In this document: piece by piece, positions 1 through 64,000 of the stretch
How positions within the stretch are numbered: position 1 is the stretch's first letter
Layout of the letters: each line of letters begins with the position of its first letter
Assembly: GCA_965261735.1 (NCBI GenBank)
Contig: OZ253470.1
Coordinates: forward strand, 1,120,001-1,184,000
Source of the DNA: Alphaproteobacteria bacterium
Lineage (GTDB): Bacteria; Pseudomonadota; Alphaproteobacteria; SHVV01
Reading direction: 5' to 3'
Length of the DNA: 64,000 bases
Made by a program: the position numbers and the translations under genes
Notes under the pieces: model-generated
Told to the model about the DNA's origin: nothing
Seen by the model: only the letters and a program-made list of their open reading frames with translations
Databases searched by the model: none

Positions 1-1
1 C

Positions 2-865
2 GAGGTCGCGATCGGCGCCGGCAACACCAAGCAGTTCAGCTGCCCCTATCACGGCTGGAGCTACGACCTCACCGGCAAGCTCGTCGGTGCCGCCTATATG
101 CAGGAGGCGCAGGGTTTCGATCCCGCGCAATGTCGCCTCAGCCCGATCCGGCTCGACGTCTGGCGCGGCAACGTCTTCGTCACCTTCGATTCGGGCGCGC
201 CGCCACTCGACGAGTTCCTCGCCGACTTCGAGCGCGACTTCGGGATCTTGCGCCAGGAGGACACGCGCCTCGCTTACCGCCTCAATATCGATCTCGATTG
301 CAACTGGAAATTCATCTACGAGAACTTCCTCGACGCCTATCACGTCCATACGCTCCACGGCAAAACCATCGGTACCGACTACGATGTTAGCGAAGAGGGC
401 TTTCATCTGCGCGAGCAGGGCGGCTTCGCCTCGACCTACAGCACCCCGACCCAATCCCCCGACGGGCGCGCTCTGTTCGGCCTCATCCCGTGGCTCGCGG
501 ACCGCGGCGAGCGCTTCGCCATGAACGGATTCATGGCGCCGAACGTGCTGATCTTCGCGCGCGCCGACAACAGCCGCGTCTACACTTCCTGGCCGATCGC
601 GCCGGACAAGTGCCGGATCTCGACATGCCATCTCGTGCCGGAGTCGTTCTTCGAGCAGCCCGACTACGAGGAAAAGATCAAGGTCTACCGCGACTACAAC
701 GTCGAGGTCCTCGAGGAAGACCGCTCGATGCTCGCATCGATGCAGAAGGCCATGGGCTCGCGCCGCTATGCGCCGGGCCCGATGTCAAAGCTGGAGGGCG
801 GCATCTACCACGTGATCAACAACCACCTCGACCGCATCTTCGGTCCCGAGCAATTTCATAAATAA
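2..865 (+). CDS. Rieske non-heme iron oxygenase alpha subunit (5'-partial; choline monooxygenase-like)
   Basis: Frame open from the window edge: CPYHGWSYDL (second half of the Rieske motif), CNWKFIYENFLDAYHVHTLH (mononuclear Fe ligands), EED...Q..M.S C-terminus. Confidence 0.93.
   Translation, partial: EVAIGAGNTKQFSCPYHGWSYDLTGKLVGAAYMQEAQGFDPAQCRLSPIRLDVWRGNVFVTFDSGAPPLDEFLADFERDFGILRQEDTRLAYRLNIDLDCNWKFIYENFLDAYHVHTLHGKTIGTDYDVSEEGFHLREQGGFASTYSTPTQSPDGRALFGLIPWLADRGERFAMNGFMAPNVLIFARADNSRVYTSWPIAPDKCRISTCHLVPESFFEQPDYEEKIKVYRDYNVEVLEEDRSMLASMQKAMGSRRYAPGPMSKLEGGIYHVINNHLDRIFGPEQFHK
805..852 (+). repeat. 48-bp direct repeat, copy 1 (3' end of Rieske gene)
   Basis: ctaccacgtgatcaacaaccacctcgaccgcatcttcggtcccgagca recurs at 2554-2602 with one substitution and one extra T. 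Confidence 0.95.
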
Positions 866-899
866 TAACAGTTGATTACGCCGAACCTTTCCTATCCGG

Positions 900-928
900 T
901 TTACACCCACACCCACTAGGGCTAGAAT
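900..928 (+). promoter_or_regulatory. sigma70-like promoter of the IS1595 transposase
   Basis: TTTACA-17 bp-TAGAAT, then a GGGGAG RBS before ATG 959. Conserved in all three copies. Confidence 0.6.
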
Positions 929-958
929 GGGCGCAACCCGGATATAGGGGAGCGCGCC

Positions 959-1978
959 ATGGATGTTCTCGACCGCGCCGATCTCCCATTCCCGCATTCG
1001 CTACCCGAGTTCCAGCGACTTTTCCCCGATGATGCGGCCTGCGCCGCCTACCTGGAGAAAGCCCGCTGGGGAGACGGCTTTGCCTGCCCGCACTGCGGCA
1101 CGGCGGGAGAGCCGTTCCACTTTGAAAACCGCCCTGGCGTCCTGCGCTGCCGCAAGTGCCGCCAGAACACCGGGCTGACGGTGGGAACAGTGATGGAGCG
1201 TAGCCACACTCCGCTGAACGTCTGGTTCTGGGCCGCTTATCTGGTCGCCAGTCAGACGCCCGGCATGTCCGCCGTGCAGTTTCAGCGGCAACTTGGTCTT
1301 TCGCGCTACGAGACGGCCTTTCAAATTCTCCACAAGCTCCGCTCGGGCATGGTGCGGCCCAACCAAGACAGGATCGGTGGACAGCCCAAGAACCATGTTG
1401 AGGTGGACGAAACCTGGGTTGGCGGGCGAACGCGTGGGGAAGGCCGTGGTGTTCACCACAAGGTTCCCGTCTCCTGTGCCATCGAGGTGCGTCATCGAAA
1501 GCCGGGCACCAAGCTCGACAACCGGAAAGACGGACGCTATGCCGGACGCGTTCGGCTCGCCGTCGTGCTCGACCGTAGCGCCGAGTCGCTCTGTGGGTTC
1601 GTCGAGAGCACCGTCGCGCCGCGATCGCTGACCGTTACTGACGATTGGAGCGGCTATGCTGGCCTCGGTAAGCGCGGCTATGAGCACTTCGCTGTTGCCG
1701 AGCGTGGTGATCCAGAGGTTGCCGAGCAATACCTGCCGATCATCCATCTGGTTTTCGCCAACCTGAAGACGTGGCTGATCGGTATCCACCACGGCGTTAG
1801 CCACCAGCACCTACAAGCCTACCTCAACGAGTTCACCTTCCGCTTCAACAGGCCGTTCTACCCGTTCAACGCCTTCCGCTCATTGCTCGGCATCGCGGGC
1901 GACACCTCTGCTCCAACCTATGCCGAGCTTTACTCGGGAGAGTGGTGGCACCCTACATGTAGCGGTCATGGGCGTTAA
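959..1978 (+). CDS. IS1595-family (ISXO2-like) DDE transposase
   Basis: N-terminal Zn ribbon CPHC...CRKC, VEVDETW, TDDWSGY, YLNEFTFRFN. Confidence 0.95.
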   Translation: MDVLDRADLPFPHSLPEFQRLFPDDAACAAYLEKARWGDGFACPHCGTAGEPFHFENRPGVLRCRKCRQNTGLTVGTVMERSHTPLNVWFWAAYLVASQTPGMSAVQFQRQLGLSRYETAFQILHKLRSGMVRPNQDRIGGQPKNHVEVDETWVGGRTRGEGRGVHHKVPVSCAIEVRHRKPGTKLDNRKDGRYAGRVRLAVVLDRSAESLCGFVESTVAPRSLTVTDDWSGYAGLGKRGYEHFAVAERGDPEVAEQYLPIIHLVFANLKTWLIGIHHGVSHQHLQAYLNEFTFRFNRPFYPFNAFRSLLGIAGDTSAPTYAELYSGEWWHPTCSGHGR

Positions 1979-2046
1979 CCGGATAGGCAAGGACTTAAGT
2001 TGGGCGATTTTCCACCCAATTTTCGCCCAACATTTTTTTCTTAGGG

Positions 2047-2553
2047 CTAGAAGGGCACACCCTGGCGTTGGATACGTCCTAACTGCCTGCGGATCGTCTC
2101 GGCTATTTTCTCTGCGCTCGGCGTAAGGTTCTCAACGTCGAGTTCCTCTTTCGCGATCTGCCTCGTGACCTCGGTGATTGGGAGATTGGGTGCACCAGCT
2201 CGTATCCCAACCGCCCGGGCACACCTTTTCGCAATGGTTTCCCTGGTTGCTGCCTTCTTCCAAAGATGCTCGATGGCCGCCCTTACGTTCGCTGGCAGCG
2301 CGCTAAGTTGCGATATAGGGTCCAGGGCGCCAACCCCAGCCACGTGGGCAGAGTCGGACCACAACGCGTTCGTGAGAGCAGCAATTTCGTTCGCTCTAAA
2401 CGCTACCTCCTCATACTCCCGCATGGCATATCCGGGCGCCAAGAAATCTGTCCACTGGTTGTCAACGACCGGTTGGGCACCGCCGGTCTTGCCTAGCAGA
2501 TATGGCGCGGTTTTCGTAGAGTAGGGGTAAACGGGCGCGGAACCGTTCGAGTC
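2047..2553 (-). pseudogene. C-terminal fragment of an unknown, lower-GC foreign protein
   Basis: The frame stays open upstream of the called start 2442 (SNGSAPVYPYSTKTAPYLLGK...) up to the repeat junction at ~2553, where it is cut. Confidence 0.5.
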
Positions 2554-2621
2554 CTACCACGTGGTCAACAACCACCTCGACCGCATCTTTCGGTCCCGAG
2601 CACGCGGCAGCGGCCGAGTAG
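2554..2621 (+). repeat. Direct repeat copy 2 plus displaced original 3' end of the Rieske gene
   Basis: With the extra T removed it reads YHVVNNHLDRIFGPEHAAAAE-stop. Confidence 0.85.
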
Positions 2622-2626
2622 GGATC

Positions 2627-3319
2627 CTAGGCGCGCGCGGTCGCGGTGGTCGGGACGCCGTCGTCGTCGGTTGCGCTGCCGGCCACGGCCTGGCGGCTGA
2701 TGTTCCACGCGAGGGTGATGCGCGGGCGCTGCCCGACATAGGGGTTGACGCAGTGCACGACCTCGGCCGGCCAGATCAACATGGTGCCGGCCGCCTGCGG
2801 CAGTATGAGCGGCGTCGTCATCACGCCCTTCTGCTCGCCGCAGCAGGCATCGAGGCGCGGATCGACGATGGTGAGCTTGCCGCTCACGGGATCGTCGGCA
2901 TCCGGATCGCCGGGGTCGAGGCAGTAGACAACGCTGGCGACCGAGCGGCGGTGGGCGTGGGGCGCCACGTAGTCGCCGGCGCGATAGACGTTGGCCCAGC
3001 TTAGATCGATGGCGGCCTGGGGGCTGCCCAGGGTCTGCTTGAACAGGGCGATGGCACGGGCGTTGATCAGGTCGGCCTCGGGGCACTTCCATTGGTCGAG
3101 ATGGTGCACCTTGCGCCCGCCGAGCGCCCGCGACTCCGGCCGGTCGTCACCCCACTTCAGCGCCTCGAGCTCGAGCACCTTGGCGATCAGGGCCGGATGG
3201 TACTCGCCGATATCGCCGAACGTCGTCCAGCGAATGCTCACGTCGAGAGGCCGGAGCTTCTGGCCCGGCGGCCACACCGCGATCCGGCGCGGGCCGAGAG
3301 TGACCACGTCCGTCGCCAC
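2627..3319 (-). CDS. Putative 2OG-Fe(II) oxygenase (TIGR02466-like)
   Basis: SWANVY...PHAH...SVVYC...DPR...G.MLIWP...HCVNPY...RITLAWN. Probable GTG start at 3319. Confidence 0.8.
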   Translation of the reverse strand: MATDVVTLGPRRIAVWPPGQKLRPLDVSIRWTTFGDIGEYHPALIAKVLELEALKWGDDRPESRALGGRKVHHLDQWKCPEADLINARAIALFKQTLGSPQAAIDLSWANVYRAGDYVAPHAHRRSVASVVYCLDPGDPDADDPVSGKLTIVDPRLDACCGEQKGVMTTPLILPQAAGTMLIWPAEVVHCVNPYVGQRPRITLAWNISRQAVAGSATDDDGVPTTATARA

Positions 3320-3327
3320 GGAGAGCC

Positions 3328-3543
3328 CTATTGCTGACCGCTGCGCCGGGCCTCGCGCTCGGTCCGGCGGAACAGCTCGTCCCATTCCGCCTGGCGATTG
3401 GCGCGCTCGCGCGCGACACACTTGTCGAATTCCGCCGAGGTCGCCTTGATCCCGGCTTCCAGGCAGCGGCTCTCGTCGAGTGACCCGGCGGAACAGCCGG
3501 CGAGGGCGAGGGGCAAGACGATCGCGAGTGAACGAAAAAGCAT
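3328..3543 (-). CDS. Small lipoprotein
   Basis: MLFRSLAIVLPLALAGC lipobox, C...C pair, GGAG RBS. Confidence 0.7.
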   Translation of the reverse strand: MLFRSLAIVLPLALAGCSAGSLDESRCLEAGIKATSAEFDKCVARERANRQAEWDELFRRTEREARRSGQQ

Positions 3544-3569
3544 GGAAACTCCTGCTTTGCCCCTCCGGC

Positions 3570-4703
3570 TCAGGTGTCGACGGCATTGCTGATGACCAGG
3601 CGCTGGACATCGCTGGTGCCCTCGTAAATCTGGCACACCCGGACATCGCGGTAAATCCGCTCGACGGGGAAGTCGGCGAGGTAACCGTAGCCACCGTGAA
3701 TCTGGATCGCGGCCGAGCACACGCGCTCGGCCATTTCGGATGCGAACAGCTTGGCCATGGACGCCTCCTTGAGGCACGGCGCGCCGGCATCGCGTAGTGT
3801 CGCGGCGTGGAGCACGAGCTGGCGCGCCGCCTCGATCTGGGTGGCCATGTCGGCGAGGCGAAACGCCACCGCCTGGTGTTTGAGGATCGCCTTGCCGAAG
3901 GCCTCGCGCTCCTTGGCGTAGTCGAGCGCCGCCGCGTACGCGGCGCGCGCCATGCCGATGGCCTGGGCGCCGATCCCGATGCGGCCGCCCTCGAGATGGG
4001 CGAGCGCGATGCGGTAACCCTCGCCGGGCTCGCCGAGCATCAAATCGGGCATGAGCTCCACATCCTCGAGCGCGATCTGGCACAGATCGGAGGCCCGCTG
4101 GCCGAGCTTGCTCTCGCGCCGGGCGACGCGATAGCCGTCGCTGTCGGTTGGGACGATGAACGCGCTGATGCCCTTCTTGCCGGCCGCCGCATCGGTCACG
4201 GCGAAGACGATGCCGACGTCGGCGTGGGCGCCCGAGGTGACGAACTGCTTGGTGCCGCTGAGGACATACTTGTTGCCGGCAGCACGCGCGACGGTGCGGA
4301 TGGCGGCGGCATCGGATCCGGCGCCGGGTTCGCTGAGGCAGAACGCGCCGAGTTTCTCCCCGCGCGCCAGGGGTTTGAGGAAACGCTCCCTCTGCTCGTC
4401 GGTTCCTTCCGCCAGCAGCGCCGTGCACACGGGCGAGTTGTTGACACCCATGATGGTCGAGCAGGCGCCGTCGCCGGCGGCGATCTCCTCCATCGTCAAC
4501 GCGTAGGTGACGAAGTCGGCGCCGGCGCCGCCCCATTCTTGCGGTACCAGCATGCCCATGAGACCGAGCTCGCCGAGCTTGGCCACGGCCTCGGCCGGGA
4601 AGCGCACCTCGCGATCCCACTCGGCCGCATGGGGCGCGAGCTCAGCCGTAGCGAAATCGCGCGCCATGTCGCGCGCAAGGCGCTGTTCCTCGCCCGGGAT
4701 CAT
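3570..4703 (-). CDS. Acyl-CoA dehydrogenase
   Basis: [37 protein letters not shown]. Confidence 0.96.
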
Positions 4704-4788
4704 GCCGGGCTCACCAACCCGCTGTGTGAGAGGCGCCCATCCCGCTACCATACAACATCCGCGCCGCCGCTAACCTTGGAGAGGCCCG

Positions 4789-5598
4789 ATGAGCGAGACT
4801 TACGCCGGCTACGAGACCCTGCTGTTCGACCGCCCGGCGCCGCGCGTGCTGCGCATCACCATGAACCGGCCCGACCGCCTCAATGCGACGAGTTCGCGCA
4901 TGCACGGCGAGCTCGTCGAGGTATGGCGCGACGTCGACCGTGACGACAGCGTCAACGCGGCGATCCTGTGCGGGGCGGGGCGCGGCTTCTCGGCCGGCGG
5001 CGACCGCGAGTGGGTGGCCGAGCTGGCGCGCGACTTCGCGGTGCGGGCGCGTGCCTGGCGCGAGGCGCGCGACCTCGTCTACAACATCGTCAACTGCTCG
5101 AAGCCCATCGTCTCGGCGATCCACGGGCCAGCGGTCGGCGCGGGCCTCGCCGCCGGGCTCCTGGCCGACGTCTCGATCGTCGCGCGCGGCGCCCGGCTCA
5201 TCGACGGCCATACCAAGCTCGGCGTCGCCGCTGGCGATCACGCGGCGATTATCTGGCCCCTGCTGTGCGGCATGGCCAAGGCCAAGTACTACCTGCTGCT
5301 GTGCGACGAGCTCTCGGGCGCGGAAGCCGAGCGCATCGGGCTCGTTTCGCTGTGCGTCGATGACGAGGCGCTCCAGGACAAAGCGGTCGAGGTCGCGGGC
5401 CGCCTCGCCACCGGAGCCCCGGCCGCCATCCGCTGGACCAAATACGCGCTCAACAACTGGCTGCGCGCCGCAGGCCCCATCTTCGATACCTCGACCGCGC
5501 TCGAGTTCCTCAACTTCACCGGCCCCGACGTGCACGAGGGCCTCGCGGCGCTGGCCGAAAAGCGCGAACCGGCCTTCGATCCGGAGGGCGCGGCTTAG
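4789..5598 (+). CDS. Enoyl-CoA hydratase/isomerase family protein
   Basis: [43 protein letters not shown]. Confidence 0.93.
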
Positions 5599-5621
5599 CC
5601 CCTCAACCGGGGTCACCTGAA

Positions 5622-6890
5622 GTGGACGACGACGCGTTCCTAGCCTTCCGGCGGCAAACCTACGCGCAGCTGCGCCGGGCGTCGGACCGCGTGCGCAACG
5701 AGTTCATCCCCGACTTCGCCGCCCGAGGCGCACCGACCCGCGAGGCGTTCTACGCCATCAACCGCGGCTATTTCGTGGACGACGTGTTGCGCGGCCAGAT
5801 GGTCAGCGAGAGCGACGCCAAGAGCTTCGCGGCCGACGGCGCCAAGGACCCGTTCTACGTCACCGCGCTCGATGACCTCGGCGGTCCGCCGGCCGGGCGC
5901 GGCAACGCCGGCGGGTTCGAGACACTGCATCCGCGCTTCGCGGAAGCCGTCGTCGCCCGGACCTTCGCCGCGCTGGACGCAGCCGGGCCCTTCGAGGACG
6001 AGGAGGCTTTCCTGCGGGTGCTCACCCTCGTCGACTTCCTGCTGCAAGTCGCCCACTTCGCGAAGGACGGCAGCGGGCGCAGCGGCGAGGACCTGCTGGT
6101 GCTGCTCGGCGAGCGCCATGGCACGCCGCTGACGTTCTCGATCACCGGCTACCGCGGTGCGATCGAGGGTCCGGGGCGGCTCATGTCGCTGCGCCACGCC
6201 ACCCAGAAGATCGCCCAAGTCGAGATCTCGCGAAACTTCTTCGGCTCCCTTGGCTTGAGCCCGCCCGAGGCGACGCCGACCCATATCCGCGACCTGCTCG
6301 AGAGCCTAGTGCGCGTCGGTCGAGCCGCGGGTTCGGGTACCCGCCAGGCGCGCTTGACTTGGCCCGACGGCCTCGGCGGCACCATCGAGGAGATCTTCGC
6401 TCCGCTGGCGCCGGGCGACGACGGGGGCGACCCCGACCTGGCGCGTACCCATCCCTACCGGCTCTACGCGAGTTTCCTCGCCCGGGAGGCGATCTACCTA
6501 ACGCTGTGCCTGGCGGAGCCCGAACGGCTCACGCCGGGCCTGTGCGCGCGCTACCCCCTGTCGATGGCCTGCCGCGCGCGCGACCTCCGGGGTGCCCGGC
6601 GCCATGCGTACCTGGCGGTCCCGGCCCGGGCGGCCGAGGCTGCCGACGAGGCGGTGGCGCGGCTCGAGCTTGTGCGCCGTGGGAAGCTCGCGCACGAGGA
6701 TGCCGAGTTGGCGCGGCTACTCGAGCAGCTCGCGCACCCGGCTCCCCGCCTGGCCGACCTCATCGCCGCTGAGCGTGACTTCGCGCCGCTGGAGGCACTG
6801 CTCGGCCGCCTCCGCCTGTCGGTCACGCCGGCGGTGACGGCGGAAGAGGTGCGGCAAGCTGTTCTCCGCGATCTCAAGATCGTGCCGGAG
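5622..6890 (+). CDS. Hypothetical protein with divergent Fic/Doc-like motif (3' end uncertain, no stop before 7541)
   Basis: HFAKDGSGRSGE at 6054-6089 has the spacing of HPFxDGNGRxxR. Coding-like composition fades after ~6890. Confidence 0.55.
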
Positions 6891-6891
6891 T

Positions 6892-6908
6892 CCGGCACCG
6901 GTTTTGCA
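6892..6908 (+). promoter_or_regulatory. Candidate sigma54 (-24/-12) promoter
   Basis: CCGGCACCGGTTTTGCA versus consensus YTGGCACG-N4-TTGCW, with correct GG-N10-GC spacing. Confidence 0.4.
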
Positions 6909-7053
6909 CAAGGCGCGACTATCGACGAGCGAGCAACCGAAGTCACTCGCGGCAATCCGGCCGCGCGCAGAATTCCAGCGGGCCAAATCCTGAAGTGTTC
7001 CGAACCGGCCCGCGCTTGCCGGCGCGCGGCGATGCGCGCTACAACGAGCGGCG

Positions 7054-7541
7054 ATGGACCAGGGTGCTATCTTCGGCCTGCAGTTCCTGCTGAGCCTGAT
7101 CGTCTACGCTCTGATCGCGAGGTGGTTCGTGGCGCCCTGGCTCGCGGCAAAGCCCGTCGAGCAGGCGCTGGTGCCGCTCATCCTGCCGCACGCGTTCCGC
7201 CACATCGGGCTCACGTTCCTCGTGCCGGGCGTCGTCGCCGCGCCCCTGCCGCCTGCGTTCGCCAACCCCGCCGCCTACGGCGACCTCACCACCGCCGTGC
7301 TCGCCATCGTGGCGCTTGTCGCCCTCCGTGGACGTTGGACGGTGGCACTACCGCTGGTGTGGCTGTTCAACCTCGTCGGCACCGTGGACTTGCTCTACGC
7401 CGTGATAGGGGCTTCACGGTCGATGCGCAGCAGAACATGGGCGCGACCTGGTACATCCCGACCTTCATCGTCCCCCTGCTGCTGGTGACCCACGTCATGG
7501 TCTTCGCCCGCCTCCTGCGCCCAAAGTCGGCCACGCCCTAA
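7054..7541 (+). pseudogene. Integral membrane protein with a -1 frameshift near 7405-7411
   Basis: N-terminal hydrophobic frame (HAFRHIGL.FLVPG...PAAYGD) switches to another frame for AQQNMGATWYIPTFIVPLLLVTH. The paralogous fragment at 12392 has the missing base. Confidence 0.75.
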
Positions 7542-7653
7542 TCTTGATCTCGCAAGAGGGCGCGGCGGCGACCGCACGGCACCGAAAAGGCGTCGAGCGA
7601 CCTGGAATTCCGATTCCAACGTACCCATGTTTTTGGGGGATTACAAAGAAACG

Positions 7654-7682
7654 TTGACATTATCTAGTCCAGCCCCTATATT
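7654..7682 (+). promoter_or_regulatory. sigma70 promoter with its -35 inside the left TIR
   Basis: TTGACA-17 bp-TATATT upstream of the transposase. Confidence 0.7.
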
Positions 7683-7700
7683 CAGAGTGTCGGGGGGAGA

Positions 7701-8675
7701 GTGGAAATGGCGAAGAATGCACCCGGAAAAGCCCATCGCGAGGGACTCACCGTCGTCGAACTGATGGACATGTTCCCGACCGAGGAAGCAGCGACTAAGT
7801 GGTTTGAATCCATCATCTGGCCGGATGGTCGCCATTGCCCAAAATGCGGCTCGGTCCGTACCCGCGAAGCCTCTCACAAGTATATGCCTTATTGGTGCAC
7901 CGATTGCCGCTCCTACTTCTCGGTGAAGACGGGAACCGCCATGCAGGCATCGAAAATCCCGATGCGGAAATGGGCGATTGCCATTTACCTGTGCCTGACT
8001 TCGCTCAAGTCGGTTTCGTCCATGAAGCTGAAGCGTGACATCGGCGTTTCGCAGCCGTCGGCGTGGTTCATGATGCAGCGCATTCGGGAAGCCTGGGGCG
8101 GGGAAGGCGAAGGCCCGTTCGATGGTCCGGTCGAGTTTGACGAAAGTTATTTCGGCGGAAAGCGCAAGAACAAGTCGAACGCCCAACGGGTCGAAGCCAC
8201 CGGGCGTGGCCCTGTGGACATGACGGCGGTGGTTGGCGCGAAGGACCGGGCGACGAACAAGGTCAACGCCCGCGTAATCAAGGACATCGACAAGGATACC
8301 CTGCAAGACTTTGTGGCCAAGAATGCCGAGCCTCACACCGTGGTTTACACCGACGACGCAGCGGCTTACGAGGGCATCCCCAACCCGCATGAAAGCGTCA
8401 AGCATTCGGTCTCCGAGTACGTTGACGGAATGGCCCACACCAACGGCATCGAATCCTTCTGGTCGATGCTGAAGCGCGCCCACAAGGGAACCTTCCATAA
8501 GATCAGCCCGAAACATCTGCAACGCTACGTCTCCGAGTTTGCTGGCAAGCACAACATCCGCGACTCAGGAACGCTTGCCCAAATGCACGATACCGTCGCC
8601 CGTCTCATCGGGCGCAACCTTCTCTACCGCGACCTGGTCGCCAGCAACGGGCTTTCGAATGCGAGCCGGTCGTAA
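7701..8675 (+). CDS. IS1595-family transposase (distinct from the 3-copy element)
   Basis: CPKC...CTDC Zn ribbon, VEFDESYFGG, VYTDD, HTNGIESFWS, YVSEF. Confidence 0.95.
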   Translation: MEMAKNAPGKAHREGLTVVELMDMFPTEEAATKWFESIIWPDGRHCPKCGSVRTREASHKYMPYWCTDCRSYFSVKTGTAMQASKIPMRKWAIAIYLCLTSLKSVSSMKLKRDIGVSQPSAWFMMQRIREAWGGEGEGPFDGPVEFDESYFGGKRKNKSNAQRVEATGRGPVDMTAVVGAKDRATNKVNARVIKDIDKDTLQDFVAKNAEPHTVVYTDDAAAYEGIPNPHESVKHSVSEYVDGMAHTNGIESFWSMLKRAHKGTFHKISPKHLQRYVSEFAGKHNIRDSGTLAQMHDTVARLIGRNLLYRDLVASNGLSNASRS

Positions 8676-8768
8676 CGGATCGACACGGCGAAACAGCGCG
8701 CGCACCAGCGTCTCGGGCGTCGCGCCAACCAAATCCACCTTCGGATCAAGCTTCGGCATGTATTTCAT
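8565..8768 (-). CDS. Small passenger ORF (67 aa), antisense-overlapping the transposase 3' end
   Basis: ATG overlaps the methylase stop (ATGA). Sequence MKYMPKLDPKVDLVGATPETLVRALF... Confidence 0.5.
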   Translation of the reverse strand: MKYMPKLDPKVDLVGATPETLVRALFRRVDPLRPARIRKPVAGDQVAVEKVAPDETGDGIVHLGKRS

Positions 8769-10189
8769 GTTGCAGCCCTCCATTCAGCCATGGTCTTGCC
8801 GCCCTTGCTGCGATTACAGCCCGAGCAAAGTAGTTGCAGGTTGTCGGTGTGGTCGGTGCCGCCCTTTGACCGGGGCAGGATGTGGTCAACGTCCATCACC
8901 CGGAACGGGAAGTGAGTCTCGCAGCCGACACACACGCCTTCCTGTTCTCCGTAGAGGCGGTGGCGGTGCGTCCGGTAGTTCGGAAGCTTGCCTAGGTCAG
9001 TGCGCTTAGGCGCCTCCGTGAGCGCTGTAGCTCCACCCCAAGGCATTTTGCCGCGATCCTCGGCGATCCGTTCGTCTACCAGCTTGATCGCCAGCGGAGA
9101 CAGGTCGACACCCGCCCACTCCCGTTGGAGCCGATCCGCCGCAACAAGGGCCGTGGCGCAACCACAGAAGGGGTCCAGCACCATGTCGCCGGGGTCGGTA
9201 CTAGCGAGTATCACGCGCTCCAGCAATGCGAGGGGCTTTTGTGTCGGATATCCCGTGCGTTCCTTTGCCTGCGAATTTACGGGCGGAATGTCAGTCCAAA
9301 TATCCGGCGGAACTTGGCCGGGACTGGCGGCGAGGTAGCGTTTCAGTTCCGGCGTTCCGTTCGCGGTGAATTCGATCAGGCCCGCCTCGTGCAGCATATC
9401 GAGCCGCGCGAGGATACTTGTTTCGCCGCGGTAGCCGGGGATCAGGTTCGCCTCGATCCACGCCGCGTAATCGCCGATCTTCGGCACGCTCCAACAGCGC
9501 CCAATATCGGTCGGGTTCCAGCCGCGCCACGGTTTCCCGGCCTCGCCGTCGCTCGTCTTGGGGCCGGTCAAGTTGTCCCGGCGATATTGTCCCCGGTCAT
9601 CCACATGGCGGTATTTCGAGCGAACGTTGTCATCTGACAGGGGAACCCTCACCCCGCCGCGGCGGATGTCCGAGCCGTAGAGCAGCAGCCGATCCCCAGT
9701 ACGGCCAAACCGGCCCGCGTCATTGTGATTGCCGATCCGCTTCCAGACGATCTCGTTGCGGAACGCGGACACGCCGAACACGGCATCCATAAGTGTCCGA
9801 AGCCAATGCCCGGCGGCATCGTCGCAGTGGAGGTAGATCGAGCCCATGCCCTTGAGGATGCGGCGCATTTCCAACAGCCGGACGGCCATCATGATGAGGT
9901 AGGCTTGCATCGGCTTGCCGTGCGCTTGCCGCGCTGCTTCAATTACCGAGTGGGCGGCAGGGTGGCGATCCGCCAGTTCACCGTGTTCGTGGACATCAAC
10001 ATCGCTCAACGTCCAAGCGTCTTTGAATGCGGCGCCGGCGGCCTTACTACCTATCGGCGCCTCATAATTTCGGTTCGAGTTGAACGGCGGATCGAGATAG
10101 ATCAGATCCACGCACGCATCGTTCATGCCCCGCATGATTTCGAGATTGTCGCCGGTCCACACCGTCCCGCTGGCGAAGTTAGCGGCCAT
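8765..10189 (-). CDS. N6/N4 DNA methyltransferase (beta-class motif order) fused to a C-terminal HNH endonuclease
   Basis: DLIYLDPPF, YPTQKPLALL, VLDPFCGCAT, then CVGC...DVDHILPRSKGG.D..DNLQLLCSGCNRSKG. Confidence 0.92.
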   Translation of the reverse strand: MAANFASGTVWTGDNLEIMRGMNDACVDLIYLDPPFNSNRNYEAPIGSKAAGAAFKDAWTLSDVDVHEHGELADRHPAAHSVIEAARQAHGKPMQAYLIMMAVRLLEMRRILKGMGSIYLHCDDAAGHWLRTLMDAVFGVSAFRNEIVWKRIGNHNDAGRFGRTGDRLLLYGSDIRRGGVRVPLSDDNVRSKYRHVDDRGQYRRDNLTGPKTSDGEAGKPWRGWNPTDIGRCWSVPKIGDYAAWIEANLIPGYRGETSILARLDMLHEAGLIEFTANGTPELKRYLAASPGQVPPDIWTDIPPVNSQAKERTGYPTQKPLALLERVILASTDPGDMVLDPFCGCATALVAADRLQREWAGVDLSPLAIKLVDERIAEDRGKMPWGGATALTEAPKRTDLGKLPNYRTHRHRLYGEQEGVCVGCETHFPFRVMDVDHILPRSKGGTDHTDNLQLLCSGCNRSKGGKTMAEWRAAT

Positions 10190-10754
10190 GGGGTGGACCA
10201 CTCCGAACAGTTGCCCAATAGGTATCGTCAATACTCCTGCCTATGATGAACCCATTCCTTATCGTTATAAACCCCCGATTCCAGATAACCTTCAATTCAC
10301 ACTTATACTCCCCAGGCTCTATAGTTATATTCTTTGATTGGTCGTTTATTGTTGCCTTTGGTTGTCCCGCTTCTTGAAAACATATAACAGCAATTCCAGG
10401 AAGTCCTGCGTCCAAATTCACACGCAGAGAAGGGGTGCCGCTCTCTACATTGATCGTCGGCCTTATCTTGTCCCCGACTAGCGATCCCCTCCCGCCCTCT
10501 CTAATGGTAGCAAACGCGCATAGGTTGTTGGCGGTTTCACGGTAAGCAAGTTTTTTTCTCCATCCCTTGACGGGATCGTTCGCTATGAAACACTTCAGAC
10601 CAACGCCACTTTCTCTTCTGTCGACCGTAAACGTCAAACTTATAGCGGGCTTCCCCCACCACATTTGGAATGCGGTCGGCAGAGTCACAAGGCCAATCCC
10701 AAAAGCGACGCCCGACAGGACCACGTCCGTCCATCCCAACCATTCTGGCACCAT
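10179..10754 (-). CDS. Hypothetical passenger protein with N-terminal TM helix
   Basis: 191-aa ORF of lower GC with a hydrophobic N-terminus. Its stop overlaps the methylase start by 11 bp. Confidence 0.7.
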   Translation of the reverse strand: MVPEWLGWTDVVLSGVAFGIGLVTLPTAFQMWWGKPAISLTFTVDRRESGVGLKCFIANDPVKGWRKKLAYRETANNLCAFATIREGGRGSLVGDKIRPTINVESGTPSLRVNLDAGLPGIAVICFQEAGQPKATINDQSKNITIEPGEYKCELKVIWNRGFITIRNGFIIGRSIDDTYWATVRSGPPHGR

Positions 10755-10899
10755 CCCCCCATCATGCGGATTCCCCGTTCGGCGTCAACGTTTCTTTGTA
10801 ATCCCCTGTTTTTGAGGCGGCTTGGCCGCCGCCATTTTCATTTGACTTGCCGTCGACCCGGCGCAGGATGACGGTAAAGCATTGATGCGGGGGGAGCGT

Positions 10900-12327
10900 A
10901 TGTCCTTGGCCGGTTCAGCGACACTGAAGGAAGCAGCCACGCTAAGTGGATGCACGGACGAAGAGCTAGCGCGCTTTGGCGAGAGCCTGCGGGCGCTGTC
11001 GCTGCACCAGGCCACGCGGATCAACCCCTTTGCGTTCGCCGAAGCGGCCGGCCTCGCGTCGGAGACGGCTGTAGATATCTTCGTCCACGGCGCCAAACTC
11101 GGTCTGTTCGACCTCGAATGGGGCATGGTGTGCCCAATGTGCGGCGCCATCACCAACAGCGTCGCTCGGCTCGACAACGTCGAGGAAGATGTTCTGTTCT
11201 GCGCGCAGTGCGCCCGCGATGCGCCGTCGGTCCTGGACGACACGGTCGAGGTCACCTTCGCCTACAACCCGGGCGCCGAAACCTTCGACATGCACGGCGA
11301 CTTTCCGAGCTACCTCGAGTACCACACTTCCTCGAGCTATCCCTATCGCGAGGGCTGGCAGGGCTACCATAAGCGCCACACGGTGGCCGACATCAAGCTC
11401 GGCATCGGCGCGAGCGGCGCGCTGACACTACCGTTAGAAGCCGGGCAAACATACCGGCTGGTGTGCCTCGACACCCATTCGGGGGCGATGCTCGAGGTCG
11501 CGCAGGAAGGGCAGGCGGCGGACGGCGCGAAAGTCGAGGTGACACTCTCGGACGCCGGCTTTTCGCGGGATAGCCTAACTTTGCCCCCAGGCAAGTCGAC
11601 GCTCTCGCTCACCAACCTCACCGACCAGCCGGTATGGTGCTGGGTGGTGCGGCGCAACTTCGATGAAGCGATGGCGATCATGAAACAGATGCCGCCACCG
11701 TTCGGTCGGCGCCTCACCGGCAAGCACCTACTCAACAACCAGGCGTTTCGCGACACCTTCGCGTTGCACGAGCTGGCGCCCGACCTCAAGCTCAAGCTAC
11801 GCAGCATTACCCTACTGTTCACCGACCTCAAGGGCTCCACCGCGCTCTACGACCGCGAGGGCGACCTAGCCGCCTATCGGTTGGTGCAGGACCATTTCGT
11901 TGCGCTGAAGAGGGTCGTGCGCACCCACTCGGGCGCCATGATCAAGACGATGGGCGATGCCGTGATGGCCGCGTTCCCGGACGGCAGCGACGGGACCGCC
12001 GCGGCGATCTCCATGATGACGGCGATGCGGAACCTGGCCGGAGACATCCAAAGCAACGAAATCGGCCTCAAGGTCGGCCTCCACGCCGGGCCGGCACTGG
12101 CGATCAACTCCGGCACCAGCGTCGATTATTTCGGTCAGACCGTGAACATCGCCGCGCGCGTACAGAGCCTTGCCGACGCCGGCGACATCTGTGTCACGGG
12201 GGCGTTGAACGAAGAGGAAGCGATCCCGGCGTTGCTCACCGATGCCGGCTATACCGGCTACTCAGAGATGGCCAAGCTCAAGGGCGTATCGGCCGAAGAG
12301 AAGGTCTTCCGCTACCGCCCGGCCTAA
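10900..12327 (+). CDS. Adenylate/guanylate cyclase with N-terminal DUF5939-like domain
   Basis: CPMCG...CAQC N-terminus, LLFTDLKGSTALY, KTMGDAVMA, KVGLHAG, DYFGQTVNIAARVQ. Confidence 0.9.
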   Translation: MSLAGSATLKEAATLSGCTDEELARFGESLRALSLHQATRINPFAFAEAAGLASETAVDIFVHGAKLGLFDLEWGMVCPMCGAITNSVARLDNVEEDVLFCAQCARDAPSVLDDTVEVTFAYNPGAETFDMHGDFPSYLEYHTSSSYPYREGWQGYHKRHTVADIKLGIGASGALTLPLEAGQTYRLVCLDTHSGAMLEVAQEGQAADGAKVEVTLSDAGFSRDSLTLPPGKSTLSLTNLTDQPVWCWVVRRNFDEAMAIMKQMPPPFGRRLTGKHLLNNQAFRDTFALHELAPDLKLKLRSITLLFTDLKGSTALYDREGDLAAYRLVQDHFVALKRVVRTHSGAMIKTMGDAVMAAFPDGSDGTAAAISMMTAMRNLAGDIQSNEIGLKVGLHAGPALAINSGTSVDYFGQTVNIAARVQSLADAGDICVTGALNEEEAIPALLTDAGYTGYSEMAKLKGVSAEEKVFRYRPA

Positions 12328-12358
12328 ACCGCCATCGGTCGGGCCAACCCCGGACATC

Positions 12359-12388
12359 GGCTGTCGCAGCGCTGGCTGTCGCAGCGCT
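12359..12388 (+). repeat. 15-bp tandem duplication
   Basis: ggctgtcgcagcgct x2. Confidence 0.9.
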
Positions 12389-12391
12389 AGC

Positions 12392-12523
12392 GTGGCTGTT
12401 CAACGTCGTCGGCACCGCGGACCTGCTCCACGCCGTGTTCCGCGGCTTCATGGTCGATGCCCAGCAGACCATGGGCGCGGCCTGGTACATCCCGACCTTC
12501 ATCGTCCCCCTGCTTCTGGTAAC
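12392..12523 (+). repeat. Diverged internal copy of 7359-7489 (membrane-protein gene fragment)
   Basis: About 130 bp align at roughly 90% by hand count. No start or end of the gene is present. Confidence 0.9.
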
Positions 12524-12782
12524 GTGTATTTTTGCTGACATACATATGGCAGGCGGCAGGGAACCCAGCCCCGCGGGGGGTCGTATCGGTTTCATCGTTG
12601 CTATCCATTTATGGCCCTACATACTGATTGGGGCCGGTGCGTTCGTCGTCTACAAATTGGGCATTGGGCTTTGGAATAGGCGTCGGCGGTAGAGCGGTAA
12701 GGTGCGAACTCACTTCCCCATCCTGCGTCACCGACTTCTGCTGCTGGTCACCACCGGACTTCGCCGGCTCGCGCCCTCCCCC

Positions 12783-14411
12783 CTACCCCGCCGGTAGTTG
12801 GTAGTCCTTGTAGGTCTCGCGGAGCGTGGCTTTTTGGATCTTGCCGGTGGCGGTGAGGGGGAGCTCGTCGGTGAAAACGACGTCGTCGGGGATCCACCAC
12901 TTGGCGACCTTGCCCTGGAGGAAGGCGAGGATGTCGTCCTTGTTCGGGCTCTTGCCGTCGGCGGGCACGACGACCAGGAGCGGGCGCTCCTCCCACTTCG
13001 GGTGGTGGACGCCGATGACGGCGGCCTGCTTCACGTCGGGGTGGCCGAAAGCCAGGTTCTCAAGCGTGATCGAGCTGATCCACTCGCCGCCCGACTTGAT
13101 CACGTCCTTGGTGCGGTCGGTGATCTGCATGTAGCCGTGCTCATCGAGCGTGGAGACATCGCCCGTCGGCATCCAACCGTCCGCGTCGAGCACCTCCCCG
13201 CCTTCGCCCTTGAAGTAGCCGCTCGCCGCCCACGAGCCGCGCACCCACAGGTCGCCGAAGGTCTCGCCGTCGCGCGGCACCCCGGTGCCTTCCGAGTTGG
13301 TGATCTTGAGCTCGAGGCCGTACTGCACGCGGCCCTGCTTGTGCAGGATGCGCTGCTGCTCCTCGAACGGCATGGCGGCGATCTCGGGTGTCGTCGTCGC
13401 CATCGTCCCCAGCGGGCTCGTCTCCGTCATGCCCCAGATTTGCAGCACCGTGACGCCGTACTTCTCGCGCAGGATATCGATCATGTGGCGCGGCACCGCC
13501 GAGCCGCCGATGGTGACGCGGCCGAGCGATTCCATCGTGTGGCCCGAGCCCTCGAGGTAATCGAGCAACATGGTCCACACCGTCGGCACCGCGACCGAGA
13601 AGGTGACGCGCTCGGCATCGATCAGCTCGTGGATGCTGGCGCCGTCCATCTTGGTGCCGGGCAGCACCAGCGTGGCCCCGCACATCGGCGCCAGGTACGG
13701 CAGTGACCAGCCGTTGCCGTGATACATCGGCGCGATGGCGAGGATCACGTCGTTCGCCGACAGGCCCATGGCGCTGTTCTGGGCCGCCGCCATGGCGTGA
13801 ATGACCATCGAGCGGTGGCCGTAGAGCACGCCCTTGGGGTCGCCGGTGGTGCCCGAGGTGTAGCACAGCGAGGACGCGGTACGTTCGTCGAACACGGGCC
13901 ACTCGAAGTCCGCGCTCTCGGCCGCGAGCAGCGTCTCATAGCACAGCGCGTTCGCGAGCTTGGTGTCGGGCATGTGCGCCTCGTCGGTGAGGATCACGTA
14001 GGCCTGGACGGACGAAAGCTGCGGCGCCAACCTTTCTGCGAGCTCGACGAAGGAGAGGTCGAGGAACACGACCTTATCCTCAGCGTGGTTGATGATGTAG
14101 AGGATCTGCTCCTCGAACAGGCGCGGGTTGACGGTGTGCAGCACGGCGGCGATGCACGAGACCCCGTAGAACAGCTCGAAATGGCGGTAGCCGTTCCAGG
14201 CCAGGGTGCCGACGCGGTCGGCCTCGCCGATGCCCAGGCGATGAAGCGCGTTGGCGAGCTGCTTCGAGCGCGCTTCGGCCTCGCGATAGGTGTAGCGGTG
14301 GATCGGTCCCTCGACCGTGCGCGAGACGATCTCGCGGTTCGGGTGGTAGCGGGCCGCATAGGTGAGGAAGGACGAGATCAGCAGCTGCGTGTCCTGCATC
14401 AAAGCGAACAT
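12783..14411 (-). CDS. Acyl-CoA ligase (long-chain/3-methylthiopropionyl-CoA ligase-like)
   Basis: [46 protein letters not shown]. Confidence 0.94.
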
Positions 14412-14463
14412 GGGGCCTCCCTGGGTCTCCATCGATGTCGTCGTGCGGCGCCGTGCAGCGCGC

Positions 14464-15246
14464 CTATTGGCGGTAGGAGGGGTCCTCGCGATCGAGCAGC
14501 CGGAGCAGAGACGGCCATGCCGCTTCGCTCGTCTCGATCTGGCTCGATTGCTGGCTCGCCGTGTGTGCCTGCACCGCCGCGGACGGCAGCGCGAGTTTCG
14601 CCCCGCCCGACTGGGCGAGGAGCTGGGCCCGGCACGCCTGCTCGACCAGATAGGCGAGCTGGAAGGTGGCCGCCACCGTGGGGCCGAGAACGAGGGTGCC
14701 GTGGTTGCGCAGGATCAGCACCTTCTTGTCGCCGCGGGCGTCGGCCATGAGGCGCTCGCTCTCCTCGGCGTCGAGCGCGAAACCCTCGAAGTCGTGATAG
14801 GCGACGAGGTGCGAGATGCCGAGCGCGGTTTGATTGATCGGCAGCAGCCCCTCGGCCAGCGCCGAGACCGCGGCGCCGGCGTCGGTTTCGAGGTGCATGA
14901 CGCAGCCCACGGTGCGTGCCGGCGCATACCGGCGCTCATAGTCCTCGGTATACCAAGGCGTGTGCAGGGCCGGCGCGGCGGCGTTGAGGGGATAGTCGCT
15001 CGCACCCACGATGTTGCCCTCGAGGTCGGCCTTGACCAGCGAGGACGCGGTGATCTCGCTGAACAGCAGACCGAAGGGGTTGAGCAGGATGCATGGCGCG
15101 TCGGGGACCCGGGCCGAGAGGTGGCTGAAGATCAACTGATCCCAGCCGAAGCGGGCGACGAGGCGGTAGCAAGCGGCGAGGTCGACGCGGACGTCGCGTT
15201 CCGCATTGGACATCGTACGCGCCGTGTCCGGAGCAGCCATCGACAT
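14464..15246 (-). CDS. Class II aldolase/adducin family protein
   Basis: RVDLAACYRL, HLSARVP, NPFGLLFSEITASSL, LILRNHG. Confidence 0.9.
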   Translation of the reverse strand: MSMAAPDTARTMSNAERDVRVDLAACYRLVARFGWDQLIFSHLSARVPDAPCILLNPFGLLFSEITASSLVKADLEGNIVGASDYPLNAAAPALHTPWYTEDYERRYAPARTVGCVMHLETDAGAAVSALAEGLLPINQTALGISHLVAYHDFEGFALDAEESERLMADARGDKKVLILRNHGTLVLGPTVAATFQLAYLVEQACRAQLLAQSGGAKLALPSAAVQAHTASQQSSQIETSEAAWPSLLRLLDREDPSYRQ

Positions 15247-15315
15247 AGACGTCCTCCTTCGCGCTTCCAGCGGTGCTCGCCCCGAATAGGCCTGAAAATC
15301 GGCGCTACGCGACGC

Positions 15316-16323
15316 TTACACCAAGTACGGGCGCAACGCCTTCTCGGCTCCGGCGGCGGCCGCGAAATCGGGCTTGCGCGCGACGAAAAACTCGCATGGC
15401 GTGCCGTCCGGATCGACCACGAACAGGCTGTGCTTGGCGGCGTTGTCGATGCGCCTGTCGATGGCGACGCCGGCCTCCTCGAGCGCGGCTTCAGCCGCCC
15501 CCAGGTCGTTCTCGCCGGCGAGCTGGAAGCCGTAGTGGTGGACCCGTGGCGCGGCGCCCCCCTCCTGCTTGAACAGGGCGAGCGAACAGGCGTAGCCCGC
15601 GCGTGTGCCGGCGAAGCAGGTGAAGGCGCCGTCGGGAGCGGCGTACACCACCTCGAGGCCGGCGACGTCGCGGTAGAATTCGACCATCGACTCGTACTGG
15701 CCGGCCAGCAGCACGGAGTGGGTGATGCGCTGCGGGGCGATCAGGGCGCCCGCGACCCGGCCGATCTCGGGATTCACCGGATAATGGGAGTCGGTGCGAG
15801 CCGGCGCCGCGTTGGGCTCCCACGAGCCCGTGATCTGCGTGCCCACCCCGCGCTCGAAGACGCCGCGCCAGTCGCTGGTGGTGTCGGCGTAGAACTCGTG
15901 CAGATAGCCGTCGGGGTCGAAGAGGTAGACGCCGTTCGAAGCCGTATGGTCGACGCAGCGGTGGATGGCGACGCCCGAGGCGAGCGCGCGGTTGTAGGCC
16001 TCCACGAGCTCCTTCTCGTTCTCCATCTCCCAGCCGAAGTGGTTGATGCCGGGCTTGGCGGCGCGGCCGTCCGAGGGCAGCGGTTTGCCGTCGTTGCCGA
16101 GACGGGTCTCGGTGGTGGTCTGAACCACGGCGAGGTCGTGGTGCGTGTTGCCGTTCGAGAGAAAGCGCGACCTTCCCCCGTTGCCCTGGAAAACCTCATC
16201 GAAACCGGCGATTTTGTTGTAGAAGTGGAACGAGCGCTCGACGTCGCCGACGAAGATGTTGGCGTGGCCGAGGCGGCGCGGTGCGAACATGGCGGCGGGG
16301 TTTTCCTGCGGCTGAACGGTCAT
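15316..16323 (-). CDS. VOC-family protein (extradiol dioxygenase-like, two domains)
   Basis: RLGHANI, THHDLA, GINHFGW, VYLFDPDG.LHEFY, and a second VOC repeat. Confidence 0.85.
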   Translation of the reverse strand: MTVQPQENPAAMFAPRRLGHANIFVGDVERSFHFYNKIAGFDEVFQGNGGRSRFLSNGNTHHDLAVVQTTTETRLGNDGKPLPSDGRAAKPGINHFGWEMENEKELVEAYNRALASGVAIHRCVDHTASNGVYLFDPDGYLHEFYADTTSDWRGVFERGVGTQITGSWEPNAAPARTDSHYPVNPEIGRVAGALIAPQRITHSVLLAGQYESMVEFYRDVAGLEVVYAAPDGAFTCFAGTRAGYACSLALFKQEGGAAPRVHHYGFQLAGENDLGAAEAALEEAGVAIDRRIDNAAKHSLFVVDPDGTPCEFFVARKPDFAAAAGAEKALRPYLV

Positions 16324-16371
16324 GGCATGGGCCTCCTGGGTTGCGCGCCCGCGGTCTCACGGGGGCGGTCG

Positions 16372-16412
16372 ATGGGCGCGGCAATGGGCGCGGCAATGGG
16401 CGCGGCAATGGG
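16372..16412. repeat. 12-bp tandem repeat x3.4 in a divergent promoter region
   Basis: atgggcgcggca x3 plus atggg. Confidence 0.9.
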
Positions 16413-16496
16413 TAATATAGCATAGGCTGGCGGCGCCTCTCACCATCTATCGGCCGGGCCCGGGTCGCACCAGCGCACGCAACCGAGGGAGAGACC

Positions 16497-17330
16497 ATGC
16501 GCGCTCGCTTTATCGACATCGACGGCGTCCGCACCCGCTATCTCTACGAGGGTGAGGGCAACGCGACCAAGCTGCTGCTGATCCACGCCGGCGGGGTATC
16601 CGCCGACACCTGGCTCAGGAACATCGACGTTCTCGGCCAGGACTTCGCCGTCTACGCGCCCGACAATCTCGGCCATGGCTTCACCGACGCGGTCGACCTC
16701 GGGCCGGACTTGCCCCAGGCGCGCTCGGTGGCCCATCTCGGCGGCTTCATGGACCGACTCGGGCTGGAGCGTTGCGCCGTCGGCGGCAGCTCGTACGGCT
16801 CCCTCGTCTCCGCACTGCTCTACCTCGAGCGTCCGACCCAGGTCGAAAAGCTCATCCTCATCGGCAGCAGCTCCACATTCGATACCGACGAGGACAACAA
16901 GGAGGCGATCAAGGGCGCCTTCGCCAATTCGGCGAAGGCCCTGGGGAGCCCGACGCCGGAGGTCTGCCGCAAGCGCCTCGCCAACGCCGTGTATGACCCG
17001 GCGTCGGTGCCCGACGAGCTCGTGTTCATGCAGCTCACCCAATACGCACAGCCCGACCGGCTGACGTATTACGAGCACGCCATGCGCAAGCGAATCGAGT
17101 GGCAGGGGCCGATGCCCTATCGCGTCGCCGAGCGCCTCGACGAGATCCGCGCGCCGACCCTCATCCTTACGGGCAAGCAGGACAAGCGCACGGACTGGCG
17201 CACCGCAGAGGAAGCGGCGAAGCGGATGCCCAATGCCGTGGCCCACAGCATCGACAAGTGCGGCCACCTCCCCTACCTCGAGTATCCCGACCTCTTCAAC
17301 CGGCTCGTTGCCGAGTTCCTGCGCAGCTAG
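16497..17330 (+). CDS. Alpha/beta hydrolase (meta-cleavage product hydrolase-like)
   Basis: PDNLGHGFT, GSSYG nucleophile elbow, G.QD, CGHLPYLE. Confidence 0.9.
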   Translation: MRARFIDIDGVRTRYLYEGEGNATKLLLIHAGGVSADTWLRNIDVLGQDFAVYAPDNLGHGFTDAVDLGPDLPQARSVAHLGGFMDRLGLERCAVGGSSYGSLVSALLYLERPTQVEKLILIGSSSTFDTDEDNKEAIKGAFANSAKALGSPTPEVCRKRLANAVYDPASVPDELVFMQLTQYAQPDRLTYYEHAMRKRIEWQGPMPYRVAERLDEIRAPTLILTGKQDKRTDWRTAEEAAKRMPNAVAHSIDKCGHLPYLEYPDLFNRLVAEFLRS

Positions 17331-17356
17331 GGCACCATAACGCGTGGGGTTATTTC

Positions 17357-17533
17357 ATGACGGATACCAAGCTCCCGGAGCCGATCGCCTTTACGATGAA
17401 CCTCGTTCCCGATGACGGTGTAACGGTTGACGAGGTGGCGGCGTTATTCGAGACCAGCATCGTCAATCTGGTCTTGCAGAAGAATCGCCCTTCCAGTTTC
17501 CCTAAGCCTAGGGCGCACTTCCTAGCCCGCTGA
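17357..17533 (+). CDS. Short hypothetical protein or fragment
   Basis: 58-aa ORF MTDTKLPEPIAF..., lower GC. Confidence 0.3.
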   Translation: MTDTKLPEPIAFTMNLVPDDGVTVDEVAALFETSIVNLVLQKNRPSSFPKPRAHFLAR

Positions 17534-17682
17534 AAGGCTCGGTAAAGCCGGCCCTGCGAGCGCCGCGACAGCGTGCGCGCGCCTGCTCGGCGGAATAAAT
17601 CCGACTGGCCGGTGTCTATCAGAGTGAAAAGGGGCGGCGCGAGCCAACGCGCCCAAAGCCCTAGGTCAAGGGAGGACGACCC

Positions 17683-17906
17683 ACGAGTGCACCGCACAAG
17701 CTTGCGTTAGCTTTGCTCACGACCACGCTTCTGGTCGGCTGTGCCGCCCAGACATGCCGGCATCCGTCAAGGTCATGGACACCTCGCTCGGCAACGTGTT
17801 GGTCGATGCGAAGGGCATGACGCTGTACGGCTGGGTCAAGGACACCAAATCCGGCGACGTCACCGGGGACGGTGTAGGCAAGGTGTGGCACGCCGCCAAA
17901 CCGTAA
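17683..17906 (+). pseudogene. Decayed secreted-repeat lipoprotein (COG4315-like)
   Basis: GGAGG RBS, ACG in place of ATG, LLVGC lipobox, a frameshift near 17755, then VLVDAKGMTLY joined directly to WVKDTKSGDVTGDGVGKVWH. Confidence 0.75.
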
Positions 17907-17965
17907 GCGCCCGCACAGCAGGCCGGTGGGGCCGGTGGGGCCGGCGGGGACACTCGGTCCTCGCC

Positions 17966-18354
17966 TCAATACTCCATGTCGGCGTGTTTCATCTGCACCA
18001 GTTGGCCGCTCGAAAGGGACATCATCAGTATCGCGATCAGCTCGCGCACGATGATCGTGTGCCGGTTGCCGCTGTCGCGCATTTCGCTCAGCAGGTCTTG
18101 GCGGACCTGCTTGACGCCGGTGACCTCGATCACGAGGTCGACCGGCTGATCGCCCCTAAGCAGCTCGATGAAGTTGGTCGTGGTTCTTACGCCGTGCTTG
18201 GAGGCAAGCTGCACTCCCGGCGCCTCAGCATTGAGATCCGCCAATCCCACGATCTCGACGAATTCCACGTCGATGAGCTGCTTGAGCAGAGGCGTGCCGG
18301 TTTGCCGGTTTCGCCCCCACCGATGACGGCAACCGTGATCTTGTTGTTGCGCAT
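17966..18354 (-). pseudogene. Small Rossmann-fold (Gfo/Idh/MocA N-terminal-like) protein frameshifted by an 8-bp duplication
   Basis: VAVIGGGETG...ADL...VIEVTG. Removing one copy of gccggttt (18296-18311) restores a 126-aa frame. Confidence 0.8.
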
Positions 18355-18467
18355 GGATGAGCTGCCCCCGAGTAGATTAGTTAGTAATGACGGCTACTTG
18401 CTTATGATGGCCGCAATTCCTAGCACATTTTCGCCGCTGCGCGGGCCATCAAACCCCGATGCCGATG

Positions 18468-19622
18468 CTACGGTGCGCCGAACATGCGCTCGAGGTAGTA
18501 GCCGAAGACGTTGTGGATGGGCTTTTCGACGTGCGAGAGGGGCCCGGGCTCGAACCCGCGCGAGGCCATCGCCCGCTGTAGCGACTGGACCATCTCGCGG
18601 TCCTCCTCGATGGTCTCGATCGAGATCCGGCGGTAGCGTTCGATGACCTCCTCGAAATTGGGCCGTCCGAAGAACTCCTCGGGAAACAGGACGTAGATCG
18701 ACATGCGGTGGGTGGTCAGCGAGGTCGGCCAATAGACGAGGAACTCGACGTTGTCGACGTAAGCGAAGATCTGCATGTTGGGGGCGAGGAAACCGGCGGC
18801 CGCGAAGTCGTCGGGCTTGTCCTCGAGCCACGGCATCTTGGCGTCGGCGCCGAACCACAGTCCGTCGCCCCGCGTCGGCATGTCGTAGAAGCAGGTGTAG
18901 CCGCCCCTGCGGTTGAGGTCGAAGCGGACCGCCGCGGCCTCGAGCCCGCCCTTACCGAGCGTTGTCGCGTGGAGCGTGTTCACGTGGTAGTTGTCCATCG
19001 CGTTCTCGACGAACAGCTTCCAGTTGCAGTCCATGTCGAAGGTGATGGTCGTTGCGCGTCGGCAGCGCCCCATCCGGAAAACCCCGAAGTCTCGCTCGAA
19101 ATCGGCGACGAACTCGGATAAAGGCTCGGGCGCGCGGCTAAAGGTGATGAAGATCCAGCCGGCCCACTCATCGAGGCGCACCGGCGTGAGCCGACAGTTC
19201 GCGGGATCGAACGTCGCAGCCTGGTCCATGAAGGCGGCGCCAATCAGCTTGCCTTCGAGGTCGTAGGTCCAGCCGTGATAGGGGCACGTGAACTGCTGCG
19301 CCTGGCCGCGCCCCTGGGCCACCTCGACACCGCGATGGCGGCAGGTATTGAGGAACGCGCTGAGCGTGCCGTTGGTACCGCGCGCCACGATCACCGGCTC
19401 CTCCATGACGTGAAACGCCATGTAATCGCCCGGATTCGCGACCTCCTCGATGCGGCCGACGCAGAGCCAGTCCTGCATGAAGATTCTCTCCTTCTCCATG
19501 CGCATGACGTCGGGCGAGCTATAGATGTATCCGGGAAGATGGTACGCCTCGGCGAGCGGCGCGCGCGCACGCTCAAGACCGGCGCCGGGCGCGGGTTGCG
19601 TGAATTGCTCGGTCAATGCCAT
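18468..19622 (-). CDS. Rieske oxygenase alpha subunit
   Basis: CRHRG...CPYHGW, NWKLFVENAMDNYHVNTLH, EED. Confidence 0.95.
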   Translation of the reverse strand: MALTEQFTQPAPGAGLERARAPLAEAYHLPGYIYSSPDVMRMEKERIFMQDWLCVGRIEEVANPGDYMAFHVMEEPVIVARGTNGTLSAFLNTCRHRGVEVAQGRGQAQQFTCPYHGWTYDLEGKLIGAAFMDQAATFDPANCRLTPVRLDEWAGWIFITFSRAPEPLSEFVADFERDFGVFRMGRCRRATTITFDMDCNWKLFVENAMDNYHVNTLHATTLGKGGLEAAAVRFDLNRRGGYTCFYDMPTRGDGLWFGADAKMPWLEDKPDDFAAAGFLAPNMQIFAYVDNVEFLVYWPTSLTTHRMSIYVLFPEEFFGRPNFEEVIERYRRISIETIEEDREMVQSLQRAMASRGFEPGPLSHVEKPIHNVFGYYLERMFGAP

Positions 19623-19665
19623 CGTGTGTCCTCCGCGCGCCGGGCGGGTACGGCTCAGCCGGCGC

Positions 19666-20814
19666 CTAGACAGCGCCGAACATGCGCGTCAGGTAGTAGT
19701 TCAGGAGGTTGTGGATGGGCTCCTCCACGGGCGACATCGGACCGGGCCGGAACAGGGTCGAGGTCATCGCCTTCTGCAACAGCGCCACCATCTCGCGGTC
19801 CTCGCCCAGCACCTCGGCCTCGGTCTCGCCATACAGCTCCATGCGCGCGTCGAACTCTGGGTGCGCGAAGGCCGCCTCCGGGAACAGCAGGTAGACGGTG
19901 AGCCGGACCCGGTCGACCCCGAGCGGCCAGTAGGTCATCATCTCGACATTGTCGGCATAGGCGAAGATCTGCATGTTGGGGGCGAGGAACCCGGCGCCGG
20001 AAAAGCTCTCCGGCCGGTCCGCGATCGCACGCATCTTCTCGCCGAACCATAGCTTGCCGCCGTCGAACTTGGGGGTGTGGTCATAGAACACACAGAAACC
20101 GCCGCGCCGGCGGAGATCGTAGATGAAGTCGGGCGTCGTGATGCCGCCGAGCGAGACTGGGTGAATGACGTTGACGTGGTAGTGGTCCATCGAGTTCTCG
20201 GCCATGAACTTCCAGTTGCAGTCGAGCTCCAGCTCGAACTTCTTGGCGAGGCGGACCTCCTGCTGCTGGAGAAACCCGAAGTCGCCCGCGAACGCCGAGA
20301 CGAAATCGGCCAGGGGCTCGGCCGCGGGATCGAAGGAAATGAAAACCCAGCCCTGCCAAACGTCGAGCCGCAGCGGGGTCAAGCCGCACGTTGCCGCATC
20401 GAACCCCTGCGCCGCGCCCATCAGCGGCGCGCCAACGAGGTTGCCGGCGAGGTCGTAGGTCCAGCCATGGTAGGGGCAGCTGAACTGCTCGGCGTTGCCT
20501 TGACCGGTCGCGACCTCGACACCGCGGTGGCGGCACACGTTGGCGAAGGCGCCGAGCCGGCCGGTGGCATCGCGGGCGATGACGATGGGCTCGTCCATGA
20601 TGCGCATGGCCATGTAGTCGCCGGGGTTCGCGAGCTCCTCGGCGCGGGCCACGCAGAGCCAGTCCTTCATGAAGATTTCGTCTTTCTCGCGCCGGTAGAT
20701 CTCGGGCGAGCTGTAAATGTAGCCGGGCACGTGGTGCGCGCGGTGGAGCGGCGCGCGCGCCGGCTCGAGGCCAGCACCGAGGTCGGCGGCCGCGATCGGC
20801 TCGGTCAGCGCCAT
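19666..20814 (-). CDS. Rieske oxygenase alpha subunit (tandem paralog)
   Basis: CRHRG...CPYHGW, NWKFMAENSMDHYHVNVIH, GED. Confidence 0.95.
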   Translation of the reverse strand: MALTEPIAAADLGAGLEPARAPLHRAHHVPGYIYSSPEIYRREKDEIFMKDWLCVARAEELANPGDYMAMRIMDEPIVIARDATGRLGAFANVCRHRGVEVATGQGNAEQFSCPYHGWTYDLAGNLVGAPLMGAAQGFDAATCGLTPLRLDVWQGWVFISFDPAAEPLADFVSAFAGDFGFLQQQEVRLAKKFELELDCNWKFMAENSMDHYHVNVIHPVSLGGITTPDFIYDLRRRGGFCVFYDHTPKFDGGKLWFGEKMRAIADRPESFSGAGFLAPNMQIFAYADNVEMMTYWPLGVDRVRLTVYLLFPEAAFAHPEFDARMELYGETEAEVLGEDREMVALLQKAMTSTLFRPGPMSPVEEPIHNLLNYYLTRMFGAV

Positions 20815-20842
20815 TGGCTTATCTCCTTTGTGCCTCGACGGC

Positions 20843-21532
20843 TCACGCGCGATCGGCCGGGGTGCCCTTGCCCTCCGGCTTGTCGTCGCGCAGCCCGTAC
20901 CACTTGTAATCCGGATCGAAATCCGGGAACGCGAGCGTGAAGGTGTTGTTGACGACCGAGTAGTCCATGTAGCCGAGCCTGGCGAGGGGCGTAAACTTTG
21001 ACAGGTCGACGATACCGTCGGTCAGGACTTCGTCGCGTATATGGACACCGATCACCTTGCCGATGACCATGAAATTTGGCCACAACGGGTCCTCGGCCTC
21101 GAGCTCCACGGTCTGCAGATACACGCACTCGAGGTGGATCGGCGACGCCTTGACGCGCGGCGGTTTGACCAATTGCGAGGGCTCGAGCTCGAGGCCGGCA
21201 AGCGCCGCCTCGTCGACCGAGCGAGCCACATGCTCCGAGGTCACGTTCATTTGATCGCGCACCTCCCACGTCACCATGTTGGCGACGAACTCGCCGGTAT
21301 CCTCCGCGTTCTTCTGGGTATCGGTCACGCCGCCTTCGACGTGCTGATTGCCGGCACCGAACATGACTTGGCGTGGGTTGCTGGCAACTCCGTTGAAAAA
21401 GCTGAAGGGAGCGAGATTGAGGCCGCCGTCGCGGTCCAGGGTCGTAATCCACCCGATCGGGCGCGGCACGATGCAGCTCAGGTACGGGTCGTGCGGCAGG
21501 CCGTGTTGGTTGCTCTTGGTCTCGTAGAACAT
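20843..21532 (-). CDS. Flavin reductase-like (FMN-binding split barrel) protein
   Basis: IVPRPIGWI, NLAPFSFFN, P.RV..SP..LEC, ARLGYMDY. GAGGAG RBS before ATG 21532. Confidence 0.9.
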   Translation of the reverse strand: MFYETKSNQHGLPHDPYLSCIVPRPIGWITTLDRDGGLNLAPFSFFNGVASNPRQVMFGAGNQHVEGGVTDTQKNAEDTGEFVANMVTWEVRDQMNVTSEHVARSVDEAALAGLELEPSQLVKPPRVKASPIHLECVYLQTVELEAEDPLWPNFMVIGKVIGVHIRDEVLTDGIVDLSKFTPLARLGYMDYSVVNNTFTLAFPDFDPDYKWYGLRDDKPEGKGTPADRA

Positions 21533-21641
21533 GGGCACTACTCCTCGGGGCCTCGCCCCGACGTTCCTCACGGGAGGCTAGGCTGAAATCGCGGGGCGGT
21601 CCAGCGCGCGGCGCCTCGGCGGTTGGCCTTGCAAACACCCG

Positions 21642-21670
21642 TTGATCCGAACCGGCGCATGAGCCACAAT
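21642..21670 (+). promoter_or_regulatory. Candidate sigma70 promoter
   Basis: TTGATC-17 bp-CACAAT upstream of the RBS and ATG 21704. Confidence 0.4.
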
Positions 21671-21703
21671 CGCGCCCACCCACACGCCCCGCGAGGATTG
21701 TCC

Positions 21704-22849
21704 ATGGCGTCGAACGTGTCTCCACTACGGACCAAGAGTCGGTTTCACCCCAACGCCGAGCTCTCCTACACGCTGCCCGGTCACTATTACTATGACCGCG
21801 AGATCTACGAGCGCGAGAAGGAGGAGATCTGGTTCAAGACGTGGCAGTTCGTCGGCCTCGAGCGCGACATCATGGAGCCCGGCGCCTTCCTGACCGAGGA
21901 CGTCATCGACCAGAAGATCTTCGTCGTGCGCGGCAAGGACAAACGGCTGCGCGCCTTCTACAACGCCTGCATGCACCGCGGGCACACCCTGCTCGAGGGC
22001 ACGGGCAATGTGCGCATGATCACCTGTCCATTCCACGCTTGGACCTATGACTTCGAGGGTAAGCTGAAGGCAGCGGGCAACTCGGAGAACGTGGCCGGGT
22101 TCGACGTCGAGGACTTCTGCCTATCGGAAGTCCAGGTCGAGGCCTTCGCGCACATGGTGTTCGTCAACCTCGATACCGACGCGCCCTCGCTCGCGAGCCT
22201 CGCCGGCGACCTCGAGCGCGACCTCGAGGAGACGGTGCCCAACTTTGCCGACATGAAGCTCGGCCGGCGCGATTTGCGCGATCTCGACTGCAACTGGAAA
22301 TTCATTCCCGACCAGAACGAGTGCTACCACTGCCCGCATCTCCACGTCGGTGTCGGCTTCGGTAGCCTGCGCGACACGGTCTGGCTGACGACCGAATACG
22401 ACATGTGGGCGAAGAACGTCATCCACGCGAACCCGAAGGAGATCGAGGGCAACATCGTCCCCAGCGTGCGGCCGGAGGACAAATATCAGGAGACCAAGTT
22501 CATCTGGTTCATGTGGCCCAACCTGGTCCTCGTGTCCGATCGCGGCGCACCGAATATCAAGCTCATGCGGGTCGTGCCAAAAGGGCCGGAAAAGAGCCTG
22601 CTTTATATGGACAATCTGTGCCTCAACGTGCCGCCGACGGAGGACGACCTGTCAGGCATGAACTTCTACCGCGACGTGGTGCTGCCGCAGGACACCTCGG
22701 CGATGGAAAAGCAGCAGCTCGGCGTGCACGCCCGCGGTTACACGCAGGGTAGGCTCATGGTCGACAAGGAGCGCACGATCAAGAGCGAGCATGGCACGCA
22801 CCAGTTCGATAAGCTGGTCTGGGAGGCGCTCAACGGGCCCAACTACTAA
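21704..22849 (+). CDS. Rieske oxygenase alpha subunit, CntA/YeaW (carnitine monooxygenase)-like
   Basis: CMHRGH...CPFHAW, ECYHCPHLH, RGYTQGRLMVD...SEHG. Confidence 0.93.
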   Translation: MASNVSPLRTKSRFHPNAELSYTLPGHYYYDREIYEREKEEIWFKTWQFVGLERDIMEPGAFLTEDVIDQKIFVVRGKDKRLRAFYNACMHRGHTLLEGTGNVRMITCPFHAWTYDFEGKLKAAGNSENVAGFDVEDFCLSEVQVEAFAHMVFVNLDTDAPSLASLAGDLERDLEETVPNFADMKLGRRDLRDLDCNWKFIPDQNECYHCPHLHVGVGFGSLRDTVWLTTEYDMWAKNVIHANPKEIEGNIVPSVRPEDKYQETKFIWFMWPNLVLVSDRGAPNIKLMRVVPKGPEKSLLYMDNLCLNVPPTEDDLSGMNFYRDVVLPQDTSAMEKQQLGVHARGYTQGRLMVDKERTIKSEHGTHQFDKLVWEALNGPNY

Positions 22850-22935
22850 AGCATCGCGCCACGATCGGCGGACGTAAGGGACCGGGCTCGCCGCCAACAG
22901 CTAGCACATATTTGCAAGCGCAAAGGGAGGTTTCC

Positions 22936-24114
22936 ATGAAAGCGCAGTTTCGTTGGATAGCATCGGTATGTTTCGCGTTCGGCCTCGCGGCCGTGGGGTC
23001 GCTAGCCGCGTCCTCGGCGGCCACCGCCTTGGAGGCCAAGGGCGAGGTGCTCCGTATTCCGTTCATGCAGACGTTCAGTGGCGCGTACGCCACCTACGGC
23101 GATCTGATGTGGAGCGGCGCCCTGCTCGGCCAGGACATGATCAACAACGAGCTCGGCGGCATCAAGGGACGGCCGATCGAGATCTACCAGGCGGATGCTC
23201 CACTCGACGATGTCGCGTCCGCGGTCACCATGTATCGCAAGCTCGCGCGCAATCCCAACATCCCGATCATATTGGGCGTTAGCGCGACCTCGATCCTCGC
23301 CGCCGTCCACGACATGGCCGAGGAGTTCAAGGTCGTGCATTGGGCCTACGACTCGGGCGGCGTCTGGCGCCTGCCGGGGTTCAACAAGTGGGTGTTCCGG
23401 GATATCCCGATGACGCACACGGCGGTCCCCGTACTGATGCCCAAGATGCAGAAGAAGTTCAACATCAAGACGGCGGCGCTGTTCTACAACAACGACGACG
23501 AGGCATCCGTCGCCAACGCCCAGATCTACCGCGACGTCGCCAAGAAGCTGGGGATCGAGCTCATCGAGGGCAGCAACAAGATGGGCGAGCCCGACTGGAC
23601 GGCGCAGCTGACCAAGGCCAAGGGCGGCGGGGTCGACGCGTTCTTCCTCTCGCAGCAGGCCTTCGACGCCGGTCAGTCCGTTGCCACGGCGCGCGACATG
23701 GGTATGGATCTGCCGGCGCTCGCCGATCTCGCGGCGGGTGGCCCCGACTTTTTCAAGATGTCCAAAGGCCGGGTCGGCACCACGATCACCTGGTCCTTCT
23801 TCTCCAAGGATGACCCGCGCCCCTACGTCCAGAACATGTACAAGGCGTTCTGGAACAAGTTCAACCGCGAGCCCGACCCGTGGGAGCTCCTGGTGACGGA
23901 TGCGTCCATCATCATGATGAAGATCATGAACCGTGCGGACGACCTGTCGCGCGAATCGATCCGCAAGGCCTTCGCCGAAACTACCCAGATCGAGTCCATC
24001 CTCGGCACGATCGGCTGGAACGGATCGGGTGACGCCATCAACAACAACGTGATCATCGTCCGCTGGTCTGACGAGGGGACGATGGAGTTGGTGCCCGAGA
24101 GCTTCTGGAACTAA
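22936..24114 (+). CDS. ABC transporter substrate-binding protein (branched-chain amino-acid type)
   Basis: Signal peptide, SGAYA..G, IN..GGIKGRPIE, W.FR. Confidence 0.88.
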   Translation: MKAQFRWIASVCFAFGLAAVGSLAASSAATALEAKGEVLRIPFMQTFSGAYATYGDLMWSGALLGQDMINNELGGIKGRPIEIYQADAPLDDVASAVTMYRKLARNPNIPIILGVSATSILAAVHDMAEEFKVVHWAYDSGGVWRLPGFNKWVFRDIPMTHTAVPVLMPKMQKKFNIKTAALFYNNDDEASVANAQIYRDVAKKLGIELIEGSNKMGEPDWTAQLTKAKGGGVDAFFLSQQAFDAGQSVATARDMGMDLPALADLAAGGPDFFKMSKGRVGTTITWSFFSKDDPRPYVQNMYKAFWNKFNREPDPWELLVTDASIIMMKIMNRADDLSRESIRKAFAETTQIESILGTIGWNGSGDAINNNVIIVRWSDEGTMELVPESFWN

Positions 24115-24122
24115 GCGCTCGC

Positions 24123-24196
24123 AAGGACGACCGGCCGACTGGCCGTCCTTAGTGGTCGAGGAAGGGCCCTGTCCCAGGAATGGGGCGGGGCCCTTT
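24123..24196 (+). terminator. Two stem-loops downstream of the SBP gene
   Basis: aaggacgaccgg/ctggccgtcctt and aagggccctgtccc/ggggcggggccctt. Confidence 0.6.
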
Positions 24197-24241
24197 CACT
24201 AGGGCTGGGCGAAGGCGCCCGCACCAACGGGGTCGCAGCCG

Positions 24242-26557
24242 ATGAAATATGGGGTTAGCCAGCCGGTCACGCGCAAGGAAGACCAACGCCTGCTTACCGG
24301 CCAGGGCCGCTACACCGACGACCACGATCTCGAAGACCAGGCGATCGCTTACGTCCTGCGCTCGCCGCACGCCCACGCGGTAATCCGCGGCATCGACGCG
24401 CGCGCGGCGGGCACCGCACCCGGCGTGGTGTGCGTCCTCACCGGGGCCGACCTCGAAGCCGATGGCCTCGGCCTCCCGCCTTGCCTCCACCCTCCCGCGA
24501 ACCGCGACGGCAGCCACTGCACGGTACCGCCGCACGCGCTCCTGAAACGGGATCGAGTGCGTCACGTCGGTGATCCCGTAGCGCTCGTCGTCGCCGAGAC
24601 GCTCGATCAGGCGCGCGACGCCGCCGAGTTGATCGAGATCGACTACGAGCCGTTGCCCGTGGTCACCGACACCGCGAGAGCCATCGAGCCGGGTGCGCCG
24701 CAGCTCTGGGACTTCGCGCCCCGCAATATCAACATCGACTGGGAGGTCGGCGATGAGGCGGCCACCGATGCGGCCTTCGCCGCGGCCGCCCACGTCACCC
24801 GCCTCGACCTCGTCAACAACCGCGTCGTCGTCAACCCGATGGAGCCGCGCGCCGCGCTCGGAGCCTACGACGCGGAGGCCGGTTCTTACCTCCTCTACGT
24901 TCCGAGCCAGACCTCGCACATGGTGCGCGACATCCTCGCGCGCGACATTTTCGGCATCGCCCCCGACAAGGTGCGGGTCATCACCCCGGACGTGGGCGGC
25001 GGCTTCGGCATGAAGGTCTTCTTCGCCGAGTACGCGCTCGTGCTGTGGGCGGCCCGCAAGATCGGCCGGCCCGTCAAATGGACCTGCGAGCGCAGCCACG
25101 GCTTCCTGAGCGACAGCCAGGGGCGCGACCACGTCACCCACGCCGAGCTCGCCCTCGACTCGGACGGCAAGTTCCTAGCCGTACGGGCCGAGACGATCGC
25201 CAATATGGGCGGCTACCTGGCGACGTTCGGGCCCAACGTGCCGGCGAAGAAGGTGCAGCCGGCGGTCTACGACATTCGCGCCGCGTACGTGTCCGTCAAG
25301 ACCGTGTACACCAACACGGTGCCGGTCGACGCCTACCGCGGTGCCGGGCGGCCCGAGGCGACCTACGTCATCGAGCGCCTGATCGACGTGGCGGCGGGCG
25401 AGCTCGGCATCGCCCCGGGCGAGCTGAGGCGGCGCAACTACATTCCGCCCGAGGCCATGCCCTACACGACCGTCTTCGACATGACCTACGATAGCGGCGA
25501 GTTCGCGCGCAACATGGACGACGCCGTGGCCCTGGCCGACTGGCAGGGCTTCGCCGCCCGCCGCGACGAAACGCGCGCGGCAGGTAAGTTGCGCGGCATC
25601 GGTATGGCCTATTACGTCGACACCACGGGCGGCCCGGTCATCGACGCCGAGTATGCCGGGATCCGATTCGAGAGCGACGGCACCATGACCGTACTGTCGG
25701 GGTGCCAGGCCAGTGGGCAGGGCCACGAGACCGCGTATGCCCAGCTCGTGGTGGAGCGGCTCGGCGCGCCTTTCGACAAGGTCAACGTCCATCAGGGCGA
25801 CACCCTGGAGATCCCCAAGGGCTACGGCACGGGCGGGTCGCGCTCGCTGATGGACGGCGGCGGCGCGGTGCTGGCGGCGGCCGACGAGGTGATCGAGAAC
25901 GGCAAGCGGCTCGCGGCCAAGGATCTCGAGGTGGCGGCGGCCGACCTGGAGTTCGCCGATGGCCACTACCGGGTCGCCGGGACCGACCGGCGCATTGGCC
26001 TGTTCGACGTGGCCGCCCTGTGCCGCGCCGAGGACGGTGTTGAACTCTCGGGCGAGGGCATCTTCCGCCCGCAGGCGACCTCGTTCCCCAACGGCTGCCA
26101 CGTGTGCGAGGTCGAGATCGATCCCGACACCGGCGCCGTGGCCCTGATGGGCTACACCGTCGTCGATGATTTCGGCCGCGTCGTCAACCCGCTGCTCGTC
26201 GCCGGCCAAGTGCATGGCGGCGTCGTCCAGGGGGTGGGACAGGCGCTCGTCGAGCACACGGTGTATGACGACGACACCGGGCAGCTCCTGACCGGTACGT
26301 TCATGGATTACGGCATGCCGCGGGCCAGCGATCTCCCGCACTTCACCACTCAGTGGAACGAGATCCCGTGTCTCACCAACCCGCTCGGGGTCAAGGGCGC
26401 CGCCGAGGCGGGGACGGTCGGCGCGCTCCCGGCGGTCATCAATGCCATCGTCGACGCGCTCGCCGAGTTCGGCGTCACGCACGTCGACATGCCGGCCACG
26501 CCCGAGCACGTGTGGCAAACGCTGCGGTCGGCGGAACGCGCGCGGCCGGGGCGTTGA
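24242..26557 (+). CDS. Xanthine dehydrogenase family molybdopterin-binding subunit (form II CoxL-like)
   Basis: RKEDQRLLTGQGRY, VGGGFGMK, AYRGAGRPEA, GQGHET, GVKGAAE. Confidence 0.93.
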   Translation: MKYGVSQPVTRKEDQRLLTGQGRYTDDHDLEDQAIAYVLRSPHAHAVIRGIDARAAGTAPGVVCVLTGADLEADGLGLPPCLHPPANRDGSHCTVPPHALLKRDRVRHVGDPVALVVAETLDQARDAAELIEIDYEPLPVVTDTARAIEPGAPQLWDFAPRNINIDWEVGDEAATDAAFAAAAHVTRLDLVNNRVVVNPMEPRAALGAYDAEAGSYLLYVPSQTSHMVRDILARDIFGIAPDKVRVITPDVGGGFGMKVFFAEYALVLWAARKIGRPVKWTCERSHGFLSDSQGRDHVTHAELALDSDGKFLAVRAETIANMGGYLATFGPNVPAKKVQPAVYDIRAAYVSVKTVYTNTVPVDAYRGAGRPEATYVIERLIDVAAGELGIAPGELRRRNYIPPEAMPYTTVFDMTYDSGEFARNMDDAVALADWQGFAARRDETRAAGKLRGIGMAYYVDTTGGPVIDAEYAGIRFESDGTMTVLSGCQASGQGHETAYAQLVVERLGAPFDKVNVHQGDTLEIPKGYGTGGSRSLMDGGGAVLAAADEVIENGKRLAAKDLEVAAADLEFADGHYRVAGTDRRIGLFDVAALCRAEDGVELSGEGIFRPQATSFPNGCHVCEVEIDPDTGAVALMGYTVVDDFGRVVNPLLVAGQVHGGVVQGVGQALVEHTVYDDDTGQLLTGTFMDYGMPRASDLPHFTTQWNEIPCLTNPLGVKGAAEAGTVGALPAVINAIVDALAEFGVTHVDMPATPEHVWQTLRSAERARPGR

Positions 26558-26637
26558 CGCTGGCGGGTGAAGCCGTCAACATGGCTCGCGCGATCCCGTT
26601 TCCCAAGCGAACGATTTGAAGCACGAGTGAGGCGGCA

Positions 26638-27789
26638 ATGGCATCGAATGTGGCGACCCTGAAGACCAAGAGCCGGTTTCACCCTAACGCCGAGCTCTCC
26701 TACACGCTGCCCGCGACCTACTACTACGATCCCGAGATCTTTGAGCGCGAGCGCGAGGAGATCTGGTTCAAGACCTGGCAGTTCGCGGGTTTCATCGACG
26801 ACCTACGCGACGTGGGGAACTTCATCACCGCCGACATTCTCGACCAGAAAATCTTCGTTGTTCGCGCCAAGGGCGGCGAATTACGGGCCTACTACAACGT
26901 GTGCATGCACCGCGGCCACATCCTGCTCGAGGGCAAGGGCAACGTGCGCATGATCACGTGCCCGTTCCACGCCTGGACCTACGACCTCGAGGGCAGCCTC
27001 AAGGCGGCCGGCAACTCGGAGAACGTGGCCGGCTTCGATCACGACGACTTCTGCTTGCCCGAGATCCAGGTCGAGGAGCTCGCGCATATGGTGTTCGTCA
27101 ACCTCGATGCGAACGCAACGTCGCTGCGCAGCCAGGCGCCCGGGCTCGAGGAAGACTTTCTCGAGGTCGTGCCCGACCTCCCCGATATGCGGCTCGCGCG
27201 CCACAACTCGCGCGATCTCGATTGCAACTGGAAATTCGTCCTCGACCAGAACGAGTGCTACCACTGTCCCAGCCTGCACCCCGGTACCGGCTTTGGCAGC
27301 CGCGAGAGTACGATTTGGGAGTCGACCGAGCGCGGCATCTGGATGCGCCACACCGTGCGCGCCGACCCGGCGGAAATCGAGCGCGATCAGGGCAAGCTGC
27401 CCAGTGTGCAGGAAGACGACAAGATCAAGCACATGAGCTTCATCTGGTTTTTGTGGCCCAACATGGTCTTCCTCTCACACCGTGGAGCGCCCAATTTCAA
27501 GCTCCAAATCGCCACCCCCCTGGAGGACGAGCGGTGCCGCTTCACGGTCGACAATCTGTGCAAGAGCATCCCGCCGACGGAACGCGACCTGTCGGGCATG
27601 GACTTCTATTGGGACATCGTGGTGCCGCAGGACACCGGCTCGATGGACAGGCAGCAGCAAGGCGTGCACTCACGCGGCTACAAGCAGGGGCGCCTCGTGG
27701 TCGACAAGGAGCGTACGATCAAGAGCGAGCACGGCACGCACTTCTTCGACAATCTCGTGTGGCTCGCCCTCAACGGACCCAACTACTAA
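26638..27789 (+). CDS. Rieske oxygenase alpha subunit, CntA-like (close paralog of 21704-22849)
   Basis: Same motifs; near-identical N- and C-termini to 21704. Confidence 0.93.
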   Translation: MASNVATLKTKSRFHPNAELSYTLPATYYYDPEIFEREREEIWFKTWQFAGFIDDLRDVGNFITADILDQKIFVVRAKGGELRAYYNVCMHRGHILLEGKGNVRMITCPFHAWTYDLEGSLKAAGNSENVAGFDHDDFCLPEIQVEELAHMVFVNLDANATSLRSQAPGLEEDFLEVVPDLPDMRLARHNSRDLDCNWKFVLDQNECYHCPSLHPGTGFGSRESTIWESTERGIWMRHTVRADPAEIERDQGKLPSVQEDDKIKHMSFIWFLWPNMVFLSHRGAPNFKLQIATPLEDERCRFTVDNLCKSIPPTERDLSGMDFYWDIVVPQDTGSMDRQQQGVHSRGYKQGRLVVDKERTIKSEHGTHFFDNLVWLALNGPNY

Positions 27790-27808
27790 CGCCCGACCCC
27801 GGGTTCGA

Positions 27809-28735
27809 TCAGCCGCCGAAGCGCGGCTCGAGCAAACCCGTCACGCCGGCATCGATGGCGAACAGGGCGCCGGCGTCGGGCTGGCGCGCCAGTTCCGCGT
27901 CGGTCATGCGGAAGCGGCTCGTGTTGACGTAGAGCACGTCGAGGTTGGGGCCGCCAAAGGTCACCGCCGTCGGCCGGCAGGTCGGCAGCTCGATCACGCG
28001 ATCGACGCCCCCCTCCGGGTTGTAGCGCACCACGTAGCCGGTGGTGCGCTCGGCCGACATGTCGAACTCGGCGTTCCACAGATAGCCCTGCGCATCGACC
28101 ATCGAGCCGTCGGGGATGCCTGGCCGCTCGGTAACGCTCGCGAACAGGCGCCGGTTGCTGATGGCGCCGGAGTCGGCGTCGAAATCGTAGGTGTAGAGCT
28201 CGCGGCGCATGCTGTCGCAGAAATACATGATGCTGTTGTCGGGGCTCCAGGTGATGCTGTTCGACAGGCAGAAGCCGCGGTCCATGATTCGCACCGAGCG
28301 GTCGGGATCGAAGCGGTAGAGGATGCCGGTAGGCTTATCCATGTCGACGTTGCCGCTGCCGACCCAGAAGCGCCCGCGCCGATCGCAGCGGCCGTCGTTG
28401 AGAAAATTGACGCCGGGCTCGGGCTCGGGATCGCACAGCGGCTCGAACGCGCCGCTCTCGGGCTCGAAAAAGGCGATGGACGTTCGGGTGGCGACGACGA
28501 ACCCGCCGCCCTCGCGCATCGCGAAGGCGCTGAACACCTCGGGCGTCGGCCATGTCGTGACCTCGCCACTGGCCGGGTCGAGCCGGTGCATACGGGGTGA
28601 CAGCAAGTCGATCCAGTAGAGCTTCTGTTCGCGCTCGCTCCAGGTCGGGATCTCTCCGATTCCGTCTTCGGTGTTGGCGACCACACGGTAGTCGGACATG
28701 CCTGTGCGCCCCGATGTTGAGGATATGTCGACCAA
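27809..28735 (-). CDS. SMP-30/gluconolactonase family protein (start possibly 28699)
   Basis: GE.P.W, NDGRCD..GRFW, SNSITWSPD, PDG..VD, FGGPNL. Confidence 0.92.
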   Translation of the reverse strand: MVDISSTSGRTGMSDYRVVANTEDGIGEIPTWSEREQKLYWIDLLSPRMHRLDPASGEVTTWPTPEVFSAFAMREGGGFVVATRTSIAFFEPESGAFEPLCDPEPEPGVNFLNDGRCDRRGRFWVGSGNVDMDKPTGILYRFDPDRSVRIMDRGFCLSNSITWSPDNSIMYFCDSMRRELYTYDFDADSGAISNRRLFASVTERPGIPDGSMVDAQGYLWNAEFDMSAERTTGYVVRYNPEGGVDRVIELPTCRPTAVTFGGPNLDVLYVNTSRFRMTDAELARQPDAGALFAIDAGVTGLLEPRFGG

Positions 28736-28743
28736 AGGAGAAC

Positions 28744-28773
28744 CCCCGAGCGGCCCGAAAGGGCTGCCCGGGG
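28744..28773. terminator. GC-rich hairpin between the SBP and SMP-30 genes
   Basis: ccccgagcggccc-gaaa-gggctgcccgggg. Confidence 0.55.
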
Positions 28774-28819
28774 CTTTGTCAGGTGGCTAAAGCGCTTCTT
28801 CCGCGCCTAAATATCAGCT

Positions 28820-30016
28820 CTAGGATCCGGACTCTTCCCAGAAGCTCTCGGGCACGCTGACTAGCTTGCCGTCTTCCCACATGACGATGATGTTACCCTG
28901 GCGCATCGCATCGCCCGAGCCGTCCCACCCGATGGAGCCGCTCAGCGACTCGATCGCTTTGGTGGCGGAAAAGGCCTTGCGAATTCCCTCACGCGAGAGG
29001 TCGCCACCGGCATTCTTGATGATGTTGGCGGTGACCAGCACGCCGTCTATGCACAGCATCGACCACAGGGAGGGCTCCCTGTCGAAGCGCTTGCGGAAGG
29101 CCGCCTGCATGTCCTTCACGTAGGGCCGGGGGTCACCGGGGTCGTAGAGGCTGTAGAGATAGGTGCCGCCGCGGGTATCGGTCTTAGCGACCTTGCCCTT
29201 CGACATCTTCCAATAATCCGTTTGGCTGATCCCGAGACCGCCGAGGACCGGCTGGTTGAGGCCGGCGTCGCGCGCCTGTCCAATCCACTGCCCACCGTCG
29301 AACGCCTGCAGGACGCCGAAGAAGACATCGACGTTGGCGCCCTTCAACTTGGTGACCTGCGCCTTGAAGTCGGTGTCCCCGGTCTTACCGGTGGATTCCA
29401 CCAGCTCGATACCGAGCTTTTTCGCCTCGGCCCGCCAAATCTGGGCGTTGGCCACGACCGCCTCGTCGTCGTGCGTATACAGCAGCGCCGCCTTCTTGAT
29501 GTTGAAGCGCTTCTGCGCCTTGGGCAGGAACACGGGCACCGCGCTATGCGCCTGCGGCAACGAGCGGAACATCCATTGATTGAAATGGCCGAGGCGCCAG
29601 AAACCGGCCGATGAATAGGCGAAGACCGGAATCTTGTACTGTTCGGCGAGATCGTGGACCGCGACGACCAGCGACGTGCCGCCGACGTTGAGGATGATCG
29701 GCACGTCGGGATCGCGCGCCAGCTTCTTGAAGACGCTGACCCCGAAAGGCAAATCCTCGAACGGAGCATCGACCACGTAAGCCTTGACCGGCCGTCCATT
29801 GATGCCACCGGCCGCATTGACCATGTCCTCGCCGACCAGGGTGCCATCCCACATCATGTCGCCCCACGCGGCGGCAACGCCGGACATCGACACCATGAAC
29901 GGAATCCGCCAAGGCTTGCCCTTGGGATCGGCCGCCTCCGCCGGCGACGCCAAGACCATCGCAGCAGCGACGGCAACGCCTACCAGCAAAGACGTTAAAC
30001 GCTGAACTCCTGTCAT
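28820..30016 (-). CDS. ABC transporter substrate-binding protein (paralog of 22936)
   Basis: Signal peptide, VNAAGGINGRP, DPRPYV, shared VPESFW C-terminus. Confidence 0.88.
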   Translation of the reverse strand: MTGVQRLTSLLVGVAVAAAMVLASPAEAADPKGKPWRIPFMVSMSGVAAAWGDMMWDGTLVGEDMVNAAGGINGRPVKAYVVDAPFEDLPFGVSVFKKLARDPDVPIILNVGGTSLVVAVHDLAEQYKIPVFAYSSAGFWRLGHFNQWMFRSLPQAHSAVPVFLPKAQKRFNIKKAALLYTHDDEAVVANAQIWRAEAKKLGIELVESTGKTGDTDFKAQVTKLKGANVDVFFGVLQAFDGGQWIGQARDAGLNQPVLGGLGISQTDYWKMSKGKVAKTDTRGGTYLYSLYDPGDPRPYVKDMQAAFRKRFDREPSLWSMLCIDGVLVTANIIKNAGGDLSREGIRKAFSATKAIESLSGSIGWDGSGDAMRQGNIIVMWEDGKLVSVPESFWEESGS

Positions 30017-30084
30017 GACTCTCCTCCCTGTCTCAAGCTAAGGCCTTGGCCGGCACAACAACGCCGCTCTTCCTAACCTTGCGA

Positions 30085-32334
30085 TCAGTCTAGATCAATC
30101 TCGGGCCTATGGGAACCCGATCGGGGTGTACCCGCGGGGCCTTCGTAGTTCGCACCGTTGAGCGCCATCCACACGAGATTGTCGAAATGGTGGGTGCCGT
30201 GCTCGCTCTGCCACGAGCGCTCCGCATCGACCATGAGGCGACTCTGCGTGTAGCCGCGCGAGCGCACGCCCTGCTGCTGGCGTTCGATGGCGCTGATGTC
30301 TTGGGGCCAGACGACATTGCTGTAATTGTTCATTTGGCCGACGTCGTACGCGGTCGGCGGGTCGTTGAGGCAGAAATTGACGATGTGGCGGGTCGAATGG
30401 TCGGCGTCGTCGGCGAGAGCGTGCAGTATCTTGAAATTACTCGGCCCCTGGTGGGCGACGAAGATCAGGTTCGGCCACAGAAACCAGATGTAGACGTCAC
30501 GCAAGCCGCCCTCGCCGAAGTCGTAGGGCAGCTTCTCCTTGTTGCGCTCCATCATCTCGTAGTTGCCGCGAATGATGTGGCTTGCCTATCCGGTTAACGC
30601 CCATGGCCGCTACATGTAGGGTGCCACCACTCTCCCGAGTAAAGCTCGGCATAGGTTGGAGCAGAGGTGTCGCCCGCGATGCCGAGCAATGAGCGGAAGG
30701 CGTTGAACGGGTAGAACCGCCTGTTGAAGCGGAAGGTGAACTCGTTGAGGTAGGCTTGTAGGTGCTGGTGGCTAACGCCGTGGTGGATACCGATCAGCCA
30801 CGTCTTCAGGTTGGCGAAAACCAGATGGATGATCGGCAGGTATTGCTCGGCAACCTCTGGATCACCACACTCGGCAACAGCGAAGTGCTCATAGCCGCGC
30901 TTACCGAGGCCAGCATAGCCGCTCCAATCGTCAGTAACGATCAGCGATCGCGGCGCGACGGTGCTCTCGACGAACCCACAGAGCGACTCGGCGCTACGGT
31001 CGAGCACGACGGCGATGGCACAGGAGACGGGAACCTTGTGGTGAACACCACGGCCTTCCCCACGCGTTCGCCCGCCAACCCAGGTTTCGTCCACCTCAAC
31101 ATGGCTCTTGGGCTGTCCACCGATCCTGTCTTGGTTGGGCCGCACCATGCCCGAGCGGAGCTTGTGGAGAATTTGAAAGGCCGTCTCGTAGCGCGAAAGA
31201 CCAAGTTGCCGCTGAAACTGCACGGCGGACATGCCGGGCGTCTGACTGGCGACCAGATAAGCGGCCCAGAACCAGACGTTCAGCGGAGTGTGGCTACGCT
31301 CCATCACTGTTCCCACCGTCAGCCCGGTGTTCTGGCGGCACTTGCGGCAGCGCAGGACGCCAGGGCGGTTTTCAAAGTGGAACGGCTCTCCCGCCGTGCC
31401 GCAGTGCGGGCAGGCAAAGCCGTCTCCCCAGCGGGCTTTCTCCAGGTAGGCGGCGCAGGCCGCATCATCGGGGAAAAGTCGCTGGAACTCGGGTAGCGAA
31501 TGCGGGAATGGGAGATCGGCGCGGTCGAGAACATCCATGGCGCGCTCCCCTATATCCGGGTTGCGCCCATTCTAGCCCTAGTGGGTGTGGGTGTAAACCG
31601 GATAGGCAAGTGATGTGGGTCGTCCAGTACTCGTGCTCGATCGATTCCCAGCTCGTCTCGACGTAGCCGTTTCCCGAGCCCATGAGCTGCGGATGCAACG
31701 TCGGGCAGTGGTAGCACTCGAGCCCGTCGAGGATGAACTTCCAGTTGGCCTTGATATCGAAGCTCTCGCGACGCACGCAGGTCAGGGCATCGAAATCTGG
31801 GATCACCGTCCGGAGCTCGTCGAGGAGCCCGGCGGCGATATCGGCGAGCGGGGTAGCGTCCGGGTCGAAATTGACGAACACCATCGGTCCGAGTTCGGCA
31901 ACGCCGATCTCGGGAAGGCAGAAGTCTTCGTGCTCGAACCCGGCGACGTTCTCAGAGTTGCCCGCGGCCTTCAGGTTGCCCTCGAGATCGTACGTCCAGG
32001 CGTGGAACGGGCAGGTGATCATCCGCGTATTGCCCTTGCCCTCGAGCAGGATATGACCGCGGTGCATGCAGACGTTGTAGTAGGCCCGCAGGCGCCCATC
32101 CTTGGCACGGACGACGAACACAGGCTGATCGATCAGGGTGAAGGTGATGTAGTCGCCGGGTTCCCTTAGGTCCTGGAGGTTGCCCACATACTGCCAGGTC
32201 TTGAACCAGATCTCTTCCTTCTCGCGCTCGAAGATCCCGCGATCACGATAGTAGGTCCCGGGCAGCGTGTAGGATAGTGCCGGATCGGGATGGAATCGGC
32301 CGGTGGTTCCCGGCTCAGGCAGGCTCGACGCCAT
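30085..32334 (-). pseudogene. CntA-like Rieske oxygenase disrupted by IS1595 copy 2
   Basis: Removing 30581-31610 and one TSD rejoins ...WTTH/IIRGNYEMME... into a 403-aa frame. Confidence 0.93.
30581..31610 (-). mobile_element. IS1595-family IS copy 2 (1030 bp; 75-bp internal deletion)
   Basis: TIRs cttgcctatccggtt, TSD TGATGTGG (30573-30580 and 31611-31618). Transposase 30594-31538 lacks 25 aa. Confidence 0.96.
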
Positions 32335-32516
32335 GGTGGGTCTCCTCGAGTGGCGGTCTCGACGCGACGACTCCGATTATACACGGAAAACGGACGGGCC
32401 GACTGATACGCGAGGTCGCTTGACACCCACTGTCGGCGCAATGCGATGATGGGAGAGCGACACGATGCGGCCGGTAAGGGCGCCGGTCGCCACGCCGCCA
32501 TCGCACGAGGTGCACC

Positions 32517-33809
32517 ATGAAAAACGGGAACGGACTCGTCTGGCCGAGGGCCGACTTCAGCCGTATACCCTATGCCGTCTTCCTCGACGAGGACGTGTAC
32601 GAGCGCGAGCAGGACCAGGTCTTTCAGGGGCCGGTGTGGTTGTTTCTGGGGCTACAGGCCCAACTCCCCAACCCCGGCGACTACATCACCACCTATGCCG
32701 GCGATTGCCCGATCGTAGTGAGCCGGGCCGAGGACGGCAGCTTGCATGCGTTCGTCAACAGTTGCGCCCACCGCGGCACCATGGTGGTGCGCGACCGCAA
32801 GGGCAACGCCGAGAACCACACCTGCGTCTACCACCGCTGGTGCTACGACCTGCGCGGCGACCTCATAGGCGTGCCGTTCCAGCGCGGCCTCGGCGGTAAG
32901 GGCGGCATGCCGGAGGACTTCGACAAGAGCGAGCACGGATTGCGCAAGCTCAAGGTCGCGAGTTACCGCGAGGCCATCTTCGGCACCTTCGATCCGGAAG
33001 CCGAGCCGCTCGAGGACTTCCTCGACCGGCCGTGCCTCGACTTCCTCGACCGGCTGTTCATGAAGCCGATCAAGGTGCTCGGCTACCGCCGACAGCGCTT
33101 CCCCAACAACTGGAAGCTCTACTACGAGAACTACGGCGACGGCTACCATGCCGGCCTGCTGCACCAGCTCGCCGCAACGTTCGGTCTCCACCGGGCGACG
33201 CAGACCGGCGCCCGCACACCGGACAAGTGGGGCCGTCACGCGGCCGGCTATGTGAGTGCCGACAGCGATACGACCGAGGTCATCCAGGAGGGCTACCGCG
33301 ACACCGAGCTCGGCGCCCAGATCGCCAATCCGCTGGAGTTCGAGGACCTGTCCTTCGTCGGCTGGCGCGACGAGGTCGGCGACGGGCAGATCGTCAGGAC
33401 CTGCAGCGTCTTTCCCAGCGCCCTGTTCGCGCAAGTCGGCAACGTCCTCGAGACCGAGCAGATCCGGCCCAAGAGCGCGACCGAGTTCGAGCTCTATTGG
33501 ACCCTGTTCGGCTACACCGACGACGATCCCGAGCTCGCCCAGAAGCGCCTCCAGCAAGCCAACATGGTCGGGCCCGCCGGATACAACAACATGGAGGACG
33601 GCGAGGTCGGCATCCTCGCCCACCGCGGTATCCGCCGCCGTGGCCACGAGCACTCGGTCGTTCAGATGGGGGGCACAGGCGCCATCGAGCCCCCGGATGG
33701 CCACCATCGCATCTCCGAGATGATGGTACGGGGCGTCTGGCGCTACTACTGCCACCTCATGGGCTACCGGCCCGAGGGCGCTCTCACCAACTGGCCGCCG
33801 GCCGAGTGA
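32517..33809 (+). CDS. Aromatic ring-hydroxylating oxygenase alpha subunit (salicylate 5-hydroxylase/anthranilate-like)
   Basis: CAHRG...CVYH.W, GVPFQRG..GKGGMP, NWKLY.EN..DGYHA.LLH, GPAG...EDGE. Confidence 0.92.
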   Translation: MKNGNGLVWPRADFSRIPYAVFLDEDVYEREQDQVFQGPVWLFLGLQAQLPNPGDYITTYAGDCPIVVSRAEDGSLHAFVNSCAHRGTMVVRDRKGNAENHTCVYHRWCYDLRGDLIGVPFQRGLGGKGGMPEDFDKSEHGLRKLKVASYREAIFGTFDPEAEPLEDFLDRPCLDFLDRLFMKPIKVLGYRRQRFPNNWKLYYENYGDGYHAGLLHQLAATFGLHRATQTGARTPDKWGRHAAGYVSADSDTTEVIQEGYRDTELGAQIANPLEFEDLSFVGWRDEVGDGQIVRTCSVFPSALFAQVGNVLETEQIRPKSATEFELYWTLFGYTDDDPELAQKRLQQANMVGPAGYNNMEDGEVGILAHRGIRRRGHEHSVVQMGGTGAIEPPDGHHRISEMMVRGVWRYYCHLMGYRPEGALTNWPPAE

Positions 33810-33817
33810 GGCCGGCC

Positions 33818-34294
33818 ATGGACAACGGCAGCATCCGCGAACAGATCACCGACCTCGAGTACGCCTACGTCCAGTGCATCGACGACGACCGCCTCGAGGA
33901 GTGGCCGGGCTTCTTCGTCGAGGACTGCGTCTACCACATCCTGCCGCGCGAGAACGCCGAGGAGGGCCTGCCGCTCGGCATCTTCTACTGCCACAACCAG
34001 GCCCAGCTGCGCGACCGGGTCGTGATCCTGCGCAAAGCCGCCGTGTTCAGCCTGCGCTACTATCGCCACCTGATCAGCAACATCCGCATCGTCGGCGAGC
34101 GCGACGGCGTCCATGACGTCCACACCAACTACGTGGTCCACGCCACCGACGTGCTCGACGGCACGACCATCATCTTCAGCGCCGGCAAGTACGAGGACAA
34201 GGTGACCTTCGAGGGCGGCGCCCCGCGTTTTGTGGAAAAGATCGTTCTCGCCGACACCTCCTCCATCCCCAGCAACCTCTCCGCGCCGCTGTAA
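33818..34294 (+). CDS. Ring-hydroxylating oxygenase beta subunit
   Basis: IDDDRLEEWP.FF, PREN, LRDRV, GKYED; directly follows the alpha subunit. Confidence 0.9.
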   Translation: MDNGSIREQITDLEYAYVQCIDDDRLEEWPGFFVEDCVYHILPRENAEEGLPLGIFYCHNQAQLRDRVVILRKAAVFSLRYYRHLISNIRIVGERDGVHDVHTNYVVHATDVLDGTTIIFSAGKYEDKVTFEGGAPRFVEKIVLADTSSIPSNLSAPL

Positions 34295-34508
34295 GGGGTG
34301 GAGCCGGTGCGCCGACGCGGCGCCGTGCCGACCGCGAACGGTTGACAAATCGGGCCACATGCGGCAGACGAGGCACGCTGAATCTTCGGCACAACGAAAA
34401 CAACGGCGCTCAGGATCCTAGGCGGCGGCATCGCGAGGCACCCGCTACCTGGCAAGCCGTGATATTCTGGCCGCGTGGACAAGACGCAGTGTCCCAGGGA
34501 GGACAGAG

Positions 34509-36107
34509 ATGAGCAAAGTCTTACGGATGCGCACCTTGACATCGATCGCCGCAGCCGCGGTGCTCGCGCTGGCGCTCGGCGTCGGCCAAGCCTCGGCACA
34601 GAAACGCGGCGGTGAGCTGCACAGCATCATTCAGCTCGAGCCGCCCCACATCGCCATGGGCCTCAACCTGCAACTTCCAACACAGGTGGTCAGCAGCAAG
34701 ATCTTCCAGTCGTTGATCAAGTACGACTTCGACTTCAACCCGGTGCCGGTGCTGGCGGAGTCGTGGACGGCCGCGCCCGACGGCAAGACCTACACCTTCA
34801 AGCTGCGCCGGGGCGTGACTTGGCACGACGGCAAGCCGTTCACGGCGGCCGACGTCCTGTTCACCATCAACGAGATCATGCCGTTGCATCCGCTGTCGCG
34901 TCGCGTGTTTGCCCGAGTGGACTCCACGACGGCCCCGGATGACTACACGGTCGTGTTCAAGCTCAAGCAGTCCTACGCGCCATTCCTGTCGGCGTGGGAT
35001 ATCTCGTCAACACCGATCTACCCCAAGCACCTCTATGAAGGCACGGACTACAGGAAGAACGAGTACAACCAGAAACCCGTCGGCACCGGCCCGTTCAAGT
35101 TCGCGGAGTGGAAGAAGGGTTCGCACATCAAGCTGGTGCGCAACGACAACTACTGGAAGAAGGGGCTGCCCTATCTCGATGCCATCTACTTCCATGTCTT
35201 GCCCGACTCCGCGACACGCGCGGTGCAGCTCGAGCAGGGCAAAGTCCACTTCACGAGCTGGGGCAACATCGAGGGTCCCGACGTGGCGCGCCTCGAGAAG
35301 CTACCGCATCTCGAGATGACCACGAAGGGCTACGAGATGCTCGGTACGATGATGTGGCTCGAGTTCAATCATCGCAAGGCGCCGCTCAACGACGTGCGTT
35401 TCCGCAAGGCCGTGGCGCTCGCCATCGACCGCAAGTTCATCCGCGACAACATCTACTACGGCCTCGGCAAGATCCCGAACGGGCCCCTTTCCACCGTGAC
35501 CCGGTTCTACGACCCGAACGTCAAGATGGACTGGGAATACAATCCGGAGCGGGCCAAGAAGTTGCTCGACGAGATGGGGTTCAAGCCGGACAAGGACGGC
35601 GTTCGCGTGCGCACGACCCTGTTGCCGATCGCCGCGAGCTACGGCGAGCAGTTCGTGCGTAGCGCCGAGTACATCAAGCAGGCCTTGGCGGATGTGGGCA
35701 TCGACGCCAAGATTCAGTCGGTCGACGCGCCGACTTGGATCAAGCGGATGGCCAATGGTGAGTTCGACCTTTCCATCACCTTCATGGGCCAGTACGGCGA
35801 CCCCGAGCTCGGCGTCGCGCGCTCCTACATTTCGAGCAACATCAAGAAGGGCGTGCCGTTCAACAACACGGCCGGTTACAGCAACGCGAAGGTCGACGAA
35901 CTCTTCAACATGGGCGCCGTCGAGATGGACCCGAAGAAACGGGCCACCATCTATTCTCAGCTGCAGCAGGAGATGGTCGACGACGTCGCGGTCGTTTGGT
36001 TCCTCGAGTACGAGTATCCGCACTTCATCAATAAGAAGTTCAAGAACGTCATCGTCGACGTCCATGGCAACAAGGGCGACTTCGAGGGCGCTTACATGGT
36101 TCAGTAG
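34509..36107 (+). CDS. ABC transporter substrate-binding protein (Dpp/Opp family 5)
   Basis: P.LAESW, F.LR.GV.WHDG.PFTA.DV, PVGTGPF. Confidence 0.95.
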   Translation: MSKVLRMRTLTSIAAAAVLALALGVGQASAQKRGGELHSIIQLEPPHIAMGLNLQLPTQVVSSKIFQSLIKYDFDFNPVPVLAESWTAAPDGKTYTFKLRRGVTWHDGKPFTAADVLFTINEIMPLHPLSRRVFARVDSTTAPDDYTVVFKLKQSYAPFLSAWDISSTPIYPKHLYEGTDYRKNEYNQKPVGTGPFKFAEWKKGSHIKLVRNDNYWKKGLPYLDAIYFHVLPDSATRAVQLEQGKVHFTSWGNIEGPDVARLEKLPHLEMTTKGYEMLGTMMWLEFNHRKAPLNDVRFRKAVALAIDRKFIRDNIYYGLGKIPNGPLSTVTRFYDPNVKMDWEYNPERAKKLLDEMGFKPDKDGVRVRTTLLPIAASYGEQFVRSAEYIKQALADVGIDAKIQSVDAPTWIKRMANGEFDLSITFMGQYGDPELGVARSYISSNIKKGVPFNNTAGYSNAKVDELFNMGAVEMDPKKRATIYSQLQQEMVDDVAVVWFLEYEYPHFINKKFKNVIVDVHGNKGDFEGAYMVQ

Positions 36108-36120
36108 GCTGAGTTATTTA

Positions 36121-36160
36121 CCGCCCCGTCCCCCTCCCGCGCTGGAGAGGGACGGGGCGG
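36121..36160 (+). terminator. Stem-loop after the SBP gene
   Basis: ccgccccgtccc...gggacggggcgg. Confidence 0.6.
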
Positions 36161-36213
36161 ATGCATTCCCCGCTCAGGGCGTCGGTTTCCTCCTGCTCTC
36201 CAGAGGTTGAGGC

Positions 36214-37191
36214 ATGGGACGGCTGCGTTATGTCCTGCGACGCCTGGGGCAGGGTGTCGCCATCATCCTCGCTATCGTCGTCCTGAACTTCTTCCTGCTG
36301 CGGGCGGCACCCGGGGATCCAGCACTCGCCATGGCCGGCGAGGCCGGCGCCGCGGACGAAGAATACATCGCGGCGCTTCGCGCCGACTGGGGCCTCGACC
36401 AACCTCTCGGGAAGCAGCTGGTCATCTACGTCGGCGGCGTCTTGAGGGGCGACCTCGGCCACTCCTATCGCTACGGCGTCCCGGTGATCGATGTTCTCTT
36501 CGAGCGCCTGCCCTCAACCCTGTTGCTGACGACCACGGCGTTCTTCCTCGCCCTAACTCTGGGGATAGCGCTCGGAACGATCGCCGCGCTGCGGGTGGGA
36601 ACGTGGATTGACACGGTCGTTACGGTCATCGCGCTCGCCTTCTACGCGACCCCCATCTTCTGGTTCGCGTTGATGAGCATCCTCCTTTTCTCGGTGGTGG
36701 TGAACTGGCTGCCGCCCGTGGGCTGGGAGACCATCGGCGCGGAGCTCACCGGTTTCGCGCACGTGCTCGACGTGGCCCATCACCTCATTCTGCCGGTGCT
36801 CACGCTCGGGCTCTTCTACATGGCGATCTACGCCCGGCTCGCGCGCACCTCCTTCCTCGAGGTGATGCGCCAGGAGTACGTGACCGCGGCCCGTGCCAAG
36901 GGCCTGCCCGAGGGTCGAGTCGTCATGGCCCACATCCTGCGCAACTCCATGCTGCCGGTGATTTCGATGGCCGGGTTCCAGGCCGGTCATCTGATCGGCG
37001 GTACAGTGCTGATCGAGACCATCTTCGCCTGGCCGGGCGTCGGGCGCCTCGCCTTCGAGGCGGTGCTGGGGCGCGACTATACGCTCCTGCTCGGTGTCTT
37101 TGTGCTGACCTCGATCATGGTCGTCGTCTTCAACCTCATCACCGATCTCGTCTACTCGCTCGTCGATCCGCGTATCGAGGTCCAGGGATGA
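36214..37191 (+). CDS. Dpp-type ABC permease (DppB-like)
   Basis: GDLGHS, TAARAKGL, IETIFAWPG.G, DPRI. Confidence 0.95.
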   Translation: MGRLRYVLRRLGQGVAIILAIVVLNFFLLRAAPGDPALAMAGEAGAADEEYIAALRADWGLDQPLGKQLVIYVGGVLRGDLGHSYRYGVPVIDVLFERLPSTLLLTTTAFFLALTLGIALGTIAALRVGTWIDTVVTVIALAFYATPIFWFALMSILLFSVVVNWLPPVGWETIGAELTGFAHVLDVAHHLILPVLTLGLFYMAIYARLARTSFLEVMRQEYVTAARAKGLPEGRVVMAHILRNSMLPVISMAGFQAGHLIGGTVLIETIFAWPGVGRLAFEAVLGRDYTLLLGVFVLTSIMVVVFNLITDLVYSLVDPRIEVQG

Positions 37192-38027
37192 GGGAGTTCT
37201 GGTCTCGCTACAGCCGCAACAAGGGGGCGGTCATCGGCCTCGCCGTGCTCGCGCTCGTCGTACTGGTCGCGGTGTTCGCATCGATCCTGTACCCGACCTC
37301 ACCCTGGCGCCTCGTCGGCCGACCCTACCTTCCACCCCTGTCGCCGGGCTTTCCGCTAGGCACCGACACGCTCGGCCGCGACATCCTGTCAGGGATCGTC
37401 CACGGTTCGCGCGTCTCCCTCCTCGTCGGCATCGCCTCGGCGCTCGCCAGCACGTTCATGGGCATTCTCGTCGGCGGCGTGTCCGGCTACTACGGCGGCC
37501 GCATCGACGATGCGCTGATGCGCTTTACCGAGCTGTTCCAGACGATCCCGAGCTTCATTCTGGCGATCGTGGTCGTTGCCATCCTGAGCCCGACCATCGT
37601 CTCCGTCGTGCTCGCCATCGCGATCATCAGCTGGCCGCCCGTGGCACGCCTCGTGCGCGGCGAGTTCCTGACGCTGCGGCAGCGCGAGTTCGTCATGGCC
37701 GCCGTCGTCGTCGGCCAATCCGACTTCCGCATCATCGCGACCCAGATCCTACCCAACGCCATGGGACCGATCATCGTCATGGCCTCGCTGATGGTGGCGG
37801 CGGCCATTCTGCTCGAAGGCTCGCTGTCCTTCCTCGGGCTCGGCGATCCCGAGCTGATGAGCTGGGGGTTCATGATCGGGGCGTCGCGCAACGTCATCCG
37901 GGTCGCCTGGTGGATGAGCCTCTTCCCCGGCCTCGCCATCTTTTTCGCCGTGCTCGCCATCAACCTGGTGGGCGAGGGCTTGACCGACGTGCTTAACCCG
38001 CGCCTCGCGCGCGAGGTCAAGGCATGA
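37188..38027 (+). CDS. Dpp-type ABC permease (DppC-like)
   Basis: LGTDTLGRD, ILPNAM, LSFLGLG. Confidence 0.95.
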   Translation: MREFWSRYSRNKGAVIGLAVLALVVLVAVFASILYPTSPWRLVGRPYLPPLSPGFPLGTDTLGRDILSGIVHGSRVSLLVGIASALASTFMGILVGGVSGYYGGRIDDALMRFTELFQTIPSFILAIVVVAILSPTIVSVVLAIAIISWPPVARLVRGEFLTLRQREFVMAAVVVGQSDFRIIATQILPNAMGPIIVMASLMVAAAILLEGSLSFLGLGDPELMSWGFMIGASRNVIRVAWWMSLFPGLAIFFAVLAINLVGEGLTDVLNPRLAREVKA

Positions 38028-39658
38028 GCACGAGCGGCGCGCCGGCGGGTGGCACGCTGCTCGAGGTCCGCGACATGACAGTCGCGCTGCCGCCCGAGGC
38101 CGACCGGCCGCACGCGGTCGAGAGCATCTCCTTCGACCTCGACCGTCGCGAGATGCTCTGCATCGTGGGCGAATCGGGGTCGGGAAAGAGCATTACGGCG
38201 CACGCCGTGATGGGGCTGCTGCCTGAACCGCACGTCCGCGTCGTCGGTGGCGAGATCATCTTCGAGGGACAGACGATCACCAAGTTCGATCAATCGGAGT
38301 GGCGCCGCCTGCGCGGCCGGCGCATGGCGATGATCTTCCAGGAGCCGATGACGGCGCTCAACCCGGTGATGCGCGTCGGTGCCCAGATCGAGGAAGTCCT
38401 GGTCGCGCACACCGACATGCTGGCGCGGGCGCGCCAGGACCGCGTGGTCGAACTGCTGGCCTCGGTCGGCCTGCCTGAGCCGGATCGCCTGGGGCAGGTC
38501 TATCCGTTCCGCCTCTCGGGCGGGCAGCGCCAGCGCGTCATGATCGCGGCGGCGCTGGCGCTCGAGCCGGCGCTCCTCATTGCCGACGAGCCGACGACGG
38601 CGCTCGACGTCACCACGCAGATGCAGATCCTCAAGCTGATCAAGGACCTGCAGACCAAGATGGAAATGGGGGTCCTGTTCATCACCCACGATTTCGGGGT
38701 CGTCGCCGAGATCGCCGACCGCGTCGCGGTGATGCAGGAGGGCCACATTGTCGAGCTCGGACACCTGAAGCAGGTCCTCGACGACCCCCGTCACGACTAC
38801 ACGAAAAAGCTCATCGCGGCCGTCCCCAAGCTACGGGATGTGGAGCGCGGTGAGGTCGAGACCGATAACGTCGTCCTGTCGACGCACGAAGTGTGCAAGA
38901 CGTTCTCACAGGCGGGCGGCCTGTTCGCCCAGCGCCGCGTCGTGCAAGCGGTAAAGAGCGTCGATCTCAAGGTGCGGGCCGGCGAAACCCTCGGGCTCGT
39001 GGGCGAGTCGGGCTCCGGGAAATCGACTTTCGCGCGTTGTCTCGTCCGCCTCCTCGATGCCGAGAGCGGCGAGATCTGGTTCGACGGCCAGAACCTAGTG
39101 CCGCTCCGCTCCCGTGCCCTACGGCCCCTGAGACCGCGCATCCAGATGATCTTCCAAGACCCCTACGCATCGCTCAACCCGCGCCGTAAGGTCGGGCGCA
39201 TCATAGCCGAGGGACCGATGGCTCAGGGCGTGCGCTCATCCGCCGCCATGCGCAGGTCGCGCGAGTTGCTCGAGCTCGTGGGCCTCGATGCCGGGATCTC
39301 GGACCGCTATCCACACGAGTTTTCCGGCGGCCAGCGCCAGCGCATCGGCATCGCCCGCGCGCTCGCGCTGGAGCCGGAGGTTCTGGTTGCCGACGAGCCG
39401 GTCTCGGCGTTGGACGTTTCCGTGCAGGCGCAAATCCTGGAGCTGCTGTCCGATCTGCAAAAGCGATTCGATCTCGCGCTGCTGTTCATCACCCACGACC
39501 TGCGCGTGGCGGCCCAGGTGTGCGACACCATCGCCGTCATGCGCTTCGGCGAGATCGTGGAATTAGGCACCAAGTCGCAAGTCTTCCGCTCACCCCAGCA
39601 CGAGTACACCAAGGCCCTGCTCGACGCGATCCCGGGCAAACAGTTGGTGCTCGAGTAA
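38024..39658 (+). CDS. Fused double ABC ATPase (DppD/F-like)
   Basis: Two GESGSGKS Walker A motifs, LSGGQRQR and FSGGQRQR. Confidence 0.96.
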   Translation: MSTSGAPAGGTLLEVRDMTVALPPEADRPHAVESISFDLDRREMLCIVGESGSGKSITAHAVMGLLPEPHVRVVGGEIIFEGQTITKFDQSEWRRLRGRRMAMIFQEPMTALNPVMRVGAQIEEVLVAHTDMLARARQDRVVELLASVGLPEPDRLGQVYPFRLSGGQRQRVMIAAALALEPALLIADEPTTALDVTTQMQILKLIKDLQTKMEMGVLFITHDFGVVAEIADRVAVMQEGHIVELGHLKQVLDDPRHDYTKKLIAAVPKLRDVERGEVETDNVVLSTHEVCKTFSQAGGLFAQRRVVQAVKSVDLKVRAGETLGLVGESGSGKSTFARCLVRLLDAESGEIWFDGQNLVPLRSRALRPLRPRIQMIFQDPYASLNPRRKVGRIIAEGPMAQGVRSSAAMRRSRELLELVGLDAGISDRYPHEFSGGQRQRIGIARALALEPEVLVADEPVSALDVSVQAQILELLSDLQKRFDLALLFITHDLRVAAQVCDTIAVMRFGEIVELGTKSQVFRSPQHEYTKALLDAIPGKQLVLE

Positions 39659-39677
39659 GGGCGGACCCACAGGCGAG

Positions 39678-39926
39678 CTACGAGCGCCGGGCGTCGACCT
39701 TCAGCGCCTGGATAGTCTCCTCGCCGAGCGCGCGCAGCGCCTCGAGCCGATGGAGCCCGGTGACGAGGACGTAGCGCCCCTTGTCCGGGCGCACCTGAAT
39801 CGGCGTCTCCTGGCCCTTGTCGAGGATACTCTCCGCGAGCGCCTCGACCTTGCCGGCGTCCAGCGTCTTGCGCAGCTTCACCGGCACATAGATGTCATCG
39901 ATCTTCAGGGCATGCGTTTCGAGCAT
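39678..39926 (-). CDS. Stand-alone ParB N-terminal (ParB/sulfiredoxin-like) protein
   Basis: LAESI...GQ.TPI.V...YVLVTGLHRLEA; GAGGA RBS. Confidence 0.82.
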   Translation of the reverse strand: MLETHALKIDDIYVPVKLRKTLDAGKVEALAESILDKGQETPIQVRPDKGRYVLVTGLHRLEALRALGEETIQALKVDARRS

Positions 39927-39987
39927 AATGTCCTCACCCAGGGGGCCATGGTAACGTGCCGGCGGCGCAAAACGGGAGGGAAATACG

Positions 39988-41049
39988 ATGGCGGAGCGGG
40001 ACTGGCGGTTGAGCGTCATGGTGGCGCACGGCTCGGTGCGCCGCGCGGTCGAGATGTGGAAGGCGTGCGAGGACGCGGGCATGTACCTCGTCGGCGCGGC
40101 CGACTCGCAGAACCTCATGCGCGAGGTTTATGTCTCGCTCGCGGCCTGCGCGCTCTCGGTCGAGCGGGCCAGGATCATGACATACGCCACCAACCCCGTG
40201 ACGCGTCATCCCTCGGTCGCAGCGTCCGCCTTCGTAGCCCTCAACGAGCTCGCGCCGGGGCGCATGATGATGGGTATCGGAACCGGCGATTCGGCGCTGT
40301 GGTCGATGGGCCGTACGCCCGCCACGGTGGAGCAGACGCGCAACTACATCCTCGCCGTGAAGGGGCTGACCAAGGGCGAGGAGGTCTTCTGGGACGGCCA
40401 CCTGGTCGAAACCGCGTGGAGCTATTACGAGCCCTTCGACCTGCCGGTCTACGTCATGTGCTCGGGGCCGAAGATCCTGCGCATGGCGGCCGAGGTCGCC
40501 GATGGCGCGGTCATCCACATGGGCTTCGCGCCCGAGGACATCGCCTACGCGCGCGATATCGTCGCGCAAGGCCGGCGGGCCGCGGGCAAGGATCCCGACA
40601 CGTTCGACATCTGGTGGAACGCCCACATCGTTTTCGACGAGTCGGCCGAGGCGGCCGCCGCCCGCAGTCTCGGCTGGTCGCCGAGCTGGCTCACCATGGG
40701 CACGCTCGATGGCAAGGGCATCCCCGACGAGTACAAGGCAAAGCTCCAGGAGCTCAATGCCGATACCCACAGCCTGCGCGCCGTCTACCGCAGCGGAAAA
40801 CGCGAGGACACGCTCGTCGAGCGGGCCAAGGAGCTCGGCGTCTATGACTGGCTGATCTCGCGATCGCCGCGCCTGTTCGGTACCACCGACGAGGTCGTCG
40901 AGCGCCTGAACGAGCTCGGCCGCACGCTCGACATGACGCAATGGATCTTCTTCGCGTGGCTGCGGGGCGAGCGCACCGGCGGCGACGACGAGGAGCGCTT
41001 CGAGCTGATCCGCCGCATCGGCCAAGACATTCTGCCCCGGCTCGTATAG
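39988..41049 (+). CDS. LLM-class flavin-dependent oxidoreductase
   Basis: ADSQ, TNPVTRHPSV, GIGTGDS, GPKILRMAAEVADG. Confidence 0.92.
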   Translation: MAERDWRLSVMVAHGSVRRAVEMWKACEDAGMYLVGAADSQNLMREVYVSLAACALSVERARIMTYATNPVTRHPSVAASAFVALNELAPGRMMMGIGTGDSALWSMGRTPATVEQTRNYILAVKGLTKGEEVFWDGHLVETAWSYYEPFDLPVYVMCSGPKILRMAAEVADGAVIHMGFAPEDIAYARDIVAQGRRAAGKDPDTFDIWWNAHIVFDESAEAAAARSLGWSPSWLTMGTLDGKGIPDEYKAKLQELNADTHSLRAVYRSGKREDTLVERAKELGVYDWLISRSPRLFGTTDEVVERLNELGRTLDMTQWIFFAWLRGERTGGDDEERFELIRRIGQDILPRLV

Positions 41050-41148
41050 CGGCGCGACCGGCGGGTGGCGCGGGCTGGACCGCCTGCGGGGCTACTGCTA
41101 ACCTCGCGGCGACGGCGGGGTGGTAATACGCGAACATGGGATGAGACG

Positions 41149-42243
41149 ATGGATATGAACTTCGCGCGGGTCATTTCGGGCGACTCCCACGTCATGGAAC
41201 CGGCCGATCTGTGGGAAAAGACGATCGGCAACAGGTTTGGCGAGCTTACGCCGCGGGTGTTCAACGAGTACAAGGGCCGCAAGGGGCGGTTCTTCTGGAC
41301 CGGCAAGCAGGTGCGCAAGTTCGCCGCCATCGAGGCCGAGCAGGACGAGCTCGGATTCAAGGAGGCCGGCTACATCCCCGAGAAGAGGGTGTCCTTCCAG
41401 GAGCAGGCCGGCATCGAGTCCGAGGTCCTCTACACCACGCATATGCTACTGCAATACCCGAGCCCGCATGCGGAGGTGCTGCGCGCCTCGGCCGAGGTCT
41501 TCAACGACTGGTTGGCCGAGTTCTGCTCGCATTCGCCGCGCCGACTGATCGGCATCGCGGTCATCCCGATGCACGACGTCGCGTGGGCCACGGGCGAGCT
41601 CGAGCGGGTCGCGGCCAAGGGCCACAAGGGCGTCATGATCAACCTCGGCGCGCCCGCGGACTGCCCGCCCTATCGCAAGAGCGTTTACGATCCCTTCTGG
41701 GCGCGCGCCGAGGAGATGGGGATACCGGTCACCCTGCACGCGGCCACGGGCCAGAACCCGGATCCGCTCCATTTCGAGAGCCCGGAAGAGCTCGAGCAGA
41801 TTGCGAGCGCGATGATCAACGTGTTCGTCGAGATCATGCCGACGCTCTCCGATGATTTCATCTTCGGCGGCATCCTCGATCGCTTTCCCAAACTGAAGCT
41901 CATCTGCGGCGAGTTCGACCTCGGTTGGATCCCCTACTTCACGTGGCGCATCGACAGCATGCAGAAGAGCATGGGCCCCTACGTATCGATGCCCAAGATC
42001 GAGATGCGCGCTAGCGACTACATGCGCACCCGTATCTGGCATGGCGTCATCAACGACCCCGAGGCCAGTCACGTCATTCCCCAGATCGGCACGAGCCGGG
42101 TGCTGTGGGGCTCGGATTTCCCGCATATCCGCTCGATCGGACTGGAAACCCAGGGCCACGTTGCCGACCTCCTGGGGAGCCTGCCGCGCGACGATCAAGA
42201 GAAAGTGGTCGCCGGCAACACGGCCGAGCTTTACGGCTTATAG
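41149..42243 (+). CDS. Amidohydrolase family 2 protein
   Basis: ISGDSHVMEP, FNDWLAEFC, LH, WGSDFPH. Confidence 0.92.
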   Translation: MDMNFARVISGDSHVMEPADLWEKTIGNRFGELTPRVFNEYKGRKGRFFWTGKQVRKFAAIEAEQDELGFKEAGYIPEKRVSFQEQAGIESEVLYTTHMLLQYPSPHAEVLRASAEVFNDWLAEFCSHSPRRLIGIAVIPMHDVAWATGELERVAAKGHKGVMINLGAPADCPPYRKSVYDPFWARAEEMGIPVTLHAATGQNPDPLHFESPEELEQIASAMINVFVEIMPTLSDDFIFGGILDRFPKLKLICGEFDLGWIPYFTWRIDSMQKSMGPYVSMPKIEMRASDYMRTRIWHGVINDPEASHVIPQIGTSRVLWGSDFPHIRSIGLETQGHVADLLGSLPRDDQEKVVAGNTAELYGL

Positions 42244-42309
42244 ACCAGCAACAATGGCCATACGGCGCGCCCGGCGTGGCGCGACCGCACGGGCCGAGGG
42301 AGAAAATCC

Positions 42310-43137
42310 ATGCGCGTCGCCTTTACCGAAGTCGGCGGGGTCCGCACCCGCTATTACTACGAGGGTTCGGGGCCCGTCCTGGTGCTGCTGCACGGGCTCG
42401 GCATCGGCGCCGACTCCTGGTGCCGCAACATAGACGCGCTGGCCGAGCACTACACGGTTTACGCGCCCGACATGATAGGCCACGGTTTCACCGGTTTTGA
42501 GGACCTCAAGGGCGGCGCCGCCCATCCCAAGGTGATGGAGCATGTGCTCGGCCTGCTCGACCAGCTCGGCGTCGATACCTTCAGCATCTGCGGTCATTCC
42601 TACGGCGCCACCATCGCGACGCTCATCTATTTCGAGCGCCCCGACAAGGTCGAGAAGTTGATCCTCAACGGCTCGCACCGCGTCTTCCAGGCACCCGACC
42701 GCACCGTCGAGGGGTTCCAGAACTCCTACGCCAATGCGACCTCCGCGCTCAAGGATCCGACGTACGAGTCCTGCCGCCAGCGCATGGCCAACGTCTGCTA
42801 CTCCGCCGACAACATCCCCGACGAAATCCTGATCCTACAGCTCACCGGCTACGCCCAGCCCTACATCCTGCCAGCCTACGAGCAGATCGCGCGGGCCAAC
42901 ATGAACCTCGAGCTGTCGCGCCCTTATCGGTGCAGCGACCGAATCCACGAGGTGACGATCCCGGTGCTCGTGATCTCGGGGCGCGAGGACGTGCGGGTAC
43001 CACTAGACGAGCTCGTGGAGGGCGCGAAGATGTTGCCCAACTACGAGCTCGCGATATTCGACCATTGCGGGCACATGATCCAGGCCGAGCACGCGGAGAA
43101 ATTCAACGAGAAGATGATCGAGTTCCTCGGCCGCTAG
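42310..43137 (+). CDS. Alpha/beta hydrolase (paralog of 16497)
   Basis: LLHG, PDMIGHG, GHSYG, CGHM...E. Confidence 0.9.
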   Translation: MRVAFTEVGGVRTRYYYEGSGPVLVLLHGLGIGADSWCRNIDALAEHYTVYAPDMIGHGFTGFEDLKGGAAHPKVMEHVLGLLDQLGVDTFSICGHSYGATIATLIYFERPDKVEKLILNGSHRVFQAPDRTVEGFQNSYANATSALKDPTYESCRQRMANVCYSADNIPDEILILQLTGYAQPYILPAYEQIARANMNLELSRPYRCSDRIHEVTIPVLVISGREDVRVPLDELVEGAKMLPNYELAIFDHCGHMIQAEHAEKFNEKMIEFLGR

Positions 43138-43163
43138 CCGGCTGGTCGCACCGGAGCCCGCCC

Positions 43164-43862
43164 ATGACAACGGATGCCCGAGCGCAAGGGACGAGCTTCC
43201 TGTCCCTCGCGGCCTCCGACCGCACCCCGCTGCGCGCCTTGGAGACGGCCGCCGTCGTTGGCTCGATCCTGGTCGCCATCAACCAGGGCGAGGCGATACT
43301 CGCCGGGGAGGGCGTCGACGTCCTCAAGATGGGCCTCACCTACCTGGTGCCCTTCTTCGTGGCGACCATCAGCGCCGCCTCGAGCAAGCGCGTCTACTTC
43401 GTGGCGACCATCAGCGCCGCCTCGAGCAAGCGCGTCTACGCCGGGCTCCTGCAAAAGACGCGGGATGCGGAGCGCGTGGTATACCAGCTCATCGACGCCC
43501 TGCCGGTGCGAATCTCGATCGTCGATAGGGACCAGCGCTATCTGCTCAACAACAAGAACTACGAGCAGCGGTTTGGTCTATCGCCCGAGGCCCTGCGCGG
43601 CCGCACGATCAAGGACGTGCTCGGTGACGCCCACTACGGCTTGATTCGCGGCCACATTGACGAGGCCCTGACCGGCAAGACCGTGACCTATGAGCAAGCG
43701 GTGCACCGCGACGAGGACGGCCGGGCGCGCGACGAGCTCACGACCCTCGTGCCCAAGCTGGGCGGCAGCGGCGACGTCGAGGGGCTGTACGTCGTCGTCA
43801 CCGAAATAACCAAGGCCAAGAAACGAGATGCGGCCCGCCCCGGGCGCACGCCCGAAGGGTGA
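43164..43862 (+). CDS. NrtS-like membrane domain fused to a PAS domain
   Basis: A.VVGSIL..INQG...LTYLVPFFV (NrtS-like), then LIDALP..ISIVD...Y...N...G (PAS_4-like). Confidence 0.72.
   Translation: MTTDARAQGTSFLSLAASDRTPLRALETAAVVGSILVAINQGEAILAGEGVDVLKMGLTYLVPFFVATISAASSKRVYFVATISAASSKRVYAGLLQKTRDAERVVYQLIDALPVRISIVDRDQRYLLNNKNYEQRFGLSPEALRGRTIKDVLGDAHYGLIRGHIDEALTGKTVTYEQAVHRDEDGRARDELTTLVPKLGGSGDVEGLYVVVTEITKAKKRDAARPGRTPEG
43355..43439 (+). repeat. 42-bp in-frame tandem duplication
   Basis: FVATISAASSKRVY is encoded twice by identical DNA. Confidence 0.95.
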
Positions 43863-43894
43863 ACCAAGGGCACGGAGTCGGGACAGGGTAGCGC

Positions 43895-45970
43895 ATGGCC
43901 TATCGTATCGCGGTCGACACGGGCGGCACCTTCACCGACGTCGTGGTCGCCGACGAGGCTGGGCGGCACACGCTCGGCAAAGCGCCGACGACTCCGGAAC
44001 GGATTTTCGAGGGCATGCGCGGCGCCCTCGAGGTCGCCGCCGGCGAGCTCGGCATCGACCTCGGCACTCTGCTTGGCGACGCCCACCTGCTGGTGTACGG
44101 AACCACGCGGGCCACCAACGCCATCGTCGAGGGACGCGTCGCCAAGACCGCGATGCTGCTGACCGAGGGCTTCCCCGACATTCTGGTGCTCAAAGAGGGG
44201 GGCAAGGCGAACGCCCACGATTTCAGCCTCGAATTCCCCGATCCCTACATCCCGCAGCACCATACCTTCGAGATCGCCGGGCGCATCGACGCCGAGGGCG
44301 GCGTGGTGCGGCCGCTCGACGCCGCCGCCACTCGTGCGGTGATCGAGCAGGTGGCTCGTGGCCAATTCGAGGCGATCGCCGTCTGTCTGTTGTGGTCGAT
44401 CGTCAATCCGGACCACGAGCTCGCGGTCGCGGCGCTGATCGACGAGATCCTGCCTGGCGTCCCCTATACGCTATCGCACCGGCTGTTGCCGATCATCCGC
44501 GAGTATCGGCGCGCCTCCGCCACTGCCATCGATGCGTCGCTCAAGCCCCTCATCCAGGAGCATTTGCGGCATATGGAGCAGGACTTGCGCGACGCGGGCT
44601 ATGACGGCGAGATCCTGGTCAGTACCTCGGTTGGCGGCTGCATGAACGTGGCCGAGATCGCGGAGCGGCCGATCCACACGGTCAAGTCGGGGCCGTCGAT
44701 GGCGCCCATCGCCGGCGTGACTTACGCCGCCATCGAGGATTTCGGCGACAACGTCATCATCTGCGATACCGGCGGCACCACGTTCGACGTCGGCCTCGTG
44801 CGCGACGGCGAGCCCAAATTCACCCGCGAGACGTGGATCGGCGGCCAGTGGAGCGGGCACATCCTGGCGATCTCGTCGGTGGACGTGCGCAGCATCGGCG
44901 CGGGCGGCGGTTCGATCGCGTGGATCGATCCCGGCGGCCTGTTGCGCGTCGGCCCGCACAGCGCGGGCGCCGTCCCGGGTCCCGCCTGCTACGGTACCGG
45001 CGGCGATGCGCCGACAGTGACGGATGCGGCCGTCGTGCTCGGCTACATCGACCCGGCCCACTTCCTCGGCGGCCGCATGAGGCTCGACGAGGGAGCGGCG
45101 CGCCGCGTCGTCGACCGGTTGGCGGACGAGATAGGCTTGTCGCGCGAGGACGCGGCCCATGCCGTCATCAGCCTCGCCAACGAGCTCATGATCAAGGCCA
45201 TCCAGGACATCACGGTCAGCGAGGGGTTCGATCCGCGCGAGAGCGCGCTGGTCGCGGGCGGCGGCGCGGCCGGCCTGAACATCATGCCGATCGCGCGCGA
45301 GCTCGGCTGCACCCGGGTGATCCTGCCCCACACGGCGAGCGCGCTCAGCGCCTGCGGCATGCAGTTCTCCGATATCGTGGCCGAGCACAGTGCGAGCAAG
45401 GTGACGCGCTCCGGCGACTTCGACTTCGAAGGCGTTAGCGCCGCCCTGGCCGTGATCGACGACGAGCTCGAACGCTTCGTCGCGAGCCTGGGCGAGCGCG
45501 CGGCTGCGGGCGCGCGCATCGACTACTACCTGGAGGCCCGGTACCTCTACCAGGTGTGGGAGCTCGACGTGCCGCTGCCGCAGCGCCACTTCCGCACGGC
45601 GGACGACGTCGCGGCGCTGGTCGAAGCCTTCCACAGCGTGCACGAGCGACTGTTCGCGGTCCGCGACGACGCGAGCCAGGTCGAATGCCTCAACTGGAAG
45701 GGCCGCGTTCGCATCGACCTGGCGAGCCCGATCGAGCCGTCCACGGCCGTGGCCGAGTGCAACGCCGGGGCGCCAGCCCGCCACCGCGAGGCCTATTTCG
45801 GCGGCGGCAATACGGTCGAGGTCCCGGTCCACGACGGCCCGGCGCTGCCGCGCGGCGCCCGCGTCGCCGGGCCCGCGATCATCGAAGAACCGACGACGAC
45901 GCTGGTGGTCTATCCGGGAATGGCAGCGCGCATGAGCGGCGCCGGCCATTTCATTCTCGAGGTCGCCTAA
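43895..45970 (+). CDS. Hydantoinase/oxoprolinase subunit A
   Basis: DTGGTFTD, GTTRATNA, SGP, DTGGTTFD, IGAGGGSIA, PGPACYG. Confidence 0.95.
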   Translation: MAYRIAVDTGGTFTDVVVADEAGRHTLGKAPTTPERIFEGMRGALEVAAGELGIDLGTLLGDAHLLVYGTTRATNAIVEGRVAKTAMLLTEGFPDILVLKEGGKANAHDFSLEFPDPYIPQHHTFEIAGRIDAEGGVVRPLDAAATRAVIEQVARGQFEAIAVCLLWSIVNPDHELAVAALIDEILPGVPYTLSHRLLPIIREYRRASATAIDASLKPLIQEHLRHMEQDLRDAGYDGEILVSTSVGGCMNVAEIAERPIHTVKSGPSMAPIAGVTYAAIEDFGDNVIICDTGGTTFDVGLVRDGEPKFTRETWIGGQWSGHILAISSVDVRSIGAGGGSIAWIDPGGLLRVGPHSAGAVPGPACYGTGGDAPTVTDAAVVLGYIDPAHFLGGRMRLDEGAARRVVDRLADEIGLSREDAAHAVISLANELMIKAIQDITVSEGFDPRESALVAGGGAAGLNIMPIARELGCTRVILPHTASALSACGMQFSDIVAEHSASKVTRSGDFDFEGVSAALAVIDDELERFVASLGERAAAGARIDYYLEARYLYQVWELDVPLPQRHFRTADDVAALVEAFHSVHERLFAVRDDASQVECLNWKGRVRIDLASPIEPSTAVAECNAGAPARHREAYFGGGNTVEVPVHDGPALPRGARVAGPAIIEEPTTTLVVYPGMAARMSGAGHFILEVA

Positions 45971-46003
45971 GCCCGCCGGCGCAAACGACGAAGGTCCAAT
46001 GCC

Positions 46004-47794
46004 ATGACGAGCACGCAAAGCCCGGTGGAACTCGATCCCGTCACCATCTCGGTGCTGGCCAACCGGTTCGACGCCATCGTGCGCGAGATGTCGAACACGC
46101 TGCTGCGCTCGGCGCGCTCGGGCGTGATCGCCGGCGCGCGCGACTTCTCGTGCACCATCGTGACCGCCGACAACCGGCTGCTCACGGCCGACCAGGGCAT
46201 TCCCGTGCACATCTTCGGCTCGCACCTGCAGACGGCCGCGATGTGCGAGCTCCACGACGATCTCGCCGAGGGCGACGCCTTTCTCCACAACGATCCCTAT
46301 TTGGGCAATACCCACGCCGCCGATCACACCATCCTGATACCGGTGTTCATCGACGGCGTGCACCTCTTCACGACCTGCGCCAAGTCGCACCAGGCCGACA
46401 CCGGCAATGCCGTGCCGACCACGTACGATGCGTGGGCCAAGGACGTCTACGCCGAGGGTGCGCTCATCTTCCCGTGCGTGCGCGTGCAGCGCGATTACGT
46501 GATGAACGAGGACATCGTGCGCATGTGCCGCGCCCGCATCCGGGTGCCCGACCAATGGTACGGCGACTTTCTCGCCACCGTCGGCGCCGGCCGCACCGGC
46601 GAGCGGCGCCTCAAGGACCTGTGTGCCAAGTACGGCAGCGAAACGATCACCGCCTTCATCGAGACCTGGTTCGACTACTCCGAGCGCCGCATCGCGCAGG
46701 CCATCAAGAAGCTGCCCAAGGCGAGCACGGTCGCCGAGGGCGCGCACGATCCGTTCGAGCCGATTCTGCCCGACGGCATCCCGGTCCGGGTCAAGCTCAA
46801 GATCGACCCCGACGAGGGTATGATCGAGGTCGACCTGAGGGACAACCCCGACAACTACGACTGCGGCCTCAACCAGTCCGAGGCCTGCGCCATCAACAAC
46901 GTGGTCACCGGCGTCTTCAACTGCGTCGATTCCGACATTCCGCACAACGCGGGCTCGTTCCGGCGCATCCGGGTGCTGCTGCGCGATGGCTGCGTCGTCG
47001 GCAGGCCGGCGTTCCCACACAGCTGTTCGATGGCGACCACCAACCTCGCCGACCGGCTCATCAGCCTGACCCAGACCGCCTTTGCCAAGCTCGGCGACGG
47101 CTTCGGCCTCGCGCAGGGCGGCGCGTGCATGAGCGCCGTCATCTCCGGGCCCGACTTTCGCCGTGGCGGCGAGCCCTTCATCAACCAGCTCGGCGTCAAC
47201 GTGAACGGCGGGCCGGCGGGGCCGATCACGGATGGGTGGGTCACCTTCGGTATCCCGCCCGCGGGCGGGCTCGTCTACCGCGACAGCCTCGAGCTCGACG
47301 AGGTCAAGCACCCGATCCTGTTCGAGCGTCAGCGCCTCCATCCGTGCACCGGCGGCGCCGGTCGCCGGCGCGGCGCGCTCGGCGGCGAGGTCATTTATGG
47401 ATCGCGCAAGGACCCCCTGACGCTGGTCATTCCGTCGGACGGCCATCACAACCCGGCCCAAGGCGCACAGGGCGGGCGCGCCGGTTCGCCCGCCTCGCAC
47501 TACAGGATCAGCGCCAATGGCCACGAGGAAAAGCTGCCCAACGTGGTGAAGTTCGTGCTCAACCCGGGCGAGAAGGTGCGCTTTCTCAACAGCGGCGGCG
47601 GCGGCTATGGCAATCCGTTGGAGCGCGAGCCCGAGCGCGTGCTCAATGACGTGCGCCGCGGCTGGGAAACGTTCGACAGCGCGCGCGAGGTCTATGGCGT
47701 GGTTATTGCCGGCCGAGCCGACGACGACACCCTCGCCATCGACGAACCCGCCACCGCAACCCAGCGCACCGCCCTGAGCGCCGCGGCGGAGTAG
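46004..47794 (+). CDS. Hydantoinase B/oxoprolinase subunit
   Basis: RDFSC, HNDPY.GNTHAAD, HQAD.G, GGGGYG.P. Confidence 0.95.
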   Translation: MTSTQSPVELDPVTISVLANRFDAIVREMSNTLLRSARSGVIAGARDFSCTIVTADNRLLTADQGIPVHIFGSHLQTAAMCELHDDLAEGDAFLHNDPYLGNTHAADHTILIPVFIDGVHLFTTCAKSHQADTGNAVPTTYDAWAKDVYAEGALIFPCVRVQRDYVMNEDIVRMCRARIRVPDQWYGDFLATVGAGRTGERRLKDLCAKYGSETITAFIETWFDYSERRIAQAIKKLPKASTVAEGAHDPFEPILPDGIPVRVKLKIDPDEGMIEVDLRDNPDNYDCGLNQSEACAINNVVTGVFNCVDSDIPHNAGSFRRIRVLLRDGCVVGRPAFPHSCSMATTNLADRLISLTQTAFAKLGDGFGLAQGGACMSAVISGPDFRRGGEPFINQLGVNVNGGPAGPITDGWVTFGIPPAGGLVYRDSLELDEVKHPILFERQRLHPCTGGAGRRRGALGGEVIYGSRKDPLTLVIPSDGHHNPAQGAQGGRAGSPASHYRISANGHEEKLPNVVKFVLNPGEKVRFLNSGGGGYGNPLEREPERVLNDVRRGWETFDSAREVYGVVIAGRADDDTLAIDEPATATQRTALSAAAE

Positions 47795-47858
47795 CTACGC
47801 CGCCGCCTCTGGTGCGGGTCGGACAGCCTCACCCTGCGACAGTCTCACTCAAGGCATG

Positions 47859-47894
47859 AGGCGAGCGCTGCTCAGGCGAGCGGTGCTCAGGCGA
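47859..47894. repeat. 15-bp tandem repeat x2.4 at a convergent gene end
   Basis: aggcgagcg(c/g)tgctc x2 plus aggcga. Confidence 0.8.
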
Positions 47895-49368
47895 CCGGCG
47901 CCGCGGGCCGCGAGGCGGCGACTGCGTCCTCGATCACGGTTCCCTTGAAGAAGTCGGGGTTCATGCCGGTGTGCAGGTCGACCGGGTGGATGAAGGTGAA
48001 ATCGCGCAGGTCCGCCTCGCTCAGCAGGCCGTTCTCGACGAGCTCGTAGGCCTCGCACAGGACCTGGCTCGCGTCGGGCACGTCCCAGTGGCCGATGTCG
48101 GAGCTCATGAGCGCCTTGAGGTGGACGCCGAAGCGGTTGAGGCGGGCGTCGAAGGCGACCGCCGTCATCGGGTCGTCGGCCTCGCAGCCAAAGTAGAAGT
48201 TGGGGACGAAGAGGTCGCGGATGTCCTCCGGAACCTCGATCCTACACGCCGCCCACTCGTCGAGGTCGCGCGCCTCCTGCGGCTTGTCGGGATCGAGCGC
48301 GACGGGGTCACGGGCGGCGATGTCGGCGATCTTCGCCTTGACCCGATCATCGGCGTAGCGGCCGATGAGATCGGCGAATTGTGCGGCATCGATCCGCGCC
48401 GGATCGAGGTTCTTCACGAGAGCGCGCTCGTTGCGCTTCTCCCAGTGGCCGATGAGATCGTTGTACAGCGTCGAGGCCCAGGCCACACCGCACTCGAGGA
48501 AGGCGAACTTGAGCGTCGGGAAGCGCCGCGTCACGCCGCCCATGAACAAAGCCTTGCAGAAGAGCTCGCTGCTGGCGGCAAAATGGCCGATGTGGTTGTA
48601 CATGTAGTTCGAGATCGAGGCCCGGTTGACCCAGCCCTGGCTGCCGGCGTGGTCGGTGACCGCGACCTTGAGGTCGACGCAGCGCTGCCACACCGGGTCG
48701 TAGTCGTAGGCGCTGTCGAGGGCGAGCGGATCGAGCCAGTAACCGAGGTCGGCGCTCGATAGCTGCGGTGCGCGGGCCGCCGCATCGGGAATCGGCCTGC
48801 GGATCGAGCCCGACATCATGGTCGTCTTGAGGCCGAGCTCGCCGACCGCGAAGTCGAGTTCCGCGAGCGCCTCGGCCGGGGTGTACGTGGGGATGATCGC
48901 CGGCACCGCGAGCCGGTCGGCGTGGGCGCCGAAGAGATCGGCATTCATGATGTTCGCGGCGCGGCAGGTGGCGCGGCGCATCTCCTCGTCGTCGAGCGCC
49001 GGAAACACGAGGCCGTCGGTGGGATAGAGCAGCGCGAAATCGATGCCGAAAGCATCCATGCGCTCGCGCAGCAGTGCCGGCATCATTGCGGTCGCGCGGT
49101 CGAGCGTATCGGCGGTGATGATCCAGAAGGCCGGCCGCGAGACCCGCCCGCCGTGGCGCTCCTCCGGCGACAGGTCGTACCAGGTGAAGAAAGCGCCATC
49201 CATCGCCTCCTCGTAGCGCTGCGCGACGCCCGGGCCGGCCACGTCCTTGAGGTAGTCGAGGAAGACCGGTCCCGCCTCGACCAGGTGGCCATCGCCATCG
49301 ATGACCGGGTGATCAAGCCGCGCGCGAATCGCCGCCGCGTCGCGCTCGTGGGCGTGCGCCATCGCCAT
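47887..49368 (-). CDS. Amidohydrolase family 2 protein
   Basis: VIDGDGHLVE, YMYNHIGHFA, FLECG, GCEADD, SSDIGHWD. Confidence 0.9.
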   Translation of the reverse strand: MAMAHAHERDAAAIRARLDHPVIDGDGHLVEAGPVFLDYLKDVAGPGVAQRYEEAMDGAFFTWYDLSPEERHGGRVSRPAFWIITADTLDRATAMMPALLRERMDAFGIDFALLYPTDGLVFPALDDEEMRRATCRAANIMNADLFGAHADRLAVPAIIPTYTPAEALAELDFAVGELGLKTTMMSGSIRRPIPDAAARAPQLSSADLGYWLDPLALDSAYDYDPVWQRCVDLKVAVTDHAGSQGWVNRASISNYMYNHIGHFAASSELFCKALFMGGVTRRFPTLKFAFLECGVAWASTLYNDLIGHWEKRNERALVKNLDPARIDAAQFADLIGRYADDRVKAKIADIAARDPVALDPDKPQEARDLDEWAACRIEVPEDIRDLFVPNFYFGCEADDPMTAVAFDARLNRFGVHLKALMSSDIGHWDVPDASQVLCEAYELVENGLLSEADLRDFTFIHPVDLHTGMNPDFFKGTVIEDAVAASRPAAPVA

Positions 49369-49455
49369 CGCGGTATCCCTTCCTCGTTGAGCTTCAGCTG
49401 GGCGGACAGGGTAGGCCCCGCGGGCCCCCATCGGCAAGCGGCCGCGCCGGGCCCC

Positions 49456-50817
49456 CTAGATCGCCAGCCGATCGACGAGGCGCCCGATGTCGCCCAGGTT
49501 GTCGAGGTCCCACAGCAACTCAAGTAGCTGCTCGCGCTCGCCCTCGGCCATATGGTTGCGCGTGTTGTTGCGGTACTTGGCCTCGATCTCGTCATCGCTC
49601 GGCCCGCGCTGTACATCCTCGGTCGTGAGCTTGCCGTGGGCTATGTGCACCGCACCGCCCGCTGCGGTCGCCTCGATACGGCAGTTGCGCACCCCCGGCG
49701 TCTCGGCCGAAAAGGCATCGCACACGACGACCTCGGTGCGCCCGATGAGATCGAGGACATCGGCATCGAGAAAGCGGCGGTTGGCAAAGGTATCGGGGGT
49801 GACGGTGCCGTCGATCAAGGTCGCGGCGACGGCGACGAGCATCGAGTGATCGGCGGTCTCGCGCGTCTTGGGCGCCCACAGCTCGGGGTCGGCGACCGCG
49901 CCCTTGTGCGCCGAGGCATAGGTCTCGATCTTGAGACTGGCGATGTCGGCGGCGGCCACTTTCTGGCGCAGATCGCGCGCCGTCGCCACCGGGAGCTGAC
50001 AGGAGTCGCGCGCCGGGTACATCTTGATGTTCGACTGGGCGATGGCGAAGCCCTCCTCGCCGGCCGCAGCCAGCGGTTTAAGGTCGTAGGGCTTGCCCAC
50101 GGTCTGCTTCCACAGGCCGAAGACGCCGTCGAAAGCCTCGTAGGGGCCGGTCAGGCCCTCGCGCGCGAGCTGCGCGGCGAACACGCCCTGGCGGGCGCCG
50201 TTGGCGGCGGCGCACCCCTTCCACATCGACAGCTCACCGGCCCGCGTCTGGTAGGTGCACAGATTGGCGATGGCGGCGATGGCGAGCGCGTGTCGTAGCG
50301 CCTCGCGGCCGAGCCCGAGCAGCCGGCCGCACGCCAGCGCGCAGGCCATGACGCCGGGCACGGGCTGGTCCCAGCCATTGTCGTTGAAGGGCACGCTGTC
50401 GACGAAGCGGCACTGGATTTCATACGAGATGGCGAGCGCCAGGATGAAATCGGCGCCGCTCGCGCCCGTCGCCTCGGCGACCGCGAGCACGCCGGCGAGA
50501 TTATCGGACGGGTGGCTGCCGTCGAGGGTGCGGTGGGTGTCGTTGAAGTCGAGGTAGCGCAGCATCACGCCGTTGGCGAACGCGGCGAGGTCAGGCGTCG
50601 TACGCACCAGGCTGCCGATGACGCGCGCGCCCGAGTCGCCGGCCACCGGTACGGCCATCTTCCGCGCGATGAGCGCGGGCGGCTCGGCGTAGGCGGCGAC
50701 GGCGCAGCCCAGCGTGTCGATGATGCGCCGCTTGGCCGCCCTGACCACCGCCGGCGACAGATCCCCGAACTCGAGGGAGGCCGCATAGTCGGTGAGGCGT
50801 TCCTCGGTCGTCGTCAT
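49456..50817 (-). CDS. MmgE/PrpD family protein
   Basis: RYLDFND, HPSDN, ELSMWKG, RETADHS. Confidence 0.93.
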   Translation of the reverse strand: MTTTEERLTDYAASLEFGDLSPAVVRAAKRRIIDTLGCAVAAYAEPPALIARKMAVPVAGDSGARVIGSLVRTTPDLAAFANGVMLRYLDFNDTHRTLDGSHPSDNLAGVLAVAEATGASGADFILALAISYEIQCRFVDSVPFNDNGWDQPVPGVMACALACGRLLGLGREALRHALAIAAIANLCTYQTRAGELSMWKGCAAANGARQGVFAAQLAREGLTGPYEAFDGVFGLWKQTVGKPYDLKPLAAAGEEGFAIAQSNIKMYPARDSCQLPVATARDLRQKVAAADIASLKIETYASAHKGAVADPELWAPKTRETADHSMLVAVAATLIDGTVTPDTFANRRFLDADVLDLIGRTEVVVCDAFSAETPGVRNCRIEATAAGGAVHIAHGKLTTEDVQRGPSDDEIEAKYRNNTRNHMAEGEREQLLELLWDLDNLGDIGRLVDRLAI

Positions 50818-50839
50818 GGCTCTACCTCGTGGCCCAACG

Positions 50840-52201
50840 CTAAATCGCGAGGAGGTCGATCAGGGGATCGACCTTGGGGAGCGAGTCGAGCTTCCAGGCC
50901 ACGGCCAGCAGCTTGCGGCGCTCGGCCGCGCCCAGTGCCGTGCTCGCCAGGCCGTGGAACTTGGCCTCCAGCGCCTTGTCGCTCATGCCGCGCTCGATGT
51001 CCTTGAGGCTGAGCTTGCGGTGGGCGACGACCTTGGTCCCGTCCTTCGAGGTCGCCTCGAGGCGGCAGTTGCGCAGGCCCGGCGTCTGCTTGGTGAAGGC
51101 ATCGACGACCTCGACCTTGGTGCGCTTGATGAGACCGAGTACGTCGGCGTCGAGGAAGCGCTCGCGGGAGAAGGTCTCGGGCGTAACATCGCCGTCGATG
51201 AGCCCACAGGCGACCGAGACCAGCATCGAGTGATCGGCGGTCTCGCGCGTCTTGGGCGCCCACAGCTCCCTGTCCGCCACCGCCCCGACATAGGCCGACT
51301 TGTAGGTCTTGATGTGCAGCGACTTCACGTCCTCGGCGCGAATCTTCTTCCGCAGGTCGCGCGCCGTATCGATCGGTAGCTGGCACGAATCGCGCACCGC
51401 GTAGCGCTTGATGTTGGACTGGGAAAGGCCCAGCGTGCGGCCCTTGATGCTGCGCGGCAGGTCGACGGCGACGGGCTTGCCGAGCGTCTGCATCCAGACC
51501 CCGAAGTGACCCTCGAAGGGATCGTAGGGTCCGGCCATGCCCTCACGCGCGAGCAGCGCCGCGAAGATGCCGTGGCGGGCGCCGTTGGGTCCGGCGCAGC
51601 CCTTCCACATCGACAGCTCGCCGGCGCGCGTCACGTAGGTGCACAGGTTGGGCACGACGGCGAGCGCCAGCGCTTGGTGCAGCTCGTGGCGCGTGAGCCC
51701 GAGCATGCGGCCGGCGGCGAGCGCGCAGGCGCTGGCGCCGACCACCGGTTGGTCCCAGCCGTTGTCGTTGAAGGGCACCGCATCGGTGTAGCGGCACTGG
51801 ATCTCGTACGAGATAGCGAGCGCGAGGATGAAGTCGCGGCCGCTCGCGCCGCTCGCCTCGGCGAGCGCGAGGAGCCCGGCGAGGTTGTCCGAGGGGTGGC
51901 ACGCGTCGCGCGTGCGGTAGGCGTCGTTGAGGTCGAGGTAGCGCACCATGGCGCCATTGACGAAGGCGGCGAGGTCGGGCGTCGTGCGCACCATGGTGCC
52001 GAACACGCGGGCCCCAAAATCGCCGGCGATGGGCACCGCCATCTTGCGCGCGATGCGCACGGGCGGCGCGAGGTAGGCGGCGAGCGCGACGCCGAGCGAA
52101 TCGATGACTCGGGCCTTGGCGTCGTGAACCGCCCGGCGCGGCAAGTCGCTGAACCTGAGCCCGCCCGCGAAGTCCACCATCTGCTTGGCCGTCTTGTCCA
52201 T
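50840..52201 (-). CDS. MmgE/PrpD family protein (tandem paralog)
   Basis: Same motifs. ATG at 52201 after GAGGGG. Confidence 0.93.
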   Translation of the reverse strand: MDKTAKQMVDFAGGLRFSDLPRRAVHDAKARVIDSLGVALAAYLAPPVRIARKMAVPIAGDFGARVFGTMVRTTPDLAAFVNGAMVRYLDLNDAYRTRDACHPSDNLAGLLALAEASGASGRDFILALAISYEIQCRYTDAVPFNDNGWDQPVVGASACALAAGRMLGLTRHELHQALALAVVPNLCTYVTRAGELSMWKGCAGPNGARHGIFAALLAREGMAGPYDPFEGHFGVWMQTLGKPVAVDLPRSIKGRTLGLSQSNIKRYAVRDSCQLPIDTARDLRKKIRAEDVKSLHIKTYKSAYVGAVADRELWAPKTRETADHSMLVSVACGLIDGDVTPETFSRERFLDADVLGLIKRTKVEVVDAFTKQTPGLRNCRLEATSKDGTKVVAHRKLSLKDIERGMSDKALEAKFHGLASTALGAAERRKLLAVAWKLDSLPKVDPLIDLLAI

Positions 52202-52213
52202 TTGTCCCCTCCC

Positions 52214-52241
52214 CGCGACGCGACGCGACGCGACGCGACGC
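52214..52241. repeat. Pentanucleotide microsatellite (cgcga)x5.6
   Basis: Immediately upstream of the RBS of the PrpD-like gene. Confidence 0.85.
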
Positions 52242-52459
52242 CCTATTGGCGTTCGCCCACCACAGATGTCAAGCGTCGCGGGGCGGAGTCGATCACCGCG
52301 GGCCCGCGCTCCTGCCGTCGTTTCGTTGTGACGACCCGCCGCGGACGCCGAAGCGCATTGTGGTATCGTTGCGCCCAGGCCGACGGCAGGGACCTGTCCG
52401 GGCGAACACCCGGTGCTGAGGCCAGTTAGGCGGCCTGTAGGCAAGGGGTCAGAAGGCAG

Positions 52460-52717
52460 TTGTTGGGACACCGGAAACGCCCTTCGGGGTTGGTCGCCAT
52501 GCTCGCATGCTGTCTCGCTGTGTCGGGCGCGCTCGGCGCCGGCACAGCATTGGCGGAGGCTAATCCGGCGGCACCCACAGGCCAGTACGAGGAAGCGCTG
52601 GTCCGCTTCAATGCCAGCGATTTCGAGGCGGCCATCATCCACCTCAAGAACACGCTCCAGGCCGACCCCGACGACTTGGCGGCGCGCATCCTCATCGCCA
52701 GGGCCTATCTCGGGATC
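52460..52717 (+). pseudogene. 5' fragment of a TPR protein (PEP-CTERM PrsT-like), truncated by an IS
   Basis: Signal peptide, then YEEAL...AAIIHLKNTLQ.DP..LAARIL.ARAYL. Breaks at the IS3-like end at 52718. Confidence 0.7.
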
Positions 52718-52830
52718 TGTCTGACGTCAGCGCCTTTGGGACAAATTGAGGTAATTGCATAACGGAGGATTTCTGGCTCATCGTAGTGACCGAAGGGAAC
52801 GAAGATGAGACAGAAATCAATGAGCAAGAA
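52718..52830 (+). mobile_element. Left-end remnant of an IS3-family element
   Basis: TG-initiated end tgtctgacgtcagcgcctttgggacaaattgaggtaattgcataacggaggatttctggctc and orfA start MRQKS, recognised from alphaproteobacterial IS3 elements. Confidence 0.6.
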
Positions 52831-54200
52831 GGCTGTGTCTCGAAAGTGGTGGAAATTTGAGGATGGCGTAATCTCCGGGTGACAAGACAACCACCCAATC
52901 GGCGGCTAGCACCGCCAAGGAGATCACGCCATGAAGAACACTACCGAGACTTCCGCGCTTTCGCTACTGGCCAATGACGCCGGCTATGATCCGCTCGAGG
53001 ACCGGCTGCGGGAGAACATCAGATCCACGATCGAGGCCGTTTTTGAGGAGGAACTTGCGCAGTTTCTCGGGCGCTGCCGATACGGTCGAGAGGACGCGCT
53101 TCGGCAAGGGTATCGGAACGGGCACCGGGAGCGGCAACTGACGGGGACATTCGGGACCGAGAGGGTGAGCGTGCCGCGTGCGCGGATCGTTGAGGAAGAC
53201 GGTCGGGCGTCGGAATGGCGTTCGCGGGCGCTGCCGCGCTACCAGCGGCTGACCAGAAAGGCCGAGGCGCTGATCGCTTCGGTGTATCTGTCCGGAACCA
53301 ACACGCGGCGGGTGAAACGCGCGCTGTTCGGGCTCTTCCGGGGTGCTGTGAGCAAGGACGTTGTGAGCCGGGCGTGGCGCAAGGTGAAGGTCGATTGGGA
53401 CGCCTGGTGCAGCCGTGGCCTCGCGGATGAGGATATCGTTCGGCTGATCCTTGACGGCACTGTGATCAAGACCCGACTGGACCGCAAGGCCACCAACATC
53501 TCGGTTCTCGCGGCTATAGGGGTGCGCCGGGATGGCCAGAAGGTCTTGCTTTCGATCGGGAATATGGGCGGAGAAAGCCAGGCGGCGTGGCGCCAGTTCC
53601 TCGACGACCTTGATGCGCGTGGACTGAAACGGCCCGGGTTTGTCATCGTCGATGGCGCGCCGGGACTGGAGGCGGCTCTGTCGGCGCTTTGGGGCGATGA
53701 CCTTCCCGTTCAACGCTGCACCGTGCACAAGCACCGCAACCTTCTGGGTCATGCTCCCAAACACATGCATGACGAGCTGAGCGAAGATTACCGCGATATG
53801 ATCTATGCCGACACTGCCTCCGAGGTGGAAACCCGCCGCAAGGCGTTTGTCCGCAAGTGGCGGCTGAAATGCAGGGCCGTCGCGGACAGCCTCGCAGAAG
53901 CGGGCGACAAGCTCTTTACCTTCACGCGCCTGTCCAAGAGCCAATGGAAATCAGCCCGAACGACCAACGCCATTGAGCGTCTCAACGAGGAGTTCAAGCG
54001 CCGGATCAAAACACAGACCGTGCTGCCGTGTCCCGAAACAGTGCCGATGCTCCTCTGGGCACTCCTCGCTTCCGGCCAAATCCAGATGCGCAAAGTCGAT
54101 GGATGGGAAACCCTCGATCAGCTAATCGCCGACGAAACCCTTGACCGCGCAGCCTGACCGCCGCAAAACTCAACCCGCTCGGAGAGGCGCCAAAACCAAT
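52831..54200 (+). mobile_element. IS256-family IS copy 1 (last 24 bp of right TIR missing)
   Basis: Left TIR ggctgtgtctcgaaagtggtggaaatt. Matches the reverse complement of 57206-58599 but stops at ...ccaaaaccaat. Confidence 0.93.
52931..54157 (+). CDS. IS256-family (mutator) transposase
   Basis: YRNGHRER, LILDG, IVDGAPGL, QRCTVH, RTTNAIERLNEEFKRR. Confidence 0.96.
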   Translation: MKNTTETSALSLLANDAGYDPLEDRLRENIRSTIEAVFEEELAQFLGRCRYGREDALRQGYRNGHRERQLTGTFGTERVSVPRARIVEEDGRASEWRSRALPRYQRLTRKAEALIASVYLSGTNTRRVKRALFGLFRGAVSKDVVSRAWRKVKVDWDAWCSRGLADEDIVRLILDGTVIKTRLDRKATNISVLAAIGVRRDGQKVLLSIGNMGGESQAAWRQFLDDLDARGLKRPGFVIVDGAPGLEAALSALWGDDLPVQRCTVHKHRNLLGHAPKHMHDELSEDYRDMIYADTASEVETRRKAFVRKWRLKCRAVADSLAEAGDKLFTFTRLSKSQWKSARTTNAIERLNEEFKRRIKTQTVLPCPETVPMLLWALLASGQIQMRKVDGWETLDQLIADETLDRAA

Positions 54201-54318
54201 CGCGATTATCAACTAATACAATGACGCAAACCCAAAACCCTTCATCTGGAAAGCCGACCCCGATCATATCATCGTCGCACGAAACAGAGGGTTCCAAACG
54301 TTGGAATCAATCCACTAG
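54201..54318 (+). mobile_element. Right-end remnant of an IS630-family element
   Basis: Encodes ...PKPFIWKADPDHII...GFQTLESIH-stop and ends ccactag. Confidence 0.72.
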
Positions 54319-54342
54319 GTGCCGCTCGACGGAGGCAAGACG

Positions 54343-54738
54343 ATGGCGGCAACGATATTCCACATGGTCGCCGGTGCGCCCAGCCCCGTGGCACCGTTCA
54401 GCCACGCGGTCGAGGTCGACGGCTGGGTTCTGGTCACCGGACAGATGCCCAACGATCCTACCGACGAAGCCGCGCCCCTGCCGCCGACCGTGGAAGAGCA
54501 GACGCGCAACGTGATGCGCAACCTATCGATCGTCTTGGATTCGCTCGGCCTCGGCCTCGAGCATGTCGTCATGGCGCGAGTTTATCTGACCCATTTCCGG
54601 GAAGACTACGAGCGGATGAATGCGGTCTACAGGTCCTATTTCGCCGAGGGCAGGCTCCCAGCCCGGACCTGTATCGGGGTTACCGGCCTTGCGCTCGACG
54701 CCCGGATTGAGATCGACCTTTTGGTGAGGCGCCCTTGA
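54343..54738 (+). CDS. RidA/YjgF family protein
   Basis: PFSHAV, TGQMP, MNAVY, PARTCIGV, IEID. Confidence 0.92.
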   Translation: MAATIFHMVAGAPSPVAPFSHAVEVDGWVLVTGQMPNDPTDEAAPLPPTVEEQTRNVMRNLSIVLDSLGLGLEHVVMARVYLTHFREDYERMNAVYRSYFAEGRLPARTCIGVTGLALDARIEIDLLVRRP

Positions 54739-54937
54739 AGGCGTCGGCGGCTGCGGTGCCCGGCGACACGAGAGACGCCCCGGAGCCCGAAGGCGTGCGC
54801 GAATTTGGCCTGTTCGGCGGCGCTCGATGCACACGAGACCTGTGGTGCCAGAACCACGAAACCCGCCGATCAGACGAAATCAACGTGTCCAACGGGCTCA
54901 GGCTGCAAAGCCCCCATCAAGGCCCGACTGAAGCGGC

Positions 54938-54956
54938 TTTTTCCGCAGCCTGCTAG
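54938..54956 (+). mobile_element. Possible IS5/IS1182-like terminal remnant
   Basis: tttttccgcagcctgctag resembles TTTTTCAGCAGCCTG-CTAG IS ends. No partner end found. Confidence 0.35.
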
Positions 54957-54979
54957 TGGCATTCCTCCCGTGATGCAGA

Positions 54980-56851
54980 TCAGAAAGCGATCTGCAATCC
55001 GAGGTTCAGCTGGTGACCCCCGCGTGACCTGTGTCCGTAACGCCCGGAGTAACCGACAACAGCGACCGTTCGCTCGCCCAAACTTGCGGAAACACCGACA
55101 TCGGCGCTCAGCCACTGCCCAGGTGGCACGAAGCCCGAAGCGGTGAAACGTCCCGGCATGGTATTGGAGCCGGCCGTGACCCAAACGGGGCTGTCGTTCA
55201 GTTCTCTCTCATGCGCGACCCCGGCGTAAGGACGAAACGTCACGCCGCCCAGGTGCGTGTTTCCCGTGATCCGATAGCCGCCGCGGACGACGAGGGACCC
55301 ACGATCAAAGCCGGAGAAGTTCATCGCGGTGGATGAGCTTCCGCGTTCGCGGTAGCCGTCTATTTCTTGATTGAGCCAGGAGACCCCCAGCGCCAGCACA
55401 TGACGGGACGTCTCCAGATCCCAAAGGGTCCAGCCGAGATCGATATCGACCCCGAACTGACCTGCCGTCGTGGAACCGTGCTCGGTGCGCATTGCCGGTC
55501 CAAGGGCAATCGAACGCTCGATGTCCACCTGGCTTCTGCCCAGGTTCAGCGAACCGCTCAGGTCTAGGCGGCCTTGACGCCATGCCCCGTGGACCGAGCC
55601 GACGACTGTGTTGCTCTCGAGAACCGCGCCCGAAACGTCATTGTCGTGGCGGCCGACGCTCAGTGCGGCGCCCCACCAACGGCTGGTTGCCACACGCTGG
55701 CTGGCTCCCAGGGTGATCGCTTGCACGTCGGCCCGCGCTTTTCCAAGACGCGGCAGGGCATCCAACCCGCGTTTGCCCAAGTGTCCCGCCGTGTAGCCGC
55801 GCCAACTCCCGACCGCGCGCTCAAGCCCTAAATCCGACATTTGCTCGCGCGACACCACGTGTCGGTGCGTAGCGACCGCGTCGACACCCGCCTCCCCGGC
55901 GAGCGAAACCTGAACTGGGGCCGCGAGGATTGACGTCACCACACTGGCGACTATCTCGTGGGCCGCTCCGCTGGGGTGCTTGTCATCCGCAAACAAATGG
56001 CTCCGGTTGGTGCCGGGGTCATAGGTTACGCGAGAGCTGGAGCCTGATGGGCCGCATACAGGTAACCTCTCGCTCGGGGAACAGGCCGCTCCATGAACAT
56101 TGGTGAAGCCGTAGGTCGTGGGGTCTTGGAGAACCTCCCCGAACAGGGCGAAGGTGTTGATCGGAACGATTCCCGCATCGAGCGAACGAAAGCCCGCGTC
56201 GAGCTCCTCGTTGTAAAGGGTCACGAGAGCGGTAAGCGCGGCCGGAATTCTCGGATCGCCGGCGCGACGTGCAAACGGCGTCTCGCCCGCATCGACCAAG
56301 TTGAAGACCACGACATGGCGAGCGCCGGCCTCTTGAAGACGCCGGATATGATCTGTATAGGCGCGAGCCGCCGCCAGAGTGGCGGCTCGAGGATTAACCG
56401 CTCGGACACCAGGACTGGTACTTGCGGCAGCCTCGGCGACGGCCAACACATCGTTCGCGCCGCCCCAAACGGCATAAAGGGCGTCCGGGTCGGCCGCCCC
56501 CGAGGGCCGTGAGGAAAGATATTGATCGATCTGCTGACCGATCCCCGGCACAGGAACAGTGCACGGACTGTCCGGATTTACACAGGCGCCACCAAAGGCG
56601 TGGTTTGACCCACCGCTGAGCGAATGTAGCCCTGGCGAGCGGAAGGTATGCGCGACGATCCTCGCCCAGACCGGATCGGGATTGGTGGTAAAGCTGCTCC
56701 CTGTTGGCAAACCCAACGCATGAGCGATATTGCCGGAATCGCTCAGGCTGTCTCCGAACACGACAAACGAACTGTATTCCTGCGCCCGAATCCCAGCCGC
56801 GTAGCCGACAACCGCGACGAGAACCCAGAGAACGTGGAAATTACGAAGCAT
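54980..56851 (-). CDS. GDSL lipase/esterase autotransporter (EstA-like)
   Basis: FGDSLSDSG, GGAND, FADDKHPS, and a beta-barrel ending in F. Confidence 0.92.
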   Translation of the reverse strand: MLRNFHVLWVLVAVVGYAAGIRAQEYSSFVVFGDSLSDSGNIAHALGLPTGSSFTTNPDPVWARIVAHTFRSPGLHSLSGGSNHAFGGACVNPDSPCTVPVPGIGQQIDQYLSSRPSGAADPDALYAVWGGANDVLAVAEAAASTSPGVRAVNPRAATLAAARAYTDHIRRLQEAGARHVVVFNLVDAGETPFARRAGDPRIPAALTALVTLYNEELDAGFRSLDAGIVPINTFALFGEVLQDPTTYGFTNVHGAACSPSERLPVCGPSGSSSRVTYDPGTNRSHLFADDKHPSGAAHEIVASVVTSILAAPVQVSLAGEAGVDAVATHRHVVSREQMSDLGLERAVGSWRGYTAGHLGKRGLDALPRLGKARADVQAITLGASQRVATSRWWGAALSVGRHDNDVSGAVLESNTVVGSVHGAWRQGRLDLSGSLNLGRSQVDIERSIALGPAMRTEHGSTTAGQFGVDIDLGWTLWDLETSRHVLALGVSWLNQEIDGYRERGSSSTAMNFSGFDRGSLVVRGGYRITGNTHLGGVTFRPYAGVAHERELNDSPVWVTAGSNTMPGRFTASGFVPPGQWLSADVGVSASLGERTVAVVGYSGRYGHRSRGGHQLNLGLQIAF

Positions 56852-57205
56852 CGGAAGTTTCTTCCTTGCCTATCCGGTTTACACCCACACCCACTAGGGC
56901 TAGAATGGGCGCAACCCGGATATAGGGGAGCGCGCCATGGATGTTCTCGACCGCGCCGATCTCCCATTCCCGCATTCGCTACCCGAGTTCCAGCGACTTT
57001 TCCCCGATGATGCGGCCTGCGCCGCCTACCTGGAGAAAGCCCACTGGGGAGACGGCTTTGCCTGCCCGCACTGCGGCACGGCGGGAGAGCCGTTCCACTT
57101 TGAAAACCGCCCTGGCGTCCTGCGCTGCCGCAAGTGCCGCCAGAACACCGGGCTGACGGTGGGAACAGTGATGGAGCGTAGCCACACTCCGCTGAACGTC
57201 TGGTT

Positions 57206-58599
57206 GGTTGTGTCTCGAAAGTGGTGGAAATTGGTTTTGGCGCCTCTCCGAGCGGGTTGAGTTTTGCGGCGGTCAGGCTGCGCGGTCAAGGGTTTCGTCG
57301 GCGATTAGCTGATCGAGGGTTTCCCATCCATCGACTTTGCGCATCTGGATTTGGCCGGAAGCGAGGAGTGCCCAGAGGAGCATCGGCACTGTTTCGGGAC
57401 ACGGCAGCACGGTCTGTGTTTTGATCCGGCGCTTGAACTCCTCGTTGAGACGCTCAATGGCGTTGGTCGTTCGGGCTGATTTCCATTGGCTCTTGGACAG
57501 GCGCGTGAAGGTAAAGAGCTTGTCGCCCGCTTCTGCGAGGCTGTCCGCGACGGCCCTGCATTTCAGCCGCCACTTGCGGACAAACGCCTTGCGGCGGGTT
57601 TCCACCTCGGAGGCAGTGTCGGCATAGATCATATCGCGGTAATCTTCGCTCAGCTCGTCATGCATGTGTTTGGGAGCATGACCCAGAAGGTTGCGGTGCT
57701 TGTGCACGGTGCAGCGTTGAACGGGAAGGTCATCGCCCCAAAGCGCCGACAGAGCCGCCTCCAGTCCCGGCGCGCCATCGACGATGACAAACCCGGGCCG
57801 TTTCAGTCCACGCGCATCAAGGTCGTCGAGGAACTGGCGCCACGCCGCCTGGCTTTCTCCGCCCATATTCCCGATCGAAAGCAAGACCTTCTGGCCATCC
57901 CGGCGCACCCCTATAGCCGCGAGAACCGAGATGTTGGTGGCCTTGCGGTCCAGTCGGGTCTTGATCACAGTGCCGTCAAGGATCAGCCGAACGATATCCT
58001 CATCCGCGAGGCCACGGCTGCACCAGGCGTCCCAATCGACCTTCACCTTGCGCCACGCCCGGCTCACAACGTCCTTGCTCACAGCACCCCGGAAGAGCCC
58101 GAACAGCGCGCGTTTCACCCGCCGCGTGTTGGTTCCGGACAGATACACCGAAGCGATCAGCGCCTCGGCCTTTCTGGTCAGCCGCTGGTAGCGCGGCAGC
58201 GCCCGCGAACGCCATTCCGACGCCCGACCGTCTTCCTCAACGATCCGCGCACGCGGCACGCTCACCCTCTCGGTCCCGAATGTCCCCGTCAGTTGCCGCT
58301 CCCGGTGCCCGTTCCGATACCCTTGCCGAAGCGCGTCCTCTCGACCGTATCGGCAGCGCCCGAGAAACTGCGCAAGTTCCTCCTCAAAAACGGCCTCGAT
58401 CGTGGATCTGATGTTCTCCCGCAGCCGGTCCTCGAGCGGATCATAGCCGGCGTCATTGGCCAGTAGCGAAAGCGCGGAAGTCTCGGTAGTGTTCTTCATG
58501 GCGTGATCTCCTTGGCGGTGCTAGCCGCCGATTGGGTGGTTGTCTTGTCACCCGGAGATTACGCCATCCTCAAATTTCCACCACTTTCGAGACACAGCC
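57206..58599 (-). mobile_element. IS256-family IS copy 2, complete (1394 bp), 25-bp target duplication
   Basis: TIRs gg(t/c)tgtgtctcgaaagtggtggaaatt. gccacactccgctgaacgtctggtt is at 57181-57205 and 58600-58624. Confidence 0.96.
57273..58499 (-). CDS. IS256-family transposase
   Basis: Protein identical to 52931-54157. Confidence 0.96.
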   Translation of the reverse strand: MKNTTETSALSLLANDAGYDPLEDRLRENIRSTIEAVFEEELAQFLGRCRYGREDALRQGYRNGHRERQLTGTFGTERVSVPRARIVEEDGRASEWRSRALPRYQRLTRKAEALIASVYLSGTNTRRVKRALFGLFRGAVSKDVVSRAWRKVKVDWDAWCSRGLADEDIVRLILDGTVIKTRLDRKATNISVLAAIGVRRDGQKVLLSIGNMGGESQAAWRQFLDDLDARGLKRPGFVIVDGAPGLEAALSALWGDDLPVQRCTVHKHRNLLGHAPKHMHDELSEDYRDMIYADTASEVETRRKAFVRKWRLKCRAVADSLAEAGDKLFTFTRLSKSQWKSARTTNAIERLNEEFKRRIKTQTVLPCPETVPMLLWALLASGQIQMRKVDGWETLDQLIADETLDRAA

Positions 58600-59419
58600 G
58601 CCACACTCCGCTGAACGTCTGGTTCTGGGCCGCTTATCTGGTCGCCAGTCAGACGCCCGGCATGTCCGCCGTGCAGTTTCAGCGGCAACTTGGTCTTTCG
58701 CGCTACGAGACGGCCTTTCAAATTCTCCACAAGCTCCGCTCGGGCATGGTGCGGCCCAACCAAGACAGGATCGGTGGACAGCCCAAGAACCATGTTGAGG
58801 TGGACGAAACCTGGGTTGGCGGGCGAACGCGTGGGGAAGGCCGTGGTGTTCACCACAAGGTTCCCGTCTCCTGTGCCATCGAGGTGCGTCATCGAAAGCC
58901 GGGCACCAAGCTCGACAACCGGAAAGACGGACGCTATGCCGGACGCGTTCGGCTCGCCGTCGTGCTCGACCGTAGCGCCGAGTCGCTCTGTGGGTTCGTC
59001 GAGAGCACCGTCGCGCCGCGATCGCTGATCGTTACTGACGATTGGAGCGGCTATGCTGGCCTCGGGAAGCGCGGCTATGAGCACTTCGCTGTTGCCGAGT
59101 GTGGTGATCCAGAGGTTGCCGAGCAATACCTGCCGATCATCCATCTGGTTTTCGCCAACCTGAAGACGTGGCTGATCGGTATCCACCACGGCGTTAGCCA
59201 CCAGCACCTACAAGCCTACCTCAACGAGTTCACCTTCCGCTTCAACAGGCGGTTCTACCCGTTCAACGCCTTCCGCTCATTGCTCGGCATCGCGGGCGAC
59301 ACCTCTGCTCCAACCTATGCCGAGCTTTACTCGGGAGAGTGGCGGCACCCTACATGTAGCGGTCATGGGCGTTAACCGGATAGACAAGGTTTCTTCTTGT
59401 GTCTTGAGCAGTATCCGGC

Positions 59420-59608
59420 TGGCGCGGCGTCAACCAGCGAGAACGTCAATTCGGCCTCCGGCTCGCGATCCCTGTCCGAACTGCCCAGGCCGGCGTGCAG
59501 CCGGTCCATCGCGGCTCCGGCGGCGGCCTGCGCCCCCCGGACTGCCGGCCCGCCGGAACAGCGCTCCATCTTGGCGAGCTTCGCCCTGAGTTCCCCGTCA
59601 TCGACCAT
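59420..59608 (-). pseudogene. 5' fragment of a hypothetical protein
   Basis: LRAKLAKME...AAAGAAMDRL...EPEAELTFSL.D; appears degraded and truncated. Confidence 0.4.
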
Positions 59609-59667
59609 CGCAAACCGCCAGACCGGATAGGACCTCCGACAATACCATCGAACTCCAGCCTCGCTGT

Positions 59668-59824
59668 CTATGCCAAGATCGTGGCAAGGCGGGCGAGCAC
59701 CTCATCCATGATCGGCTCCGGGACGGTTTCGAGGCGTTTCCCGTTCCGGGCGGCAAGATCGAGGACGCGAGGCTGGTCGCAGCGGATCACCCCGGTCGTC
59801 CGGATGCCTGCGTCGTTGAACGAG
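59668..59824 (-). pseudogene. 3' fragment of a PemK/MazF-family toxin
   Basis: AGIRTTGVIRCDQPRVLDLAARNGKRLETVPEPIMDEVLARL. The 5' part is replaced by the IS3 end at 59825. Confidence 0.78.
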
Positions 59825-59974
59825 TGACGTTGCTCCCGGATCCCGGACCAGGCGGTAAATTGAGTACCGACCTGGAGGGACGAGATGACAAAGCAGACGA
59901 GGCGGCGATTTTCGCGGGAATACATGGAACGGTCGGTTGCCCGGCTGTCGGAGTCGGGTGCGACGCAGGCGCAG
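59825..59974 (+). mobile_element. Left-end remnant of an IS3-family element
   Basis: TGA-initiated end, GGAGG RBS, orfA-like MTKQTRRRFSREY... Confidence 0.65.
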
Positions 59975-60193
59975 AAGATAACCCCGTTCCGCTTGGGCCG
60001 CATCCGCTGGGTGACGCGCAGGGACATGACCTTGCGGGGCTCCTTGCGCCAGCCCTTCTTCGACTGCCTGTTGTCGCGGCAGGGCCGGATGTCGCCGGTT
60101 GCGAGCGACTGGGACCGCTCTATGAGATAGCGCTTGTTGTCGAGGCCGTGGCCGAATATGTGGGTCCGGTTCACTTTATCCCGGTTCCGGACT

Positions 60194-61828
60194 GGGTGTG
60201 GGTCTGGTATGGAGAATCTAAGTCATTGATTTAGTGCGTTTTTGTGTCGAGACGAACGGCCGAAAACGGCTATTCGTGACAATGGGCCGCTCCAAGGCAG
60301 GATTTTGTCACGACGGCAGGGTCGAGCAGGGGAAGGTGGGAACGCTCCGCACCGCCAGAAGCGGTACGATGCCGTGTCTCGAAACCCAACATCGGGAGCA
60401 TTCCCATGGCAGTATCCCGCCTCCGGCGCCTTCGTCCATCGATCTTTCCGGCCTGCCTCCTCGGGTCGTCGAGGCGGCCGCCCGGGTGCTCGCACTGTGT
60501 CGCGAGGAGCTTCGTTCCGAGCCGCGCCCCGAGGCGCCCGAGGAGGTCGAGTTGCGGGTGCGTGAGGCCACGAACGAGTTCGCTCGCGATGTCATGGGCG
60601 CCGTCATCGAGAACCGGGACGATGGCGCTTCCCGGATCGAGCGGGACGGGCAGAGCTGGTTCCGGGTCGCGGTGACGCCGAAGACGATCATGACCTCGCT
60701 CGCCTACCGGCGAGCGCGTTACCGCAGCGGCGCGAGCGGGGCATCGCCGGTGGCCGGTCGACGAGAGCCTGGGCCTCGTCGACGATTACCTGACGCGGCC
60801 GGCGGCCGAACTCGGTCTGCTGATGATGGGTCGCTGCACGGCCCGGGAAGCGGCGGCGTTCTTTGCGAAGACCGGCGCCATGACGCCGTCGGTGAGCGCC
60901 TGACCCTGAGCATGCACGAATGCTGGGAGAGCCTCGGCCCGGAGACGCTGGGCAGCATCCGTGAGGCCGAGGGCATACCGCAGGACGCGACCACCGCCTC
61001 GGTCTCCCTCGACGGCGTCATGGTGCCGCTGAGACCCGGCGAGGACGGTCGCGCCAAGGCCTCCTGGCGCGAGGCCGCCTGCGGCACGGTCTCCTTCCAC
61101 GACGCCGAGGGCAAGCGCCTGAAGACCCTCTATCTCGGCCCCATGCCGGAGAGCGGCAAGCTCACGCTGAAGGCGCAGCTTGCAAGCGAAGTCGCACACA
61201 TCAGGCGAGCACGCCCCGAGATCGGGATCGTCGCTATCGCCGATGGCGCCGCCGACAACTGGACCTTCCTGGAGACCCTGTCGCCCGAAACCGAGGTGAT
61301 CGACTTCTGGCATGCTTGCGAACATCTGCAAACCGCGTCCGACCATGCCGTGGCGCCCGGCTGGTTCGAGAAGTACCGCGAGATCCTCCGTCACGATCCC
61401 CGTGGCGTCGCCAAGGTGATCCGGGCGCTGCGCCACCTTCGCGATGCCGCCGCTGCGCCGGACCGGGCCGAGACCGAGCGGGAACTCGCCTTCTTCCGCA
61501 AGCATCGCCATCGCATGCGCTACCACGCCCTGAAGGAAGAGGGCATCGCCATCGGCTCAGGCGTGGTCGAGGCTGCCAACAAGATCCCTGGTGACACAGC
61601 GCATGAAGCGCTCCGGCATGCGCTGGCGGATCGTCGGCGGACAGGCTGTTCTGACCTTCCGCGCCCTGATCAAATCCGGCCGCTTCGAGCGCGCATGGAA
61701 GGCCCTGATCAGCGCAACCGACACACCGGCCAACGACAACATCAGTCCACGTGCAGCAGCCATGGCAATCGCTGCCTGAACTCAACGAACCAAGCCGCAG
61801 ACATCACTGCCATGCGAGACTCGCACCC
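60194..61828 (+). mobile_element. ISKra4/ISLre2-type (mutator-like) IS with frameshifted transposase
   Basis: Imperfect TIRs gggtgtgggtctggtatgg and gggtgcgagtctcgcatgg (15/19), TSD TCCGGACT (60186-60193 and 61829-61836). Motifs SLDG, IADGA, DFWHA.EHL, IGSGVVEAANK, RMKRSGMRW. Confidence 0.85.
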
Positions 61829-61891
61829 TCCGGACTGGTACATTATGCCGCCGTTGACGCAACGGACGAGGTGGGACTAAACCTTTGCGGC

Positions 61892-62602
61892 ATGAACCAT
61901 TCGTACGAACAAATCGAAGAGCTTCTGGCTCTCCTGAAGAGCCTTCAGGCGGAACACGGTGCGATGACGCCTGGGGAATTGGAAGGATATGTCACCGCGC
62001 TTATCGTCTGTCCCGAGACAATCCGGCTGTTTGAATGGCTGCCTGCGGTATGGGGCGACGAAGGCGCTGCCCCCTTCGGGGGCCTGTGGAAGGCGGAGGT
62101 GGCCTCGCGGATCGTCGCGAACCATTACAATCGGATATCCAAAAGTTTGTTTTACGACTCGGAGCAGTACGTGCCGCTCTACGGGGTCGACGATGACAGC
62201 GACGAGCCGTTGTGGGAGCCCTGGATCAGCGGCTTCGAGCGCGCGATGCGGATGCGCCCCGACGCATGGGAACGGGTTGTCGACAGCGGTGAGACTGAAG
62301 CCGCGGCGTCGGTCAACATGATCCTTGCATTGTCCGATATCGGCCAAGGCCAGTCGGATTTGGCGGAAGATGCCATCAAGGAAATGGACAGTATCGCCTT
62401 GGATTTGATCCCGGGCTTCGTTCAAACCCTGTATGTCTGGCCGGCATCGCGGCAGTCCGGGAACAGCGCGGGGACCGGGACCGGTGGCGAAGGGGGCTTT
62501 GGGTCGAACGTTTTACAGTTTCCCGGCCGTAAGGCGGATCGCGACACTCAGTGCCCGTGCGGTTCGGGCCGCACGTACAGGCGCTGCTGCGGTTCGAACT
62601 GA
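61892..62602 (+). CDS. UPF0149 (YecA-like) protein with SEC-C motif
   Basis: ELEGYVTALIVCPE.I...EWLP.VWG, W..GF, CPCGSGRTYRRCC. Confidence 0.9.
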   Translation: MNHSYEQIEELLALLKSLQAEHGAMTPGELEGYVTALIVCPETIRLFEWLPAVWGDEGAAPFGGLWKAEVASRIVANHYNRISKSLFYDSEQYVPLYGVDDDSDEPLWEPWISGFERAMRMRPDAWERVVDSGETEAAASVNMILALSDIGQGQSDLAEDAIKEMDSIALDLIPGFVQTLYVWPASRQSGNSAGTGTGGEGGFGSNVLQFPGRKADRDTQCPCGSGRTYRRCCGSN

Positions 62603-62857
62603 CGGGACCTGCGGGAATGGCGGGCGTGCGAATTTGCTGCCATCCGGGTTGCGAGAGCCGTTCGGTTATCCCGGCACGTCCGGCGTTGGCAATCCCGGCC
62701 GACTATGAACAGAAAAACATTCGTAACTGCCCAGATGGAATTATTCAGGCGTATTGCAACGGTCGCGCGGACGGTGCGGGGTGAGGCCCCTGAAAAGAGA
62801 ACCCGCCACGGCGAAGAGGCTGCTGCCTCCTAAATCGCCGGGAATGTTAACCCGGGA

Positions 62858-63052
62858 TCAAGCGCCTGCGGCCCTCTTCAGCGCTGCAGACGGCCGGAAC
62901 TTAAGAGCCTTGGAGGCTTTGATCCGGATCGCTTCGCCCGTTTGCGGATTGCGGCCTTTGCGCGCCGGGCGCTTGTCGACAATGCGTTTGGACTCGGCCT
63001 TGCTGATGTTGCCCCTCTTTGCGACATTCTCGATGAATGCGGCTCCGCTCAT
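62858..63052 (-). pseudogene. HU-family DNA-binding protein with internal in-frame deletion (64 aa)
   Basis: Helix 1 (FIENVAKRGNISKAESKRIVD) is joined directly to KRPARKGRNPQTGEAI.IKAS...FRPS..LK. The GFG/TFG turn region is absent. AAGGAG RBS. Confidence 0.82.
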
Positions 63053-63207
63053 GGTGTGGAGCTCCTTTTCGGTCACCGAATCGAAACGATCCTTGTAAGG
63101 ACACTGCATATAGTAGGGCTTTGGCCATATGTACACTAGGAATGGCTCAAAAGGGGATATTTCAATAAGATGTAGGGTGCGCCCCTCGTGGAGAGGGAGA
63201 GCGGGCG

Positions 63208-63930
63208 ATGTCGCTAGGATATAGTCGAGACAGGAAACGATCTCATTTCTGGCGCCGCCTGTTTCGCTGGCTCGTGGTGCTGGCGCTGGGCTTCGCCGCC
63301 GGTCTGCTGGCCGAGCGGTACGGCTCGATTTTGGCTGGACGAAGCGTAGCGGAGTTTGAGGCGGAGGTGGCGGGGCTCTTCGAGACCGTGGCCGAGCTGG
63401 AGATCGCGAACGCCCGGCTGCAAGGCACCGTCGAGGCCGACGCCGTGAGGATCGCCGAGCTCGAACGCCGCTACGAGCGCGATGTCGCACCGACCGAGGC
63501 AAGGGAACTGCTCGACGCCGTTCGCGACCGGCTCGCCGCGGGTGTCGAGCAATCCCGCCTCGTCTTCGTTATCCGCGCCGCGAGAAACGAGCGCGAGTGC
63601 GCGGAGGTGCCCGCGACCCGGCGGTTCGTCGTACAGACGCCCATCTACGACGGCCCCAACGACTCGGTGAGCTTCGCCGAGAACACGATCACGGTGACTG
63701 CCCAAGGCCGCTCGGCCACCGACGAGGCCGGCAATCCCGAGGCCTGGTTCGATCCCGTCCACCCGATCACGCTCAGTTTCACCGGGATCGGCGGCGAACG
63801 AACGGATGTCGAAGGTATCCTGCCGCTCCATCACGCGATGGTCCGGGCCGGCACCGAGTATCGATTCAGCGTCGTGTCCGGAGACCGCGCCTTCGTCGAG
63901 GTAACGGCGGAGGCCTGCGCCTACCCCTGA
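63208..63930 (+). CDS. Hypothetical membrane-anchored coiled-coil protein
   Basis: 240 aa, N-terminal TM helix, heptad-like region, GGAG RBS. Confidence 0.75.
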   Translation: MSLGYSRDRKRSHFWRRLFRWLVVLALGFAAGLLAERYGSILAGRSVAEFEAEVAGLFETVAELEIANARLQGTVEADAVRIAELERRYERDVAPTEARELLDAVRDRLAAGVEQSRLVFVIRAARNERECAEVPATRRFVVQTPIYDGPNDSVSFAENTITVTAQGRSATDEAGNPEAWFDPVHPITLSFTGIGGERTDVEGILPLHHAMVRAGTEYRFSVVSGDRAFVEVTAEACAYP

Positions 63931-64000
63931 GCCCCCTGCCCAACCTTGCCGCCGCGCTTGGCGGCGACCATGGCCCTGGTGCTTGAAGCGATCACGTTCC

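What the first reader, a model, noticed from the sequence alone, without database searches (positions are those of the whole stretch)
7636..10806. Complete IS1595 transporter IS carrying a coupled TM-protein / methylase-HNH / small-ORF operon
Seen in sequence: perfect 23-bp TIRs, an exact 8-bp TSD (TGTTTTTG) and an intact transposase. A convergent three-gene passenger unit is translationally coupled (11-bp overlap, then an ATGA overlap). Both TIRs contain an inward-facing TTGAC, so each end could supply a -35 box: TTGACA-17-TATATT for the transposase and TTGACG-16-CATGAT for the cargo. Established: IS1595-family elements make 8-bp TSDs and some carry passengers. Inference: this is a self-mobile, minimal modification/restriction or addiction cassette that may spread an epigenetic mark or anti-phage function.
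Basis: partly seen in the sequence, partly recalled or inferred. Interest (0 to 1): 0.82.

Follow-up and report, generated by a model that had tools for sequence, protein, structure and literature searches.

The report
Mobile IS1595 element carrying methylase-nuclease fusion
This is a complete, recently mobile 3.2-kb insertion sequence that carries a DNA methylase fused to an HNH nuclease, and the same fusion gene rides in related insertion sequences in several bacterial phyla, so it looks like a minimal self-moving DNA-modification module whose function is still untested.

Summary
There are perfect 23-bp TIRs (7636-7658 / 10784-10806), an exact 8-bp TSD (TGTTTTTG), an intact IS1595 transposase, the stated gene overlaps and both promoter-like sites.

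New evidence:
- Contigs of two other public runs join window 7627 directly to 10807. This is the empty site with one TGTTTTTG, so the 3171-bp unit inserted as a whole.
- Among 54 loci that encode relatives of the methylase-HNH fusion, 12 lie inside IS1595-type TIR pairs and 11 of those have exact 8-bp TSDs. They show two gene layouts and come from Alpha- and Gammaproteobacteria, Chloroflexota and Acidobacteriota.
- On a tree of the fusion the layouts interleave, and DNA similarity between backbones stops at the fusion ORF. The fusion is therefore a modular cassette that has been captured or exchanged repeatedly.
- The "small ORF" is not cargo. It is a conserved coding gene of the transposase backbone, antisense to the transposase 3' end, and it always starts with an ATGA overlap on the upstream gene.
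- The TM protein fills a variable slot.

The function (a restriction-modification-like or addiction module) remains an inference. Verdict: a real element, a new variant of a known kind (transporter IS), of moderate to good interest.

The parts
7628..7635 (.). Left copy of the 8-bp target-site duplication TGTTTTTG
   Evidence: The empty-site contigs of runs X5 and X8 hold a single copy.
7636..7658 (+). Left terminal inverted repeat (23 bp, begins GGGGATTAC, ends TTGAC)
   Evidence: (I1). Related tips GGG(G/A)ATTA occur in 12 elements of other genomes.
7654..7682 (+). Promoter-like site TTGACA-17-TATATT for the transposase; the -35 lies inside the TIR
   Evidence: 11 of 12 positions. Consensus match only.
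7707..8675 (+). IS1595-family DDE transposase, 322 aa, with N-terminal zinc ribbon
   Evidence: At most 40% identical to any transposase on PLSDB plasmids.
8565..8768 (-). Small backbone gene (67 aa). The first ~31 codons lie outside the transposase ORF; the remaining 110 nt are antisense to its 3' end. It starts with an ATGA overlap on the upstream gene.
8765..10189 (-). Methylase-HNH fusion, 474 aa: beta-class N6/N4 DNA methyltransferase with an inserted target-recognition region and a C-terminal HNH nuclease
9262..9808 (-). Variable middle of the fusion (residues ~128-310), the probable target-recognition domain
   Evidence: Against L029, L037, L034, L043, L042 and L028, DNA similarity is lost here and kept on both sides. 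A shorter middle occurs in ~399-aa relatives.
8804..8932 (-). HNH core (CxxC ... DH ... N ... CxxCN..K), invariant in the family
   Evidence: invariant C420, C423, D435, H436, N450, C455, N459, K462. PDB matches to Cas9, group II intron and McrA HNH domains.
10179..10754 (-). 191-aa membrane-anchored protein (helix 4-33, then a beta-sandwich). It is the occupant of a variable cargo slot. GC is 0.47-0.53.
10761..10788 (-). Promoter-like site TTGACG-16-CATGAT for the cargo operon; the -35 lies inside the TIR
   Evidence: 9 of 12 positions. Consensus match only.
10784..10806 (-). Right terminal inverted repeat (23 bp)
10807..10814 (.). Right copy of the target-site duplication TGTTTTTG
10816..10833 (+). 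Host terminator-like hairpin immediately right of the insertion (context). The IS separated the upstream host gene from it.
   Evidence: In the empty-site contigs it follows 7627 + TGTTTTTG directly.

Best explanation
SHOWN. Window 7636-10806 is a complete, autonomous transporter IS of the IS1595 family. It inserted as one 3171-bp unit into an A/T-rich 8-mer between a host gene and its terminator, duplicating TGTTTTTG.

Its backbone consists of the two TIRs, the transposase and a small gene that runs antisense into the transposase 3' end. Between the right TIR and that small gene lies a cargo slot. Here the slot holds a membrane-anchored beta-sandwich protein and a methylase-HNH fusion. All three minus-strand genes are joined by overlapping stop and start codons.

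The fusion is a modular cassette. It recurs in IS1595 elements of several phyla in two layouts: convergent to the transposase, or directly behind it. It has been exchanged between backbones or captured more than once.

INFERRED (about 45% for this part). The fusion is a self-contained, sequence-specific modification-plus-nuclease enzyme, functionally like a one-chain restriction-modification system. The beta-class methylase with its swappable recognition domain marks the resident DNA, and the tethered HNH domain cuts or nicks DNA at or near unmarked sites. On this reading the IS carries its own epigenetic mark, plus either a defence benefit for the host or a cost for losing the element.

Also inferred: inward promoters whose -35 boxes sit in the TIRs drive the transposase from one end and the cargo from the other, and cargo transcription and translation running antisense through the transposase 3' end damp transposase expression.
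For: Identity and mobility:
- TIRs, TSD and an intact transposase.
- Empty site. In X5 record 18 and X8 record 25 (1871 nt each, from two studies), window 10807-11400 and 7451-7627 are contiguous in the contig, with 0-3 differing letters. X1 record 8 crosses the occupied right junction (10763-11400) with 0 differences.
- The element's GC is 0.47-0.64, against 0.66-0.72 on the left flank.

Recurrence of the fusion as IS cargo:
- 21 of 54 loci have an IS1595 transposase hit. 12 are TIR-bounded and 11 of those have exact 8-bp TSDs.
- L062 and L063 share an identical 2854-bp unit with different TSDs.
- A second, diverged copy in the window's genome (83%; transposase + small ORF + HNH tail) is cut by an IS6 element.

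Modularity:
- The window's fusion is sister (100/100 support, 84% identity) to L026's, which lies in the other layout with a 55%-identical transposase. Supported branches force at least 3 layout changes.
- DNA similarity to L026 spans only window 10184-8775, essentially the ORF.

Enzyme integrity:
- DPPF, TQKP, DPFxGCAT and the HNH residues are invariant in 116 and in 55 aligned sequences.
- The middle of the protein is swapped among relatives.
- The AF2 model has pLDDT 82, and its methylase part matches EcoP15I Mod, M.BceJIV, CcrM and RsrI.
- PADLOC MTase_II models match at 2.2e-55.
- There is no recurrent separate nuclease gene beside solo copies.

Small gene:
- It is open in 8 of 9 convergent elements, and all 8 start with ATGA.
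- Codon-position differences are 178/133/377 outside the overlap and 364/147/205 inside it.
- Its N-terminal 25 residues are nearly invariant in 30 sequences.

Promoter-like sites. TTGAC at the inner TIR edge is also seen in B, L015, L029, L037, L042 and L046.
Against: - No activity was measured: neither the methylated motif nor cleavage is known.
- Motif I reads GCA, not the usual GxG (alignment), although it is invariant in the family.
- Known one-chain R-M enzymes use a different architecture, so there is no precedent for beta-class methylase + C-terminal HNH. I found none among solved structures or in 7 literature searches.
- In a one-chain enzyme both activities decay together, which weakens a post-segregational killing model.
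- In the window's genome only 1 of 5 fusion copies is intact. L046, L058 and L062-64 also carry broken copies. The cargo is therefore often lost without killing the lineage.
- 33 of 54 loci have the fusion with no IS1595 transposase within the fetched flanks, and three Limisphaerales loci are syntenic chromosomal genes.
- The promoters are consensus matches only.
- The antisense-damping idea has no direct support.
Confidence: 0.55

Rival explanations
1. The fusion serves the element itself rather than acting as restriction-modification. The methylase marks sites in or near the element or its target, so that transposition or transposase expression is tied to replication. This is analogous to the way Dam methylation gates IS10 and IS50 (recalled knowledge). 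The HNH domain helps strand cleavage or repair during transposition.
For: - In the tandem layout the fusion is translationally coupled to the transposase: GTGA in L052 and L053, TTGA in L058, a 1-nt overlap in L027, or coupling through an ATGA-joined intermediate ORF in L026, L034 and L043.
- The association is specifically with IS1595 transposases, in two layouts.
- There is no partner nuclease or other defence gene nearby.
Against: - Related IS1595 elements without the fusion have clean 8-bp TSDs: B and D in this genome.
- 33 of 54 fusion loci have no IS1595 transposase.
- A swappable recognition domain fits diversifying specificity better than a fixed cis-acting site.
Confidence: 0.17
2. 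The fusion is itself a selfish, homing-like cassette. Its HNH nuclease opens DNA at sites that are left unprotected where the cassette is absent, and repair copies the cassette in. IS1595 elements are its preferred landing pads and vehicles.
For: - Similarity between different backbones is precise to the ORF.
- Layouts interleave on the tree, with at least 3 forced changes.
- Junctions are always tight stop/start overlaps.
- The HNH domain is of the type found in group II intron proteins and Cas9.
- The cassette spreads across phyla.
Against: - No conserved flanking homology or target sequence was found around the cassette.
- ORF-limited similarity may only reflect faster decay of non-coding DNA.
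- Solo chromosomal copies are syntenic in Limisphaerales.
- No precedent is known to me.
Confidence: 0.1
3. The fusion is only an orphan methylase that changes host gene expression or protects vehicle DNA from foreign restriction. On this reading the HNH domain is inactive or binds DNA only, and the element is an ordinary IS with hitch-hiking genes of no common purpose.
For: - Methylase-only relatives at 38-40% identity sit in Streptomyces phages and rhizobial plasmids.
- A few database relatives lack the HNH Pfam hit: P0067, P0080, P0100 and P0119.
- Copies decay frequently.
Against: - The HNH metal-binding and catalytic residues are invariant across 55-116 sequences that reach down to 62% identity, which indicates selection on the nuclease site.
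- The fusion architecture is kept in all but 4 of the 120 listed homologues.
Confidence: 0.13
4. The structure is a chance or assembly artefact: two unrelated IS ends, or a nested insertion, that merely bracket neighbouring host genes.
For: The genome is saturated with IS1595-family copies, with about 200 transposase hits. Stray ends are therefore plausible a priori.
Against: - The 23-bp TIRs are perfect, with exact 8-bp repeats on both sides.
- Contigs from two other studies lack exactly the bracketed 3171 bp plus one repeat.
- The same gene order lies inside the TIRs in L029, L037, L046 and L051.
Confidence: 0.02

Closest known systems
Transporter IS of the IS1595 family: tISCpe8, MTnSag1, ISNha5 (passages seen in PMC5704250 and PMC11891212; Siguier et al. 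2009 itself was not available to me)
   Same: IS1595-type DDE transposase, terminal inverted repeats, target duplication, and passenger genes between the ends that move with the element.
   Different: - The cargo here is a methylase-HNH fusion plus a membrane protein, not lincomycin resistance, mobilisation genes or a regulator.
- The cargo forms a convergent, overlap-coupled operon.
- A conserved small gene runs antisense into the transposase 3' end.
- The transposase is at most 40% identical to those on PLSDB plasmids.
IS220 (IS1380 family), cited as a tIS with a methyltransferase passenger (passage in PMC11891212)
   Same: An insertion sequence that carries a DNA methyltransferase gene.
   Different: It belongs to a different transposase family. 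Nothing in the passage I saw mentions a nuclease fusion. I could not inspect IS220 itself.
One-chain restriction-modification enzymes (MmeI-type Type IIG/IIC; the engineered Eco29kI R-M fusion, of which I saw only the search listing and abstract start of PMC3039593, PMC2582602 and PMC2731913)
   Same: Nuclease, methylase and recognition functions in one polypeptide, with no separate partner gene.
   Different: From recall, MmeI-type enzymes have an N-terminal PD-(D/E)XK nuclease, a gamma-class methylase and a C-terminal recognition domain. Here a beta-class methylase has an internal recognition region and a C-terminal HNH domain. Activity is untested.
Reader-plus-HNH Type IV enzymes: McrA, TagI, VcaM4I (passages in PMC12707154)
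   Same: A C-terminal HNH nuclease tethered to an N-terminal DNA-recognition module. The HNH domain matches McrA at E 1.4e-4.
   Different: The N-terminal module here keeps all catalytic methylase motifs, whereas those enzymes have a modified-base reader.
Beta-class N6-adenine methyltransferases: M.BceJIV, CcrM, M.RsrI, and the Type III Mod subunits of EcoP15I and Mbo45V
   Same: Motif order IV...I, DPP(Y/F) and TQKP motifs. Sequence E-values are 3e-16 to 1e-8 and Foldseek E-values 9e-15 to 1e-10.
   Different: None of these carries an HNH domain. The fusion's motif I reads GCA. Base and sequence specificity are unknown.

Membership tests
IS1595 family of insertion sequences | DDE transposase of the ISXO2/IS1595 type | tested here: met
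   PF12762 at 1.4e-37. NF033547 at 7.4e-54, covering 1-215 of 215 positions.
IS1595 family of insertion sequences | N-terminal zinc-ribbon of the transposase | tested here: met
   PF12760 at 3.1e-08, residues 24-68. C44, C47, C64 and C67 are invariant in 10 transposases.
IS1595 family of insertion sequences | Terminal inverted repeats | tested here: met
   23 of 23 positions complementary.
IS1595 family of insertion sequences | 8-bp target-site duplication | tested here: met
   TGTTTTTG on both sides. 8-bp TSDs also flank 2 further elements of this genome and 11 elements in other genomes.
IS1595 family of insertion sequences | Assignment to a named ISfinder subgroup (ISNwi1, ISPna2, ISSod11 and others) | not testable with these tools
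   ISfinder is not available here. The nearest PLSDB transposases are at most 40% identical and are annotated only as 'IS1595 family transposase'.
Transporter IS (tIS) | Genes unrelated to transposition lie between the ends | tested here: met
   The methylase-HNH fusion and the TM protein lie inside the TIRs.
Transporter IS (tIS) | The whole unit transposes | tested here: met
   Empty-site contigs lack 7628-10806 exactly. L062 and L063 are identical 2854-bp units at sites with different TSDs.
Type II restriction-modification, one-chain (IIC/IIG-like) | Methylase catalytic and SAM-binding motifs | tested here: met
   DPPF is invariant, as is DPFxGCAT, a variant of FxGxG. This is sequence evidence only.
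Type II restriction-modification, one-chain (IIC/IIG-like) | Nuclease domain with intact active site in the same chain | tested here: met
   HNH_5 at 5.5e-12. CxxC, DH, N and CxxCN are invariant. This is sequence evidence only.
Type II restriction-modification, one-chain (IIC/IIG-like) | MmeI-like architecture (N-terminal PD-(D/E)XK nuclease, gamma-class methylase, C-terminal TRD; definition recalled) | tested here: not met
   The methylase is beta-class, the variable region is internal, and the nuclease is a C-terminal HNH.
Type II restriction-modification, one-chain (IIC/IIG-like) | Cleavage of unmethylated recognition sites, blocked by its own methylation | not testable with these tools
   This needs enzyme assays or methylome data.
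Type IV modification-dependent HNH nucleases (McrA-like) | Modified-base reader domain fused to a C-terminal HNH | tested here: inconclusive
   The HNH domain resembles McrA (E 1.4e-4), but the N-terminal part looks like an active methylase.
Toxin-antitoxin / addiction module | A recognised toxin or antitoxin family, or killing on loss of the module | tested here: inconclusive
   The TM protein and the small protein have no Pfam, NCBIfam or PADLOC match. 4 of 5 fusion copies in this genome are decayed. Killing cannot be tested here.
Known anti-phage defence systems (PADLOC) | A complete system with all required genes | tested here: inconclusive
   Only methyltransferase models match (86 families, best 2.2e-55). 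The other three proteins scanned have no match.

The most novel reading that the evidence does not exclude
The methylase-HNH fusion is a new kind of one-chain, self-propagating modification-nuclease cassette that has formed a lasting partnership with IS1595 transposons. The cassette moves between IS backbones with ORF precision (homing-like or recombinational capture). The IS gives it cross-phylum mobility. The small gene antisense to the transposase 3' end is a previously undescribed transposition regulator of this IS lineage. Together they would form a minimal mobile epigenetic parasite that spreads a methylation mark through dense host-associated microbial communities.
Probability: 0.15. 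Interest if true: 0.8.

Novelty: new variant of a known kind. Interest (0 to 1): 0.58.

Why it matters
Restriction-modification genes have long been argued to behave as selfish mobile units, but clean natural cases in which the enzyme sits inside a small, demonstrably active transposon are few. This element offers such a case:
- It is 3.2 kb long, with known ends, a known empty site in sister strains and a single-gene methylase-nuclease.
- The same cassette occurs in at least 12 bounded IS1595 elements of four phyla.

That makes several questions directly testable in E. coli:
- Does a one-chain beta-methylase-HNH restrict DNA?
- Does carrying it help or stabilise a transposon?
- How does a cargo gene get swapped between IS backbones?
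- Does an antisense-overlapping small gene tune transposase expression?

It also flags a large family of uncharacterised enzymes with swappable recognition domains. All 8000 scored candidates matched, and the top 120 are 64-98% identical. These enzymes could be of use as reagents.

If the function turns out to be a plain orphan methylase, the finding reduces to a well-documented new transporter IS.

Tried and rejected
Searches and tests that led nowhere:
- Empty site in reference genomes: 41 relatives were searched with window 6600-11900. None is close enough (best flank match 76%), so no empty site could be read there. The sequencing runs gave it instead.
- Partner genes beside solo fusion copies: neighbouring ORFs of 28 transposase-less loci were clustered. 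There was no recurrent partner, only three syntenic Limisphaerales loci.
- TM protein function: no Pfam, NCBIfam or PADLOC match. The AF2 model is good (pLDDT 85), but Foldseek gives TMq of at most 0.38. The best VIA Z is 7.6, on generic Ig/FnIII-like sandwiches, which is within that tool's stated background. The Atlas gives only unnamed clusters.
- Slot proteins of different elements show no significant pairwise similarity and no Pfam family.
- Small protein: no Pfam match. It has 70 unnamed database homologues. The best Atlas score is 0.77, which is below the lead threshold.
- Complex prediction, transposase + small protein: the verdict was "no answer" (score 0.00), which is no evidence either way.
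- Rfam on 6500-12500 at E up to 0.1: 0 matches.
- Terminator scan: 2 sites against 3.4 expected. I make nothing of the weak minus-strand site inside the transposase gene.
- RNA run X17: its contigs (90-98% alike) lie on 7938-8486, 8705-9158 and 9666-10175. X17 shows no depth on the flanks or on 10234-10674. These are contigs of relatives in a library that may contain DNA, so I do not claim transcription of this copy, nor absence of TM-gene transcripts.
- Plasmid and phage collections: only methylase-only relatives at 40% identity or less. This concerns those collections only.

Literature: searches found no paper describing a methylase-HNH fusion as an IS1595 passenger. One search had 0 hits for four spellings of the fusion name. 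Subscription papers, including Siguier et al. 2009, and supplementary files were not seen and may list such passengers.

Considered and rejected:
- A nested or composite artefact (see rivals).
- The TTG at 10231 as the start of the fusion. The family's N-terminus aligns with the ATG at 10189.

Full report
**The observation.** The window holds a 3171-bp element at 7636-10806.
- Its ends are a perfect 23-bp inverted repeat, the longest inverted repeat in 7400-11100. The pattern occurs only at these two places in the 64-kb window, even with 3 mismatches allowed, against 0.00 expected by shuffling.
- TGTTTTTG stands directly outside both ends.
- The plus-strand ORF 7707-8675 is a full-length IS1595 transposase with its zinc ribbon.
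- Three ORFs lie on the minus strand: 10754-10179 (191 aa), 10189-8765 (474 aa; N6_N4_Mtase plus HNH) and 8768-8565 (67 aa). They are joined by an 11-nt overlap and an ATGA overlap.
- I take the ATG at 10189, not the TTG at 10231, as the start of the fusion, because the family's conserved N-terminus begins there.
They are pattern matches, not evidence of function.
- The element's GC is 0.56-0.64, and 0.47-0.53 over the TM gene. The left flank is 0.66-0.72.

**It moved as a unit.** Of the 24 public runs listed, 20 hold part of window 7000-11400, and they come from 10 studies. I laid four of them.
- In X5 and X8, which come from two studies, one 1871-nt contig aligns to window 11400-10807 at record positions 1101-1694 and continues at 7627-7451 at positions 1695-1871, with 0-3 differing letters.
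- The contig therefore skips 7628-10806. That is 3179 bp: the 3171-bp element plus one copy of the 8-mer.
- In X1 a contig runs from inside the right end (10763) to 11400 without a difference, so X1 has the occupied site.
- No same-genus reference genome was available, so the reference collection gave no empty site.

**A family of such elements in the same genome.** The window lies in a complete 5.03-Mb single-contig genome. A scan for the TIR with up to 6 mismatches found three more bounded elements:

| Element | Genome coordinates | Length | TSD | Content |
|---|---|---|---|---|
| B | 3675758-3677530 | 1773 bp | CATCGAAA | 76%-identical transposase, the same small ORF, a different 196-aa membrane protein, no methylase |
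| D | 2589787-2592037 | 2251 bp | TTTGTCCC | a diverged transposase and other small ORFs |
| C | 4334258-4335206 | 949 bp | no exact TSD | no transposase |

- A further copy at 4322981-4324219 is 83% identical over transposase, small ORF and HNH tail. An IS6-family element truncates it.
- The same IS6-plus-HNH-tail junction recurs at 446981-447268, where an IS3-type element cuts it again.
- tblastn finds 1 intact fusion gene and 4 fragments in this genome. It also finds about 200 IS1595-family transposase hits, most from one family about 25% identical to this one.

**The fusion recurs as IS1595 cargo elsewhere.**
- All 8000 scored database candidates matched the fusion. The 120 best are 64-98% identical, and 116 of them carry both domains. 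The few that are named are called only "DNA methyltransferase" or "hypothetical protein".
- A scan of one genome per species returned 54 loci. They are mostly MAGs of Alpha- and Gammaproteobacteria, Cyanobacteria, Chloroflexota, Verrucomicrobiota and Acidobacteriota, and some genomes hold several copies.
- 21 of the 54 loci have an IS1595 transposase hit within the fetched flanks.
- In 12 loci the fusion lies between GGG(G/A)ATTA-type inverted repeats: L026, L029, L034, L037, L042, L043, L046, L052, L058, L062, L063 and L064. All but L052 have exact 8-bp direct repeats, and these are mostly A/T-rich.
- L062 and L063 share an identical 2854-bp unit on one chromosome, flanked by different repeats.
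- 33 loci show no IS1595 transposase. Among the 28 of them whose neighbours I clustered there was no recurrent partner gene. Three Limisphaerales loci are syntenic, so they are ordinary chromosomal copies.

**Two layouts and a modular cassette.**
- In the convergent layout (window, L029, L037, L046, L051 and the relic L002) the order is TIR, membrane protein, fusion, small ORF, then the transposase on the other strand.
- In the tandem layout (L026, L027, L034, L043, L052, L053, L058, L059, L062-64) the fusion follows the transposase on the same strand. Its start often overlaps the transposase stop (GTGA, TTGA), or a 130-142-aa ORF joined by ATGA lies between them.
- I built a maximum-likelihood tree from 33 intact fusion proteins out of 55 (54 loci plus the window). 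The other 22 were left out because their frame is broken or they are fragments.
- The tree places the window's protein as sister to L026's (84% identity, 100/100 support), although L026 has the other layout and a 55%-identical transposase.
- Well-supported branches force at least 3 changes of each layout label, and phyla are mixed within the main clade.
- At the DNA level, similarity between the window's element and L026 covers window 10184-8775, which is the fusion ORF and nothing else.
- Against L028, L029, L034, L037, L042 and L043 only the two ends of the ORF match, and the middle (about 9805-9260, residues 128-310) is replaced. That is the pattern expected of a swapped target-recognition domain.

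**The small ORF belongs to the backbone.**
- It is open in 8 of 9 convergent elements examined; the exception, L042, has an unrelated 92-aa ORF there.
- In all 8 its ATG overlaps the TGA of whatever gene lies upstream. That gene is the fusion in 6 cases, the 196-aa protein in B, and another ORF in L074.
- A relative in genome G002 pairs it with yet another membrane protein of 210 aa.
- Outside the transposase overlap, pairwise differences fall 178, 133 and 377 at codon positions 1, 2 and 3, which is a coding signature. Inside the overlap they fall 364, 147 and 205, as expected if the transposase's wobble positions on the other strand dominate.
- The first 25 residues are nearly invariant in 30 sequences.
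- The family has 70 database members, none named and none with a Pfam domain.
- Its profile was found in 5 of 401 sampled genomes of the class, the window's own genome included.

**The proteins.**
- Fusion, sequence: DPPF, TQKP, DPFxGCAT and the HNH residues (two CxxC, DH, N) are invariant across 116 and 55 aligned sequences.
- Fusion, relatives by sequence: the methylase is closest to beta-class enzymes (M.BceJIV, CcrM, DpnA, RsrI, MboIIA, PvuII) and to Type III Mod subunits. The HNH is closest to Cas9, group II intron maturase and McrA domains.
- Fusion, structure: an AF2 model (pLDDT 82, pTM 0.79) matches EcoP15I Mod, M.BceJIV, CcrM and RsrI over the methylase part. No solved chain covers both parts.
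- Fusion, cultured collections: on cultured plasmids and phages only methylase-only relatives at 40% identity or less were found.
- TM protein: it has 13 homologues, with an invariant TLPTAFxMWWGxP motif after the helix. Its model (pLDDT 85) is an N-terminal helix plus a beta-sandwich, and the fold matches are only generic.

**How it most likely works.**
- Shown: an autonomous IS1595 element with a cargo slot, tight translational coupling, recent insertion, and a methylase-nuclease cassette that is shared among IS1595 backbones.
- Inferred: the cassette is a one-chain modification-plus-nuclease enzyme that gives the element a methylation mark and either defence value or a cost of loss.
- Also inferred: convergent expression from the two TIR-borne promoters, continued by translation of the small gene into the transposase 3' end, limits transposase synthesis.
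- Against a strong addiction role: the cassette is broken in 4 of 5 copies in this genome and in several other elements.
- Three rival readings remain open: a helper or regulator of transposition, a homing-like cassette, and a plain orphan methylase. Only enzyme, methylome and transposition assays can separate them.

**Comparison with the known.**
- Transporter ISs are an established idea for this very family. I saw passages in PMC3129680, PMC5704250 and PMC11891212 that cite Siguier et al. 2009, which I could not read.
- The passengers named in those passages are lincomycin resistance and mobilisation genes (tISCpe8, MTnSag1) and a regulator (ISNha5). A methyltransferase passenger is cited only for IS220, of the IS1380 family.
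- Seven searches found no description of a methylase-HNH fusion in IS1595 elements. Supplements and subscription papers were not seen.
- The R-M review mentions C-terminal HNH domains only in modification-dependent enzymes (passages in PMC12707154).
- I therefore file the element as a member of the IS1595 family and of the tIS class, since all testable defining features are met. I file the cargo as working like, but not belonging to, the known one-chain R-M families.

**Verdict.** This is a real, complete and recently mobile element. The functional reading is plausible but untested. I rate it a new variant of a known kind, with interest 0.58.

Noticed in passing
whole genome G000; in the window e.g. 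about 998-1849 (+) and 30717-31499 (-): The genome is saturated with IS1595-family transposase genes. There are about 200 tblastn hits, most of them near-identical 858-bp matches to one family about 25% identical to the transposase studied. This is a massive IS expansion.
   Followed up: partly
window 7407 and 7054-7541: The empty-site contigs of X5 and X8 have an extra G after 7407 that X1 and the window lack (table 4). With that G, the ORF starting at 7054 would read through to the stop at 7541. In the window it breaks into two frames. The host gene just left of the IS is therefore frameshifted in this genome, or there is an assembly indel.
   Followed up: partly
window 12385-12523 versus 7352-7489: An 88%-identical second copy of the 3' end of the left-flank gene lies just right of the DUF5939/adenylate-cyclase gene at 10900-12327. 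This suggests an older rearrangement or insertion around that gene.
   Followed up: no
G000:C1:446981-447268 (L004) and 4322981-4324219 (L002): The same IS6-family element abuts the same HNH-tail fragment at two distant places, with locus positions 1-1500 identical. In L004 the fragment is cut again by an IS3-type element. This looks like IS6-mediated duplication of a junction.
   Followed up: partly
G000:C1:4334258-4335206: A 949-bp element with IS1595-type TIRs (4 mismatches to the window's TIR), no transposase and no exact TSD. It may be a non-autonomous cassette.
   Followed up: no
G000:C1:2589787-2592037, and a third TIR at 2599965-2599987: Element D is 2251 bp long with TSD TTTGTCCC. It has a diverged IS1595 transposase and several small passenger ORFs. 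An extra matching right-end TIR lies 8 kb further on.
   Followed up: no
L062, L063, L064 (one Dehalococcoidia chromosome): Three copies of a tandem-layout element (L062 and L063 identical over 2854 bp; L064 99.5% alike with a rearranged left part), each with its own 8-bp TSD. In L062 and L064 (L063 is identical to L062) the fusion frame breaks near codon 184. This could be a frameshifted gene that still transposes, programmed frameshifting, or a long-read assembly error.
   Followed up: no
L026 5576-6004, L034 5481-5876, L043 from 5580: Tandem-layout elements carry a further 130-142-aa ORF between the transposase and the fusion. It starts with an ATGA overlap on the transposase stop. The copies are weakly similar to each other (E 0.005), and L026's has no Pfam family.
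   Followed up: partly
TSDs of 14 elements (window, B, D, and 11 in other genomes): The target duplications are mostly A/T-rich 8-mers although the host genomes are G+C-rich. Examples are AAAAAAAG, TTTATTTT, AAACAAAA and TAACAAAA. This suggests a target preference for A/T tracts such as terminator tails.
   Followed up: partly
table 2, window about 8323-8616 and 10087-10233: Summed contig depth over conserved parts of the transposase and of the methylase N-terminus reaches hundreds to thousands in X5 and X8, against about 10 on the flanks. Those metagenomes hold many related elements in other organisms.
   Followed up: no
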